A DNA stretch of 63,315 nucleotides, filler included, from an uncultured bacterium (GCA_964609495.1; 18 parts of 18 records of this genome joined end to end with filler, not necessarily neighbours in it), one strand, 5' to 3'. Shown: positions 1-63,315, numbered from the whole stretch's first letter. Notes: a model not told the origin generated them from the sequence alone. Program-made: numbers and translations.

Positions 1-32
1 AGAGAGCAAGATAAATTAGGAGAGAAATAGAG

Positions 33-1124
33 ATGACCGATAATGAAGACCTTGCCTATTGGTTAGCTTTAAACAAGACCAATAGTATTGGAGCGAGAAG
101 ATTCGTTAAACTGGTGAAATATTTCGGCTCGGCCAAAGCCGCTTGGGAAGCTTCTCCTAAAGAGATGAGGGAGATCGAGGGTTTTAGCGAGATTCTCTCC
201 AAAGGGATAGCGGCCTCAAGAAAGGAAATCGATCCCTGGAAGGAATTAGAGGAGGTCGAGAAGGAAGGAATAGATATTATAACTCTGCGTGATGAAAGGT
301 ATCCGTATAATTTGACGAATATATTCGATCCCCCTCCAGTGCTCTATGTTAAAGGGGAATTTCTCCCAGAGGATAAGAATTCTATAGCGATCGTGGGAAC
401 GAGGAGACCGACTCCCTATGGTCTCATAATGGCAGAAAAGTTAAGCATTGATCTAGCAGATAATAAATTCACTATCGTAAGCGGGATGGCTAGAGGCATA
501 GATTCGACTGCTCATCAGGGAGCTTTAAGGAGAAAAGGACGCACTATCGCGGTCTTAGGATGTGGAATAGATGTAGTCTATCCTCGGGGAAACGAAAGAT
601 TAATGCAAGAGATATGCTCATCTGGAGCCGTTATCTCCGAGTTCCCTCTTGGCACTAAACCCGATCCTTATAATTTCCCCCCTCGGAATCGAATCATAAG
701 TGGGTTGAGTTTAGGGGTTATAATAATTCAAGCTGGCAGGAAGAGTGGCGCCTTGATAACCGCGGACCTTGCTTTAGAGCAGGGAAGAGAGGTATTTGTC
801 ATTCCTGGAAATGTGAATGTTGAGAAGAGTAGAGGCACTAATAACCTGATCAAGCAGGGGGCGATCTTGGTCGAGGATGTTAATGATGTCTTAGAAGAGT
901 TGGGCTTCACTCCTGAAGAGAGCCAGCGAAGGGAGAAGATAGCCTCTGGATTATCCGAGGAGGAAAGGAAGGTTTATGAGCTTATCACCGATGAGCCTCA
1001 ACATATAGATCAATTAGCAGTCGATAGCGGGATTGCGGTGCAAGATATATCGAGCATCCTTACACTCCTGGATATAAAGGGGCTCATTAGACAGATCGCA
1101 GGGATGAGATTTATGAGGATGTGA
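33..1124 (+). CDS. dprA: DNA-processing protein DprA
   Basis: Motifs AIVGTR, VSGMARGID, FPPRNRIISGLS, SGALITA; C-terminal winged helix. Confidence 0.95.
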   Translation: MTDNEDLAYWLALNKTNSIGARRFVKLVKYFGSAKAAWEASPKEMREIEGFSEILSKGIAASRKEIDPWKELEEVEKEGIDIITLRDERYPYNLTNIFDPPPVLYVKGEFLPEDKNSIAIVGTRRPTPYGLIMAEKLSIDLADNKFTIVSGMARGIDSTAHQGALRRKGRTIAVLGCGIDVVYPRGNERLMQEICSSGAVISEFPLGTKPDPYNFPPRNRIISGLSLGVIIIQAGRKSGALITADLALEQGREVFVIPGNVNVEKSRGTNNLIKQGAILVEDVNDVLEELGFTPEESQRREKIASGLSEEERKVYELITDEPQHIDQLAVDSGIAVQDISSILTLLDIKGLIRQIAGMRFMRM

Positions 1125-1167
1125 TCTTAGGTGATATGACCTAAATATTAATAAGGAGGAGAGCAAA

Positions 1168-2964
1168 ATGGCTGAAAGAACGATCAATGATATGTTTCAA
1201 GAGAGCGTGAGAAAGTATGGGGATAAAGACGCTCTTCAGGTCAAAAAAGGGGGAAAGTATATCGGTATTTCCTATAGTGAACTCGGGAGATCGATTGAGA
1301 ACTTCAGCTTAGGTCTGATCTCCCTGGGGATCGAGAAGGGGGATAAGATAGCGATCCTCTCGGAGAATAGACCGGAGTGGGTGATCTCCGATCTAGGGAT
1401 ATTATCTGCGGGAGGAATAAATGTCCCGATCTTCAGCACCCTCCCTCCTGGACAAATTGAATATATCCTAAACGATTCTGGCGCAGAGATGATAATTCTC
1501 TCGACAGAGAGGCAGCTTGATAAGGTTCTTAAAGTTAGAGATAATATCGAGACTCTAAGGAATATAATTGTAATGGATGATTTCTCCGAGGAATTGGGAG
1601 ATAGTATGGTAATGAAATTCTCGGAAGTATTGAAGAGAGGAGAGGAACTAGGAAAAAAATCTCCTGAATTATATCAGAGGAGAGCTGAGACTGTGAAAGA
1701 AGACGATCTAGCGAGCATCCTTTACACCTCAGGGACAACTGGAGACCCCAAGGGAGCTATGCTTACCCATTGGAACTTCCGCTCCAACTGTGAGGCGGCT
1801 TTGGAGGTTATCGATATAACTCAAGATGATATTATGCTATCGTTCATCCCCTTAAGCCATGTCTTTGAGCGGACAGGAGGATATTATGCTCCTCTGCGCG
1901 TTGGAGCTACCATAGCCTATGCCGAGAATCTCCTCGCTATCGCTAATAATATATTAGAGGTTCGCCCTACGCTTATGGTAGCTGTTCCCAGGTTATATGA
2001 GAGGATGTTCAATAGGATAATTCGTATGGTGGAGTCCGGTTCTCCTATAAAGAAGAAGATATTCTACTGGGGAGTCAAGGTAGGTAGAATTGTGGGGGAG
2101 AAAAAGTTACATGATGAGGAGATCCCTTCCTTCTTAAATATGAAGTTCAAAATCGCTGACAAATTAGTCTTTAGCAAATTGAGGGAGAAAACTGGAGGAC
2201 GATTGAACTTCTTTGTCTCTGGTGGGGCTCCTTTAGCTAAGGAGATAGCAGAGTTCTTCTACGCTGCGGGGATAACGATCTTGGAGGGATACGGATTAAC
2301 AGAATCGTCTCCAGTCATTAGTGCCAATACCTTTGAGCATCTAAAGTTCGGAACAGTGGGACAGCCAGTGCCGGGGGTTGATGTGAAGATAGCGGAGGAT
2401 GGAGAGATATTAGCTAGAGGACCTAACATTATGAAGGGATATTATAATAAAGAAGAGGAAACCAAAGAAGCTATAGATGAAGAAGGATGGCTTTATACGG
2501 GTGATATTGGTCACTTAGATGAGGAAGGATTCCTGACGATTACGGATAGGAAGAAGAATATTATCGTTCTATCGAATGGGAAGAATGTCTCACCTCAACC
2601 GATAGAGAATAAGTTAAAAACCACTAAATATATCGGTGAGGCTATGTTGATCGGAGATAAGATGAAATATATAACCGCTTTAATTGTGCCTGATTTCGAT
2701 AATCTGAAGGATTATGCTAAGGAGAAGGATATAAGTTTCTCCAAAGAGAAGGATTTGGTAGAGGATAAGAAGATTATATCTCTCATCAGGAGCGAGATAG
2801 ACAAAGTTAATGAGGAGTTGGCTGGCTTCGAGAGAATAAGAAAATTTATGCTTATGAGCGAGGAGTTTAGCCAGGAGAAGGAAGAGGTCACTCCCACTTT
2901 GAAGCTGAAGAGGGGAGTTATTATGAATAAACATAAAGATACTGTGGGAAGTATGTATAGCTAA
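1168..2964 (+). CDS. Long-chain fatty acid-CoA ligase
   Basis: YTSGTTGDPKG AMP-binding loop, EGYGLTE, TGDIG, TPTLKLKR. Confidence 0.93.
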   Translation: MAERTINDMFQESVRKYGDKDALQVKKGGKYIGISYSELGRSIENFSLGLISLGIEKGDKIAILSENRPEWVISDLGILSAGGINVPIFSTLPPGQIEYILNDSGAEMIILSTERQLDKVLKVRDNIETLRNIIVMDDFSEELGDSMVMKFSEVLKRGEELGKKSPELYQRRAETVKEDDLASILYTSGTTGDPKGAMLTHWNFRSNCEAALEVIDITQDDIMLSFIPLSHVFERTGGYYAPLRVGATIAYAENLLAIANNILEVRPTLMVAVPRLYERMFNRIIRMVESGSPIKKKIFYWGVKVGRIVGEKKLHDEEIPSFLNMKFKIADKLVFSKLREKTGGRLNFFVSGGAPLAKEIAEFFYAAGITILEGYGLTESSPVISANTFEHLKFGTVGQPVPGVDVKIAEDGEILARGPNIMKGYYNKEEETKEAIDEEGWLYTGDIGHLDEEGFLTITDRKKNIIVLSNGKNVSPQPIENKLKTTKYIGEAMLIGDKMKYITALIVPDFDNLKDYAKEKDISFSKEKDLVEDKKIISLIRSEIDKVNEELAGFERIRKFMLMSEEFSQEKEEVTPTLKLKRGVIMNKHKDTVGSMYS

Positions 2965-3052
2965 ATCTGAGGGATGATAAATTGAGACGAGCAGTTAATT
3001 GAAGGTGGGGCAAAAATCAGATGATATCGATTCGCCAGATAGGAGTGATGAT

Positions 3053-3817
3053 ATGAGATTCCCGGATTTCAGTCTTAATGGTAAGATCGCCCTTGTCACC
3101 GGGGCTGGAAAGGGCATTGGACGAGCTATATCCTTAGCTATGGCTAAAGCTGGATCATACCTTGTGGTAACTAGCCGAACCGAGTCTGATCTGATAAGCT
3201 TGGTCGAGGAGATCGAAGGAATGGGCAGAAAAGCAAAGTTCATTATCGCTGATCTCCAAGATACGAAACAAGTGAAAGAGCTGGCTGAGAAGGCTTTAGG
3301 CGCCTTCGGTAGGATCGATATTTTAGTTAATAATGCGGGGGTAAGTTTTCCCGAGCCTGCTCTGGAGACCTCGGAGGAGAATTGGGATAAGACCTTTAAC
3401 ACTAACATAAAGGGGCTCTTCTTCCTCAGTCAAGCTATCGGTCGCTATATGGTGGAGAGGAAAGCAGGCAAGGTGGTAAATATCTCCTCTCAAGCAGGAG
3501 TTATAGGGTTAGAGAACCACGCGGCTTATTGTGCTAGCAAGGGAGCGGTTATCTTGCTCACCAAAGTTTTAGCTATGGAGTGGGGACCATATAATATCAA
3601 CGTAAATGCAGTTGCTCCTACAGTCATCAAGAGTCCGATGACGGATATTGTCTTCGCTGATCCCGAAGTGCGCGCGGGAATGATGAGGCGGATACCATTA
3701 GGGCGTTTCGGAGATCCAGAGGATGTCGCGGGAGCAGTTGTCTTCCTATCCTCCTCAGCGGCGGATATGATCACCGGAGAAACTCTATTAGTTGATGGAG
3801 GATGGACCGCTCAGTAG
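3053..3817 (+). CDS. SDR oxidoreductase (gluconate/2-deoxygluconate dehydrogenase-like)
   Basis: TGAGKGIG, NNAG, YCASK; start moved to ATG 3053 after AGGAG. Confidence 0.9.
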   Translation: MRFPDFSLNGKIALVTGAGKGIGRAISLAMAKAGSYLVVTSRTESDLISLVEEIEGMGRKAKFIIADLQDTKQVKELAEKALGAFGRIDILVNNAGVSFPEPALETSEENWDKTFNTNIKGLFFLSQAIGRYMVERKAGKVVNISSQAGVIGLENHAAYCASKGAVILLTKVLAMEWGPYNINVNAVAPTVIKSPMTDIVFADPEVRAGMMRRIPLGRFGDPEDVAGAVVFLSSSAADMITGETLLVDGGWTAQ

Positions 3818-3840
3818 GTAAGAGCGATCCACAGATTTTC

Positions 3841-3940
3841 NNNNNNNNNNNNNNNNNNNNNNNNNNNNNNNNNNNNNNNNNNNNTTAATTAATTAANNNN
3901 NNNNNNNNNNNNNNNNNNNNNNNNNNNNNNNNNNNNNNNN
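3841..3940. other. Artificial contig linker (first of 17); others start at 7610, 11346, 15065, 18777, 22485, 26176, 29852, 33526, 37022, 40508, 43920, 47203, 50476, 53728, 56939, 60135
   Basis: Identical N44-TTAATTAATTAA-N44 all-frame-stop spacers; contig lengths decrease monotonically. Confidence 0.99.
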
Positions 3941-3941
3941 A

Positions 3942-6900
3942 GACGAAGTTGATCTCAACGTAGATCATCAGCTAGGAGGGAAATCTTCATCCACTCTCGC
4001 TACATTTAAAAATAGCCGAAGGGTAGAATTATCGTTCAACTCTGGAGAGCTAGTGATAAATGATCTAAAACTCTATGGGAGTGGGGGAGATATCGAGGTA
4101 TATGGATTTTTGAATCTATTTGGAAAAGGGGAAGGAATCCTCCCCTCTACCCCTCCTATATTATCTGATTCGGAGCTAACTATATTAGGCCGGGATTTAG
4201 ATTTGACTAAATTAGTTTCTCTTATGAAGTTTAATATATCTGCAAAGGGGAAATTAAACTTTGATCTGCATGCAAGAGGGGAGTTTCAAGATCCCGCTTA
4301 TGATATAAAACTGAGACTAGCAGAATTAAATATAGAAACTCAGAATGGCGATATTATAGAGATAGGAGATATAAGTGGCGATCTATCTTATCGGAAGGAG
4401 GAATTATTAATAGCTTCCCTGGATATCACCAATGGTTCTCAGATAATCAAAGCGAGCGGAACTATCCCAATCGATCTAAGGCCAATCGGTGTGAGGAAGA
4501 GAGTTACGGATGGTGGAGTATGGAGATTGGATATCGTCGGCTCTGAGCTAGATTTAGGGATAATTAAAACTTTATATCCCAACTATCTAGGGGATATATC
4601 AGGCAAGACGGATGTTACAGGAAGGGTAGAGGGGGTTATCGGAGGAGAAACATGGTTCAAAGGAGTGGGCAAAATTTGGGGTAGTTCTCTGAAATTGAAG
4701 ACTTTGAATGAGGAGATAAGAGGTATAAGGGGGGAATTTGAAATAGACAAAGATGTTATGACCTTTTCGAGATTAAGGGGTGAGATAGTAGAGGGAGAGG
4801 TGGAGTTAGATGCTAAGATAGGTATGGGGGGTATATGGCCTGAATTTCTGATAAATTATCTAGGAGAGGTTGATATCGAAGGTATAGATGGACGAATCAA
4901 AGCAACAAATCTAGATCTTAGTTTGATAGAGGAATTATCTGAAATTAATATAGGAGGGGGAGAGGGAAGGATCCCTTCCTCCAAGGATTTAGAAGGGCTG
5001 TTGAGTGGAGATATAGAGTTCAAGCTATCCTCTTTGAATAAGATGACGGGTAGTGGAGATATAACTCTTGATCATCTGAGTTATCGAGGAGGAGGCATAG
5101 AAGAGGCAAGAGCAGGAGTAACTTTTGTCTATCATTTTAGGGAGAGAAGCGCAGAGCTTGTAATAAGGGATGCTGAGATAGGCGATGAATATAAGGGGAA
5201 TGGTCTAATAACGTGGAGCGCTGATAAAGGTGCTGATTATGACCTAAGGATAAATTTGTGGAAAGCTCAGATCGAGGAGATGGCAGAATGGATCAACTAT
5301 AAATTGCCAGAGGATATATCAGGGGAATTGAGCGGGGAAGTAAAGGTGGAGGGTAGATTACCCGATCTAGTTGATAATCTCGAAGTGGAAGGTGGTCTCT
5401 CTCAACTCAGATTAACGGTAAAAGGAGTTGATTTTTCTAATAGGGGAGAGATCACATTTGATATAAGGGATAGGAAACTTAATATAGGGTATGGGAATAT
5501 AGTAGCGTCCAAAGAGGGCAGTAAAATTGGAGAATTAGAGGTATCAGGTAGAATAGGCTTCGATGGAGAACTGGATATAAACTTAGCAGGAGAAGAGATC
5601 AATGTGGATAAATTAACGGAAGTATTAGGATACGAGGGATATATAGGGGGAGTAGCTAAAATATCCCTTGAGGTCAGAGGAGATCTCACTGATCCAAGCT
5701 ATAAGTCGCATATAGAGGTGGATAGGTTTAATTTGGGGATCTTATTAACAGGAAATTTAGAAGGGGATTTGAGCTATAGAGATGAAATATTATCGATCTC
5801 AAACTTAAATTTATTCGGAGGTAATTTTAATCTAGGTATCAAGGGCAAATTTCCTATAAATTTAAGTATAGCGAATGTTAAGGAGAGATTTAAAGAAGGA
5901 GAGAGATTTGAATTAGAGATAAAGGGCGAGCTAGATTTAGGGCTATTAAAACGGGTATTCCCGGATTATATAGAGGGTTGTTCAGGAGAACTGAAACTAT
6001 CAGGTATCTTAAGCGGAGAAAAGTTCTTGAGATCCCTAGAAATACTAGTGACGGGGAAGATAATAGGAGGGGATTTAAAACTCAGATCGTTAGGTGAAGG
6101 GATAGAGGGCCTATCAGGAAAGCTTAAAATATATAATACCGTATTATCAGTAGCTGATCTAAGGGGTAATTTTAGAGGAGGAGAGGTGTTAGCAGAAGGG
6201 AAAATAGATTTAGGTGATATCTTACCTGAGAGCATAACAAAATATATTGAAGGTGAAGAAGAAGTTGGTGTAAACGGGAATATAAAATTAATCGGGATCG
6301 GTTTAAATGAAAAGGGATTAAAGGGAAAGCTCAATAGTAATCTGAGGATAAAAGGGGATTTGAATGAACTTGGTTGTAGAGGTCAGCTTGATCTAACTGA
6401 AATTGAATACAACGAGGTCAAGTTAAAAGATAGTATAAAGGGCGAAATAGATGCTAGATATATCGCCGATAGAGATTTGATTGATATAGAGATAAGCAAT
6501 TTAGAGACTGGCGGATGGTTAAAGGGAGATGGACATCTAACTTGGATCGGGGAGGGAAAATATAGGATAAATTTGAGCCTAAATAGAGTTGATATTACAA
6601 AACTAGCAGAATTGGGTGGATATGACTTACCAGAGGATATAGAAGGAAATATCACTGGGAGATTATCGCTGAAGGGTAATATACCCGATCCCTTTACTAG
6701 CTTAGATGTAAAAGGAGAGTTGAGCAAAGTTCGTCTATCCAAGCAGGGAGTCGAACTTATAAATGAAGACAATATATCCTTAAAATTATCTGATAACACC
6801 ATATATTTGGATTCTCCGGGACTATCAGCTAGGAGAGGAGAGAGGGTTGTAGCGGATCAATTGTCTATATCGGGGCGGATAGAAATAGATGATGAATATT

Positions 6901-7609
6901 TAGATATAATAGCTAGAGGGGATAAAGTAATATTAGAAGAAATGGCTTCTATATTCGGATATGAGGGAAAATTAAGGGGAACAGGGAGCTTTGATTTTGG
7001 AATTAAAGGGAAGACAACTGATCCTAGTTACGATATACGAGTAAATATTTCAGATTTAGTTCTAGGGGGTAAGGAGTTAGGGAATCTCGAAGGAACTGCT
7101 CTCTACAGTGATAGAAAGTTAGAGATAGAATCGATAAATATAGATGGAGGAGAGAATAGATTCCAGTTGAAAGGAGAAATACCTATAGATCTCACGATAG
7201 CGAATTTAGGAGCGATTGGGGATGAGAAATGGCACTTAAAGGTGGAAGGAGAGGGTGATCTAGAAAGCTTATCAGATTATCTGCCCGAATATATAGAGAA
7301 AATATCGGGAAGAACAAGGATAAAGATTGATATAAAAGGGAAAGGATGGTTAGAAAGTATAGAATTAGTAGGTAGAGGAGAGATAGAGGAGGGGAGGGTG
7401 AAGATAAGGGGATTGTCAGAGGAGATAAGGGATATATCAGGAAGATTAAGGATAAACGGAGACAGAGTGGAGATAGAGGAGCTGAGGATAGGGGAGATGG
7501 TGAGGGGAGAGGGAGAGGTGAGATGGGATAGAGGAGGGAGATACAGGATAGAGATAGGATTTGCTAGTAGTGATATAGGGGGATTAGTGAGATTAGGGGG
7601 ATACGAGCT
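3942..7609 (+). CDS. Very large TamB/AsmA-like beta-groove protein, internal fragment
   Basis: Frame open over the whole contig; Gly/Ile/Leu-rich amphipathic beta pattern; repeated DP(A/S)Y...G.(I/F)PI(D/N)L modules. Confidence 0.7.
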
Positions 7610-7709
7610 NNNNNNNNNNNNNNNNNNNNNNNNNNNNNNNNNNNNNNNNNNNNTTAATTAATTAANNNNNNNNNNNNNNNNNNNNNNNNNNNNNNNNNNN
7701 NNNNNNNNN

Positions 7710-8383
7710 GAAGCTTGGTTCTCGAAGCCGACTAATTCCTGAGCTTGGGAGAAAGGGATAAAGATCATATTTTTTTCGAACTCGGTAGCTTCTATGTTAT
7801 AGAAACCAACTATAGGAAGACGAATAGCGTTTATCGATTCATAAACGGTGGGAGCGATGAGGACCACGGTATCGCCTATCTTAGCACCTATCTTATCTGC
7901 TAGCTTCTCTCCTATCAGCATTCCCTCTTCCCCTTCACTCCAATATCCTCCCTGGCTTACCTCGATAAGAGGACTTATCACCTTCTCCGCAGATGGCTTA
8001 ACTCCTATACCTATTATAGTTTCTGGTTCTTCCTCCTCACTTCCCTCTCTATCTAGGCTGAACATAGTTCCGAATCTGACTCTTGGACCGATAGCTTCTA
8101 CCTCGGGCATACCTTTCAGTTCCTCATCTAGTTCATCTATCCTATCGATACTGAGATCTAGGGGCATAATCTGTTGACGACGCACATAACCGGAGGCATG
8201 GATCTGAATATGACCGGTCTGCATATCCACGAAGTTTTCTATCAATTCCTTCTCTATCCCATTCATCACGCCATCATATTCTAAAGCAATCATCACTCCT
8301 ATTCCAATAGCCATCGCGGTCAGGAGTGAGCGTCGTTTCTGGCGAAGCACATTTCTCATAGCTATCTTAAACCAAGTAAACAT
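7710..8383 (-). CDS. ABC transporter permease, LolE/MacB/FtsX family, 3' truncated
   Basis: AMRNVLRQKRRSLLT, N-terminal TM, IGEKLA..IGAKIGD. Confidence 0.88.
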
Positions 8384-8476
8384 TGAATCTACCCCCCTTC
8401 AAAATTGAAAACCAAATTTTATTTTATATATATGATTTCTCTAAAAAAGTTTCTAAAGTTTCGCAATTATGCGAAG

Positions 8477-9286
8477 CTATGAGGACAAAGTAACTTGCAG
8501 GTAGTGATTCCAATGGCTCAGACGCTCAATATCGAGATCTATTTCATACTTTAGCGAAAGCGACTCCAATTGAGCCTTGAATAGCTCAATAAGGGTTTCT
8601 ATTGCTTGCCGAATGCTTTCGGTGTCATAGCGACAGAGCGTCTGCTGTAGCTGCTCCGAATCCTTTGCGTCTAGGTATTGTCCTAGTCTCTTTGATTCGC
8701 TGAAGTCTGCATTCATTCGCCTGGCGAGAAGATCGATCAAGATGGTTCGAAGTTGTTGGACGTGATAAATGGCAACCCAGAGATCATTGCGAGCTAAGGA
8801 ATGTATAGCGTGCAGGAAATGGTAATTTGACGAGTTAATCTTGTCTCGAATGTCCTCAATTGGATCATCCTCATAAATGACCGGTTTCCGCAGACGCTCC
8901 TCAAGCTGTCCAGATCGATCAAAAAGGATGCGATAACGGCAGTTTGGCTTGAAGATCCCACACTGATCTAATCGGCAGTAGCAAAGATCGATCTCTATGC
9001 CATTCTTGAGAATCACGCCGAGCATCTGGCAATTTGGCCACTCGACCTCGAAGGTTGAGAGCACATCTCCAAAGCGTCTGGCCAGGGTTTCCCGTTCGCT
9101 GAATACAGCGTCGTAGTAAGCATCTCTCACCACGACATACAGATCAATATCAGAGAAACGATCTCCCGTCCTTTGAGCCAACGATCCCACTAGCCACGCT
9201 GCCAGAATGCGATCGTCTGCCTTTAGCCACTGACAACAATCATCGACTAGCTTTTGCTGAAGTTCTGTTCCTCTTCTGTGGTTCAT
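8477..9286 (-). CDS. Nucleotidyltransferase-domain protein (aminoglycoside/lincosamide NTase-like)
   Basis: GSLA...DRFSDIDL Pol-beta motif plus helical C-terminus; ATG 9286 follows GGAGGGAG. Confidence 0.75.
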   Translation of the reverse strand: MNHRRGTELQQKLVDDCCQWLKADDRILAAWLVGSLAQRTGDRFSDIDLYVVVRDAYYDAVFSERETLARRFGDVLSTFEVEWPNCQMLGVILKNGIEIDLCYCRLDQCGIFKPNCRYRILFDRSGQLEERLRKPVIYEDDPIEDIRDKINSSNYHFLHAIHSLARNDLWVAIYHVQQLRTILIDLLARRMNADFSESKRLGQYLDAKDSEQLQQTLCRYDTESIRQAIETLIELFKAQLESLSLKYEIDLDIERLSHWNHYLQVTLSS

Positions 9287-9599
9287 AGCTCCCTCCAAAG
9301 CAATAGAAGCCTCTAAATTTTTTTTGAAAATTGTAAGTTTTGTAGAATGCCTAGAAGCTGAAGAATAGTATGTTCTCCCCCGAATATCTGCTCTTATTAT
9401 AACATATATTACTGACAACATTATATCAGGAATTAATTTGAGAGGAGATAATCTCCTCTCATAGAAGAAAGTGATATTCATAAACAACCGTGCAACAGGC
9501 AAATATTTTTATGCGTCACCTGAAATAAAGAAGTAAGAAAGAGATAGAATTCGGGCGAACTGCTATCTCTTCTCAGTCGAACTTTTTATCGATTTTCAA

Positions 9600-10478
9600 T
9601 TATTGATTCGTATCCTCGAGTGGAGGTGAATCTCCCTTTTCTAAAGCTTTACTATCAGATCTTCTCTCAATAAATGTTTCCCTCAAAGCCTCTAAAGGAC
9701 CTAATATTGAGGCTAGATTCAGAGGTAAAAACATCTTTGTTGCTTTACCGTCTGCCATTTTCTCTAAAGCCTCTATGGATTTTAGTCTAAGCCATTCTTC
9801 TGGAGGCTTATATTTACGCACGGTTGTGAAAACCATCTTATCATATTTCGCTTCTGCATCGGCGGCTATTATCTTAGCATCTCTTTCCCCTTTAGCGATC
9901 AATTTTTTGTTCATAGCTTCCCTAATATTATCTGGTAGAGCGATATCTTGTATGTCCACCCTAACGATCATAGCTCCCAAATTGCTAGCTATGTTATCTA
10001 ATGCTTGATGCAATTTATTATTTATCTCCATTCGAGAGCTTACCACCTCTTCTAAAGTCATTCCTCCAATAATATTTCTGAGGTTAGACATCGATACATT
10101 GCTGATAATTCTATCTAGGAATAGTGCTCTATATTGAGCTTTCTTAACATCTACAATCTGAGATAATATTAAAGCATCAATCTCTATAGAAGCATTATCT
10201 CTTGTAATAACTGTCTGGGCAGGAAAATCTACCGGCTTTACTCTTATATCAACTTTATAAGCTTTTTCAAAGATGGGAACATGCCAAACCAACCCCGGAC
10301 CTCCGATCCTATTAAAATTACCATTACGCTCAATTAGCATTTTATGCGTTGGTCTAACGATTTGTACTATTAGGCCTTTTCCCTCTGGATTTAAGCTTGC
10401 TATAGTGATATTAACAGCTACAAATATGATAAATAGAGCAATTAACCAAATTAGAATAGTCCCTAGCATTATTTTCAC
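9600..10478 (-). CDS. SPFH/band 7 (stomatin/QmcA-like) membrane protein
   Basis: N-terminal TM, VITRDNA, LRNIIGGMTLEE, RVDIQDI. Confidence 0.9.
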   Translation of the reverse strand: MKIMLGTILIWLIALFIIFVAVNITIASLNPEGKGLIVQIVRPTHKMLIERNGNFNRIGGPGLVWHVPIFEKAYKVDIRVKPVDFPAQTVITRDNASIEIDALILSQIVDVKKAQYRALFLDRIISNVSMSNLRNIIGGMTLEEVVSSRMEINNKLHQALDNIASNLGAMIVRVDIQDIALPDNIREAMNKKLIAKGERDAKIIAADAEAKYDKMVFTTVRKYKPPEEWLRLKSIEALEKMADGKATKMFLPLNLASILGPLEALRETFIERRSDSKALEKGDSPPLEDTNQ

Positions 10479-10532
10479 CCCTGTATATCTATCAGTATTA
10501 ATTATCTTTAGAAAGTTAATTCTGCTACAGAT

Positions 10533-10561
10533 ATTATAACAAGTTTTAACTTAATTGTCAA
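10533..10561 (-). promoter_or_regulatory. Sigma70 promoter of SPFH gene
   Basis: TTGACA-17-TATAAT with extended TG. Confidence 0.75.
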
Positions 10562-10647
10562 TAAAAAGTGAGGATAAAATATATAGTAAAGAGTAATTGT
10601 TACCATACTGTTAGCAAAATCTCATCTTTATTTTTGCCTATTGTTAC

Positions 10648-10676
10648 TTGACGATCAGGAGAATTTAGAGTATAAT
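10648..10676 (+). promoter_or_regulatory. Sigma70 promoter of sugar-binding protein gene
   Basis: TTGACG-17-TATAAT. Confidence 0.7.
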
Positions 10677-10797
10677 TAGGACATAGTATATTAAAGGAGA
10701 TATCCGATGAAAGGGGATGATATTAATAGGATAAGTGAGTTTAGTAGTATCTTAGGTAAGACTTGATAAACACCTACAAATTAAGGAGGGTAAAAAA

Positions 10798-11345
10798 TTG
10801 AAAGGTAAAGTCGTAATCTTAGCAACGTTCTTTGTAGTAGCCTTATTGCTCGGTTGGGTAACTATCCCAATGGCTAACGCCGAAAAGATGACCCTGAGGT
10901 TAATAGATTGGCATGAGCCTCGAATGATCCTTTATGAGAAGAAGACCAAGGAATACGAACAGGTTAATCCAGATGTAAAATTCGAGACAACTATTATCCC
11001 TGGGGAATCGTTCTGGCAAAAAGCCTTAGCTGGCGCAGCCGCCGGGCAAGTGCTAAGTGAGATTATGCAATTCCATAACGCTGTAACAAGCATGTTTATG
11101 GGATTATTAGAACCCTATCCTGAAGATCTCTTCCCTATGGATGAGATGCGGGAGGAATTCTTCAACTTTGATCAAGCATTCGTCTTCGATGGCGAATTCT
11201 ACTTCTATCCTGGGGGAGTAATGAGCTCTCTTCTCTTCTACAACAAGAAGATGTGGGATGAGTCAGGGATAGCAGAGTTTCCGAAGACTTGGGAGGATCT
11301 AAGGGCCGCCGCTAAGAAGATGACGAAATATAGCGAGACAGGTGA
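10798..11345 (+). CDS. Sugar ABC transporter substrate-binding protein, 3' truncated
   Basis: Signal peptide, LFYNKKMWDESGI, PKTWEDL. Confidence 0.85.
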
Positions 11346-11445
11346 NNNNNNNNNNNNNNNNNNNNNNNNNNNNNNNNNNNNNNNNNNNNTTAATTAATTA
11401 ANNNNNNNNNNNNNNNNNNNNNNNNNNNNNNNNNNNNNNNNNNNN

Positions 11446-12233
11446 CTCCCTTTGGAAGGCTGAAATATTATATCCACCTCCAATTTATAGAGAGGTATCT
11501 TCCCCAAGATGGGCTCGTTTTAGATGCGGGCTGTGGTCCCGGGAGGTTCGCGATTGATCTCGCAAAACTTTCTGCAAGAGTCGTTTTAGCTGATATCTCG
11601 GATGTCCAGTTGAGGATCGCCCGAGAGAAGATCGAGGAGGCAGGAGTTGAGGGTCAGATCGAGGGTTATTATCGTTTAGACATCTGCGATTTATCATCCT
11701 TTGAAGATCACAAATTCGATATGACTCTGTGCTATGGTGGGGCATTATCATACGTTTGCCAGAACTATAGGACTGCCGTCTCAGAGTTAGTCCGAGTGAC
11801 CAAACCCACCTCTCCCCTTCTCATCAGTGTAATGAGTTTATACGGCACGCTGAGACTGGGAATGGTCTTAGATGCGGACTCCGTCTTTTCGGATTTGTCT
11901 CTTCATCTCCAGTGGGATGAGCGAGAGGAGATCCCGGATTTTATGTGTACTAATCCGAACTCTAGGGAATTTCACCAGCCTATGGGTTTATATACGTCAA
12001 AGTTCCTCCGAGAGCTATTAGAAGAAGAAGGCTGCCAAGTTATTGAGTTAGCCGCGGCGAATGCAACGACCGCGGGCTTACAGGCAGGATTGAACAAAAT
12101 ATCAGAAAACGATAACGCGTGGGAGACGGTATTGTCTATTGAAAAGCAAGCCTGCACAGTCCCTGGATTGATCGATACCGGTGAGCATCTCATTGCAGTT
12201 GCTTTCACCTCATCGCAGAAAGATCCTCGGTAA
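11446..12233 (+). CDS. Class I SAM-dependent methyltransferase, 5' truncated
   Basis: Frame open from contig start and includes VLDAGCGPGRF, upstream of the called ORF. Confidence 0.85.
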
Positions 12234-12284
12234 AGTTCCATAGCTACACCTTTGAAATCTTGAGATCAGTTGATAGGAGAACGA

Positions 12285-13184
12285 ATGAAGAATATAGGAG
12301 TTATGCCTAATTTGAGCAAGATAGAAGCTTATGAGGCGACTAGAAAGTTGCTCCCCTGGTTGAAGGAGAGGGATTGTGGTATATACTTGAGGAGGGGGGA
12401 CGCAAATGATCTAGGATATGAGGAGTTGGGATATGAGATAGAGGAGATATTATCTCAAGCCGAACTTATAGTGGTGTTGGGTGGAGATGGAACTCTGCTC
12501 GGCATCGCTCGAATGGTAGCTCCCGCGGGGATCCCCATCTTCGGCGTGAACTTGGGAGGGTTGGGTTTCTTAGCGGAGGTCAATCTCTCCGAGCTATATT
12601 CCTATATGCCTCATCTGTTGGCTGATGATTATGAGATCGAAGAGCGAATGATGTTGAGGGCTAAAGTTATACGAGATGAGAAGCAGATAGTAGAGTCCAT
12701 CGCTCTTAACGAGGCGGTCATCACTAAAGGGGCTTTCGCTCGAATCATCTATCTTAAGACCTTCATAAACGATTTCTATGTAGCAACTTATCCCGCTGAT
12801 GGTTTGATCATAGCGACCCCTACTGGTTCTACCGCTTACTCTCTCTCCGCTGGCGGACCAGTGATCAACCCAGGAGTCGATACTATAGTGATAACTCCGA
12901 TCTGTCCCCATACCTTGTATTCTCGCTCTTTAGTTATATCGAAGCAAGATAAGGTCAAAGTGATTATAGATTCAGATCATAAAGGACCTATGCTTACTAT
13001 AGATGGTCAGGAAGCCACCGAAATATCTTCTAAGGATGTTATATATCTGGAGAAAGCACCTTATTATACTAAGTTGATAAAGATTCGCGATATGAGCTTC
13101 TATGATGTCCTCCGAACTAAATTGAAGTGGGGTGAAGAGGCTCATCGTAGAAGCAGCAATTGGAGGATGGAAAACGATAATTAG
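12285..13184 (+). CDS. nadK: NAD kinase
   Basis: GGDGT, NE, DGLIIATPTGSTAYSLSAGGP. Confidence 0.96.
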   Translation: MKNIGVMPNLSKIEAYEATRKLLPWLKERDCGIYLRRGDANDLGYEELGYEIEEILSQAELIVVLGGDGTLLGIARMVAPAGIPIFGVNLGGLGFLAEVNLSELYSYMPHLLADDYEIEERMMLRAKVIRDEKQIVESIALNEAVITKGAFARIIYLKTFINDFYVATYPADGLIIATPTGSTAYSLSAGGPVINPGVDTIVITPICPHTLYSRSLVISKQDKVKVIIDSDHKGPMLTIDGQEATEISSKDVIYLEKAPYYTKLIKIRDMSFYDVLRTKLKWGEEAHRRSSNWRMENDN

Positions 13185-13268
13185 CGATTGGAGATCAAGA
13201 GATGATCGCGGGAGTGTTATACCTCCCGATCACTATTTTCCACCTTCTAAGTATGGAGGGAAAAGGGT

Positions 13269-14996
13269 TTGTTACAGGAGATAAATATAGCTAACTTCGC
13301 TCTGATCGATAGATTGAATATAAAATTTAATCCGGGTTTGAATATCCTGACCGGAGAGACAGGAGCGGGGAAATCAATAATCGTTGATGCGGTGAATCTG
13401 GTTTTAGGCGAAAGGGCGAGCAAAGAGCATATCCGCACTGGAGCAGAGGAGACGATCTTAGAGGCTTCCTTCTCTATCTCAGGTGATGAGATCACCCTCC
13501 GCTTGCTTCGAGAGCTGGGGCTTGATAATAGGGAAGAGGAGAATACTCTGATCCTAAGCCGAGAGATAGCTAGATCAGGACGTAGTAGTTGCCGAATCAA
13601 TGGAAGATTGACCACCTTAAGCATCTTAAAGACTGTAGGACAACGCCTAGTCGATATTCACGGACAGCATGAACATCAATCTTTGCTCAAGACGGAGATG
13701 CAACTCGATCTTTTAGATAGCTTCGCGGGGGAGAGGGCGATCTCCCTTCGTTCCCAAGTCCGAGAGATGTATCTGGAATTACGAAGACTCAAACAACAGT
13801 TATCTTCCTTGCGTAAGGATGCTAGAGAGCGCGCTCGCCAAGAGGACCTACTTCGTTTCCAGTTAGAGGAGATAAACGAGGCGAAGCTAAAGCCAAATGA
13901 GGAAGAGGAGTTAGGACAAGAGCGAGAGATCTTGGCTAATGCTGAGAAGTTATACACTTTCTCCAGCAAATCTTATGATCTTCTTGGGGGCGAGATCGAG
14001 GAGAGGATCACTATCTTGGATAGCTTGGGAGAAGTGGCTTCCGACTTGGAGGAGATGGCGGAAATAGACAATAGGCTGGGTTCTCTGTTAGAGACACTAA
14101 ATTCCGCTATCTATAGCCTCGAGGATATCGCTCGTGGCTTGCGAGATTATCGAGATAAGATCGAATTTAATCCAGGAAGATTAAACGAGATAGGGGAAAG
14201 ATTGCATCTCATTAACAATTTAAAGAGGAAATATGGGAATAATATCAAGGAGATACTCGAATATAGGGATAAAGTAGCGAAGGAGTTGGATGCTCTCACT
14301 CATAATGAGGAGCTTATCGTTCAAACGGAGAAGCAGATCCAAGGACTTCAGTCGAAATTAGGGGATCTATGTTGGAAATTATATGAGGAGAGAAAGAGGG
14401 CGGCTGTCCAGTTGGAAGGAGATATACAGAGGGAATTAGCTGATCTGGGGATGGATAGGGTCGCCTTTCAAGTATCGTTTAAACATACTGAGGATGAGAG
14501 AGGTATTCCGATCTTTGATAAGAGATATAAGGTTGAGGAGATGGGGATAGATGAGGTAGAGTTCCTCCTCTCTCCTAATCCTGGAGAGGAGATGAAACCG
14601 CTGGCTAAGATCGCCTCAGGAGGGGAGATGTCCCGAATTATGTTAGCCCTAAAGTCGATTCTGGCTCAGGTAGATCAGATCCCTACTTTGATCTTCGATG
14701 AGATCGACGCGGGGATAGGAGGCACAGCCGCAGGAATAGTAGCCGATAAGCTCAAACACATCTCTCAGATGAGGCAGATTATATGCGTCTCTCACCTTCC
14801 TCAAATCGCCAGTCGAGCCGATAGCCACTATCTGATCTGGAAGGAAACCAAAGAGGGAAGAACTAGAACTATGCTGCGTCATCTGCCCTGGGAGGAAAGG
14901 GTTGAGGAGATCGCTCGGATGTTAGGGGGAGTCCCACCTAGCGAGATCACCAGACAGCACGCGGAGGAGATATTGAGTCGGGCTAAGGTGGGTTAG
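13269..14996 (+). CDS. recN: DNA repair protein RecN
   Basis: TGETGAGKS, DIHGQHEHQ, ASGGEMSR, FDEID, SHLPQIA. Confidence 0.97.
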   Translation: MLQEINIANFALIDRLNIKFNPGLNILTGETGAGKSIIVDAVNLVLGERASKEHIRTGAEETILEASFSISGDEITLRLLRELGLDNREEENTLILSREIARSGRSSCRINGRLTTLSILKTVGQRLVDIHGQHEHQSLLKTEMQLDLLDSFAGERAISLRSQVREMYLELRRLKQQLSSLRKDARERARQEDLLRFQLEEINEAKLKPNEEEELGQEREILANAEKLYTFSSKSYDLLGGEIEERITILDSLGEVASDLEEMAEIDNRLGSLLETLNSAIYSLEDIARGLRDYRDKIEFNPGRLNEIGERLHLINNLKRKYGNNIKEILEYRDKVAKELDALTHNEELIVQTEKQIQGLQSKLGDLCWKLYEERKRAAVQLEGDIQRELADLGMDRVAFQVSFKHTEDERGIPIFDKRYKVEEMGIDEVEFLLSPNPGEEMKPLAKIASGGEMSRIMLALKSILAQVDQIPTLIFDEIDAGIGGTAAGIVADKLKHISQMRQIICVSHLPQIASRADSHYLIWKETKEGRTRTMLRHLPWEERVEEIARMLGGVPPSEITRQHAEEILSRAKVG

Positions 14997-15019
14997 TCCG
15001 ACTTAAACTTGATAGATGC

Positions 15020-15048
15020 TTGACAATGAGCTTTAACTTGGATATACT
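15020..15048 (+). promoter_or_regulatory. Sigma70 promoter; downstream gene lost at contig end
   Basis: TTGACA-17-TATACT. Confidence 0.65.
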
Positions 15049-15234
15049 ATAGATGTAGCATAATNNNNNNNNNNNNNNNNNNNNNNNNNNNNNNNNNNNN
15101 NNNNNNNNTTAATTAATTAANNNNNNNNNNNNNNNNNNNNNNNNNNNNNNNNNNNNNNNNNNNNGAGGGTGTAATACAAAGTAAATTAGATCTCAGATCC
15201 CAGATTTTATATGCTTCCCAAGACCCTTTTATAC

Positions 15235-15263
15235 TTGCCAAATTAAAAAGATTTTGGTATAAT
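15235..15263 (+). promoter_or_regulatory. Sigma70 promoter
   Basis: TTGCCA-17-TATAAT with extended TG. Confidence 0.7.
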
Positions 15264-15301
15264 ACAAATAGATAGGCTTGGACAGGGAGGAGGTGGAAGA
15301 T

Positions 15302-15592
15302 ATGGCACTCTTTGGGGGAAAGAAGGGTCCAGAAGAGAAGCGCCTAACAGGAAATACAGCTATCACGATACCTAAACGAGGAACGATAAAATATGTAGTT
15401 ATAGATCCCACGGGAGAGAGAAATGTTCCACCAGTAGCTGAGTTCGTTTTAGATACCAAGGGACACCTCAAATTAACCAAGGTTAGCGCCGCTTTTCTCG
15501 TAGATGGGAAACAGGTGGAGGAAGGAGGAGAAGCTGATATATCCCGAGGTCATACAGTAATGGTAAAAGGATATTCTCATGCTGTATTATAA
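15302..15592 (+). CDS. Hypothetical small beta-rich protein (possibly degenerate FHA-like)
   Basis: Strong RBS GGAGGAGG and promoter; FLVDGKQV...ISRGHTVMV resembles the FHA C-terminal half. Confidence 0.6.
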   Translation: MALFGGKKGPEEKRLTGNTAITIPKRGTIKYVVIDPTGERNVPPVAEFVLDTKGHLKLTKVSAAFLVDGKQVEEGGEADISRGHTVMVKGYSHAVL

Positions 15593-15889
15593 GCTCTTCT
15601 CTGCCTTAATTAAGAATAAGAGGTAGGGATCTCTTTATTCACCAGTAGAATATTCGCTTTTCTCGATGTTTGAAATGAAGCTCATAAGATCGGAGAGAGC
15701 GCCGAGTTAAAGAAAGAGACAAAATTAGGTAAATGAATGTAAGCTAGATTAAGGGCAACAGTCTCATTAAATCTGGGATTGTTGTCCTTTGATTTAATTA
15801 GGACTGAGATACAATGAGAAGGATGACTAGAGAGGAACTCAGATTTCAAGCTAAGGGTAAGATATAATCTATCTCGAGAGGAAGATCTC

Positions 15890-17245
15890 ATGAGAGATCC
15901 CAAGAAATTGAATTTGACAGAGGGAAAACTATCGAAAGGGATTTGGGCTTTAGCTCTGCCAACTATGTTTGGCAACCTATTTCAGACCGCGTTTAACGTA
16001 GCTGATACGATCTTCGTGGGACGACTGGGACCAGCAGCTATCGCCGGGGTGAGTATGAGTGGCATAGTGATGATGATCTTTATGACCTTAGTAATGGGGG
16101 TATCAATAGGAACGGTCGCGATGGTTTCCCGCCTCACCGGAGCGAAGGACGAAGAGGGAACGAATAACGCGGCTATGCAATCCCTATTGATGGGAGGCAT
16201 TTTAGCTCTTATATTCTCCACTCTGGGAATAATTTTCGCCAAGGATTTCTTCGAGCTATTGGGGGCGCAGCCAGAGGTTATCGAGAAGGGAACGCGTTAT
16301 ATTCGCGTTATGTTTGGAGGAATAATAACGATGCTCTTTATGTTTATGACTGGAGCTATCCTAAGAGGAGCAGGAGATGCCCGAACTCCAATGATCATTC
16401 TAGCTGCCTCGGCGGTCTTGAATATCATCCTCGATCCGCTCCTGATCTTCGGGATCGGCTTCTTCCCCAGGTTAGGGGTAAGTGGAGCCGCTTACGCTAC
16501 TGTCTTCTCCAGAGGAATGGGAGGACTAGCCTCCCTGTATATCCTGATAAAGGGATATTCGTTAGTGCATGTTTCCATACGTAAATTAAAGCTGGATTTC
16601 TCTATGATGTGGAGGATCATAAGAATAGCCATTCCAGGCTCGATCGCTGCTGGTATGAGAAGTGTATCCTCTTTAATCCTGATGCGCATTATCGCTAGTT
16701 ATGGAACTGCAGTAGTAGCCGCCTTTGGAGTTGGTATGAGAATCGAAATGGTCATTATGATGCCTGGCTTCGGATTAGCCGCAGCCGCCGCTACTTTAGT
16801 CGGACAGAACTTAGGAGCCAATAAGCCCGATCGAGCCGAAAAGAGCGGATGGTTAGCAACTGCCTATTATATTCTGATTGTGCTTGTAGTTGATATTCTG
16901 CTCGTCATCATCGCCCCTCAGATAATCGGGATCTTCAGCAAAAACGCGGATGTAATCAGAGTAGGCGCTCTATATGTCAGGGTGATGTCGGTAGGCTATA
17001 TCTTTCTTGCCTCAGGGATAATCCTTTCCCAAGCGTTAAACGGAGCAGGGGATACGCTCTCACCAACTATTATCTCTGGGGTAGTGCTTTTCCTGATTCA
17101 AATTCCAGCCGCTTTAACCATTCCCAAGATCGGTAACCTAGGAGTTATGGGATTGTGGATGTCCATGTCTCTCTCCGTTATGATATATGGTATAATTACC
17201 GCCTCTTGGTTCAAGGTTGGAAAGTGGAAATATAAGAAGGTCTAG
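15890..17245 (+). CDS. MATE family efflux transporter
   Basis: About 12 TM, LRGAGDARTP, LDPLLIFG, GQNLGA. Confidence 0.95.
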   Translation: MRDPKKLNLTEGKLSKGIWALALPTMFGNLFQTAFNVADTIFVGRLGPAAIAGVSMSGIVMMIFMTLVMGVSIGTVAMVSRLTGAKDEEGTNNAAMQSLLMGGILALIFSTLGIIFAKDFFELLGAQPEVIEKGTRYIRVMFGGIITMLFMFMTGAILRGAGDARTPMIILAASAVLNIILDPLLIFGIGFFPRLGVSGAAYATVFSRGMGGLASLYILIKGYSLVHVSIRKLKLDFSMMWRIIRIAIPGSIAAGMRSVSSLILMRIIASYGTAVVAAFGVGMRIEMVIMMPGFGLAAAAATLVGQNLGANKPDRAEKSGWLATAYYILIVLVVDILLVIIAPQIIGIFSKNADVIRVGALYVRVMSVGYIFLASGIILSQALNGAGDTLSPTIISGVVLFLIQIPAALTIPKIGNLGVMGLWMSMSLSVMIYGIITASWFKVGKWKYKKV

Positions 17246-17457
17246 AGTTTTATGCGAGATAAAGTCCTGAAGGGAAAGCTTGACTTATCGCCAGATATTA
17301 TAAGGAGATAAGAGATAGATATATAGGCAGAAGGGGAAGAAATTATCCAATCACCGCCTATTCCAGACATAATATCTGGGAGGAGGGATTCCAAAGCGCG
17401 TTTGAAGTGGAGACATTTAAGTATCTCAATAATAAGGGATTTAGATAGGAGAGAACT

Positions 17458-18540
17458 ATGAAAGTATCTTTTAGAGAGGAATTAGATAAGAGAGCCAAAC
17501 TGGTTCAAGATTATCTACAGCAAGATGAATATCACCGGAGGTTTGTCCTTCCGCATCAACACGATTCTGTATATAGCTATGTAAACTCGGGAGGGAAATG
17601 TCTCCGTCCCGCGGTTCTGCTCTTCTCCTGTGGAGCGGTAGGAGGAGATGAGGACAAAGCCTTGCCTGCGGCGGTGGGGATAGAGGTGTTTCATACCTGG
17701 ACCCTGGTCCATGATGATATAATAGATAGGGATGACAAAAGACGAGGAAACGCTTCAGTTCACGCTGAATTCTCTCGGAGGGTTAAGGATGAGTTTGGAT
17801 ATGAGGCGGGAGAAGCCCAACATTATGGCCTCTCTATCGCGATATTAGCTGGTGATATCCAGCACGGCTGGGCTTTATCCCTCTTCTGTGAACTATACCG
17901 TAAAAAGCACATCAATCCAGATACTGTTCTCTATCTGATCAGCGAGCTTGACAACAAAGTCCTGAATACCATAGTCGAAGGGGAGATATTGGATATTCAA
18001 TATTCAAAATTCCCCCTGGGAGCTTTAGATGAGAAGATCATCACCGATATGCTCTGGAAGAAGACCGGAGCTTTATATGAATTTGCAGGAAGGGCTGGAA
18101 CTATGATCGGACTAGAGGTGAGCGATCCCGCTCACGAATTAGTCCGGGCGATATCTCAACTCGTGAGTAATTGCGGAACAGCTTTCCAGCTTCAAGATGA
18201 TATCCTGGGTCTCATTGGCGACGAGAAGATGCTGGGAAAACCGGTAGGCTCCGATATCAAAGAGGGGAAGATGACGACTATAGTCCACTACTCCTTCTCT
18301 CAAGCTGATGAAGAGCAGAGAGAAAGTATCACCAAAGTCCTAGGTAATAAATCCACAACTCCTGAAGAGATAGAGAGGGCTACTTCCCTAATTAAGGATT
18401 TGGGTGGTGTAGAACATACTAAAAAATTAGCCCGTTCTTATATCGAGAAGGCATTAAGCTACTTAGAGCTGATACCCGAATCGAAGTATAAAGATCTACT
18501 GCATCAATGGGCTGATTTTATGATCAGCAGGGAATTTTGA
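17458..18540 (+). CDS. Short-chain polyprenyl (GGPP-type) synthase
   Basis: GGKCLRP, FARM HDDIIDRD, KTG, SARM FQLQDD. Confidence 0.93.
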   Translation: MKVSFREELDKRAKLVQDYLQQDEYHRRFVLPHQHDSVYSYVNSGGKCLRPAVLLFSCGAVGGDEDKALPAAVGIEVFHTWTLVHDDIIDRDDKRRGNASVHAEFSRRVKDEFGYEAGEAQHYGLSIAILAGDIQHGWALSLFCELYRKKHINPDTVLYLISELDNKVLNTIVEGEILDIQYSKFPLGALDEKIITDMLWKKTGALYEFAGRAGTMIGLEVSDPAHELVRAISQLVSNCGTAFQLQDDILGLIGDEKMLGKPVGSDIKEGKMTTIVHYSFSQADEEQRESITKVLGNKSTTPEEIERATSLIKDLGGVEHTKKLARSYIEKALSYLELIPESKYKDLLHQWADFMISREF

Positions 18541-18595
18541 GGATATGATCTCACCCAAATATCGTTCCTCTCAAGAAATCCTCTCTCTCTACTAT

Positions 18596-18637
18596 GTTCC
18601 CTCTCCCCTCGTGGGAGAGGGTTAGGGTGAGGGGGAA
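18596..18637 (+). repeat. REP-like repeat family A
   Basis: CCCTCTCCC-ctcgt-GGGAGAGGG hairpin followed by ttAGGGTGAGGGGG. Confidence 0.9.
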
Positions 18638-18737
18638 GTAAATTTGAATTCAGATTGATATACAGAGCGGGTGCCTAATGCATCTGCTCTTCTTGTAACT
18701 AATAGTAATTCTTAGTTTTTGCGCTTCCAATTTTGAT

Positions 18738-18766
18738 TTGCGAAAAATCGAGTAATATAGTATAAT
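18738..18766 (+). promoter_or_regulatory. Sigma70 promoter at contig end
   Basis: TTGCGA-17-TATAAT. Confidence 0.55.
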
Positions 18767-18914
18767 AAATAAGGTANNNNNNNNNNNNNNNNNNNNNNNN
18801 NNNNNNNNNNNNNNNNNNNNTTAATTAATTAANNNNNNNNNNNNNNNNNNNNNNNNNNNNNNNNNNNNNNNNNNNNGATATAGTGCTAAGAATTGTCTTA
18901 AGCTCTATCTTGAT

Positions 18915-18956
18915 GTTCCTTCTCCCCTCGTGGGAGAGGGTCAGGGGGAGGGGGGA
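18915..18956 (+). repeat. REP-like repeat family A
   Basis: TCTCCCCTCGTGGGAGAGGGtcAGGGGGAGGGGGG. Confidence 0.9.
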
Positions 18957-19037
18957 TTTATATCTTGACTTCTTAGTAAAAATCTACTAGCACGAAATTT
19001 TACATACTTCCAAGGAGTGAGGAAGGGGTGAAAAAGA

Positions 19038-19066
19038 TTGACAAAATGGGGAATATATGTTAGAAT
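19038..19066 (+). promoter_or_regulatory. rnpB promoter
   Basis: TTGACA-17-TAGAAT with extended TG, 7 nt before the RNA. Confidence 0.85.
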
Positions 19067-19073
19067 CAAATTG

Positions 19074-19556
19074 ATCCACGAGTAGGCTGGGTGATCGCGA
19101 AGGCGCTTTGCCTTTGAGGAAAGTCCGAGCTCCATAGGGCAGGATGCTGGATAACATCCAGGAGGGGCGATCCTACGGAATAGTGCAACAGAGAGCAGAC
19201 CGCCAAGATTTAGGAGGAAGTAGTTGGTAGCGATACCAATCGCTTGATCTTCTAAATCTCGGTAAGGGTGAAACGGTAGTGTAAGAGACTACCAGTAGCC
19301 CTGGTGACAGGGTTAGCTGGGCAAACCCCATTCGGAGCAAGATCAAATAGGGGAGGAGAGGCGGCCCGTCTCGCTGAGGGGGAAATCCCCTCTCTATTAC
19401 TCCCGGGTTGATCGCTTGAGGTGGAGAGTAATCTTCATCCTAGATAGATGATCACCACTCTCTTCAAGGGAAGTGAGGGAGGGGGGAGTGATTCTCGCCG
19501 TTTTACTTCAGCTCTTGAGGGGGAACAGAACTCGGCTTATAGGCTTACTCGTGGAT
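19074..19556 (+). ncRNA. rnpB: RNase P RNA, class A
   Basis: GAGGAAAGTCC, AGTGCAACAGA, GGGTGAAACGG, GGCAAACCCC, AACAGAACTCGGCTTA; P1 ATCCACGAGTAGGC pairs with GCTTACTCGTGGAT. Confidence 0.97.
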
Positions 19557-19620
19557 ACCTCTTTTTGTTCGGAAGATAGAAAAGGGAAGACAAAGTAAGC
19601 AAGCTATATCCATCAGCAAT

Positions 19621-20634
19621 CTAAGTATCATATATTGAGGCTTGAGCTTGACATACAGTTATAGCTATAACTCCAACGATATCCTCCGCAGAACAGCCTC
19701 GTGAGAGATCGTTCACGGGCTTGGCTAATCCCTGGACTATAGGGCCATAAGCTTCAGCTTTAGCTAGACACTGAACCAACTTATAGCAGAGGTTTCCTGC
19801 ATCTAAGTTGGGGAAGATCAGGACATTAGCTTTTCCTGCTACGGGACTACCTGGGGCCTTACGTGCTGCTACTGAGGACATTAATGCGGCATCTCCCTGA
19901 AGCTCTCCGTCCACCACTAAATCTGGCTTCTTCTCCTTAATTAACCGAGTAGCCTCTTTCATCTTATCTACTAGGGGATGATCAGCGCTTCCTTTGGTGG
20001 AGAAAGACATCATCGCCACCTTCGGATCCATATCCGCTGAGACTCTGGCGCTCACCGCCGAGGTGATCGCTATATCTGCCAACTCCTCTGGATTTGGATC
20101 GGGGTTGAGGCCGGAATCTGCGAAGATAAATGCTCCGTTGGTGCCATAAGGACAATCGGAAACAATAATCAGGAAGAAGCTGGAGACAGTCTTAACACCC
20201 TTTGCTCCTTTTATAAGCTGGAGGGGGGGTCTTAACACGTCGCTTGTAGTGGTTACCGATCCTGCTACCTCTCCATCAGCATCTCCTAATTTAACCATCA
20301 TAGTCGCATAATAAAGGGGATTAAGGACTAATTCACGCGCCTGCTCCTTAGTCACCCCTTTGTGTTTACGAAGTTCGTATAAAGCGTTAGTATACTCCTC
20401 TATCTTATCAGAAGTCTTGGGATTGATTATCCTCACTCCTGTCAAATCTATCTTCTCTTGCCTGGCTATTTCTTTTATCCTATCTTCATCTCCTAAGAGT
20501 ATAAGTTCCTTGACTATCTTCTCCCTAGTAGCTAGCTCCGCTGCCTTTATAACCCTCTTCTCCTCGCCTTCTGGAAAAACAATAACTTTAGGATTTGCTT
20601 TAGCTTTCTCTTTGATTCGATCCATTAGATGCAT
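19621..20634 (-). CDS. pta: Phosphate acetyltransferase
   Basis: VFPEGE, SFSTKGS, DGELQGDAA, FPNLDAGN, NDLSRGC. Confidence 0.96.
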   Translation of the reverse strand: MHLMDRIKEKAKANPKVIVFPEGEEKRVIKAAELATREKIVKELILLGDEDRIKEIARQEKIDLTGVRIINPKTSDKIEEYTNALYELRKHKGVTKEQARELVLNPLYYATMMVKLGDADGEVAGSVTTTSDVLRPPLQLIKGAKGVKTVSSFFLIIVSDCPYGTNGAFIFADSGLNPDPNPEELADIAITSAVSARVSADMDPKVAMMSFSTKGSADHPLVDKMKEATRLIKEKKPDLVVDGELQGDAALMSSVAARKAPGSPVAGKANVLIFPNLDAGNLCYKLVQCLAKAEAYGPIVQGLAKPVNDLSRGCSAEDIVGVIAITVCQAQASIYDT

Positions 20635-20726
20635 ATATATTTCCTCCTCTCTTTATAGACAGGCCATCTATCATATGTATTCTGATAGAGGCTTCTAGTA
20701 GTCAGCACAATTCGTGAAGTAATTCT

Positions 20727-21029
20727 TTAGGAGTTCTCAAGCTTCTCCTTATCCTCAGATTCCTTCTCATCTTTATGAATTAATTCTCCCTTTTCGCCAT
20801 ATACATTGTGAGCTTCCTCTCCATCCATATCAATCACCTTATACTGTTTTCTCCTATCATCCTCTATTTCAGACATAAACTGATCTTGTATATCTCTGGA
20901 GGCCTTCTTAAACTCACGGATAGCTTTGCCGATCGTTTTCCCTATCTCTGGTAACCTTCTGGGACCAAATACGAGCAGAGCTACCACCAAGATGACTATT
21001 AACTCAGGAATACCGATAGAACCAAACAT
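20727..21029 (-). CDS. tatA: Twin-arginine translocase TatA/B subunit
   Basis: [26 protein letters not shown]. Confidence 0.92.
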
Positions 21030-21033
21030 ATCT

Positions 21034-21942
21034 TTATCTATCTCCTTGAGGCAACATTACCTTTAGCTTCTGAGGAAAGATCTTAACTTTATAGATCTCT
21101 CCTTTTATGATCTCTCCATCTATATGGGCAACTGCCGATTTATTTAGGCTTATTTTTATCTCCTTGATCTTATACAAGCTAACTTGAGGAAGTGAGAGAT
21201 GTTCTCCTCTCATCAACTTAGATATATTGAAAAGGCTTTGAAATCTGCTCATTCTTTCTACCAAACAAACATCCAGGAGGCCATCATCCACTTCAGCAGA
21301 AGGTGTGATCTTGAATCCACCTCCATATACCTTTCCGTTGGTAATAGCGATAAGTAGAATATCAGTATCTATAATCATATCGTTCATTTCTATCTTCATT
21401 CGTGGGCAACCGAATTTGAATAGCAGCACCTTGATAGCCGAGTATAAATATATGCTGAATCCCTTTAACAATTTCGTATTTTTGCTGACTTTATTCGCTT
21501 CCTCAGTTATTGTAGCATCCATGCCTATTCCTATACCATTAACGAAATATCTATCATCGACCTTGCCAATATCTATAGTTCCTACTCGTCCCTCGGACAG
21601 TATCGAGCAAGCTTTCTCTATATCTGCTGGAATCCCTAATGATTTACATAAATCATTGCCAGAACCCACGGGAACGATCCCCAGAGCGGCTTTTGAGATA
21701 TCCTCCTGAGCCATACCATTCACTATCTCATTAACTGTTCCATCTCCTCCCACAGATATGAGAAGGTTGAAGCCATCCTTTACTGCATTTCTAGCGATAT
21801 CCATAGCCTCCATAGGTTTGCTAGTCGTCTCCAGATCAAAGTCCTTGATATTTGACATTAAAGCTCTTCTTATCCTATATATGATATCCCTTACCTTTCC
21901 TCTATCCGCGGCAGGATTTATTATCGCTTTTGCTTTCAGTAT
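21034..21942 (-). CDS. Diacylglycerol/lipid kinase, YegS/DAGK family
   Basis: [20 protein letters not shown]; the N-terminal IINPAA motif lies upstream of the called ATG, implying an ATA/CTG start. Confidence 0.9.
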
Positions 21943-22333
21943 CTATCAACCTCCCGATATCTGGAATATAGGCTAAATGACTTTCACATTTACAGTCGGT
22001 AGAACCGAATTTTGGGACTATTACCTCTCCTTCTAGGAAATAAAAGATGGATTGATTGAGCGCACACTCTAGTTTCTTCCGTTCAGTGTGAAGAGTAATT
22101 ATATGGACTACCTGAGCGTATTCGAGTAGATAATCTATATGCCAATGAAGTTTCTTATTATCAGACAGATGTCTTTTAATTCGCGCCTCTAAGTTATTCA
22201 AAGCACTACCGGTATATATATAATACCCTCTGTCGAAGCGATATGTGCCTAGTTCCCCTATCTTTATATCTTCAGTCTCGGGAAGATATATGATCAGAGA
22301 ATAGAGACCTTTATTGCTTCTTTCAGTATCCAT
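21902..22333 (-). CDS. GIY-YIG nuclease, DUF123 type
   Basis: GYYIYTGSA, RIKRH, HWHIDYLL, FGSTDCKCESHL. Confidence 0.9.
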   Translation of the reverse strand: MDTERSNKGLYSLIIYLPETEDIKIGELGTYRFDRGYYIYTGSALNNLEARIKRHLSDNKKLHWHIDYLLEYAQVVHIITLHTERKKLECALNQSIFYFLEGEVIVPKFGSTDCKCESHLAYIPDIGRLIDTESKSDNKSCRG

Positions 22334-22441
22334 TCGGAGCGTCCAGTCCCTTAACTCGGTATGAGCTTCGATCGTTTATCGCGCTTTTACTAAATCCTGT
22401 CATCGGTCCAAAGCTTCGATGATCTTCTGCATCCAATAGTA

Positions 22442-22470
22442 ATTATAACAATATTTTCCATTTATGTCAA
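22442..22470 (-). promoter_or_regulatory. Sigma70 promoter of the DUF123-DAGK-tatA-pta run
   Basis: TTGACA-17-TATAAT with extended TG. Confidence 0.75.
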
Positions 22471-22584
22471 TAGTTTCGTGTATGNNNNNNNNNNNNNNNN
22501 NNNNNNNNNNNNNNNNNNNNNNNNNNNNTTAATTAATTAANNNNNNNNNNNNNNNNNNNNNNNNNNNNNNNNNNNNNNNNNNNN

Positions 22585-23074
22585 TGTTTTAAATTTTGTG
22601 GAGAGGCCTGAGCTTACTCAAAGATATGTTGAATTCAAGGATATAGCAAATGGGCTCTTATCCTTAGTGGATAACATAGCTATCGACAAAAAAGTTGATA
22701 TAGTGGTCAATATAGCAGACGATCTTCCACCCCTTTTTGTTGATGTCGATCAGCTCAAGGGAGCTTTTTTAAATATAATATATAATGCTTTTGAAGCGAT
22801 GCCCGAGGGAGGAAGACTTGAGATCAAAGCAGATCGATGCGATTATGGAATGGAGATAAGATTGATTAATACCGGGGAACCTATTCCCAGGGATATCCAA
22901 TATCAGATATTTGCTCCCTTCTTCACCACTAAGGTGAGGGGGACCGGTTTAGGACTAGCCGTTACTCGTCGTATTATAAGAGAGCATAAGGGAATTATTG
23001 AATTGGAGAGTACCGAGGGAGAGACTACGTTTATAATTAAGTTGCCCGGGGCAAATGGATCTGATCCTGAATAG
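22585..23074 (+). CDS. Histidine kinase HATPase domain, 5' truncated
   Basis: N, F (PFFTTK) and G2 (GTGLGL) boxes. Confidence 0.9.
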
Positions 23075-23150
23075 GGTTAGCCACTATCTCAAGTGGGTAA
23101 TTTTATAATATAGAGGGGGAGATCCTCTCCTCTATTGGGAGGGATAAGTT

Positions 23151-23510
23151 TTGGATAAGACGATCTTAATTGTAGATGATGAGGAGAACATCCGTCTTCT
23201 TTATGAGGAGGAGCTTACTGAGGAAGGTTATAACGTCATTTTAGCTAAGGATGGAGAGGAAGCCTTGGCTAAGATTAAAGAGGGTAAGCCTGATCTAGTT
23301 ACTCTGGATATTAAGATGCCGGGAATGGATGGGTTGGAGCTTTTGAGTCATATAAGGGAGGAGGATAAGGACCTTCCCGTGATTATGTGCACAGCCTATG
23401 GGGATTATAAACGCGATTTCACCGTTTGGGCTGCCGACGCTTATATAATTAAATCCGCTGATCTAAGCGACTTGAAGACTGAGATCAGAGAATTGTTATC
23501 CAACCGATAG
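23151..23510 (+). CDS. Single-domain response regulator
   Basis: ILIVDDE, LDIKMP, CTA, IIK. Confidence 0.93.
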   Translation: MDKTILIVDDEENIRLLYEEELTEEGYNVILAKDGEEALAKIKEGKPDLVTLDIKMPGMDGLELLSHIREEDKDLPVIMCTAYGDYKRDFTVWAADAYIIKSADLSDLKTEIRELLSNR

Positions 23511-23530
23511 ACCCCTTTCTCCCAACATCG

Positions 23531-23582
23531 AAAAAAGGGAACTTTTGCTGAATCCCATAAAACTCAAGGTTCAAAAGTTCCT
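23531..23582 (+). repeat. Palindromic mini-element family B (about 51 bp), intergenic copy
   Basis: AAAAGGGAACTTTTG...AAAACTCAAGGTTCAAAAGTTCC, matching copies at 48802 and 60241. Confidence 0.8.
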
Positions 23583-23604
23583 AATTAACAGAGAGGTGAG
23601 TAAG

Positions 23605-26106
23605 ATGAAAGCGGTGATTATGGCTGGAGGTTTTGGGACTAGGCTTAGACCTCTAACCAATAACATCCCTAAACCTATAGTTCCTTTAGTAAATAAACCT
23701 GTTATGGAGCATATTATCGACCTTCTGCGGGAACAGGATATCAAGGATATAGTGGTGATCCTTTATCACCAGCCAGAGATCATAGAGACTTACTTCGGAG
23801 ATGGGTCGGATTTCGGGGTTAATATATCTTATGTAGCCGCCGAGAGGGATCTAGGGACCGCGGGTAGCGTCAGGAATGCCGAGGAATATCTTAAGGACAC
23901 CTTTTTGATCATGAGCGGCGATGTCCTCACTGATTTCGATCTGAACGAGGTAATAGATTTCCATCGAAAGAAGGGGGCGATGGCTACCGTCAATTTGACC
24001 CGAGTCGAGGATCCTTCAGCCTACGGAGTCGTTATCACCGATGATGATGGTCGCATTCGCCGCTTTTTGGAGAAGCCCAGTTGGGGAGAGGTCTTCTCCG
24101 ATACGGTGAACACTGGTATATATATCTTGGAGCCTGAGGTCTTGAAGTATGTGCCTCCGCAGGAGAACTTCGACTTCAGTAAGGACTTGTATCCTATCTT
24201 ACTGGAGAATGGAGACCCTTTATTGGGCTACGTGGCAGGTGGCTATTGGAAGGATATAGGGGATCTCATCCAATATCGAAGGGCTCATTATGATATCTTA
24301 GAGGGCAAGGTAAAGGTGGTCGATATACCTGGGGAAGAGATTAGGAGAGGAGTCTGGGTCGGCCGAGGGGTTGATATCGATCCTACGGCGCGAATCTATC
24401 CTCCAGCGATCGTCGGGGATAATGTGAGGATCAAAGAGGAGGCTCAAATCAACGAATTGACGGTGATCGGAGCTAATAGTATTATTGGTCGGGAGGCCTC
24501 TCTCAGTCGAAGTATTATTTGGAATAATGTTTTCATAGGAGATAGAGCGGAATTAAGGGGATGTGTTATAGGACGCCATTGTAACATCAGAGAGGGGACA
24601 TCGATAGATGAAGGGGCGGCCATCTCTGATGAGTGCACGTTGGGCAAGGAAAGTATCATCAAATCGAACGTCAAGATCTGGCCGGGCAAGGTAGTTGATA
24701 GCGGAGCAACGGTAACTATGAGCCTCGTCTGGGGAGGGGAGGGGTCGAAAACCCTATTCAAGCAGAGGGGGATAACGGGGCTCTCCAACATAGAGATATC
24801 TCCTGATTTCGCGGCTAAATTGGGGGCGGCTTACGGCACTATGCTCGATAAATCCGCTTTAGTATTGACTGGTCGAGGTCCTCACCGTTCAGCAAGAATG
24901 ATAAAGAGAGCTATAATAGCCGGACTTTTATCGGCGGGGATAAACGTTTGCGATCTGAGGACAACTCCCACATCTCTACTTCAACATCAGATTAAGAGCA
25001 AGAATGCAGCCGGGGGAGTGCATGTCAGGATATCGCCCGATGACCCTCACTTAGTCGATATCAGGTTCTTCGATGCTAGGGGGATAGACAGCGATAAATC
25101 GACTGAGAGGAAGATAGAGACGCTCTTCTTCAGAGAGGATTATCGAAGGGTATATTCCGAGGAGGTGGGGCAGATAACTCACGCTCCTTATGCGATCGAT
25201 TACTATTCCGAGGATCTTCTCAAATCTATCGATATCTCTTTGATCAAGAGCAGAAAATTTAAGGTTGTGATCGATTATGCGTATGGTAGCTCTTCTTTTA
25301 TATCTCCTTCTATTCTGGGCAAACTAGACTGTGAAGTAGTAGCTCTAAACGCCTATGTAGATGAAGCCAGGATATCGAAGACCAAGTCTGCTTTCCTCGC
25401 CGAATTGGAACAAGTGGGGAGTATAGTTCGCACCTTGAAAGCTGATATGGGAGTGGTAATGGATCCTAGCGCAGAGCAGTTGTTCTTGATTGATGAGAAG
25501 GGGAGGAGGCTTTCCGATTATTCCGCCTTAGCTTTAGCTTCTCTTTTGATCCTAAAGGCAGAGGAAGGGGGAACTATCGCCATTCCAGTTACTGTTCCTA
25601 GCTATATTGAGGAAATAGCCTCCTCATACGGAGGTAAAGTTATCAGGACTCAGGCTAATCCCCGCTCTCTTATGATGGCGGCGGCGAAGGAAAGGGTGGT
25701 CTTCGCCGGCGATGGTAAAGGGGGCTTTATCTTCCCCAATGGAGTATCAGTATTTGATGCGATTTTCTCTTTCGTGAAGCTTTTCGAGTTGATCGCTAAG
25801 GAAGGGAAGGCGGTCTCAGAGATAGTGGAGCTTTTCCCTCCCATTCATATAGCGATGAAGATTATTCCTTGCCCGTGGGAGCTTAAGGGTAAAGTTATGA
25901 GGAAGACTATGGAGGATTCCAGAGATCGCACTACTGAATTGATCGATGGGGTCAAGATCTATCACGATCATAGTTGGATCTTGGTTCTTCCTGATGCTGA
26001 TGAGCCATTAGTGCGCGTCTATGGAGAGGCGGAATCGGACGAGAGTCGAGATGCGCTTTTAGATGAATATGTGAACAGGATAGAGAAGGTAGTGAACGGC
26101 GATTAG
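23605..26106 (+). CDS. Mannose-1-phosphate guanylyltransferase / phosphomannomutase-like fusion
   Basis: AGGFGTRLRPLT, EKP, hexapeptide repeats, C-terminal PGM/PMM fold; ATG 23605 after GAGGTG. Confidence 0.9.
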   Translation: MKAVIMAGGFGTRLRPLTNNIPKPIVPLVNKPVMEHIIDLLREQDIKDIVVILYHQPEIIETYFGDGSDFGVNISYVAAERDLGTAGSVRNAEEYLKDTFLIMSGDVLTDFDLNEVIDFHRKKGAMATVNLTRVEDPSAYGVVITDDDGRIRRFLEKPSWGEVFSDTVNTGIYILEPEVLKYVPPQENFDFSKDLYPILLENGDPLLGYVAGGYWKDIGDLIQYRRAHYDILEGKVKVVDIPGEEIRRGVWVGRGVDIDPTARIYPPAIVGDNVRIKEEAQINELTVIGANSIIGREASLSRSIIWNNVFIGDRAELRGCVIGRHCNIREGTSIDEGAAISDECTLGKESIIKSNVKIWPGKVVDSGATVTMSLVWGGEGSKTLFKQRGITGLSNIEISPDFAAKLGAAYGTMLDKSALVLTGRGPHRSARMIKRAIIAGLLSAGINVCDLRTTPTSLLQHQIKSKNAAGGVHVRISPDDPHLVDIRFFDARGIDSDKSTERKIETLFFREDYRRVYSEEVGQITHAPYAIDYYSEDLLKSIDISLIKSRKFKVVIDYAYGSSSFISPSILGKLDCEVVALNAYVDEARISKTKSAFLAELEQVGSIVRTLKADMGVVMDPSAEQLFLIDEKGRRLSDYSALALASLLILKAEEGGTIAIPVTVPSYIEEIASSYGGKVIRTQANPRSLMMAAAKERVVFAGDGKGGFIFPNGVSVFDAIFSFVKLFELIAKEGKAVSEIVELFPPIHIAMKIIPCPWELKGKVMRKTMEDSRDRTTELIDGVKIYHDHSWILVLPDADEPLVRVYGEAESDESRDALLDEYVNRIEKVVNGD

Positions 26107-26275
26107 AAAAGGGGACTTTTGGTTTTTGCTGAATTAATAAGGCTATCAAAGAATCTTGTTAATTATCACCCTCCCNNNNNNNNNNNNNNNNNNNNNNNNN
26201 NNNNNNNNNNNNNNNNNNNTTAATTAATTAANNNNNNNNNNNNNNNNNNNNNNNNNNNNNNNNNNNNNNNNNNNN

Positions 26276-27339
26276 TAATCCTATATTTAGGATATTTATG
26301 GCTGCATTCTGGTCTCTATCAATTGATATACCACATCCTGGGCAATCGAATACTCTCTTATGTAAAGGTGTCTCTTGAACATACCCACAATTACTGCAAG
26401 TTTTACTCGTGGGTTCAAATCGTCCTATTACAACAAAATGCTTTCCATTCCATAAAGATTTATACTCAAGCTGCCTTCTAAATTCATACCAGGAAACATC
26501 TGCAATCGACTTTGCTAAATGATGATTCTTCATCATCCCCTGGACATTCAAATTCCCCAAGACATACCCCGAATACTTGGCTATCATATCCGAAGTGGTC
26601 TGGTGTAAAAAGTCTAACCTGCAATTCCTTATCTTTCTATGAATCTTTTGAACTTTCCTCCTCTGTCTATACCTATTCTTACTTCCTTTCTGCTTAATCT
26701 CCTCTGCTCCCTGGCTAACTTTTTCTCGTATCTCCTTAGATATTTGGGATTCTTGATTACTGTCCCATCTGATAAAACTGCAAACTCCTTTAGTCCTACA
26801 TCTATACCTACTAGGTTATTAACTTCCTTCTCCTTATCAGGTATCTCTACTTCACAAGTTACCGAGCAATACCACTGATCTCCATCTTGAGTTATCGTGA
26901 TATGCTTGGGCTTGCCTTGTAATGCTCTATACTTTCTCCATCTCACCCAACCCACCTTGGGAATATAAACTGCTCCTCTCCTTAGCTTCCATCTCTGAGG
27001 AATTGTAAAACTATCTCTCATCTTACTTTTTGCCTTGAATTTCGGAAATCCTCTATCATTCTCGAAACAATCTCTTAACGCTTTATCTAAGTGTAATGCT
27101 ACCTGCTGTAAGGACTGAGAAAATGAAAGGGTTAAAAAGCCATATTCCTCCTTCATCTTCGGAATAGAAAGAATCATCTCACGAGCAAATTTGAACTTAC
27201 CTGTCCGCTTGTAATGTTCAATATTATCTTCTAAAAGGTAATTCCAAAGAAATCTTGCATTACCACCATGCTGTAAAAGCATCTGTCCTTGCTCTTCGGT
27301 TGGATACAGCCGATATCTAAATCCCTTTAGAATCTTCAT
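26276..27339 (-). pseudogene. tnpB: TnpB (IS200/IS605) with frameshift near 26685, 3' end cut by contig
   Basis: YRLYPT, RuvC-I GIDVG, Zn finger CSNC/CPGC, DRDQNAA; split over two frames; RuvC-II reads LGNL instead of E(D/N)L. Confidence 0.9.
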
Positions 27340-27358
27340 TTCTTCTTAGCTACCTTTC

Positions 27359-27408
27359 GTGCCAATTCATCCCCGAGGCAAGCATCGGGGTCTTCTTGGC
27401 ACAATTTT
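27359..27408 (-). mobile_element. IS200/IS605 end upstream of tnpB
   Basis: TTCAT-CCCCGA-ggcaagca-TCGGGG hairpin inside a GTGCCAA/TTGGCAC stem. Confidence 0.75.
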
Positions 27409-27529
27409 ATAACTTTTCAGTCTGGGATAAGTTGGGCATTCTCATTCCGAAATAGGGAGAAGGGCAATTTAGATTTTTTCTGCTCTTTTCTTTGAGCAGG
27501 AAGAGTAGAAGGGCGCCTCAAAAAAGAAA

Positions 27530-27604
27530 TGGCTCCCCGGGCAGGACTCGAACCTGCAACCAACCGGTTAACAGCCGGTTGCTCTGCCATTGAGCTACCG
27601 AGGA
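27530..27604 (-). tRNA. tRNA-Asn (GTT)
   Basis: TCCTCGG...CTGTTAA...GGTTCGAGTCC...CCGGGGAGCCA cloverleaf with encoded CCA. Confidence 0.98.
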
Positions 27605-27619
27605 GCATTGGCTAGTTAT

Positions 27620-27648
27620 ATTATAATATATTTTGCTTGCTTTGGCAA
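27620..27648 (-). promoter_or_regulatory. tRNA-Asn promoter
   Basis: TTGCCA-17-TATAAT. Confidence 0.75.
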
Positions 27649-27680
27649 GAGGATTCTTAAAATTTTGGGCAAATATTTAT

Positions 27681-28023
27681 AAAAAACGGCGTGAAAACCC
27701 CTACTCTTGCGGTAGGGGATGAAACGCCTAGCAGATATAGGTGTTCCATCCCCGCGATTGTAGAAGGCTAACATAGAGCCTTCTTTACTCCACCTTGCGG
27801 TGGGTTGGTCCTCATCGGGGGGTTAAGGAGGGTTTTTAAGCTCGACAGCACTGTTCCTACCTCACAGAACTGTTTAACCATCAAGCCACAGAGCGGAAAG
27901 CTTGAGGAGCACTCGCCGGTGTGTATATATCTCACCCTCTTAACTGCTACTAACTTGCGTTAGTCCCCTAATCAACGTAGGCTTGTCCTTCAAGCCTCGC
28001 CCTTTATGGGCGGGGTCGTTGAC
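27681..28023 (-). mobile_element. Non-autonomous IS200/IS605 (iscB-type) element without an ORF
   Basis: Starts GTCAACGACCCCGCCC-ataaa-GGGCG; ends TTCATCCCCTAC-cgcaaga-GTAGGGGTTTTC; 343 bp, no coding frame. Confidence 0.8.
27760..28023 (-). ncRNA. omegaRNA / HEARO-like RNA, standalone
   Basis: Ordered motifs GTCAAC, GTTGATTAG, CACACC, TGCTCCTCAAG, CTCTGTG, TTAAACAG, TAACCCCCCGATGAGG with many hairpins; recognised by eye, 3' end approximate. Confidence 0.8.
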
Positions 28024-28074
28024 GCTGGCAAACTAGATTATAGTGGATATTTTTAAGCAGGAATAGAAATCGGT

Positions 28075-28103
28075 TTGTTATATCTACCTTATTTTGATAT
28101 AAT
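28075..28103 (+). promoter_or_regulatory. Promoter of HTH/coiled-coil gene
   Basis: TTGTTA-17-TATAAT with extended TG. Confidence 0.6.
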
Positions 28104-28128
28104 GACATAAGAAAGGGGTTGTCTACTT

Positions 28129-28620
28129 ATGTCCACTTATGATGTCACCAATTATCGACTAACTGTAAAGCAAGCAGCAGAGATGCTAAATGTATCAGTA
28201 AGAACTATTAGAAGATGGGTCAAGAAAGGGAAACTGTCATCAATACTTGTCCCTGGTAAGAAACGGCAAGAAATAAGACTATCAGAGAAAGAAGTGCTGA
28301 ATCTTAAAGGTGATCGTGAGGTGACAAGTCCAGATATAGAAGTGACAAAAGATGACATTGTCACCAATGATGTCAGGACAACTGAATTTAAGGAGTTACT
28401 AAATCGTTATGAGAACTTAGTTTTTCAATTAGGACAGCTTCAAAGTCAAGTTGTCCACATTAAGGAACTAGAGGCTGAAGCTCAATCACTTCGAGAAAGA
28501 GAAAAATTATTAGAAGAGGAGAACAAGAGATTAAGAGAGGAACTAGAGAAGGCAAAGCGATCATGGTGGCAGAAGCTAAAGTCGTGGTGGAGAAAAGAAG
28601 ATTTGAAGACAAAATTTTGA
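28129..28620 (+). CDS. MerR/excisionase-type HTH protein with coiled coil and WW tail
   Basis: LTVKQAAEMLNVSVRTIRRWVKKGKL; heptad region; RSWWQKLKSWW. Confidence 0.85.
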   Translation: MSTYDVTNYRLTVKQAAEMLNVSVRTIRRWVKKGKLSSILVPGKKRQEIRLSEKEVLNLKGDREVTSPDIEVTKDDIVTNDVRTTEFKELLNRYENLVFQLGQLQSQVVHIKELEAEAQSLREREKLLEEENKRLREELEKAKRSWWQKLKSWWRKEDLKTKF

Positions 28621-28710
28621 GGAAAGTGAGTTGGAAACTGGATTTTCAGTTTAGCTTTAAATGTGAAACTATAGATAATTCAAATATACTCGCGCGCATT
28701 CAAATATAAA

Positions 28711-28866
28711 CTAAGGCAATACATAATAAGCTCCTCCTGGGGGATTCCCAAGCATCTTTAATTTACCCTGCTTGCACATTCTACTCAATAGTCGGTATGC
28801 TTGGTTTCCATTCAACTTGCATAATTCTATAACTTCAGCCCGCTTAATCTGACCATGCTTCTTCAC
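28711..28866 (-). pseudogene. C-terminal winged-helix fragment of a gene interrupted by the iscB element (AlbA_2/RecG-C-like)
   Basis: Translates VKKHGQIKRAEVIELCKLNGNQAYRLLSRMCKQGKLKMLGNPPGGAYYVLP* and begins exactly at the element end. Confidence 0.65.
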
Positions 28867-29851
28867 GATCTCTCCACAGGAAGCCCACGATCTTTAGTCG
28901 TGGGAGGAAGGTGAAGATAATGAATCTGCCAACCACTAATTCTCTGAATTAATCTCATGCATCTCCAAGATTTACTTTTAATGATTCTTTTCCCATCAGT
29001 ATCTTTTAAATCAAAATAGCCACTCTTTCTAACAGCTACTCTTCCTCTCCATATACCTTTATATTTACCCTTTGGCACAATTGCTATAACTTGATCCCCA
29101 GTTTGAAATCCGAAGTAAAACTTTATTCTACCTCTATGAGATTTCGGGAAACCTTTATCTGTATTAGCAATTCTTCTATGTCCTCTCCCTATCGCCTTCC
29201 ATATACAGAGAAAAGTGGTCTTAATATCAATCCTAACAGGCATATTACCAACACATAGAGCGTCATAGTAGTGAGTCTTAGGAAATCCCCTTTCTATCCT
29301 TTGCTTCTTTGTCCTTCCTCCCGTGGCACACTCTACCTTATACCCCAACAAACAAAGCTCCTCATAAAGCCTCCACCTGGTAGCATTTATCATCGCAGCA
29401 TCTTTAAGAGGCTTCTTAGCCAGACTTTGTATCTCGGAATGTCCAAACTCTTCTGCTATCCTGTTCCCCTTCTTCCTATTACACTTCTTGCAAGCTATTG
29501 TCAGGTTGCTTACCTTATCTGTCCCACCTCGACTCTTCGGGACTATATGATCTACCTCAAGAGGAACATTTTCTATCCCACAGTAAGCACACTTTCGACC
29601 CCATTTCTCTAGCAGATACTCTCTGACTTCATAACCGAAAAGTTCCCCCCTCTGATACTCAACCCCTCTAATCTCAGGATTCTCCATAAGCTGAGTATCG
29701 AACTTGACATGCTCGGTGCTTATCTCCTTAATCGGTAATAACCTTGATAACTTCTTAACTAAATTGATAGTCTGATCTACTCTGGCCTGCAACGAGGGAG
29801 GTAACCATCCTTCTTTACGCTTACGATTAAGGAAACGAGCTTTTCTATATC
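28863..29851 (-). CDS. iscB: IscB RNA-guided endonuclease, 5' truncated
   Basis: YRKARFLNR..GWLPPSL, RuvC-II E.VKFD, HNH CAYC..EVDHIVP..SNL..CKKCN, RuvC-III HYYDA; end hairpin CCCACGA/TCGTGGG at 28884-28904. Confidence 0.95.
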
Positions 29852-29951
29852 NNNNNNNNNNNNNNNNNNNNNNNNNNNNNNNNNNNNNNNNNNNNTTAAT
29901 TAATTAANNNNNNNNNNNNNNNNNNNNNNNNNNNNNNNNNNNNNNNNNNNN

Positions 29952-30018
29952 AAGGGCTTTGGTTCAATCTCAGTTTTCCCTCTCCCCTCGTGGGAGAGGG
30001 ATAGGGAGAGGGGGAATT
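29952..30018 (+). repeat. REP-like repeat family A with GTTCAATCTCAG linker
   Basis: Matches copies at 40437 and 63211; at contig start. Confidence 0.9.
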
Positions 30019-30187
30019 AGTCTTTAACTCCCTAACGAAGAACTAAGAATATGATACCCCCGATTATAAGTTCAAAAACCAAAAGGGAGGAGGATATAGA
30101 GAGATAGGATAAGGGGGAAGGAAAGAGCAATCTTATCACACTAATTTCAGAGGAATTCAATAGACTTTAAGGTTGGAGGGTCGCTGA

Positions 30188-30874
30188 TTGATCCAGATAT
30201 ACGATGTAACTCACATCTATAATAATGGAGCGGTAGGCTTAGCCGATGTTACCATCCGCATTCGTCCGGGCGAATTTGTCTTCCTTATCGGCCCTTCGGG
30301 AGCGGGTAAAACCACCTTTCTGCGTCTGATAAATCATCGTATAAAGCCCACCCGAGGTCATGTCTTGATCAAGGGGAAGAATCTAAATAAGCTATCTCCT
30401 AACAGTATCGCTCGCTTAAGACAGAGGATAGGATTTGTCTTCCAAGATTTCAAACTCCTACCGGATAGGAATGTATATGATAATATAGCCTTTGTCCAAC
30501 GAGTGATCGGATTATCTGAGGATAAGATCAGATACAGGGTCTTTGCGGTTCTCTCCTTCGTCAAGCTAAGCCATAAGATTCGGGAGATGCCTCATAACCT
30601 CTCAGGAGGAGAGCAACAAAGGATAGCTTTAGCTAGAGCTTTGGTGAATGGGCCTGATATCCTCCTTTTGGATGAGCCGACTGGAAATCTCGATCCTGAT
30701 ATCTCTTATGAGCTTATCAAACTCGTATCTGATATCAATCGCTATAGAACAACCGTGGTGATGGTTACTCATAATAAGGATATAGTCAATCGTTTTAGAA
30801 AAAGGGTGGTGACTTTGAGAGAGGGCCGAATTATAAGAGATGAGGGAGAGGGGAGATACAGCCTTGGCCCGTAA
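30188..30874 (+). CDS. ftsE: Cell division ATP-binding protein FtsE
   Basis: GPSGAGKT, VFQDFKLL, LSGGEQQR, DEPTGNLD; precedes ftsX. Confidence 0.93.
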   Translation: MIQIYDVTHIYNNGAVGLADVTIRIRPGEFVFLIGPSGAGKTTFLRLINHRIKPTRGHVLIKGKNLNKLSPNSIARLRQRIGFVFQDFKLLPDRNVYDNIAFVQRVIGLSEDKIRYRVFAVLSFVKLSHKIREMPHNLSGGEQQRIALARALVNGPDILLLDEPTGNLDPDISYELIKLVSDINRYRTTVVMVTHNKDIVNRFRKRVVTLREGRIIRDEGEGRYSLGP

Positions 30875-31805
30875 GATAAGTGGCAGATTTCGTAGAATGT
30901 TCAGAGCTTTGAAGATGATACCTAGGAATATGAGGTATTATTTTAAGGAGGCTTGGCGGAATTTCTGGCGCAGTCAACTTATGACTCTTGCTACGGTTAC
31001 TACGATCAGTGTCTCCCTTATAGTTTTAGGAGCGGTCTATTTAATAGCTCTTAATTTAGATATCCTGTCTGCTTCGTTGGAATCTCAGATCGAAATCACA
31101 GTTTATCTCAAGGATGGGCTATCCGATGAACATACCAATCGCCTCTTTCAGACGCTGCAGGGTTGGAAGGAGATAAAGGATGTGGAATATGTCTCTAAGG
31201 AGAAAGCTTTATTCCGAATGAAAGAGGAGCTAGGAGAGCAGAGAACTCTATTGGAGGATTTGGGGGAAAATCCCCTCCCAGCATCTTTAGAGATAGAACT
31301 TGTAGATTCTCGACAAGCAAAGATTATGAAGACAAGATTAGAGGAGATGGTCGGTGTTGAGGATGTTGTTTATGGAGAAGAGTGGATAGAGCAACTATTG
31401 AATATCACTAGCTTGATAAGGATGGGAGGAGGAGTTGCAGTAGGGCTTCTATTCGTTACCTCCCTTTTGATAATCTATAATGCCATAAGGGTGAGTGTCT
31501 TCGCTAGGCGTCAAGAGATAGACATTATGCAATTGGTGGGCGCCTCCTCTTGGTTTGTTCGCTGGCCTTTTCTTATCGAGGGGTTAATGCAAGGGCTTGT
31601 GGGGTCATTGATAGCAGGTAGCATCCTATATTTCTCTTATATTTATGTATCAAATAGGATAATCGGGGTTCTTCCCTTTCTCCCAATAATGAACGATAAG
31701 AGGGAGTTACTTCTTCTTATCATAGCTATCTTAGTTTTGGGCAGTTTACTCGGTCTTATAGGAAGTTTTTTCTCTTCAAATAAGTTTCTAAAGGAACAGT
31801 GGTGA
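30840..31805 (+). CDS. ftsX: Cell division permease FtsX (start uncertain)
   Basis: ENPLPAS, RRQEIDIMQLVGA, PFLIEG. Confidence 0.93.
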   Translation: MRERGDTALARKISGRFRRMFRALKMIPRNMRYYFKEAWRNFWRSQLMTLATVTTISVSLIVLGAVYLIALNLDILSASLESQIEITVYLKDGLSDEHTNRLFQTLQGWKEIKDVEYVSKEKALFRMKEELGEQRTLLEDLGENPLPASLEIELVDSRQAKIMKTRLEEMVGVEDVVYGEEWIEQLLNITSLIRMGGGVAVGLLFVTSLLIIYNAIRVSVFARRQEIDIMQLVGASSWFVRWPFLIEGLMQGLVGSLIAGSILYFSYIYVSNRIIGVLPFLPIMNDKRELLLLIIAILVLGSLLGLIGSFFSSNKFLKEQW

Positions 31806-31838
31806 AATCGACATCGCATCAAAAAGGGGTGAAAGATT

Positions 31839-33059
31839 ATGCTCAAATCTTTCCGCTTTAAAATTATCTTACTCATTTTGTTTATAGGAACTATCTCTAT
31901 TCTCTTTATATCGTTAGCTAAAGCTGATGATATAGATACTCAAATAGAAAAGAAGCAGAAGGAATTAGAGGATGTGAAAAAGGAGATTCAGCTGAGTGAA
32001 AAAGAGCTTCGGGATAAGCAGGAAAAAGAGCGGAAACTTCTCCAGGAACTTGAGATAACCGAAAATAGGTTAGAGCAAGCTATAAGGAATCTCAATGACA
32101 TTGCTGATCAGATAACTAGGGTAAGGGATGAGGCAGAGGTTATAAGGGGTAAGCTAGAGGATGCGGAGGCTAAGCTCCAGAGACGAGAGGAGATCTTGAA
32201 GACTAGGTTAAGGGAGGTATATAAGCATAGAACGGTAAGTTATATCGGAGTGATTCTCAAAGCCGATAGCTTTTCAGATTTTATAAATAGATATCGTTAT
32301 CTGAAGCTAGTTCTAGAACATGATTCAGAATTGGTTGAAGACGTTATGTTGGAGAAGAAGCATTGGTCGGATTCAAAAGCAGAGTTGGAAGCTAAGGAGA
32401 AGGAATTGCTCGCACTTCAGGGGATATATGAGCGGGATAAGAAGAAGGTAGAGGCTCAGGCTAGTGCTAAAAGGGGGTTATTGAACGAAGTGCATTCTCA
32501 AAAAGCCACCTATCAAGCGCTAGTAGCTAGCTTAAATAAAGCTTCCCAAGAGCTGGAGAGGATGGTTACCATACTCCAGCAGGAGGCTGAGGAGAGGAGG
32601 AAGGACGAGGCTAAGAGAGATGCTGGCAATGGGGGTAAGGTTGTTGTCCCTAAACTTCCCTCTAAAAGTCCTTCGGTGCTGATGTGGCCGGTGAAAGGCA
32701 AAGTAGTTAAGAGGTTTGGAAAATATAAAGATGTGAAGTATGGGACGATAACCTTCAATAAAGGCCTTGATATAGAGGCTTCTGAGGGGACGAAAGTAGT
32801 TTCTGCTGCCGATGGGATAGTTCTTTATAATAAAACTATTCCCTATACCGGCTATGGGCAGATCATTATGATCGAGCATGGAGGGGGATTAGTTACCGTT
32901 TATGCTCATCTATTATCTGTAGCGGTGGAGATCAACCAAGAAGTTAAGAAGGGAGAGATTATCGGTCGAGTGGGGTCAACGGGATATACCGCTAAGCCTA
33001 AGCTCCACTTTGAGGTGAGGGTAAGGGGCACAGCAGTCGATCCTATGAAGTATCTCTGA
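31839..33059 (+). CDS. EnvC-like coiled-coil M23 murein hydrolase activator
   Basis: Signal peptide, long coiled coil, M23 domain with NKGLD in place of HxGxD, LHFEVR. Confidence 0.88.
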   Translation: MLKSFRFKIILLILFIGTISILFISLAKADDIDTQIEKKQKELEDVKKEIQLSEKELRDKQEKERKLLQELEITENRLEQAIRNLNDIADQITRVRDEAEVIRGKLEDAEAKLQRREEILKTRLREVYKHRTVSYIGVILKADSFSDFINRYRYLKLVLEHDSELVEDVMLEKKHWSDSKAELEAKEKELLALQGIYERDKKKVEAQASAKRGLLNEVHSQKATYQALVASLNKASQELERMVTILQQEAEERRKDEAKRDAGNGGKVVVPKLPSKSPSVLMWPVKGKVVKRFGKYKDVKYGTITFNKGLDIEASEGTKVVSAADGIVLYNKTIPYTGYGQIIMIEHGGGLVTVYAHLLSVAVEINQEVKKGEIIGRVGSTGYTAKPKLHFEVRVRGTAVDPMKYL

Positions 33060-33093
33060 GTTGGGAAGATCGTAATTAGAAAGGGGTGGGTGA

Positions 33094-33525
33094 ATGAGGA
33101 GTAAAATCTTCTATACTTTAGCTATTTTGATTATCGCAATTATCCTGACGGGTTTCTTCTCCGCTCTAAATTTTGAGTCAGGTAGGATATCCGTTGAGAT
33201 AACCGAGGCTAATACCGAGGAAGAAACGTATCATATAAAGATAGTTAAGTTGGAGAATATCGTTAAGTATAGAGCAGATGAGCTATTAGGAATTCCTACC
33301 GAGGAGGATGTAGGAGCATTGATAAATAATGATGAAGTTGTCTCATCTTCAAGTGAAAGGGGGGAATCTCATCAGGATACAGATCGAATAGGTAAAAAGA
33401 TAACTCAGCCCCGAATAGCTATCATCATAGATGATCTTGGCTACGGAAGTAGAGGGACTGAGGAGATGATAAACTTCCCCCGTCCCTTAACTCTTTCGAT
33501 ACTCCCTCTAGTCACTTATTCTACA
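33094..33525 (+). CDS. Divergent polysaccharide deacetylase, 3' truncated
   Basis: RIAIIIDDLG...PLTLSILP; typical neighbour of envC. Confidence 0.85.
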
Positions 33526-33625
33526 NNNNNNNNNNNNNNNNNNNNNNNNNNNNNNNNNNNNNNNNNNNNTTAATTAATTAANNNNNNNNNNNNNNNNNNN
33601 NNNNNNNNNNNNNNNNNNNNNNNNN

Positions 33626-34928
33626 CCTAGCCACGCCCACAGTTGATATCGGGTATAACTTCGATAAGATGAACAAGAGGCGTCAGAATATAGATTATCT
33701 CTTCTTTGATGCTCGTTTCTCCGATGAATTTCTGCAAAGGATGGGACGAGCGGGTAGGGTTCTAAGTAAGGAACAAAACGATACTCCGAGTTATACCTTT
33801 GCCGCGACCGATCAGAGTTTGCTTTCGCTCCTTGGAGAGGAGGGAGAAGAGGAATACACTAGGGAGGATTTCGCCGACCTGGTTAGACAGGGATTGCCGA
33901 TTAAGAATGAGCTTCGAAACTATATAGAATCTTACGCCATCCTAGAGTGCTTCAGACCGATCTACGAGATGGAGAGGATAATGCCTCCCGAACTTCAAGA
34001 GAGCTTGAATGCTCTTTTCAAGCGAGTAAAGGAGGTCTATGCAGATCAGAGTAGGGACGAGTATTGGCATCTTAGGAGCAAGATCGCTAAGTTCAAGAAG
34101 CAGGAGAGATTTCTCGCAGAGAAGAAGAATGATGACTTACTTAGGGAGTTCACCCAAGATTATCTTTCGAAGCTGGGTCCTAAGGATATCTCTCCTGATA
34201 CTGTAGAAAGGATCTATCAGAAGGTCTTCACTGATAAGAGGCAAAGGGGAAAGATAAAGGAATTCGTTGAGCAAGAATATTATACCACCAGAGCGCTATT
34301 CAGCTTCCGCGATTCCTTCCAGGGCCCACAGGCGATCGTATATGATCCTTATCATCTCCTCTCAGATTCGGACTTTGCAAAGTATGATCTCTTGCATATA
34401 ATCTGTAACTATGAATACGACCCTTATAGTAGGGAGGATTTCAGGAAGCATTTTGGGAGACCGCTTGATGACAAAGATATTGATTTCTTCTTCAAGCTGG
34501 AAGACTTCGTTGATATCAGGTTAAATCCCCTCTTTGTCTATGGGGAAGGTGATTTGACTAAAGAGGATTTCGAGAAGCGCTATTGGGGGAAGCCAATGGC
34601 TATCAAAGGATTGGAGCTATCCCTTCAAAACCCCAAGAATAAACTCCTTTTTCCCATCCGCCCAAAGATAAAGGATGCCTTTAAGGACAATTACATAGTC
34701 TGTTTGATCATCAGATATGAAGATCGAGGCTATCTATATAATCGCCTGAGGGGAAAAGACATCATAATTCGAGAATTAAAAGTGAGGCTCGATGAGGGAG
34801 AGAGGGATTATGAGCTTATCTTGGGAACTAATGCCTTTCTAGCCCACGCGGAGCTTAAAAGATATTTATATGCTATGAAGAAGAAGGGTGCGAGCGCAAG
34901 CCAAGAGGATACTTTCATAATTTGCTAA
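33626..34928 (+). CDS. cas3: Type I-D Cas3' helicase, C-terminal part
   Basis: ATPTVDIGYNF, FLQRMGRAGR, FSFRDSF; directly followed by cas6 and cas4. Confidence 0.8.
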
Positions 34929-34943
34929 GGGAGGTGATCAGCG

Positions 34944-35786
34944 ATCTTATATAGCACTGTGATTCAGATCCATTCTGAGGAGGATGTGAACTTTAATCCA
35001 GCTAAAGGGGAATGTATCTACTCCCTCTTCTTTGAAATTCTGGATGAGATCGATCCCGAGCTGGCTAAGAAGTTACACGATTCTACTAGTTCTAAACCCT
35101 TTACTGTCTCTCCTCTTCAAGCTAAGTATGTAAGGAGAGAGGGAGAACTATTTATCCCTAAAGGATACAGATGTTGGTTTCGCTTTACTTTGCTAGATGA
35201 TTTCATCTTCCAGCAGATGATAAGATACTTCCTGCGCTCGGAGGTGAACATCGAGCTTGAGGGAAAGAAATTTCAGATCGATGAGGTCGTCTCTGCTCCT
35301 GTAGATAAAATTCCCTGGAGTGGATACAGTGATTGGGAGCTACTATATGAGCAAGCTGAACCTCACCAGAAGATCAGATTGAAATTCTTTTCCCCTACTA
35401 CCTTTCGGAAGAAGGATATCAATTATCTCTTGCCAGATCCTCAATTGGTCTTTGGGAATTTACTTTCAAGATGGAATAACTTCTCCAAGATAAAGATGGA
35501 GGAGGAGCTGGAGGATTTCATCGCGGAGAGGATAATAGTTTCGAGAATCACTGGGTTGAGGACGAAAACGATGCACTTTTTTAATGGGATCCAGATCGGT
35601 TTTATCGGGGAGTGTGAATTTGAGATCAGGAAGGCGGAGAGCGATAAGGAGTGGAGTAAGAGGATAAATACTCTAGCTGATTTCGCTTTCTACTCCGGGG
35701 TTGGCTATAAGACGACTATGGGGATGGGACAGACAAGGCGAATACGAATGCGTAACACTCCGATAGGGGTGAAGCGAAATGAATGA
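34944..35786 (+). CDS. cas6: CRISPR endoribonuclease Cas6
   Basis: LHD..SKPFTVS, FFSPTTF, FAFYSGVGYKTTMGMG. Confidence 0.95.
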   Translation: MLYSTVIQIHSEEDVNFNPAKGECIYSLFFEILDEIDPELAKKLHDSTSSKPFTVSPLQAKYVRREGELFIPKGYRCWFRFTLLDDFIFQQMIRYFLRSEVNIELEGKKFQIDEVVSAPVDKIPWSGYSDWELLYEQAEPHQKIRLKFFSPTTFRKKDINYLLPDPQLVFGNLLSRWNNFSKIKMEEELEDFIAERIIVSRITGLRTKTMHFFNGIQIGFIGECEFEIRKAESDKEWSKRINTLADFAFYSGVGYKTTMGMGQTRRIRMRNTPIGVKRNE

Positions 35787-36093
35787 TAGATATATGATCC
35801 CTTTCTATGCGCTTAATACCTATGTCTATTGCCGACGTCGCTTTTATTACGAATATATTCTTCACGAATGGGAGGATAATTATCATACGATAGAGGGTGA
35901 ACTTCAACATAAGCGAGTGCATCAGGTAGGAACTCAAAAAGTGAGAGGAAGATTTCATAACCGAAGTGTGGAGATATCCTCAGATAGATTGGGATTATAT
36001 GGGGTGGTGGATTTAATAGAAAAAAGTTCTGGAGCGGTCTTTCCCGTTGAGTATAAGAAAGGTAGGATGAGCGATTGGAAAAACGCACGTTAG
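35779..36093 (+). pseudogene. cas4: Cas4, truncated after motif III
   Basis: YVYCRR, GVVDLIE, PVEYKKG present; QxxxY and the C-terminal three Cys are missing. Confidence 0.88.
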
Positions 36094-36160
36094 AACCTTC
36101 GCAAACTATTGAATCTACTGAACTTACAGCTTCCCCCTCCCCTGTTAAATTAGTTTGGCT
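36085..36160 (+). promoter_or_regulatory. Putative CRISPR leader remnant
   Basis: 76-bp segment belonging to neither flanking gene; CCTTCGCAAA box, TGTTAAAT -10-like; ends in GCT. Confidence 0.45.
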
Positions 36161-36526
36161 CGGCTTTTTGTGATCTGCACAAATTTCAACTCCATCCATC
36201 GGACCTCTTCCACAGACAACACATCGATAATTATCTCTCTCAAAAATTTGTTTCTTTACTTCGGGAGGAAAATCCCATAATTCAATCTTATGTGCATAAT
36301 CCGGATCATATTTATAAACGCCTTTCCTTACTTTAATGAGTTTTCCCTCTTGATGTAATCTTCGTATTTCTCTCCAAGGATCTCGCGGTGGTTCAGGATG
36401 CTCTTTTAGATATTGCTTTGTAACCCAATCAACAACTGGTCCATGTCTGAATTCTCTATTAGGATGATTTTGAAAAAACTCCATGATTAATTCACTAATT
36501 GATTTAGGCATTTGCTCACTCTTCAT
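36161..36526 (-). pseudogene. HNH restriction endonuclease, truncated inside the HNH motif
   Basis: FERDNYRCVVCG..ADHKKP then unrelated read-through; overlaps the MTase stop. Confidence 0.75.
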
Positions 36527-37021
36527 AAAATTGTAGTTGTCTTTCCATAATCCTTGCTTCCTTCATCAACCTTTGTTTTGCAAGTTCACAATATTTTGAA
36601 TCGATGTCAACACCAATGCCCTTCCTATTATTTAAATAAGCCGCTATTAATGTTGAGCCACTTCCCATAAATGGGTCCAAGACGGTATCACCAACAAAGC
36701 TAAACAATTTTATACATCGCCTTGGTAATTCGATAGGGAATGGAGCGGGATGTCCTACTCGTTTTTTACTTTCTCCCGGAAAAGTCCAAAGACCATTCGT
36801 CCACTCCATAAATTCTTCCTTACTAATATCAGATTTTTTACTACCACTAGTTTTCTTCCATCGTTTTTTGTATAAAATTACAATAAGTTCAATAGGAGCG
36901 ATAACATAAGGAGCAGATGCACTTAACCAAGAACCCCAAGCTGTTCTTCTTGATATATTTCCTTCATTCCAAACAATCGTAGAATGATATTTCCAGCCTA
37001 TCTCCTTCGCAATAGTTGTAA
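36516..37021 (-). CDS. Site-specific N4/N6 DNA methyltransferase (beta class), 5' truncated
   Basis: WNEGNISRRTAWGSW, HPAPFP, VLDPFMGSGST; frame open to contig end. Confidence 0.92.
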
Positions 37022-37122
37022 NNNNNNNNNNNNNNNNNNNNNNNNNNNNNNNNNNNNNNNNNNNNTTAATTAATTAANNNNNNNNNNNNNNNNNNNNNNN
37101 NNNNNNNNNNNNNNNNNNNNNA

Positions 37123-39651
37123 TATGAGGTATGGCCGATAGCTACCGGGGAGGAGGCTCTACAGAGACTTCAAAATGACGAAGTGGATATAATATTCACT
37201 GACCTGAAGATGCCTGGTCTGGGGGGAATGGAGGTCCTCAAACAGACAAAGGCGCTCAAGCCTGATGTTATAGTCATTATGATCACCGCTTATGGAACAA
37301 TCGATAACGCAGTAGGAGCTATAAAGGCTGGTGCTTATGATTACATAACCAAGCCCTTCGATATGGACGAGATAAACGCGGTTACCAAACGAGCCCTGGA
37401 GGCTAAGGAAAGAGCCGAGCAGATGGAAATGGTGAAGAAGATAACTCAAGCTCTGACCTCTAACCTCAATATCGCTGAGATATTCGAAATTATAATATCG
37501 GAGGCTAAGCAATTATTAAACTTCGATAGGGCTAGTGTCGCTCTCTTAGAGGATAATAAAGACAGACTTAAAATATTCGCTCTAGCTAATCCTTTTGAGA
37601 CAAAATTGGGACAAGGTGATATCTTACCTAAAGATGGCTCTAGCGTGGGGTGGGTAGTGACTTACCGGAAGCCACTTATCTACAGGGATTTGAGAGAGGA
37701 AGGTTGCTTTGTTGATGATGCTATCCTCCTGGAGGAGAGGATGAGATCCTTGATATGTGTTCCCCTTCTCGCGAAGGGAAGAGCTATTGGAGCTTTTACC
37801 TTGAGCAGTAGGGAACCATATTCCTATACCGACCGAGATCTCGATATACTGGAGCAAATCGCAGGTCAGACAGCCATAGCCATTGAAAACGCCAAACTGT
37901 TTTATGAGACTAACCGCCGGGCAACCGAGTTAGCTACTCTCAATGCTATCACCTCGGTCGTTAATCGCTCTCTTGATCTAGATGAGATCCTAAACGATAC
38001 TTTAGATAAGGTATTAGAACTGGGGGAGTTTGAAGGAGGAGGAATACATCTTATCGAGGCGGCGGATAACATCTTATTGTTGAAATCTCAACGTGGCTTA
38101 TCTAAAGAGCTATCTTCTCTCTGGACAGAGCTATCCCTAGGGCAAGCCCTCCCCGGTCTAGCGTTTGAAAGGGAGGAACTCCTCACCATTGAAGATCTTC
38201 TCATTGATGAAGCTCTCTCTCATATAGCTTTGAATAAGAGAGCTTTTCGTTCTATAGCTTGTATTCCTATCTTCTCTCAGGATAAACTTTTAGGAATGAT
38301 GAGCATAATTAGCCAAAAACCTCATCATTTTCTTCCCCAAGAGATACAATTGCTGAAAGCTATAGGCGATCATATGGGCATAGCGATAGAGAATGCTCAG
38401 CTTTTCGAGAGTGCCACTAAGCAGTTAAAACAGATATCTAGTCTTCAAGCGGTGGGAACTGCGATCGTCAGCGTTTTAGATATAGAGGATGTTCTAAATT
38501 TGATAACTCAAGAGGCGGCAAATCTTCTCTCCGCTGAGGGTGGAGTGCTGACTCTCTTAAACGAGACCAAGAGCTGGCTCGAGGTGGTATCCACCTCAGC
38601 CCTTGGAGATACCTTCCTGAAAAAACGAATGTCTCTAGAGAATAGCCTCAATGGTTGGGTGATCCTACATGGTCAGCCTCAGATCTTCAATGAAGTTCTC
38701 ACCGATTCTCGAGGTGAGGCCGAGGCTGTAGCTGAAATCGGGATCAGAACCGCAGTTATAGCTCCTCTGGTAGTTAAGGGGCAGATTATAGGGAGCCTCG
38801 CTGTTCTTAATAAAAGAGGAAAGGATAAAAGATTCAAACCAGAAGATCAATATCTACTCAGCACCTTTGCTAATCAGGCTTCCATCGCTATCGACAACGC
38901 TCACCTTTACTCAAGTTTGCAAAAAGCGAACGAGGAACTTAAGACAAGAGCGAAAGCCAAGACCGAATTAATCAACGTAATAAGCCATCAAATGAGCAAT
39001 CTTATTATGATAATTCGAAGCTCCAGTGAGTTGCTGAAGAACAGAAAGACAAGAGAAGGAGAGTTGAATGAAAGACAGCTCAACTTTGTTGACAAGATTC
39101 ATGATTCGGCTATAAAGCAGAATGATTTCATCGAAAATCTACTAAGACTATCTAGGCTAGAGGAAAATATGGAGGAGCTGAATTTATCTTCGGTCTCTTT
39201 GGACTCAGTTATAAACAGAGTTGCCTCCGCTCTATCTCCTGTGGCTGAGGAAAGGGAGATATCTTTATCAATAGATATTCACTCGCCTCTTCCCTCAGCT
39301 ATAGCAGATGAGGATAAGGTATATGAGATCTTGAGCAATATTCTTTCCAACGCTCTAAAATTCACTGAGCCTGGAGGAAAGGTGACGATATCGGCCGAGT
39401 ATATTGGGGGGAGCGAGGTAATGATTGGTGTTAGTGACACTGGAGTCGGAATCCCCAAGCAGAGCTTAGATAAGATCTTCGATAAGTTTACGAGAGCGGA
39501 GCTTCCCTCGTCGGAGCGAATTTATAAAGGAGCAGGATTAGGACTTACTATAGCTAAGAGGTTAGTCGAAATACAAAGAGGTAGAATCTGGGCGGAAAGC
39601 GAGGTTGACAAGGGTAGCACCTTCTACTTTACTTTACCGAAATACTCTTAA
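37123..39651 (+). CDS. Hybrid sensor REC-GAF-GAF-GAF-HisKA-HATPase, 5' truncated
   Basis: DLKMP receiver, three AI(E/D)NA-ended GAF domains, SHQ H-box, NALKFT, GAGLGL. Confidence 0.92.
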   Translation, partial: YEVWPIATGEEALQRLQNDEVDIIFTDLKMPGLGGMEVLKQTKALKPDVIVIMITAYGTIDNAVGAIKAGAYDYITKPFDMDEINAVTKRALEAKERAEQMEMVKKITQALTSNLNIAEIFEIIISEAKQLLNFDRASVALLEDNKDRLKIFALANPFETKLGQGDILPKDGSSVGWVVTYRKPLIYRDLREEGCFVDDAILLEERMRSLICVPLLAKGRAIGAFTLSSREPYSYTDRDLDILEQIAGQTAIAIENAKLFYETNRRATELATLNAITSVVNRSLDLDEILNDTLDKVLELGEFEGGGIHLIEAADNILLLKSQRGLSKELSSLWTELSLGQALPGLAFEREELLTIEDLLIDEALSHIALNKRAFRSIACIPIFSQDKLLGMMSIISQKPHHFLPQEIQLLKAIGDHMGIAIENAQLFESATKQLKQISSLQAVGTAIVSVLDIEDVLNLITQEAANLLSAEGGVLTLLNETKSWLEVVSTSALGDTFLKKRMSLENSLNGWVILHGQPQIFNEVLTDSRGEAEAVAEIGIRTAVIAPLVVKGQIIGSLAVLNKRGKDKRFKPEDQYLLSTFANQASIAIDNAHLYSSLQKANEELKTRAKAKTELINVISHQMSNLIMIIRSSSELLKNRKTREGELNERQLNFVDKIHDSAIKQNDFIENLLRLSRLEENMEELNLSSVSLDSVINRVASALSPVAEEREISLSIDIHSPLPSAIADEDKVYEILSNILSNALKFTEPGGKVTISAEYIGGSEVMIGVSDTGVGIPKQSLDKIFDKFTRAELPSSERIYKGAGLGLTIAKRLVEIQRGRIWAESEVDKGSTFYFTLPKYS

Positions 39652-39682
39652 ATGATACTTCCTCAAGAGGTAACATTTGAAA

Positions 39683-39781
39683 AAAGGAGGTCTTTAATCC
39701 CCCGGATCAAAATTTCAATTCCTCAGTTTCAATTCCTCAGGCGGAATTATCGTTATTTCAGCCGGATCAAAAACCTCCTTT
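39683..39781. terminator. Bidirectional terminator-like hairpin interrupted by a CRISPR-like repeat
   Basis: AAAGGAGGTCTTTAATCC pairs with GGATCAAAAACCTCCTTT, between convergent genes. Confidence 0.6.
39726..39762 (-). CRISPR. Solitary 37-bp CRISPR-like repeat plus a 14-bp partial copy; no spacers
   Basis: GCTGAAATAACGATAATTCCGCCTGAGGAATTGAAAC: AATTCC/GGAATT stem, ATTGAAAC 3' end. Confidence 0.6.
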
Positions 39782-39799
39782 ACGCTACCAATCTATTAC

Positions 39800-40363
39800 T
39801 TACCTGGTAAAGATCGGAAGCTCCTCCAGATACTCAAGGGGTTCATTATAGGGACTCTCTTCCTTCAGCACCGCTGCGATACAAACTATATTACCTCCTA
39901 ACTTCTCTATCACTCGCTTTAGCGCCTCTACCGTCCCTCCAGTAGAGACCACATCATCGACTATAGCGATCCTCTTCCCCTCTATCTTCCCCCGATCGTT
40001 TCCATCTATAACATATTTCTGCTCTCCAGCAGTAGTGATCGACTGTCCCACATCAACTATAGGATCCTGCATATAAGCCTTAACATCCTTTCTCACTATC
40101 ACAAAATCCTTCGTCCTCATAATCTCGGCTATCTTATAAGCGAGAGGGATAGCCTTTGCCTCCACCGTAACAATGGTGTCAAAATCGTAATTCTTTAATC
40201 TTTCGACAAGCTCTTGAGCACAAGCATTAAGAAGCTCAATATCGGTATAGGAGATGAAAGCAGCGATCCAAAGACCATCGGTTACTGGTAAAATGGGAAG
40301 CTGACGAGTGAATCCAGCTACTTTCAATTCATAGGTCTTTTGACCCTCATATCTAATGGGCAA
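39800..40363 (-). CDS. Type I phosphoribosyltransferase (adenine PRT-like)
   Basis: IVDDVVSTGGT PRPP loop; TTG start after GGAGG. Confidence 0.9.
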   Translation of the reverse strand: MPIRYEGQKTYELKVAGFTRQLPILPVTDGLWIAAFISYTDIELLNACAQELVERLKNYDFDTIVTVEAKAIPLAYKIAEIMRTKDFVIVRKDVKAYMQDPIVDVGQSITTAGEQKYVIDGNDRGKIEGKRIAIVDDVVSTGGTVEALKRVIEKLGGNIVCIAAVLKEESPYNEPLEYLEELPIFTR

Positions 40364-40436
40364 ATAAAACACCTCCTTTATATTCAGGGGGATTTACCGA
40401 TAATTAGAGTATCCATCTTCTCTTAAATGTAACGAA

Positions 40437-40507
40437 CTTCCGCCTCACCCTACCCTCTCCCACGAGGGGAGAGGGGACACTGAGATTGAACTGAAGCCCT
40501 GTAGTCC
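40437..40507 (-). repeat. REP-like repeat family A
   Basis: Reverse copy with the same linker as 29952; at contig end. Confidence 0.9.
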
Positions 40508-40607
40508 NNNNNNNNNNNNNNNNNNNNNNNNNNNNNNNNNNNNNNNNNNNNTTAATTAATTAANNNNNNNNNNNNNNNNNNNNNNNNNNNNNNNNNNNNN
40601 NNNNNNN

Positions 40608-40646
40608 TAGGTGAGGAGGTTCTATACGTAGAAGCCTCCCCACCTA
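40608..40646. terminator. Hairpin downstream of SBP gene
   Basis: TAGGTGAGGAGGTTCTA pairs imperfectly with TAGAAGCCTCCCCACCTA. Confidence 0.5.
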
Positions 40647-40663
40647 TATTCCTCTACTTACTT

Positions 40664-42586
40664 CTACTGCTTGAAAAAGAACTGTTCTGTTTGAACATAA
40701 GCACCAAAAAGAGAATCCCAACCATAGTATATCTCTTCTGGAACGTTCCGTAAATTGCTTCTCACTACAACAGCTATAGGAGCAGCGCCTACGCTACCAA
40801 TACACCAAAGGTTCTCCGCTGCTATACGACAGACTTCTTTACCCATTCGAATTCTTTCTTCATCATCTAAGGTAACTCTCATCTCATCATACAAGTACTG
40901 AAGTCTCTTTATTACCTGGGGAGGCTCTTCTCCTTCTTCTCCCTCTGTGATGTACCATCTTGACCATAGTGGACACCAAGTATCTTCCCAACCGAGATGC
41001 ACAGGAAATTGCCACATAGGCCATAGGAGGAACATCGTATTTGTACATCCACATCCATGCCACTCACCCATTGCAACTTCATTTGCCTGATAACGCATTG
41101 AGCTTAACTCTCCACTGATTTCCTTCAAGGATACTTGAACTCCGATGGCTTCCCAATATTCCTTTACCAGTTCAGAAACAGGGGTTTTGGGTGACTCGAT
41201 AGGGTAATACTCAATGGTCCAAGCAAGTCTTTCCCCATCCGGCTTCAAGCGATAACCAGCTTCATCTCTCTTATCCAAACCCATCTCATCTAAGAGCCGG
41301 TTAGCTTCTTCTGGATTATACTCCGCATAAGATTCAGCGAATTCCTCCTCGTAATAATCACATATGGGAAGAACTGCATATTGACGAGGAATTGCTTTTC
41401 CAAAGTAGATAGCCTCATTAATTTCCTCACGATTAATGCCCAGAGATAAAGCCCGACGAAATCTCACATCCCGGAATATATCTCGCAGGACAAGATCTTT
41501 CATATAGGTTTGATTGGGCTGAAAATAAACATCTGCTCCATAGGTGCTTTTCCACAGAATTACCCGAAAGTTGCCTTTTTCGGCATTTTCCATGTAAAGG
41601 GGATAATCCTTTAGGGCGGTCTCCTTGGCTGCCCAATCGACTTCACCAGTGGCTACTTTGGAGGCGACCATCTCCCTATCTTCAACCAGGGTAAGCAAAA
41701 TCCCATCAATGTAAGGAAGTTGATTCCCCTCGGTATCCACTTTCCAGTAATAGGGATTCCTCTCTAAGGCCCAATATCCTGGCGTCTTCTCTTTAAGATA
41801 ATATGGATTGACCACAGGAAGATCAGGATTGTCTAAGGGGACCCCAGAATCATTTTTGGTTCTTGCCCTAAAGAGCTCATACCAATGGTCAAAGCCACTT
41901 TCAGCTGCCATTTCCTGTAGTTCTTCCATGGGGACATAACGAGGGTGAAATTGCTTTAGATAGTGTTTGGGATAGAAGAAGGAACCTGGTAACCCCCGGT
42001 AATGGGCTAGCAATATGGTCGCAATTGGATAGGGCACAGCAAAGTGCATTTGAACTGTCCAATCATCTATCTTCTCCATCTCCATCAGCTCTCCCCCAGG
42101 AGAACAATCTCCTGGTTTAACTGGGGTAAGCTCATCATTTAAAGTTACATCCTCATACCAGAACATTATATCATCAGCCGTAAAGGGTGCTCCATCCGAC
42201 CACTTCATCCCCTTGCGGAGAAATAAGGTTAAAGTTTTCGCATCTTCTGAGAACTCCCAGCCCTTGGCAATATTAGGCTCTACAGTTCTTAAATCAGGAG
42301 ACATACGAAGCATAATGCTCTGCATATTGAAGGTATCACAATCATCGAAATCATTAGGTACAGGAGTAACCATATGGAGCGTCCCACCATACTGGCCAAT
42401 CTCCTCCACTACCTCTACTACTAAGGGTTCCTCAGGAAGTCTTTCCTCTACTGGAGGAAGCTCTCCTGCGGCTACCTTCTCTTTAAGCATAGGAGCTTCA
42501 TTGTACTCTACCGCTAATGCGGAAGTTACTCCTAACAGCAGACATATTACCCCACTTAATAAAACCACTGTTAATTTTCGTATCAC
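40664..42586 (-). CDS. ABC substrate-binding protein, family 5 (oligosaccharide/peptide)
   Basis: Signal peptide, LPPVEERLP, KWSDGAPFTADD, ERNPYYWKVD. Confidence 0.93.
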   Translation of the reverse strand: MIRKLTVVLLSGVICLLLGVTSALAVEYNEAPMLKEKVAAGELPPVEERLPEEPLVVEVVEEIGQYGGTLHMVTPVPNDFDDCDTFNMQSIMLRMSPDLRTVEPNIAKGWEFSEDAKTLTLFLRKGMKWSDGAPFTADDIMFWYEDVTLNDELTPVKPGDCSPGGELMEMEKIDDWTVQMHFAVPYPIATILLAHYRGLPGSFFYPKHYLKQFHPRYVPMEELQEMAAESGFDHWYELFRARTKNDSGVPLDNPDLPVVNPYYLKEKTPGYWALERNPYYWKVDTEGNQLPYIDGILLTLVEDREMVASKVATGEVDWAAKETALKDYPLYMENAEKGNFRVILWKSTYGADVYFQPNQTYMKDLVLRDIFRDVRFRRALSLGINREEINEAIYFGKAIPRQYAVLPICDYYEEEFAESYAEYNPEEANRLLDEMGLDKRDEAGYRLKPDGERLAWTIEYYPIESPKTPVSELVKEYWEAIGVQVSLKEISGELSSMRYQANEVAMGEWHGCGCTNTMFLLWPMWQFPVHLGWEDTWCPLWSRWYITEGEEGEEPPQVIKRLQYLYDEMRVTLDDEERIRMGKEVCRIAAENLWCIGSVGAAPIAVVVRSNLRNVPEEIYYGWDSLFGAYVQTEQFFFKQ

Positions 42587-42719
42587 CCGTTTTACCTCCT
42601 TTGTAAAATTAATTTTTTGGGATTGCCCTACCTTCTAATCGCTTTTTACATCTAAATGTAGAAGAACCACCTCCTTTATGCGAATATGAGCGAATTTATC
42701 TTAATTCCTATCTCGCTCT

Positions 42720-43919
42720 TTAAGCCTCCACGACCTCGAACCCCATCAGCTTACCGAGTTCCCCGATATCCTGAACGTAGTCGCCATAGACTAGAGCGAG
42801 GTGGTGACCAAAGTCCATCTCCTTGCGGAAGAGGTCAACAATGTCTCTGACCTTGATGTGGGCGCTGAGGATACAACCCACTTTGCTGAATCCACTACAC
42901 CCCGCTAGCTCTCCCCTTACGACAAGCAGTTTCGTCCCTGTCGGGTCGAACCTCGCAAGTGTCACCGGACTCCCAACATCACGGGAGAAGTCATAGCGAG
43001 CCGTGGCTCCCCAGCCACTGACGGTGAAGTTCCTGATCTCGTAGGGCAAGACTGGTCCATCTATCCCCTTCATCTTCAGCCCGGGGACATCATGGTGCAC
43101 AGCAATGATATTCCTTTCCCTGTCCACGGCATATGAGTTTCCCATATAAGCCGATTTCCTCGAGATATACATAAGCACCGTCATAGCCATCAGGACGCTT
43201 ATGTCACCCTCGCAGGCTGATGGGAAGCCCTTGTCCTTGAGTAGTGTGTGGGTAAGACAGAAGGTGACCCTCCGCTCTTCCATAGTTCTCGTGGCGCAGA
43301 TTTCAAAGCACGGGATGACAAAAGCGTTGCTCTCGTGCCTCTCCATAACGTTCTTCGCGGCTACGTAGAACTTTACCGACTGGAGCAAATCTTCCCTACT
43401 CATATGAACCCCATCAGCATCTTCGATAAGACTGTCAGTCAGCTTCTCCGACTCCTCCAGGCTGTTGCCAGAGAGACAGTCCATCTCATTTATAATATTC
43501 TCTGCGGGGATGCAGGTGTAGTCCACACCATACCGTCTCTTGAGTTCCTCCAAGTTATAGATGCCACTTACAACGCCCACGGAGATGATGTTCCCCTCGA
43601 GGGCTACAAGGAGCTTCGTCCTACGGATGGCTTTCCTCACTTGGAGCAGAGAGATGAAGCGGTTGAGGTCGTCAAAGTCGAGGAAGGCATAGCCTTCAAG
43701 CCCCTGAGCCCTAAGATAAGCGGTGACATCAACACTGGTAACCCATCCGATCATCCCCACAGGCTTCCCATAGCGTTGTCCGATGGTTATCGCGGGGCAT
43801 TGTGGCAAGCCAGCGAGACTCATGAGGACCAGATCTGCATCATAGATGTCGGGCTCCAATTTCCTGAGCTCACTTTCAGGAATCACGAAATCGTCGCCCC
43901 ACTCTATATAGACCGGCTC
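42720..43919 (-). CDS. L-fucose/L-arabinose isomerase-like protein, 5' truncated
   Basis: SACEGD, VTLARF, FGHH..LVYGD. Confidence 0.75.
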   Translation of the reverse strand, partial: EPVYIEWGDDFVIPESELRKLEPDIYDADLVLMSLAGLPQCPAITIGQRYGKPVGMIGWVTSVDVTAYLRAQGLEGYAFLDFDDLNRFISLLQVRKAIRRTKLLVALEGNIISVGVVSGIYNLEELKRRYGVDYTCIPAENIINEMDCLSGNSLEESEKLTDSLIEDADGVHMSREDLLQSVKFYVAAKNVMERHESNAFVIPCFEICATRTMEERRVTFCLTHTLLKDKGFPSACEGDISVLMAMTVLMYISRKSAYMGNSYAVDRERNIIAVHHDVPGLKMKGIDGPVLPYEIRNFTVSGWGATARYDFSRDVGSPVTLARFDPTGTKLLVVRGELAGCSGFSKVGCILSAHIKVRDIVDLFRKEMDFGHHLALVYGDYVQDIGELGKLMGFEVVEA

Positions 43920-44019
43920 NNNNNNNNNNNNNNNNNNNNNNNNNNNNNNNNNNNNNNNNNNNNTTAATTAATTAANNNNNNNNNNNNNNNNNNNNNNNNN
44001 NNNNNNNNNNNNNNNNNNN

Positions 44020-44445
44020 TTCACGCGGGCATATAAGCTGAGGTCGTCTATTTAAAAGAGTTGGTTTATCACCAGGAATAGCTTCCATATCTCTCAAGAG
44101 CCAATCATTACTCTCAAGCTGGGCTCGAACCAGAAAAAGAATTTCTATACTCCCTGGAACAGGTTCCCCTGATAAAATACAAGAGGTGCCACTAATTTTT
44201 GGACTAGAAATAGTATCTTGATCCATTTCTAGTAATGTCAAGGGGATCTTGTATTTACAGGGGAATTTGGGATCTACTTCTCGCCAGAGCTCCTTTTGCT
44301 CTTTATCTATTTCAGATTGATAACGAGATGCATCGCGAGGGAGAATATATCTAGCCCAGCCATCTTCTTTGTAAAAGCTAACCTCTACCGCTTCAAGGAA
44401 TGCTCCGGCGATAAAATCCGACGTTTCTGGGACGCCAGCACACAC
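44020..44445 (-). CDS. Hypothetical protein, 3' truncated, start uncertain
   Basis: Open frame only; no recognised motif. Confidence 0.4.
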
Positions 44446-44457
44446 ATCCTGACAAAG

Positions 44458-44796
44458 TTATGTTCCTCCTGCTCGAATACTACGGAAATTACCTAAAAGC
44501 CCTTTATCTCTCCAATACCCTACTTTTTCGTGAAGTTTTTGCATCAACTCGGGTGATAACCAGCGCAGACAGCTACTATCGATAATTAATGCTACGCCTG
44601 CACCTAATCGCACAGGTGTATTTATCACATCTTTGGCTTTTCTTTTGTTCAATTTTTCAATTTCCTCGGGGATTGCAGAGAATACATCTTTTCCTATTTT
44701 GGGGCGAATACCTTCGACAGTCCGCACACTATGCAACTTGGCTTCAACAGAGCCATTATCAAGGACTTTTGCTTTCAATTCACCAACAGCGTACAT
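44458..44796 (-). CDS. Hypothetical protein
   Basis: AAGGAG RBS before ATG; no recognised motif. Confidence 0.55.
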   Translation of the reverse strand: MYAVGELKAKVLDNGSVEAKLHSVRTVEGIRPKIGKDVFSAIPEEIEKLNKRKAKDVINTPVRLGAGVALIIDSSCLRWLSPELMQKLHEKVGYWRDKGLLGNFRSIRAGGT

Positions 44797-44841
44797 TTGC
44801 GTATCTCCTTATAAATTTGGCTAGCTATACAAACAAAATTG

Positions 44842-47185
44842 TTAAAATTGACCAACCCTCTTCCTCCTGAATAACCTGATAAGCGATCCGATAATTAAAA
44901 TTGTCAAAGTAGTGAGAGTTATTATCAATCCTATCTTATAGGAGAGAGGATCATAGGCGAAACGAACCGNNNNNNNNNNCATAATTAGCTACATATATCT
45001 CGGCTTCTTTTCCATCTACGTATGCTTTCCATCCCGGATAATAGTTCTCACTTAGCACTAAAAAACTATCCTGATCTGATCTAGTTTTGAGGATGATCTC
45101 CTCAGGTAGATAACTTGAGATCTGGACGCTACTCTCATCGAAGGGAAAATCCCCCGCTGGAATCAAGGATGGCTTCTCCTCCAAGATCACATATCGAGTA
45201 GGATCGAAGTTGGCACTAAGCAATTCCTTGGCTACATCAGCCTTATCAGGCAATATCTTAGTGCGAGGAACGAGATAGGCTCGAGGCAAGCAATTCATAT
45301 TTTCATACACTCTGACCAATCCCGAATTGATCTGCTCATAACCATCAATATATATACTCCTTAAGATGATGATATACTTCATGTTCAACAAATTGACCAG
45401 AGGGGAGGAGAAATTATCGAAGTTGAAGAAGTTCAAATCTCGGTCTAATTTTTCATCGCTAGGCAAAGCTCGATTATCTATGAGCCAGAGCAAATCCATA
45501 TATCGCTTTATCGCCATAGGATTGTAGCCGATGACGTTCTGCTCACGATAGATCATTGCGGCGGTGTTATGAATTCCGAACAGCTCCCAACCCAGACTCC
45601 GATGAGTCAAAATTCTATAGGGTTTTGGTTTATCCTTCAGGAGTTCGAGGAAATCAAATTTCCTGGCGAGAACCTCCTTACCCGTAGATTGACCAGGGTT
45701 ATATCCGATCCCAAAGAAGAAGAGATCAGTGATAAGTATAGCTAGGAAAGCGATCTTGATTATTAGATCGGGCAGCCATCCCTTCTCCTTCAATATAACG
45801 ACTATTACTGTAGCAATATAAAATATTAAGGAGAGATTCATACTAAATATGACTGTTTCTACGTCTCGCATATAGAAGGGAGGGGAAGTTCGTAACTTCC
45901 AATTCGCCCAGATCACTAAGGCTATAATCGGGAGCGAAAGTATCATAAGCACCTTGGCGAGTAAGCTCAAGTGAGAGCGCTTCCACTCGATAACTAATCC
46001 CTCCATCGCCATCCCTAAAAGCACTGAGGTGGAGAAGGCAAGGATATAGGTGAAACGAGCGGGAACTCGGAAAGAATCATACTTGGGAAGTATATGATAT
46101 AGAAGGGGATTGAGAGGTGTCGATTTTCCCAAGGCTAGCAAGATAGATACGATCGCCGTTGCGGTGAAGAAGTAAGTGTACATATTCCTCTTTCTAGCTA
46201 AGGCAAATAGTATCATCATCAGAGGAAGTATCCCCACGTAGCTCGTCATCTCCCAATAGTTCCAATCTCCCCAATATGGCCCTTTAACATGATTGCCAAA
46301 GAAGTCGGGAACGACCAATCCGATCAGGTTATGGAACTTCAAAGCGTAGGTATTGGCGAAATCCAGAGTCACTCCCTCAGCTCGAGGGGAGAGGGAGGAG
46401 TATTCCGCGCTAGGCAGAAATTGAACAGCCCCTATCCCGATCATCACTACTATAATTAACACCAACGCTACTATGGAGATAAGGATTTGATTCAGTCCTC
46501 CATCATTCCAGTGGAAGGAGATAAAACGCATAATGGTGTAGAAGACGAGCAATAAGCCGATATAGTAAGTCATCTGGCCGGAACTTCCCATAAGTTGTAT
46601 CCCTAAGAATACCCCAGCTAAGATCGCATACCTCAACATCCTCTTCTGCCAGAATTTCTCATAGAAGAGCATAATTAGAGGCAACCAAGCGATAGTGCAA
46701 AGCATCGTGTAATGCCTAACGTGAACCACGAAGAATCCGCAGAACATAAAGCTTACTGCTCCCATAAGAGAGCTAAAGCGATTGAGCCTCAAAGTTCTCA
46801 AGAAGAAGTAGGTGAACAGTCCTATTAGAAAGAAGTGCAAAGCGACACTGACTGATAAAGCGGTATAGGTCGGCAGAATATAAAATAGAACGTTTATAGG
46901 ATAGAAGATCGCCGCTTGAGGATCTGCTTGCAGGGGCTCTCCTCCGAACATATAAGGATTCCAGAGAGGGATATGCCCAGTTCTTACCACCTCGGAGATA
47001 TAATTCCTGAGAGGATGGTAGAAGTTTGCTATATCCTCAAAGTGTAAGATCCTTCCTTGAAAGAGGATTGGCCAGAAGAAGATAAGGGTGAGAGCCAATA
47101 GGAATACTAATATAAGCGCATCTAATATCCACAGCCCATTCTCATCACTTACGGCTGAATTTCCTTCTCTAAGTTTAATGCTCAT
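44842..47185 (-). CDS. YfhO-family (GT-C) membrane protein
   Basis: PLWNPY, FRVPARF, ENYYPGWKAYVDG; true C-terminus VRFAYDPLSYKIG...GQF* resumes after the 11-N gap at 44970-44980. Confidence 0.9.
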
Positions 47186-47302
47186 TGTTATCTCCTTACT
47201 ATNNNNNNNNNNNNNNNNNNNNNNNNNNNNNNNNNNNNNNNNNNNNTTAATTAATTAANNNNNNNNNNNNNNNNNNNNNNNNNNNNNNNNNNNNNNNNNN
47301 NN

Positions 47303-48503
47303 GTTGTACTCAACTACAATAGGTACGCCTGTAGACCTATTTCTCACTGTTATACTGAGCGCTTTGAGTGGTTTGATCGTCGGGGAGATCACCGGGGGAG
47401 GAGAACTAAACTACATGTTAGTAGGTTTCATCGGGGGAGCAATCGGAATATACAGCGTTTCCAAGATCAGACAGATAACCCAATTAACGAAAGTTGGAGT
47501 AGCAGTTATTTCTGCTAATATCCTAGTGATCTTTGGTCTCGAACTATTAAGCCTTCGTTCTCCAGAGCAAGCCCTCTTGAATTCCCTATGGGGAGTACCC
47601 AGTGGATTGCTATCCACAGTGCTTACCGCTGGTAGCTTGCCCTTAATAGAGAATATCTTTCACATAACTACGAACTTCAAACTACTGGAGCTAGCTAGCC
47701 CAGCTCATCCCCTTTTGAAGAGGCTATTGTTGGAAGCCTCTGGCACCTATAGTCACAGTATAGTCATCGGAAATTTAGCGGAGACAGCTGCCGAGGCTGT
47801 AGGGGCTAATCCTCTTTTAGCCCGGGTTGGGGCTTATTATCACGATATAGGAAAGATAAAACGCCCCTATTTCTTCATCGAGAATCAAATAGGAGAGCAG
47901 CGCAATCCCCATAATAAGATATCTCCTACCCTAAGCTTCCTCACGATCTCCTCCCATGTGAAGGACGGCGTAGAGATGGCTTATAATTATCATCTCCCCG
48001 AATCTATAATCGATATCATAAGACAACATCATGGAACTAATTATAATGCCTATTTCTATAACAAGGCTCGTGATTATTCAGGTAAAGATCACCATCTCTC
48101 GCTCGATGATTTTCGCTATGAAGGACCTAAACCTCGGACGAAGGAAGCCGCGATAATTTTTCTGGCTGATTCGGTCGAGGCGGCTACTAGATCCTTATCT
48201 AAGCCCTCTCCTAGCCGTATTAGAGGGATGGTTCGGGAGATAATAAAGAGCAAAGTCGATGATGGACAACTAGATGAATGCGATCTCACCTTCCGAGATA
48301 TAGATAAGATCAGCCAAAGCTTCGAGAGGATATTGATGGCTATGTTCCATGTCCGACTAGAGTATCCAAAGGTCTCGAAAGTTAAGAGTATATCCTCATA
48401 TAACCCTAAAGTAGAGAAGGGGAGTAATGGTAGAGGTAATAATAAAGGATCTTCAGAAGAAGTTCGAGCTAGATCGCAAATCAACGAAAGAATTAATAAA
48501 TGA
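47303..48503 (+). CDS. 7TM-HD phosphohydrolase (PgpH-like c-di-AMP phosphodiesterase), 5' truncated
   Basis: GTYSHS, YYHDIGK, FFIENQ, QHHGT, LADSVEA; upstream of ybeY. Confidence 0.9.
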
Positions 48504-48978
48504 TATCTTGATCAGCGAAAATCCCGAGGCTGATGATATAGAGGTAAGCCTGGTTTTCACCGATGACAGCCATATCGAGAAACTCAACAAGCAATATCTA
48601 GGGAGAGAAGGGGCTACAGATGTTATCTCCTTCTATTTGGACGATGAACGAACCCCAGATGGCAAGCTTATCCTAGGCGATATAGTTATCTCAGTGGATA
48701 CCGCCGAAAGGCAAGCCCAGGAGCAGGGTCACAGCTTTACAGAGGAGCTAGAGATGTTAATCGTTCATGGGATGCTTCATCTTCTGGGTTATGACCATGA
48801 GAAAAAGGAAACTTTTGCCGGTAACAAAACTCAAGCGAAAAGGAAACTTTTGCCTCAAATAGGACTCAAGGTAAAAAAGTTCCCTTTTAAAAAAGTTCCC
48901 TTTTCAGATGACGAGAGCGAGATATTTTGGTCCAAGCAAAACTCCCTTTTGAAAGCCTTCAAAACTAGGAAAAGATAA
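48427..48978 (+). CDS. ybeY: rRNA maturation RNase YbeY with a 34-aa insertion
   Basis: TDVISF, LGDIVIS, HGMLHLLGYDH. Confidence 0.95.
   Translation: MVEVIIKDLQKKFELDRKSTKELINDILISENPEADDIEVSLVFTDDSHIEKLNKQYLGREGATDVISFYLDDERTPDGKLILGDIVISVDTAERQAQEQGHSFTEELEMLIVHGMLHLLGYDHEKKETFAGNKTQAKRKLLPQIGLKVKKFPFKKVPFSDDESEIFWSKQNSLLKAFKTRKR
48802..48903 (+). repeat. Two nested 51-bp family B elements, in frame within ybeY
   Basis: Inner 48838-48888; outer 48802-48837 plus 48889-48903; ends AAAAGGAAACTTTT / AAAAGTTCCCTTT(T). Confidence 0.88.
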
Positions 48979-50104
48979 GCCTCTTCAATAAATTTCTTCC
49001 TCGGAAGACCTCCTTATAAGGTCTCCTTCCTAAGATAGCATCAGCTAAAATATCCCCGATATCCTTTCTCCTTTGGGCTAGATGAATAGCCCAGTTTAGA
49101 ACTCTATGTCTATAGAATAATTTCTGAAAGCGGGCGGAAAGGTATAGATCGTCTCCATATTCCGCCCGCCATCTTTCCTCATAAGATAGGATATCACCAG
49201 CGATTATCGCCTGAGCGGCGCATCGTCCTCCCTTCATCGCAAAGTATATACCTTCCCCGGTAACGGCATTAACATGGGCCGCCGCATCTCCTATAAGAGC
49301 CCAATTATCTCCAGCGATAGGTATATCGAAGAAGGCTGGAACATCGGCCGCTGGCAAAAGCGCTCCATAAGGCTTTCTGATGAAGTCGGAGGGAAGTCTC
49401 CTCGCCGCAGGATGACGATCTAAAAATTCGTCCAATATCCTTAGCAGATGAGGGATGCCCACTTTAGACCCGATCCCCACCGATATCACTTTTGATTTAG
49501 GAAATATCCAGATGTAACCTAAGTAGCCTCCAGAAATACTGAAGTATATCTCCATTGAATTCTTGAACGAACTCTTTATATCATCAGGATCAGCAGGGAT
49601 GTGATAACCAGTGCAGATAACCTTCGTAGCTTTAGGAAAAGGGGGGGCAGAGACCACCTTTCTAACCATAGATCTTGCCCCATCAGCTCCAATAATTAGA
49701 TCGGATTCGATCGCCCTTTGCGGAGTGATTATAGTCCAATAAGCTCTCCCTCTATCTATAGCCGATACCCTCTCTGGAAAGAAACTCGCCTCTTGTTTTG
49801 CCTGCTCTAACAGATAACTATCGAATTCCTTCCTCATAATCAGAGCCGCATCCTGGGGAGTAGATATCTCTATATCCTCTCCAGCAGGACTCTCTAGGAG
49901 CAGATAATCGACTCTCCTCTCCAATAGGGAAGGGGGGATGACAAATTCTTCAAGAACCCGAGACGATAATGCTCCTCCGCAGGGCTTCTCTCGAGGATGA
50001 GAGCCATCGAATAAAGCTACTTTTATCCCAGCTCGTCCCAACTCATAGGCGCATATCGCTCCGGCTGGACCTCCTCCTACTATAGCAACCTCATATCGCT
50101 TCAA
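48965..50104 (-). CDS. Geranylgeranyl reductase family flavoprotein
   Basis: GGGPAG, EKPCGG, GADG, YIWIFPK, GDAA..GEGIYFAM. Confidence 0.9.
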   Translation of the reverse strand: MKRYEVAIVGGGPAGAICAYELGRAGIKVALFDGSHPREKPCGGALSSRVLEEFVIPPSLLERRVDYLLLESPAGEDIEISTPQDAALIMRKEFDSYLLEQAKQEASFFPERVSAIDRGRAYWTIITPQRAIESDLIIGADGARSMVRKVVSAPPFPKATKVICTGYHIPADPDDIKSSFKNSMEIYFSISGGYLGYIWIFPKSKVISVGIGSKVGIPHLLRILDEFLDRHPAARRLPSDFIRKPYGALLPAADVPAFFDIPIAGDNWALIGDAAAHVNAVTGEGIYFAMKGGRCAAQAIIAGDILSYEERWRAEYGDDLYLSARFQKLFYRHRVLNWAIHLAQRRKDIGDILADAILGRRPYKEVFRGRNLLKRLIFS

Positions 50105-50196
50105 ATCGTTTATCTCCCAATTGAGAAGCCAGCAGATTGTCTCGATAGATCATATTCACTCCGAGCTTGCATTATGCGCTGTGACATCCCCTTTAC

Positions 50197-50451
50197 CTAT
50201 TCTTCCCTCTCGACCTCGATGGTGCACTCTGCTACCAAGGCAGCAATTGCTCCTATTGCGGCCCAAATTGGAGCAACTAAGACTCCTACAGCCGCTACAG
50301 TTAAAGGAACCTCCATCAACGTCTTGCCCTCTTCGTTCTTAATGATAAGTCTCCTGATATTCCCCTCATGGAGTATGTTTTTGATCGTCTCCAGCACCTT
50401 GTTTCCAGAAACTTTGACCTCTTCCCTCTTAACCTTTTTCTCCTCTCCCAT
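50197..50451 (-). CDS. DUF4342 family protein
   Basis: EGNIRRLIIK, EVPLT, AALVAECTIEVER. Confidence 0.85.
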   Translation of the reverse strand: MGEEKKVKREEVKVSGNKVLETIKNILHEGNIRRLIIKNEEGKTLMEVPLTVAAVGVLVAPIWAAIGAIAALVAECTIEVEREE

Positions 50452-50575
50452 CTTTTTGCCTCCTTTTTAACTGGANNNNNNNNNNNNNNNNNNNNNNNNN
50501 NNNNNNNNNNNNNNNNNNNTTAATTAATTAANNNNNNNNNNNNNNNNNNNNNNNNNNNNNNNNNNNNNNNNNNNN

Positions 50576-50598
50576 AAGGGAGGGGGAAATCAAAGAGG
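50576..50598 (+). repeat. Partial family A repeat at contig start
   Basis: AAGGGAGGGGGAAATCAAAGAG, similar to the copy near 57246. Confidence 0.6.
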
Positions 50599-50600
50599 AC

Positions 50601-50630
50601 TAGCTGTCGGATCCTCGTATCCGACAGCTA
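50601..50630. terminator. Hairpin downstream of oxidoreductase
   Basis: TAGCTGTCGGAT / ATCCGACAGCTA perfect 12-bp stem. Confidence 0.6.
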
Positions 50631-50640
50631 TCGCAGAATT

Positions 50641-51663
50641 TTAATCCAAAGGTAGATCTATCCTCTTACCAGTCTTTATCGAATCTAGACCAGCTTGAAG
50701 GACTTCCTGAGCATCTTTACTTATATAGGGACTGCAAGGTCCTTCAACCGGTTTATCCTCATCTAGGCAAGAGATGAAATATTCGGGACCATTGCTCCTT
50801 CCTTTGGGAAGAGGAGGAGCGGTTATGATCTCACCCTCTATATTATCCGCGGTGATCAGCTTGACCTTCCCGGGTTCCGGTATGACTATCGTGCCTTCGC
50901 TTCCAGCGATCAGAAGACCATAAGGCTCATGCCCGATCTGAGTCCAAGAGGCTTCGCAGACCCCCATCGCCTTATCGAACATAGCTAGGAGAATCGCATT
51001 ATCATCAACGATGTCATAATCCTTGACCAGCCTTCCACCCATCGCTACTACGTTCTTCGCCTTGCCGAGTATCCAGCAGGAGATATCAGCTCCATAACAG
51101 CAGAAATCCATAAATGCACCAGCTCCGTTCTTCTCCTCATCATATAGCCACTCCCAGAAGTAGTTAGAGCAACCTATCTCCTTTGGCCCCCGATGACCGG
51201 CATGATATCTCACCTGATATATCTGCCCTATCCTTCCCGCCTTAGCTAGATCGTAAGCGTGTTGGATAGCAGGACTCCACGCGGTTGGCCAGTTGATCAT
51301 AAGCTTGATATCGTGCTTCTCCGCCGCCACAATCATCCTCTTTGCTTGCTCGTAGGTAGCTGCCATCGGCTTCTCCAAGGCGATATGAACTCCCTTAGCC
51401 GCAGCCGCCTCGACTATATCGGCATGGCGATAGTTCTCCGCTCCAGCGAAGGCTAGATCAAGATCCTCCCTCTCCAGCATCTCATTATAATCAGCATACA
51501 GATTTTTGATGTCATACAGATCGCTGATCTTCTCCCGCAGAGGCTCATTCACATCCGCCGCCGCGACCAACTTCGCGGAGGGGTGTTCAGAGACACTTTT
51601 CAGTATTCCCCAAATGATATCATGCACTAATCCGATAACTCCAACTCGATATTCCTTTGCCAT
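50641..51663 (-). CDS. Gfo/Idh/MocA oxidoreductase
   Basis: EKPMA, GAGAFMDFCCYG. Confidence 0.92.
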   Translation of the reverse strand: MAKEYRVGVIGLVHDIIWGILKSVSEHPSAKLVAAADVNEPLREKISDLYDIKNLYADYNEMLEREDLDLAFAGAENYRHADIVEAAAAKGVHIALEKPMAATYEQAKRMIVAAEKHDIKLMINWPTAWSPAIQHAYDLAKAGRIGQIYQVRYHAGHRGPKEIGCSNYFWEWLYDEEKNGAGAFMDFCCYGADISCWILGKAKNVVAMGGRLVKDYDIVDDNAILLAMFDKAMGVCEASWTQIGHEPYGLLIAGSEGTIVIPEPGKVKLITADNIEGEIITAPPLPKGRSNGPEYFISCLDEDKPVEGPCSPYISKDAQEVLQAGLDSIKTGKRIDLPLD

Positions 51664-51705
51664 TATGTAAATCCTCCTTTATTTTAAGTGATTTTCAAAT
51701 ACTCA

Positions 51706-51852
51706 TTAGTGAGTTCAAGATGTGATTTCCCCCTCACCCTATCCCTCTCCCACGAGGGGAGAGGGTTTCTTGAGAGAACTGCTTGCTCTTTTTATTTCCC
51801 CTCCCTTGATGGGAGGGGTTAGGGGAGGGTGATTTAAGATGAGTCCAAGACC
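51706..51852. repeat. Composite (BIME-like) family A repeat with two inverted units
   Basis: CCCCCTCACCC..CCCTCTCCCACGAGGGGAGAGGG, linker, CCCCTCCCTTGATGGGAGGGGTTAGGGGAGGG; TGAGTTCAAGA/TGAGTCCAAGA flanks. Confidence 0.9.
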
Positions 51853-52904
51853 TAAAAAGTAGATTTGATCTCGACCGTCTCCCCAGTCTCCGCCGAGCGA
51901 TATCCTGCCAGCATTATCTCCACTACGTGACGTCCGTGTTGAGGTGTAGCCAAGGGCTTCTTCTTATTCAGGATGCAATCGATGAAGTGGCGATGAGCGA
52001 TTCGCTGATGTTGAGAAGCTAGACTAGCCATTTGACCCCCTGCAGGCTCGAACCATCCCCCGGGATATTTCTTATTAGAATATATCTGCAATCTCCTTTC
52101 ATTTGGATCCATATAGAGCGTCCCCATCGTGCCATAGATCGCCAATCCCTCTCGAGAGGCTTGTTGCGTCCAGCTAGTTTCGATACTGCCGATAACGCCG
52201 TTGGCGAACTGGAGTGTCAGGACTGCGTTATCCTCGACCTCGATCTCCTTATCCGTCCTACTCGTGAATCCGCTGACCTTCTTCGCTGGTCCAATTAGAT
52301 CTGTTATCATACTGATGGCATATACTCCCATATCGAACAGCACTCCACCTTCCGCAACATCCTTGAGGAAGAACCAAGTCGTCTCTGGCTCCTCTCCAAA
52401 CATAGCGAGGGTGGATTTGTAGTATGGATCTGGTCCGGAGTGAGCGATTCTGCTTCTCGCCATGCAGATATCGCCGAGGATATCATCCTCGAGCATCCTC
52501 TTGACCGTCTCATAGATAGGATAGTTACTGAAAGGCAACGCCATCACCGTAACATCTGACTTCTCTGCAACTTTTACCAGTTCATCTGCATCCTCCATCT
52601 TGGTCGCCATAGGCTTCTGGACAAGGGTATGTTTGCCCGCCTTTATCGCTTCGATGGCGATAGGTGAGTGAAGGGGATGATAGGTCGCTACAATTATAGC
52701 ATCAATATCATCCATCTCCAGCAATTTCTTATAATCAGTGAACCAATCCTTGGCTCCGAACTTCTTTGCGGTCTCCTTTGCCCTCACCTCCCTTAGATCC
52801 GCAACCCCAATTAGTTCAGCTTCCCCTATCTCGGCTAGCTCGGGAAGATGAAACCAGTGGGCTATTCCTCCACAACCGATTATACCGACTCTGACTTTTT
52901 TCAC
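51852..52904 (-). CDS. Gfo/Idh/MocA oxidoreductase
   Basis: GIIGCGGIA, QKPMA, GGVLFDMGVY. Confidence 0.92.
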   Translation of the reverse strand: MKKVRVGIIGCGGIAHWFHLPELAEIGEAELIGVADLREVRAKETAKKFGAKDWFTDYKKLLEMDDIDAIIVATYHPLHSPIAIEAIKAGKHTLVQKPMATKMEDADELVKVAEKSDVTVMALPFSNYPIYETVKRMLEDDILGDICMARSRIAHSGPDPYYKSTLAMFGEEPETTWFFLKDVAEGGVLFDMGVYAISMITDLIGPAKKVSGFTSRTDKEIEVEDNAVLTLQFANGVIGSIETSWTQQASREGLAIYGTMGTLYMDPNERRLQIYSNKKYPGGWFEPAGGQMASLASQHQRIAHRHFIDCILNKKKPLATPQHGRHVVEIMLAGYRSAETGETVEIKSTF

Positions 52905-53000
52905 AGACTGCCCCCCTTATCTTAATTGAATAACATATCACAAAGTATAGCACTATGAGAACAGGTCGTCAAATGAGATTCGAGCTATTCAGAAGCGAAA

Positions 53001-53727
53001 TTATCCCTTGGTTATGATCTTAATAGCGTCTTCAGTCCTCTGAACTTGCGTTTTCGCCCCGATTTGCTTAAATATCTCTAACGCTTGTTGAAGATGCTCT
53101 AGCGCCTCTTCATTCTTCCCTAGAGCGCTATAGCTCGATCCAATATTAGCTAAGGCAGAAGCTTCTCCTTTCCTATATCCTATCTCTCTAGTTATATTTA
53201 ACGCTTGTTGAAGATGTTCTAGCGCCTCTTCATTCTTCCCTAGAGCGCTATAGCTCGATCCAATATTAATTAAGGCAGAAGCTTCTCCCTTCCTATATCC
53301 TATCTCTCTAGTTATCTTTAACGCTTGTTGAAAATACTCTAGTGCCTTCTCACTCTCTCTTAGATCGCTATAGATTCGTCCGATCTTCCCTAACTCGTTC
53401 GCTTCTCCTTGTCTATATCCTATTTCTCTATATATCTTTAATGCTTCTTGAAAATACTCTAGTGCCTTCTCATCCTCTCCTAGATCGCTATAGATAGCTC
53501 CGATGTCCCCTAAATCAGAAGCTTCTCCTTGTCTATAGCCTATCTCTCTGTCTATCTTTAACGCCTCCTGAAAATACTCTAGCGCCTTCTCATTCTCTCC
53601 TAGATCGCTATAGAGAATTCCGATTTCCCCTAACTGAATAGCCTCTCCTTCTCTATATCCTATCTCTCTAGTTATCTTTAACGCCTCCTGAAAATACTCC
53701 AGCGCCTTCTCATTCTCTCCTAGATCG
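53001..53727 (-). CDS. TPR protein C-terminal fragment (absent from the ORF track)
   Basis: About 5.5 tandem 120-bp units, e.g. EYFQEALKIDREIGYRQGEASDLGDIGAIYSDLGEDEKAL; ends ...KIITKG*. Confidence 0.9.
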
Positions 53728-53827
53728 NNNNNNNNNNNNNNNNNNNNNNNNNNNNNNNNNNNNNNNNNNNNTTAATTAATTAANNNNNNNNNNNNNNNNN
53801 NNNNNNNNNNNNNNNNNNNNNNNNNNN

Positions 53828-55511
53828 TATCATTCTCTCCTGTAGAATAATAGATATTACCGATGTTTCCTAAATCATCTGCTTCTCCTCGTCTACATCC
53901 TATCCCTCTATCTATCTTTAACGCTTCCTGATGATACTTTAGAGCCTTCCCACTCTTCCCTAGATCTTTATAAATTATCCCGATGTTTCCTAAGTCAGCA
54001 GCTTCTTCTCGTTTATATCCTAGCTCCCGATGAACCCCTAACGCTTCCTTATGATACTCCAGGGCCTTCTCCTTCTCCCCTAGATCGCCATAGATTAGCC
54101 CGATGTTACCTAATAACATTCCTCTATGTTCTAAACCCAGCTTTAACTCATTACAGAAATCTATCGCCTTGAGCATCTCATCTCTAAGGGATAATATAAT
54201 CCCAAGATTGTATTTTGTCTCGCCTATTTTCCTCATACACTCAACGAATCCCTTTTTATCCTCCGCCTCCTCCAGATGTTGAGGCCAATATCTCAAAGCA
54301 TCCAAATCCCGCTTGTTCTTCTCAAAGACTTGCTTATAACAGCTTGCTATGGTGCTATGCATCTCTTTGAGATCTTCGCCTTCCGATATCAGTCTTTCTT
54401 TCACATAATCGCTGAATATCTGGTGATAGAGCCTATATTTATCCCTTTCCTCTTTTCTCTTCTCAACTACTCGCTTGAGCTTGAAATCTTTAAATTGCTT
54501 GGCAACCGATCTTCGCTCTAATCCTGTCATCGTCGCTATAAAGGGGATATCCACATAGGTATATACACAGGAGAGATAATCGACTATCTTCACCTGCTCA
54601 TCGTTCAGTTCCTCGTATAAATTACGCATCAACTTCCCGATATCAGACTCATTTATATAAGTAGGCAGTTCCTCAATTGCCTTCTCCAGATCCTTAGCTC
54701 CTCTCAACAACTTAACAACAGAGTCTATCACGATTGGATATCCTCGGGGATCTTCAGGACTCCCCACATATTTGTCGCACAAGGCACGTATCATATCTGG
54801 TATTAATCTGGATCCGATCGAAGAGGATCTAAACAGCTTGTAAATCTCATCATAGGTAAGCCATCCTAAGCTCTCGATCACTTTTAGGTTTAGAGCTTCC
54901 CGATGAAACTTAGAATCCTCGGCTATGACATCACCTTCTCGCTGGGCTATTACCATCTTAACATAATGGGGTGGTAATTTTTTAGCGATAGACCGAAGGT
55001 TCTCAAGATGTTCCTCCCCATCAAGTTTATCAAGTCTATCCACTGGATCTATAAAGAAGATAAGCCTTTGCTTGCCAATTCTCCTTTCCGCTAAGGCATC
55101 AAGGGCATCAATAAACCTTTCCCTTGGAGATCTTCTATCCTCATCAATCAAGGTAGCAAGCATTTTCCCCACAGGGATGATAGCAATTTTTTCTATCTCA
55201 AACGCCTTCAGAACTTCTTTCCACTCCCCTCTCCAGAAAAATTTACCCTTTCTGAAGTCAACTAACATCTTCAATAGATATTCTTCAGGTTTATCCGTAG
55301 AATTAATATCATCATAGAAGAAGATCCAATTATCATTTTCACTACTAGCGATATCCGCAAATTCCTGCAACAAGCGCGACTTGCCCATCCCTTGTCTTCC
55401 AATAACGAGCAACGTTCCGCTCCTATCATCCTCTAGGAACTTGCGGAATATCTCTATCTCCTTCTCTCGTCCTACGAACTTTAGCTCGGATTTGGACTTT
55501 GGATTGCTCAT
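53828..55511 (-). CDS. STAND-like P-loop NTPase with TPR repeats, 3' truncated
   Basis: FVGREKE, GRQGMGKS, FFIDPVD, GYP, YRLYH, then 40-aa TPR units. Confidence 0.85.
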
Positions 55512-55716
55512 TGGGATTCCTCCTACTTTTTCTTCTGCGGAGAAAGGAGTCCGAAGAATTGGGCGATATTAACAACCACAATCTTATTATATCATAAGTG
55601 TAATATCTATTCAATAGCGAATCACAAAAATAGCGTCGAGGTCTTATGACCGCAACGCTAAATTTATAAGCATATATCTAAGAAATGATCATAATCGATC
55701 TATGAAGTTTACATAA

Positions 55717-56292
55717 TCACCATTGATAGGAGATCGAAGCATCTACCAGCAATCCATCGTAGATATCCGCATATCTATTGATAACCTTAATGGCGATGAC
55801 ATTAGCGCCACTATTCAGATAATCGGAGATACCATAGCTCTCAGCATCAGCCCAAGATTGCCCTCGCCCTATATAGCTTCCATTCACGTATAACTCATAT
55901 TCATTAACCGCGGTTACCTCTACAGTTCCTGATATCACCTTATAAGCTGGGATATCGAATTTCCGCCTGAAATAGTAATGATCTCCCGGCCCTATGATCA
56001 CCTTAAATCTTGGATCCCATATCCATTGAGCCTTTGTATCCTCCATACCAATTATAGTTACATTAGAGGGAGGACTATTACTGCATATAGTAGCTCCATA
56101 CCAACCCAAATCGTTAAAGTTGACATCCTCCCAACCACTGACCCCCCTATCGTAACATTTCCAATAGTAAGGTTCGCTGAGAATATCAAGGGGAAGATTG
56201 CCAGGGATCTCCAATTTGCACCCCGAGATATTAAGGACAACTAAAATTAAGAGCGATCCCGTCAAAATCGCCCTTATTCTTTTAAGCCTCAT
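55717..56292 (-). CDS. Putative lipoprotein with galactose-binding-like beta-sandwich
   Basis: Lipobox ISGC; AQWIW, YFRRKF, YELYVNG, GANVIAI. Confidence 0.7.
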   Translation of the reverse strand: MRLKRIRAILTGSLLILVVLNISGCKLEIPGNLPLDILSEPYYWKCYDRGVSGWEDVNFNDLGWYGATICSNSPPSNVTIIGMEDTKAQWIWDPRFKVIIGPGDHYYFRRKFDIPAYKVISGTVEVTAVNEYELYVNGSYIGRGQSWADAESYGISDYLNSGANVIAIKVINRYADIYDGLLVDASISYQW

Positions 56293-56400
56293 AGAGGACA
56301 CCTCTTCTTAATAACGATTAAGAGTCTATCTAACTTAACCTAAGAAATACACCCGCAAAAGTTACATATTTTATGTTTCGAGATAAATTTCGAATCGAGG

Positions 56401-56429
56401 TTGATTTTACCCCTATAGAATGGTATAAT
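56401..56429 (+). promoter_or_regulatory. rsmI promoter
   Basis: TTGATT-17-TATAAT with extended TG, 8 nt before ATG. Confidence 0.6.
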
Positions 56430-56437
56430 AAGCTAAA

Positions 56438-56938
56438 ATGGATGAGGATAAAGTAACTTCGGGAAAACTATATATCTGTTGCACCCCCATAGGGAATCTG
56501 GAGGATATCACCTTAAGGGCATTGCGAATCTTAAGAGAGGTGGATTTGATAGCCGCAGAAGATACTAGGCAGACGAGGAAATTGCTGAGTTATTATGATA
56601 TCCATACTCCCCTAACTAGCTATCATCAGCACAATCAAAGGGAGAAGGGGAAGAAGCTATTAGCTCAGCTGGAGGATGGCAAAGATATCGCTTTGGTCTC
56701 CGATGCAGGGATGCCTGGCTTATCCGATCCTGGTTACGAGTTGATAAGAGAGGCTATAGAGAGAAATATCCCGCTGATCCCTATCCCTGGACCAACTGCC
56801 TCGATAACGAGTCTTGTCATCTCTGGTCTTCCCACCCTCCGCTTTGTATATGAAGGCTTTCTGCCTAATAAGAACAAGCTTAGAAGAGAGATACTAAAAA
56901 GGCTTCGTGGCGAGACGAGAACAATAATTATATTTGAA
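56438..56938 (+). CDS. rsmI: 16S rRNA C1402 2'-O-methyltransferase, 3' truncated
   Basis: TPIGNLEDIT, AEDTR, VSDAGMPGLSDPG. Confidence 0.96.
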
Positions 56939-57038
56939 NNNNNNNNNNNNNNNNNNNNNNNNNNNNNNNNNNNNNNNNNNNNTTAATTAATTAANNNNNN
57001 NNNNNNNNNNNNNNNNNNNNNNNNNNNNNNNNNNNNNN

Positions 57039-57181
57039 TAAGTGAGATAGAAGGTTTGGAGAAGTTGACCAATCTTCAAGAACTCGATCTACAAACGAAT
57101 CCAATTGATATGGATGATGAAGCAAACCAAAAAGCTCTCGAGGAACTTGAAGAGCGAGGGGTTAAGTGTTTATTTAAGTGA
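57039..57181 (+). CDS. Leucine-rich repeat protein, C-terminal fragment
   Basis: SEIEGLEKLTNLQELDLQTNPI...GVKCLFK*. Confidence 0.75.
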
Positions 57182-57184
57182 GTA

Positions 57185-57326
57185 GGTCTTGAACTCACCT
57201 TAAAGGTCTTTACTTCGTAACCACCCTCCTCTAACCTCTCCCATCAAGGGAGGGGGAACTAAAGAGAGCAAGCTTAATCTGGATGTTCCCTCTCCCCTCA
57301 TGGGAGAGGGCTAGGGTGAGGGGGAG
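57185..57326. repeat. Composite (BIME-like) family A repeat
   Basis: Collinear with the reverse complement of 51706-51852. Confidence 0.9.
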
Positions 57327-57348
57327 ATCGGTGAAATGGGGGGATAAA

Positions 57349-58884
57349 ATGAGCTACTTAATAGGAATAGATCTTGGAACCTCCAGCCTTAAAACTATTC
57401 TGATAGATGAGGACGGTAAAGTCTTGGGAGAAGCCTCTGAGGAATATCCGATCGATACTCCGTTGCCCAATTGGGCAGAGCAAGATCCCGAAAGATGGTG
57501 GCGGGCTACTAAGAATACCTTGCGCAAGGTTCTAACAGATTCCGGAGTCGATAAGAATGAGATAAAGGGGATCAGCTTCTCCGGCCAGATGCATGGAACT
57601 GTATTAGTCGATAAGAACGGGAAACCATTACGCCCTTCTATTATCTGGTGTGATCAAAGAACTATAGAGGAGTGTGCTGAGATAGTCCAGAAGGTCGGAA
57701 GCGATAACCTGCTCAATATAGCTTGTAATCCAGCGGTAACAGGTTTTATGGGGCCAAGCGTCTTGTGGGTTAAGAAAAATGAACCAGAGATATATGATAG
57801 AATATACAAGATATTATCCCCCAAGGATTATCTTCGCTCGAAGCTTACGGGACGCTTAGCCGCCGAGGTTACCGATGGTTCGGCTACTCTCCTGTTGGAC
57901 GTTAGAGAGAGGAGCTGGTCAAGGGATATTCTGAAGTCTCTTGATATCTCCGAAGATCTCCTTCCTGATATATTCGAATCTCCTGTTATATCGGGAAATG
58001 TATCTCGAATCGCGGCTGAGGAAACTGGGTTACCAGAGGGATTGCCAGTAGCTGGCGGGGGAGGAGATCAGGAGATGGGAGCGATAGGAAACGGAATCTT
58101 TGAACCAGGTAAAGCTTTAGTGACGATAGGGACGGGAGGACAGCTCTTCGCGGTCATCGAGGAGGTCAAGATCGATCCTTGGCAAAGGATACATATCTTT
58201 TGCCACGCTATCCCTGGAAGATGGCATGTTTTGGGAGCGATGCTCTGTGCAGGATTATCTTTGAGATGGTTCAGGGATAACCTTGGGGATATCGAGAAGA
58301 GGACAGGAGAGCTATCCGGTATAGACCCTTATGAGCTATTAGGGAAAGAAGCCGAGAAAGTAGGTGCCGGGAGCGAGGGTTTAATTTTCCTGCCTTATCT
58401 TATAGGGGAGCGCACTCCTCATCTCGATCCTAAGGCTAGGGGAGTATTCTTCGGTCTGACTCTGAGGCATACTAAGGCTCATCTGGTCCGAGCTATTATG
58501 GAGGGCGTTGTCTTTGGTTTAAGAGATGCCTTGGAGATATTCAAGGAGTTAGGGATATCCTTTACTCAAGTTGTGGCTTCGGGAGGAGGAGCGAGGAGTC
58601 CGCTCTGGAGGCAGATTCAAGCTGATATATTCGGAACTGAGTTAGTTACCGTGAATGTTAGGGAGCAGGCGGCTTATGGGGCGGCGCTATTAGCTGGAGT
58701 AGGTGTGGGAGTATATGATAGTGTTAAAGAGGCTTGTGAGAGGACGATAAAGATCGCTAGTCATACTTACCCTATAGAGAAAAATGTCGAACTGTATGAG
58801 GAATATTATCAACTTTACAGAGCTTTATATCTTCATCTCAAATCCGATTTTGATAGAGTAGCAGAGATATCGGAGGTGAGTTAG
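57349..58884 (+). CDS. xylB: Xylulokinase
   Basis: GIDLGTSS, SGQMHG, IWCDQR, PYLIGERTP, SGGGARS; the called ORF's first 22 aa are translated repeat and spacer. Confidence 0.93.
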   Translation: MSYLIGIDLGTSSLKTILIDEDGKVLGEASEEYPIDTPLPNWAEQDPERWWRATKNTLRKVLTDSGVDKNEIKGISFSGQMHGTVLVDKNGKPLRPSIIWCDQRTIEECAEIVQKVGSDNLLNIACNPAVTGFMGPSVLWVKKNEPEIYDRIYKILSPKDYLRSKLTGRLAAEVTDGSATLLLDVRERSWSRDILKSLDISEDLLPDIFESPVISGNVSRIAAEETGLPEGLPVAGGGGDQEMGAIGNGIFEPGKALVTIGTGGQLFAVIEEVKIDPWQRIHIFCHAIPGRWHVLGAMLCAGLSLRWFRDNLGDIEKRTGELSGIDPYELLGKEAEKVGAGSEGLIFLPYLIGERTPHLDPKARGVFFGLTLRHTKAHLVRAIMEGVVFGLRDALEIFKELGISFTQVVASGGGARSPLWRQIQADIFGTELVTVNVREQAAYGAALLAGVGVGVYDSVKEACERTIKIASHTYPIEKNVELYEEYYQLYRALYLHLKSDFDRVAEISEVS

Positions 58885-59139
58885 ATGGAGTTTGTGGATG
58901 AGAAGATAAAGGTTGATAAAGAAGGCGGATTACCCGTCTCCTTTATATGGCGAGGAAGTGAATATAAGATCAGTAGAATCAGAGATAACTTTCAGGATTA
59001 TGATCTCCGCCAGAATTGGCGATTGAGGCGTCATCGCACTTGCTATGTAGTGGAGACCGAAGAGGGAAGTGTATTCGATATATATCTTGATAGAGGCGCT
59101 CGAGAACCAACGTGGATATTATATAGAAAGATCAAGTGA
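58885..59139 (+). CDS. Small hypothetical protein (DUF6504-like)
   Basis: PVSFIWRG, RRHR, FDIYLDR, WIL. Confidence 0.7.
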   Translation: MEFVDEKIKVDKEGGLPVSFIWRGSEYKISRIRDNFQDYDLRQNWRLRRHRTCYVVETEEGSVFDIYLDRGAREPTWILYRKIK

Positions 59140-59157
59140 TGGGGGGTGATAACTTTT

Positions 59158-60134
59158 ATGAAATGTCTAGGTATATTTGGCTCACCAGAAGCGCTTTGGG
59201 AGAAGAGTCTTGCTATAGGAGATATTGGAGGGAATGCGGTATTTGTAGGAGCTGGAGAACTAAGCGATGAACTCATAGAGAAGTGCCATGATCAATCCGC
59301 GAGGGTTTTTTCTGAGATAAGTGTCTTCGCCAATTACAGTTTAACGGAGGAATACCCCGAATTATGGCCAGTAGATGAGAAAGGAGAGAAGGTAACTCCA
59401 CCATCGGAGGGATATTTGGGAATGTGTCCCAGCCAAGAATGGTATAGAGATGATCTGCTGAAGAAGATAGCTGACTACATCTCTAGATACGAAGTGGATG
59501 GATTATGGCTCGATTTTATAAGATATCATACTCGCTGGGAGCTTCCAATCCCGAAGCTTCAGAATACCTGCTTCTGTCCCACTTGCCTAGCTAAGTTCAG
59601 CGAGGGTAATGATATGGAACTACCTGGGAATACAATCGCTGAGAAGGCTCGATATATCTTAACCGAACATTCCGCGACTTGGGTCGATTGGAAGTGCAGA
59701 CAGATAACTGATTTTGTGGCTGAGATCAAGGATACTCTCCGCAATAGTAGAGAGGATGCTATCTTGGGTATCTTCGCGGTTCCCTGGAGGGAAGAGGATT
59801 TTGATGATGCGATTCACAAGATTATAGCTCAGGATTTTGTCGCCTTAGCTCCTTATGTAGATGTCTTCTCTCCGATGGTCTATCACGGATTATGTGGTAA
59901 GCATACAGATTGGATCGGAGAGATAACAACTTATATGAAGGAGAAGACTAATAAGGAGGTCTGGCCTATCGTTCAAGCTATGGATGAACCGGAGGAGATG
60001 AGGCCGGGTGAATTAAAAGAGGCGCTTCAAATAGGACTAGAGGCTAGCTCAACTGGAGTTATGTTCTTTACTATCAATCACGTAGTAGCTAGTGAGAGGA
60101 AGTTAGAGGAAGTAAGGGAGGTTTATAAAGGGGG
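59158..60134 (+). CDS. Glycoside-hydrolase-like TIM barrel (GHL10-like), stop cut by contig end
   Basis: CPS, DGLWLDFIRY, CFCPTC, SPMVYH. Confidence 0.7.
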
Positions 60135-60234
60135 NNNNNNNNNNNNNNNNNNNNNNNNNNNNNNNNNNNNNNNNNNNNTTAATTAATTAANNNNNNNNNN
60201 NNNNNNNNNNNNNNNNNNNNNNNNNNNNNNNNNN

Positions 60235-60330
60235 CCTTAGATAAAGGAAACTTTTGCCGGTAACAAAACTCAAGGTTCAAAAGTTTCCTTATGGGAGAGG
60301 GATAGGGGAGGGGGAATTATATCTTGAACC
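60235..60330 (+). repeat. Family A repeat with a 51-bp family B element (60241-60291) in its loop
   Basis: CCTTAG[ATAAAGGAAACTTTTG...CAAAAGTTTCCTTA]TGGGAGAGGGATAGGGG. Confidence 0.85.
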
Positions 60331-60426
60331 CATTAATAAAAAGTAAGGATATGATACTTCGATTATCTGCTCAAAGACCAGAGGGCAGAAGATTTCTCTA
60401 TTAGGTTAAAGCGAGGTAGATAGAAA

Positions 60427-62109
60427 ATGGAGCTAATAAACTCTGCCCGTCTCAAATCCGATGAGCATGAGTATATCGATTTCTTTCCCCCTGGTTATGA
60501 GATCGGGCGCACTAAGTATATAATCATAACGGGAGGGGTTATGTCAGGGGTAGGGAAAGGAGTATTTAACGCTTCCTTATCCCATCTCTTACAGGTTTAT
60601 GGTTATACCGTATCGCCGATAAAGATCGATGGTTATCTCAATCAGGATGCTGGGACTCTGAATCCTTATCGGCACGGAGAGGTCTTCGTCCTCGATGATG
60701 GAACGGAGTGTGATATGGATCTGGGGACTTATGAGAGGTTCTTGGATACCGATCTGAATCGGAAAAACTATATAACCTCGGGGCAGGTATACGCGCTGAT
60801 CATAGAAAAGGAGCGAAGAGGAGATTATTTAGGGCGTGATGTCCTCGTCATTCCCCATGTTACTGGGGAGATAAAGTATCTATTACGAGGCAAGGCGATG
60901 GAGAAGCCTTATGATATTATCCTAGTCGAGATAGGAGGAACGATAGGAGATATAGAGAACCTCCACTTTGTAGAAGCCGCTCGTCAGATGGCTTATGAGG
61001 AGGGCAAGCGAAATTTTATGTTTGTTCACCTGACACCTGTTCTCTACTCCGAGGCTAGCGGAGAACAGAAATCCAAACCCACTCAGCACAGCGTCAAGCG
61101 TCTGCTGGAGATAGGAGTCCAGCCCGACCTTATCGTCTGTCGCTCGAAGGAGAAGTTAAGAAGAGGTGTCAAGGAGAAGATAAGCCTCTATTGTAACATT
61201 CCAGTAGAGAATGTTATCTCCAGCCCTCAGATGTCCTCGATCTACACTCTTCCCCAATTTCTCGATGAACAGAATGTTATTGGTATCACAACCGATATCT
61301 TAAGTTTACCTAAGAGGGAAGAGCCAAAGGATAAACCCTTCTCTAGATATGTGAATTATATGAGTTGCTCTCACAGAAAAATACCTATTGCTATAACTGG
61401 TAAATATACCACTGTTAAGGATTCCTACATTAGTATTACAAACGCCTTAGAGCATGTGGAACCCTTCGAGGATATCGAGGTGGATATTAAGTGGATCGAT
61501 ACCTCGAATGTAGAGGATGAAGATATCGCAGATCAGATGGAGGGGATCAAGGGACTCATCGTTCCTGGTGGATTCGGGGTTAGAGGCGCAGAAGGCAAAA
61601 TCAAGTTTATAAACTACGCCAGAGTCCACAATCTACCTTATCTGGGATTGTGCTATGGCTTTCAATTGGCAGTTGTAGAATTCGTTCGGAATGTATGTGG
61701 AATCAAAGATGCCTGCTCAACCGAATTAGATCCCGATACCACCTGCCCGGTGATCTATCTGCTTCCTGCTCAGCGCGATGTTGCTGGCATGGGAGGGAGT
61801 ATGAGGTTGGGAGGACACGATGTATCGGTAAAAGAGGGGACTCTGGCTCATAAACTTTATGATTCTCGCTCTTTGGTCCGAGAGAGATTCAGGCATAGAT
61901 ATGAATTAAACGTTGATTATCAGAAGATGATAGAGGAGAAGGGAGTGGTCTTCTCGGGGATGACTCCTGATGGGAAGATTATGCAGATATTAGAATTACC
62001 CGATCATAAATTCTTTATTGGCACTCAATTCCATCCCGAATATACCTCTAGGCCACTTCATCCTCATCCCTTCTTCTGGGGATTCATAAGAGCGGCAAAG
62101 GAGTATTGA
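60427..62109 (+). CDS. pyrG: CTP synthase
   Basis: TGGVMSGVGKG, HGEVFV, KSKPTQHS, GLCYG, QFHPE. Confidence 0.97.
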   Translation: MELINSARLKSDEHEYIDFFPPGYEIGRTKYIIITGGVMSGVGKGVFNASLSHLLQVYGYTVSPIKIDGYLNQDAGTLNPYRHGEVFVLDDGTECDMDLGTYERFLDTDLNRKNYITSGQVYALIIEKERRGDYLGRDVLVIPHVTGEIKYLLRGKAMEKPYDIILVEIGGTIGDIENLHFVEAARQMAYEEGKRNFMFVHLTPVLYSEASGEQKSKPTQHSVKRLLEIGVQPDLIVCRSKEKLRRGVKEKISLYCNIPVENVISSPQMSSIYTLPQFLDEQNVIGITTDILSLPKREEPKDKPFSRYVNYMSCSHRKIPIAITGKYTTVKDSYISITNALEHVEPFEDIEVDIKWIDTSNVEDEDIADQMEGIKGLIVPGGFGVRGAEGKIKFINYARVHNLPYLGLCYGFQLAVVEFVRNVCGIKDACSTELDPDTTCPVIYLLPAQRDVAGMGGSMRLGGHDVSVKEGTLAHKLYDSRSLVRERFRHRYELNVDYQKMIEEKGVVFSGMTPDGKIMQILELPDHKFFIGTQFHPEYTSRPLHPHPFFWGFIRAAKEY

Positions 62110-62112
62110 GTA

Positions 62113-62787
62113 ATGAAAGTCGAGATCATCGCCCACACCCCGGAACCATTGAAGGTGGTTTATACTGCCGCTCGTGCCTGTTACTCGACAAGCGGCCCCC
62201 AAGCTATATTCGAGACCGAGATCGCGGAGGATAGGATGGTGGAGTTAGTGCGGAAGGTGATAGAGCGGGGTCATACCTCGATCCTAGAGCATGTAAGCTT
62301 CACCTTCGCAGTAGAGGGTATATCTCGCAGTTGCTCTCATCAACTTGTTCGCCATCGTATAGCTTCTTATTCCCAGCAGAGTCAACGCAGGTGTAGTTTT
62401 GAGAAGGGGTCGGAGTATGTAACTCCTCCTTCGATAGCCTCTGATCCCGAGGCACTGGAGATATTTCAGGATAATATCTCCCTTTTACATAAAGCGTATA
62501 AAACGTTGTTAGAATTGGAGATTCCCTCTGAGGATGCTCGTTTTCTCCTTCCCAATGCCGCGACGACTAACATAGTTGTTTCGATGAACGCTAGAGAGCT
62601 TCATCACTTCTTCCGTCTGCGCTGTTGCTATCGAGCCCAGTGGGAGATAAGGGGCTTAGCTTGGAAAATGCTGGAAGAGGTGAGGGAAATAGTAGCTCCT
62701 CTCTTCGAGAAAGCTGGTCCTGCTTGCGTCAGTGAAGAGTGCAAGGAGGATTGGCCTGAATGTCCGATGCTCAGACAGAAACTTTAG
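62113..62787 (+). CDS. thyX: FAD-dependent thymidylate synthase
   Basis: GHTSILEH, HQLVRHR..SYSQQSQR, EDARFLLP, AQWEIR. Confidence 0.96.
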   Translation: MKVEIIAHTPEPLKVVYTAARACYSTSGPQAIFETEIAEDRMVELVRKVIERGHTSILEHVSFTFAVEGISRSCSHQLVRHRIASYSQQSQRRCSFEKGSEYVTPPSIASDPEALEIFQDNISLLHKAYKTLLELEIPSEDARFLLPNAATTNIVVSMNARELHHFFRLRCCYRAQWEIRGLAWKMLEEVREIVAPLFEKAGPACVSEECKEDWPECPMLRQKL

Positions 62788-62797
62788 AGGAAGCGAA

Positions 62798-63181
62798 GTG
62801 AGTCTTGTGGCTGAGGATGATATTAACGAAACTGAGAGATCTCGTCCTGAAGGGGCTACTCTGGTAATGGTGACTAGATTACCCTTCAGAGGGGAAGAGA
62901 TAAGGATTTATATGATCGACTACTGGCTCGTTGTGGTCTGTCTGGCTGAGTTCGATAGAAATTGGCGGAGTATGATTGAGTATATCGAGGCTAACAGGGA
63001 TAAGATCCCAGATGCGGAGAGGAAACTGAGGAGAGCCGAGTATCTTTCGGGGATATTTCGGACTATTGATGATATGCGGAATTTGTTTGAGGTTACGGAG
63101 GAGCCAACAGAGGATACTTGCGATGAGGCGATGGATTCCTTTTTGAAGCAGGAGATCGCTTATGTAGATGAGCTTGGATAA
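62798..63181 (+). CDS. Hypothetical protein
   Basis: Open frame after thyX; GTG start after GAGG. Confidence 0.6.
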   Translation: MSLVAEDDINETERSRPEGATLVMVTRLPFRGEEIRIYMIDYWLVVVCLAEFDRNWRSMIEYIEANRDKIPDAERKLRRAEYLSGIFRTIDDMRNLFEVTEEPTEDTCDEAMDSFLKQEIAYVDELG

Positions 63182-63210
63182 GCTTCTCCCATAGGTAGTT
63201 TCAAATATTC

Positions 63211-63315
63211 GCTAGTGAGTTCAAGATATAGTTCCCCCTCACCCTCCTCCTAACCCCCTCCCATCGAGGGGGGAGCTAAAGGACTTTAGTTCAATCTCAG
63301 TGTTCCCTCTCCCCT
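63211..63315. repeat. Composite family A repeat, cut by window end
   Basis: TAGTGAGTTCAAGAT..CCCCCTCACCCTCC..CCCTCCCATCGAGGGGGG..GTTCAATCTCAGTGTTCCCTCTCCCCT. Confidence 0.88.

Follow-up and report, generated by a model that had tools for sequence, protein, structure and literature searches.

The window analysed here, a stretch of 63,315 bases, consists of 18 contigs of one fragmented draft genome, arranged largest first (3,840 down to 3,081 nt). Seventeen linkers of 100 nt each (N44-TTAATTAATTAA-N44, within 3841-60234) join them and place stops in all six frames, leaving 61,605 non-linker bases (61.6 kb) in which 58 ORFs were scanned. Because the contigs are artificially joined, ORFs or repeats that touch a linker are joining artefacts, and gene neighbourhood is meaningful within a single contig only. 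A run of 10 N at 44970-44979, inside a YfhO-like gene, is not a linker. Tandem 120-nt repeats (52939-54113) extend to a contig end and continue from the beginning of the following contig, on which an AAA ATPase with TPR repeats is encoded; assembly may have split a single repeat-rich gene, of which the two contigs would be adjacent pieces. At 34959-36090 another contig carries Cas6 and a short ORF resembling Cas4, and no CRISPR array was seen in the window.

The ybeY gene, which encodes the endoribonuclease YbeY of ribosome maturation, lies at 48427..48978 (+) on a contig of 3,173 nt (47303-50475) and specifies 183 aa including an insert. Residues 18-129 match Pfam PF02130 (E 3.5e-37; 127.6 bits against a curated cut-off of 25), and the zinc ligands H114, H118 and H124 (H-x3-H-x5-H) are invariant in the homologue alignment. 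In its database record, P0001, the gene codes 156 aa from an internal TTG at 48508; we place the start at the ATG at 48427, which is supported by the two close relatives, beginning MVEVIIKD or MIEVIIKD. From this ATG, ybeY overlaps the upstream 7TM-HD gene by 77 nt.

Just past the HGMLHLLGYDH metal motif, ybeY carries two left arms and two right arms of a palindromic repeat. Together they make up a composite insertion of 102 nt at 48805..48906 (or 48804-48905) on the plus strand, coding KETFAGNKTQAKRKLLPQIGLKVKKFPFKKVPFS (residues 127-160) and absent from a close relative, P0003. The insert lies between K126 and D161, two codons past the third zinc-binding His and just ahead of the C-terminal helix, and its 34 residues include 11 Lys or Arg. 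A preliminary description of this DNA had reported 102 bp and 34 extra residues after the metal motif. Their presence stands, but the span given there (48802..48903) has to move 3 nt rightward, to 48805-48906, to agree with the empty allele of P0003. Removal of the insert was also said to yield GYDHE-SDDESEIF; the actual product, by comparison with HEKDDESEIF in P0003, is GYDHEK-DDESEIF, so that K126 is host-derived and S160 is coded by the element.

The empty allele and the interrupted protein

A YbeY search of 5.8 billion protein clusters gave 2,356 matches among 2,442 candidates, and the best 120 were listed. P0003 (149 aa, from a different source, 91% identical to the window YbeY in alignment) reads GYDHEKDDESEIF (HEKD|DESEIF). 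Compared with the window protein it lacks exactly 34 residues, and its spacing is that of more distant YbeY proteins. P0002 (152 aa, again from a different source, 96% identical in alignment) reads GYDHEKKETFDESEIF (HEKKETF-DESEIF); its KETF is the peptide of the left arm AAGGAAACTTTT, at the same codon as the window insert, and it has one Asp fewer. After these two and the window's own record, the next match in the best 120 of 2,356 is only 45% identical. The H-x3-H-x5-H motif is present in 118 of the 120 listed homologues, and the tail past its third His measures 17-38 residues in 117 of these 118 and 59 solely in the window protein. No comparable insert occurs in the other 117 listed motif-bearing YbeY proteins.

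As judged by these relatives, the 102 nt is an insertion and not an ancestral loop, since P0003 lacks exactly the 34 residues, P0002 has KETF only and the 117 other listed proteins are without the insert. P0003 is also the empty allele that the preliminary description had proposed to seek by aligning YbeY with its relatives, and close homologues sharing the whole loop did not turn up among the 120 listed. The KETF of P0002 looks like a deletion footprint, and probably is one.

The composite is open in one of six frames, the frame used by ybeY, and single copies are open in two to three of six; when the 102 nt is shuffled at matched composition, any given frame stays open in about 7% of cases. 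The outer of the two units is read as KETFA...KKVPF, with the same frame before and after the inner unit, which is what an inner unit of 3n length should give. The earlier proposal that a 3n length lets the element colonise conserved genes goes further than one gene in 61.6 kb can carry, and purifying selection fits equally well: the open frame would be what survival under selection leaves behind.

An AlphaFold2 model built with 50 aligned sequences has a mean pLDDT of 81, with the core above 90. Values are 84-97 in blocks up to residue 120 and over 161-180, and the last three residues average 66; over residues 128-159 pLDDT falls below 50 and the model has no secondary structure. The model superimposes on solved YbeY structures with target-normalised TM scores of 0.89 (1oz9) and 0.80 (1xm5), and sequence alignments to four of five solved chains end at residues 126-128. 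The insert is thus modelled as a lysine-rich, disordered surface loop between the third metal ligand and the C-terminal helix. In the model the YbeY fold tolerates the 34-residue insert, and we infer that the 183-aa protein still works. A phmmer search with the 34-aa peptide against 1.84 billion representatives (E <=0.001) found no match in other proteins, at low power for a 17-residue unit. A word-based search with residues 125-164 among proteins of 100-321 aa, also of low power given the variable middle, recovered only the window YbeY among 33 candidates.

A dispersed palindromic repeat and its nested copies

The arms found in ybeY recur elsewhere in the window. Allowing at most one mismatch, AAGGAAACTTTT matches seven times, at 23535, 48805, 48840, 48875(-), 48891(-), 60244 and 60279(-), against 0.64 expected, and none of 100 shuffles reaches seven. 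All seven matches fall in the ybeY copies or in the copies at 23535 and 60244/60279. A pattern requiring both arms matches solely the inner ybeY copy and the 60244 copy in the window, with 0.00 expected. There are four copies at three loci, on three contigs, far above chance, and the three loci (ybeY, 23531 and 60241) belong to a single assembly.

Copy c1 (23531..23584, +) is intergenic, between a response-regulator gene and a nucleotidyltransferase/phosphomutase gene; its variable segment is 3 nt longer, and its DNA hairpin is predicted at -8.0 kcal/mol (z -2.89). Copy c2 (60241..60292, +) is intergenic upstream of pyrG, starts 6 nt into its contig and has perfect 13-bp arms (DNA hairpin -11.3 kcal/mol, z -4.86). 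Both had been noted earlier as lying outside genes at 23531 and 60241, and both prove intact and intergenic. The PyrG encoded on the c2 contig has its best non-self match in the protein collection at 64% identity, with names from Zixibacteria, Tectomicrobia and Gemmatimonadota; since it is at most 64% identical to anything else, the host belongs to a poorly sampled, deep uncultured lineage.

When the copies are aligned, the blocks GGRAACTTTTGC and ACTCAAGG and the right arm are common to all, and the 9-13-nt segment between the blocks differs. By sequence, each unit is about 51 nt long and comprises 13-14-nt A/T-rich inverted arms around GGRAAC/GTTYCC, a variable segment of 9-13 nt and a conserved ACTCAAGG core. 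A search for more diverged copies in the window, by nhmmer with three copies and by an arm search allowing three mismatches, returned only the known copies and a weak, possible degenerate left-arm remnant at 26106..26135 (+; AAAAGGGGACTTTTGG..TTTTTGCTGAAT). The remnant is a three-mismatch match with an nhmmer E of 4.5, alone not significant. Four copies in 61,605 bases amount to about one per 15 kb, a density read from a length-selected sample of contigs in which repeats tend to break assembly. The ACTCAAGG core lies on the same strand as the surrounding genes in all four copies (23531, 48805, 48838 and 60241), an agreement that at three loci is not significant.

Several other classes of element were considered and set aside. 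The cores of attC sites read RYYYAAC/GTTRRRY, and the arms do not fit them. A CRISPR repeat was rejected for lack of an array, and a terminator because the stem is A/T-rich and has its T-run inside. An Rfam scan of the window found nothing over the element at gathering score; the best permissive hit was mir-208, at 19.7 bits against a cut-off of 56.4. Searching 185,579 species genomes, the source genome not among them, with AAGGRAACTTTTGCN{8,25}ACTCAAG gave 11 loci in unrelated MAGs, one match each, three of them in one archaeal gene family. As none of the 11 has the right arm, we regard them as chance matches and not as family copies, so that the exact pattern is absent from the other species sampled. 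The window also holds an RNase P RNA of class A (19079-19555, +; 293.7 bits), 477 nt long against a model of 367 positions and expanded at three places (by about 40, 18 and 52 nt) that do not resemble the element.

The four arms in ybeY resolve into one unit inside another. The left part of the outer unit (48805..48837, +) holds a left arm, the variable segment GGTAACAAA and the ACTCAAG core, and here 48804-48835 equals 60243-60274 at 32/32. A complete 51-nt palindromic copy follows (48838..48888, +; DNA hairpin -8.4 kcal/mol, z -2.46), placed in the outer loop beside the right arm. The right part of the outer unit (48889..48906, +) is the right arm AAAAAAGTTCCCTTTT plus CA. Scanning 48700-49000, we found the left halves (48803-48837 and 48838-48872, 35 nt each) to be 77% identical and the right halves (48872-48887 and 48888-48903) identical over all 16 nt. 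Every left arm pairs with every right arm in this interval, the four pairings covering 14-15 nt at 93% complementarity. Within the left halves the arms agree at 17/17 nt, and the 9-nt variable segments, GGTAACAAA in the outer and TCAAATAGG in the inner unit, are unrelated. Once 48838-48888 is removed, the outer unit measures 42 nt from GGRAAC to GTTYC, against 42 in the inner copy, 42 in c2 and 45 in c1.

With the same arms beside unrelated variable segments, and with the outer unit back at 42 nt without the inner one, nesting is, on the sequence, a better reading than duplication. The preliminary description had likewise seen one 51-bp unit (48838-48888) inside another, and the arm repeats and the restored 42-nt span bear this out. 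We consider it probable that the 102 nt in ybeY is a nested, in-frame insertion of a dispersed palindromic repeat whose family is specific to this lineage. The 32/32 match of the outer left part to c2 points to recent common descent or spread. The outer right arm matches the inner copy and not c2, so that the outer unit looks chimeric, which would imply an unseen subfamily or local gene conversion by its neighbour.

A double insert could instead be an artefact of assembly or amplification, in which repeat-induced misjoining or a chimeric product has altered a real gene with one copy or none. The contigs are about 3 kb and several end in repeats, c2 itself lies 6 nt from a contig start, and the sole protein record with the insert derives from the same 3,173-nt contig. 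This explanation is nevertheless very unlikely. The frame is kept although few shuffles (about 7%) would keep it, the variable segments of the two units differ, and the outer unit is complete and of canonical length. The left-arm peptide also stands at the same codon in the independent P0002, which implies that an element was in a relative's ybeY and argues against an artefact of this assembly.

All four copies are predicted to form hairpins as DNA and as RNA. Folded as single-stranded DNA, the composite gives one hairpin set in the loop of another (-16.0 kcal/mol, z -2.2, with single copies at z -2.5 to -4.9), the outer arms pairing around the inner hairpin; its RNA fold reaches -26.3 kcal/mol (z -1.94). 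One might suppose from this that the host has co-opted the repeat and keeps it for its use, the basic loop aiding RNA binding by YbeY or the mRNA hairpin regulating the operon. The loop is strongly basic and sits beside the active site of an RNA-binding enzyme, the four copies share the direction of the local genes, and the composite has the RNA fold just described. Yet the closest relatives manage without the insert, which is itself predicted to be disordered; the RNA z-score is only -1.94, and the agreement in orientation, seen at three loci, lacks significance. We therefore hold co-option to be highly improbable.

A second, larger family of dispersed palindromes occurs in the window, with a core of CCCTCTCCCCTCGTGGGAGAGGG followed by TAGGGTGAGGGGGAA. 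Its members lie at 18578-18639, 18897-18958, 29957-30018, 40438-40490, 51727-51819, 57234-57328, 60292-60357 and 63232-63315, often at contig ends, so this family probably breaks the assembly.

Insertion site and proposed mobilisation

At the ybeY site the insert ends and the flanks have at most 1 nt in common, taking the flanks to be those set by the empty-allele protein and assuming them unchanged since insertion. No target duplication of more than 1 nt is therefore visible there; other sites are ambiguous because of their A-rich flanks. The four left flanks (..GAGAAA, ..CAAGCG, ..CCTTAGAT and ..ACATCG) have no clear common target word in this sample of four. Nor does the variable segment behave as a target guide: c2 and the outer ybeY unit both carry GGTAACAAA, yet their flanks are unrelated.

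Among the 58 ORFs in 61.6 kb there is no transposase able to act on the element and no RAYT, in keeping with the earlier remark that no mobiliser is visible in the window. The region 26228-29851 of one contig does contain IS200/IS605-type remnants: a TnpB split into two ORFs (26228-26587 and 26629-27339, -), a HEARO RNA (27804-28023, -; 113 bits) and an IscB-like RRXRR+HNH ORF (28863-29792, -). A tRNA (27533-27604, -) and a MerR/HTH_17 ORF (28129-28620, +) are interspersed with them. We rejected a link between these remnants and the element: nhmmer detects no similarity, and the 8-mer AAGGAAAC at 29829 is within chance expectation.

One conventional reading would make the element a classical MITE, an internally deleted IS with terminal inverted repeats of 14 nt, which a DDE transposase from another part of the genome would bind. 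It has in its favour the inverted ends (14-15 nt, 93% complementarity), the dispersal of the copies and the in-frame fusions described for MITEs in excerpts of PMC10969869 and PMC5896051. Such an origin is unlikely, however, as the ybeY site has no target duplication above 1 nt when the flanks are set by the empty allele, no parent IS with these ends is found in the window, and about 51 nt is small next to the 70-300 or 100-400 bp that excerpted sources give for bacterial MITEs.

The missing target duplication would also suit a process with no transposase at all, in which the hairpin is copied by errors of repair or replication (template switching, gene conversion, filler DNA at breaks) and local recombination produces the left-left-right-right order. 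The mosaic outer unit, with its left part equal to c2 at 32/32 and its right arm equal to the inner copy at 16/16, would follow naturally, as would the in-frame deletion of most of the palindrome in the 152-aa allele. What makes this improbable is that conserved arms and core beside unrelated variable segments, at spans of 42, 42, 42 and 45 nt, look like a selected, replicating unit. There is also about one copy per 15 kb, and families already known to share this shape are connected with Y1 transposases in the excerpted accounts of PMC3116915 and PMC3733652.

The reading we prefer is that the repeat is non-autonomous and most likely moved in trans. One copy would have entered ybeY between K126 and D161, and a second copy, with a different variable segment, would then have entered the first one's loop, adjoining the right arm. 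Since the units are 3n long and the used frame has no stop, ybeY stays open and would be read through as a 34-residue loop; frame-breaking insertions would be lost. As the enzyme we favour a RAYT-type or IS200/IS605 TnpA-type transposase of the HUH/tyrosine (Y1) class, which would recognise a single-strand hairpin and leave no target duplication. The shape of the hairpin, its small size, the absence of duplication and the position of copies at hairpin loops lead us to this choice, for which the IS200/IS605-family cargo of the assembly is a supporting context; we offer it tentatively, as less likely than not. Of the features that define IS200/IS605-derived elements, the hairpin and the lack of duplication are present, and a fixed 4-5-nt word with the insertion on its 3' side is unclear with four sites.

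The position of the copies suggests a bolder version. The inner copy immediately precedes the right arm of the outer unit. In ybeY, the reconstructed empty site folds at -10.0 kcal/mol, against -6.76 ± 2.19 in shuffles (about 1.5 sd below), as a weak stem whose right strand begins immediately 3' of the junction. Copy c2 runs straight into the right half of a member of the second palindromic family (..CCCTCTCCCCTCGTGGGAGAGGG..) whose left half is hidden by the contig break, which would put c2 at the expected loop position of that palindrome. Together with unit lengths that differ by 0 or 3 nt only, these placements hint at an element of about 51 nt that seeks the junction of loop and right arm in other hairpins, its own copies included. 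Its 3n length and two stop-free forward frames would let it persist in essential genes, and it would be moved by an enzyme not yet linked to such repeats, in a lineage without a sequenced close relative. Taken as a whole, this version is unlikely.

Comparison with known repeat families

The family itself had gone unrecognised in the preliminary description, which knew a parallel in Rickettsia only. As regards sequence that judgement holds, but the kind of element is known beyond Rickettsia, from the in-frame intragenic REPs excerpted from PMC3733652. The element forms a new family within a kind of small palindromic DNA that is already known, without the tags and sizes of RPEs and of GTAG/CGTC REPs. 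It is best described as a REP/RPE-like, non-autonomous palindromic repeat that is probably mobile. Literature on YbeY together with palindromic repeats yielded nothing relevant among the matches listed.

Cyanobacterial small dispersed repeats also occur inserted in one another. Papers that cite Elhai et al. 2008 put such repeats at about 20 bp and call them possibly mobile. On those citing descriptions, they resemble the ybeY element in being very small and thought mobile.

Rickettsia palindromic elements (RPEs) of about 150 bp lie in frame in many Rickettsia genes (excerpt of PMC10969869). Like the ybeY repeat, they are dispersed palindromes set in frame in conserved genes and read through as peptide, and the excerpted texts of PMC10969869 and PMC3733652 argue that RPE peptides are compatible with the host fold. 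RPEs differ in being about 100-150 bp long, in belonging to Rickettsia and in ending, in some cases, with CGTC; the ybeY element is about 51 nt and has no CGTC inside.

The closest parallels reported, within the excerpted literature, are the GTAG/CGTC-tagged REPs of 20-40 bp that Di Nocera et al. 2013 (PMC3733652) describe within known genes, where they occur singly, as dimers or in clusters and code for 20-82 residues. Certain genes there carry two insertions, and certain families are located within other palindromes. The resemblance extends to form, as both are short intragenic stem-loops (REP stems of 5-13 bp, loops of 2-20 nt), some within palindromes. The differences are equally definite. 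Neither tag occurs in the ybeY-type element at any of three loci, and the sole GACG, at 48910, is host sequence that the empty allele also codes. At about 51 nt the element exceeds the 20-40 bp given for the REPs as excerpted; its stem has 13-14 bp, and in the inner copy 23 nt separate the arms. The ybeY copies are nested and not arranged as head-to-head or tail-to-tail dimers.

REPINs, which are associated with RAYTs, resemble our element in forming a hairpin whose ends are conserved and whose spacer is less so. By the excerpted account of PMC3116915, their excision leaves about 6 bp of one end behind, a remnant that parallels the KETF of the 152-aa allele. REPINs are, however, doublets of REPs with about 71 nt between conserved 16-mers and are extragenic in that account, and the window has no RAYT. 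The Coxiella repeats QMITE1 and QMITE2 are likewise small, non-autonomous and at times in frame in ORFs, where they contribute extra residues, as in enhC, whose end gains 33 (excerpt of PMC5896051). One of these families is about 400 bp with a 21-bp TIR, far larger than the ybeY element. Compared with MITEs in general, terminal inverted repeats are present in the element and target-site duplication is absent at the ybeY site. The element works like REP, RPE and MITE families and is a member of none as defined, being longer than REPs and shorter than RPEs and MITEs.

The ybeY locus is a natural case of selfish hairpin repeats remodelling a small, highly conserved enzyme; it offers a case study and a new family for a principle already in print. 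With two residues between it and a catalytic metal ligand, the insert provides a ready test of insertion tolerance in an active-site-proximal loop. Three almost identical alleles seem to represent the site when empty, when doubly occupied and, probably, after a deletion that left a footprint, and so would bear on how such insertions are lost in frame. The locus further contributes a repeat family for a lineage whose genomes have hardly been sampled.
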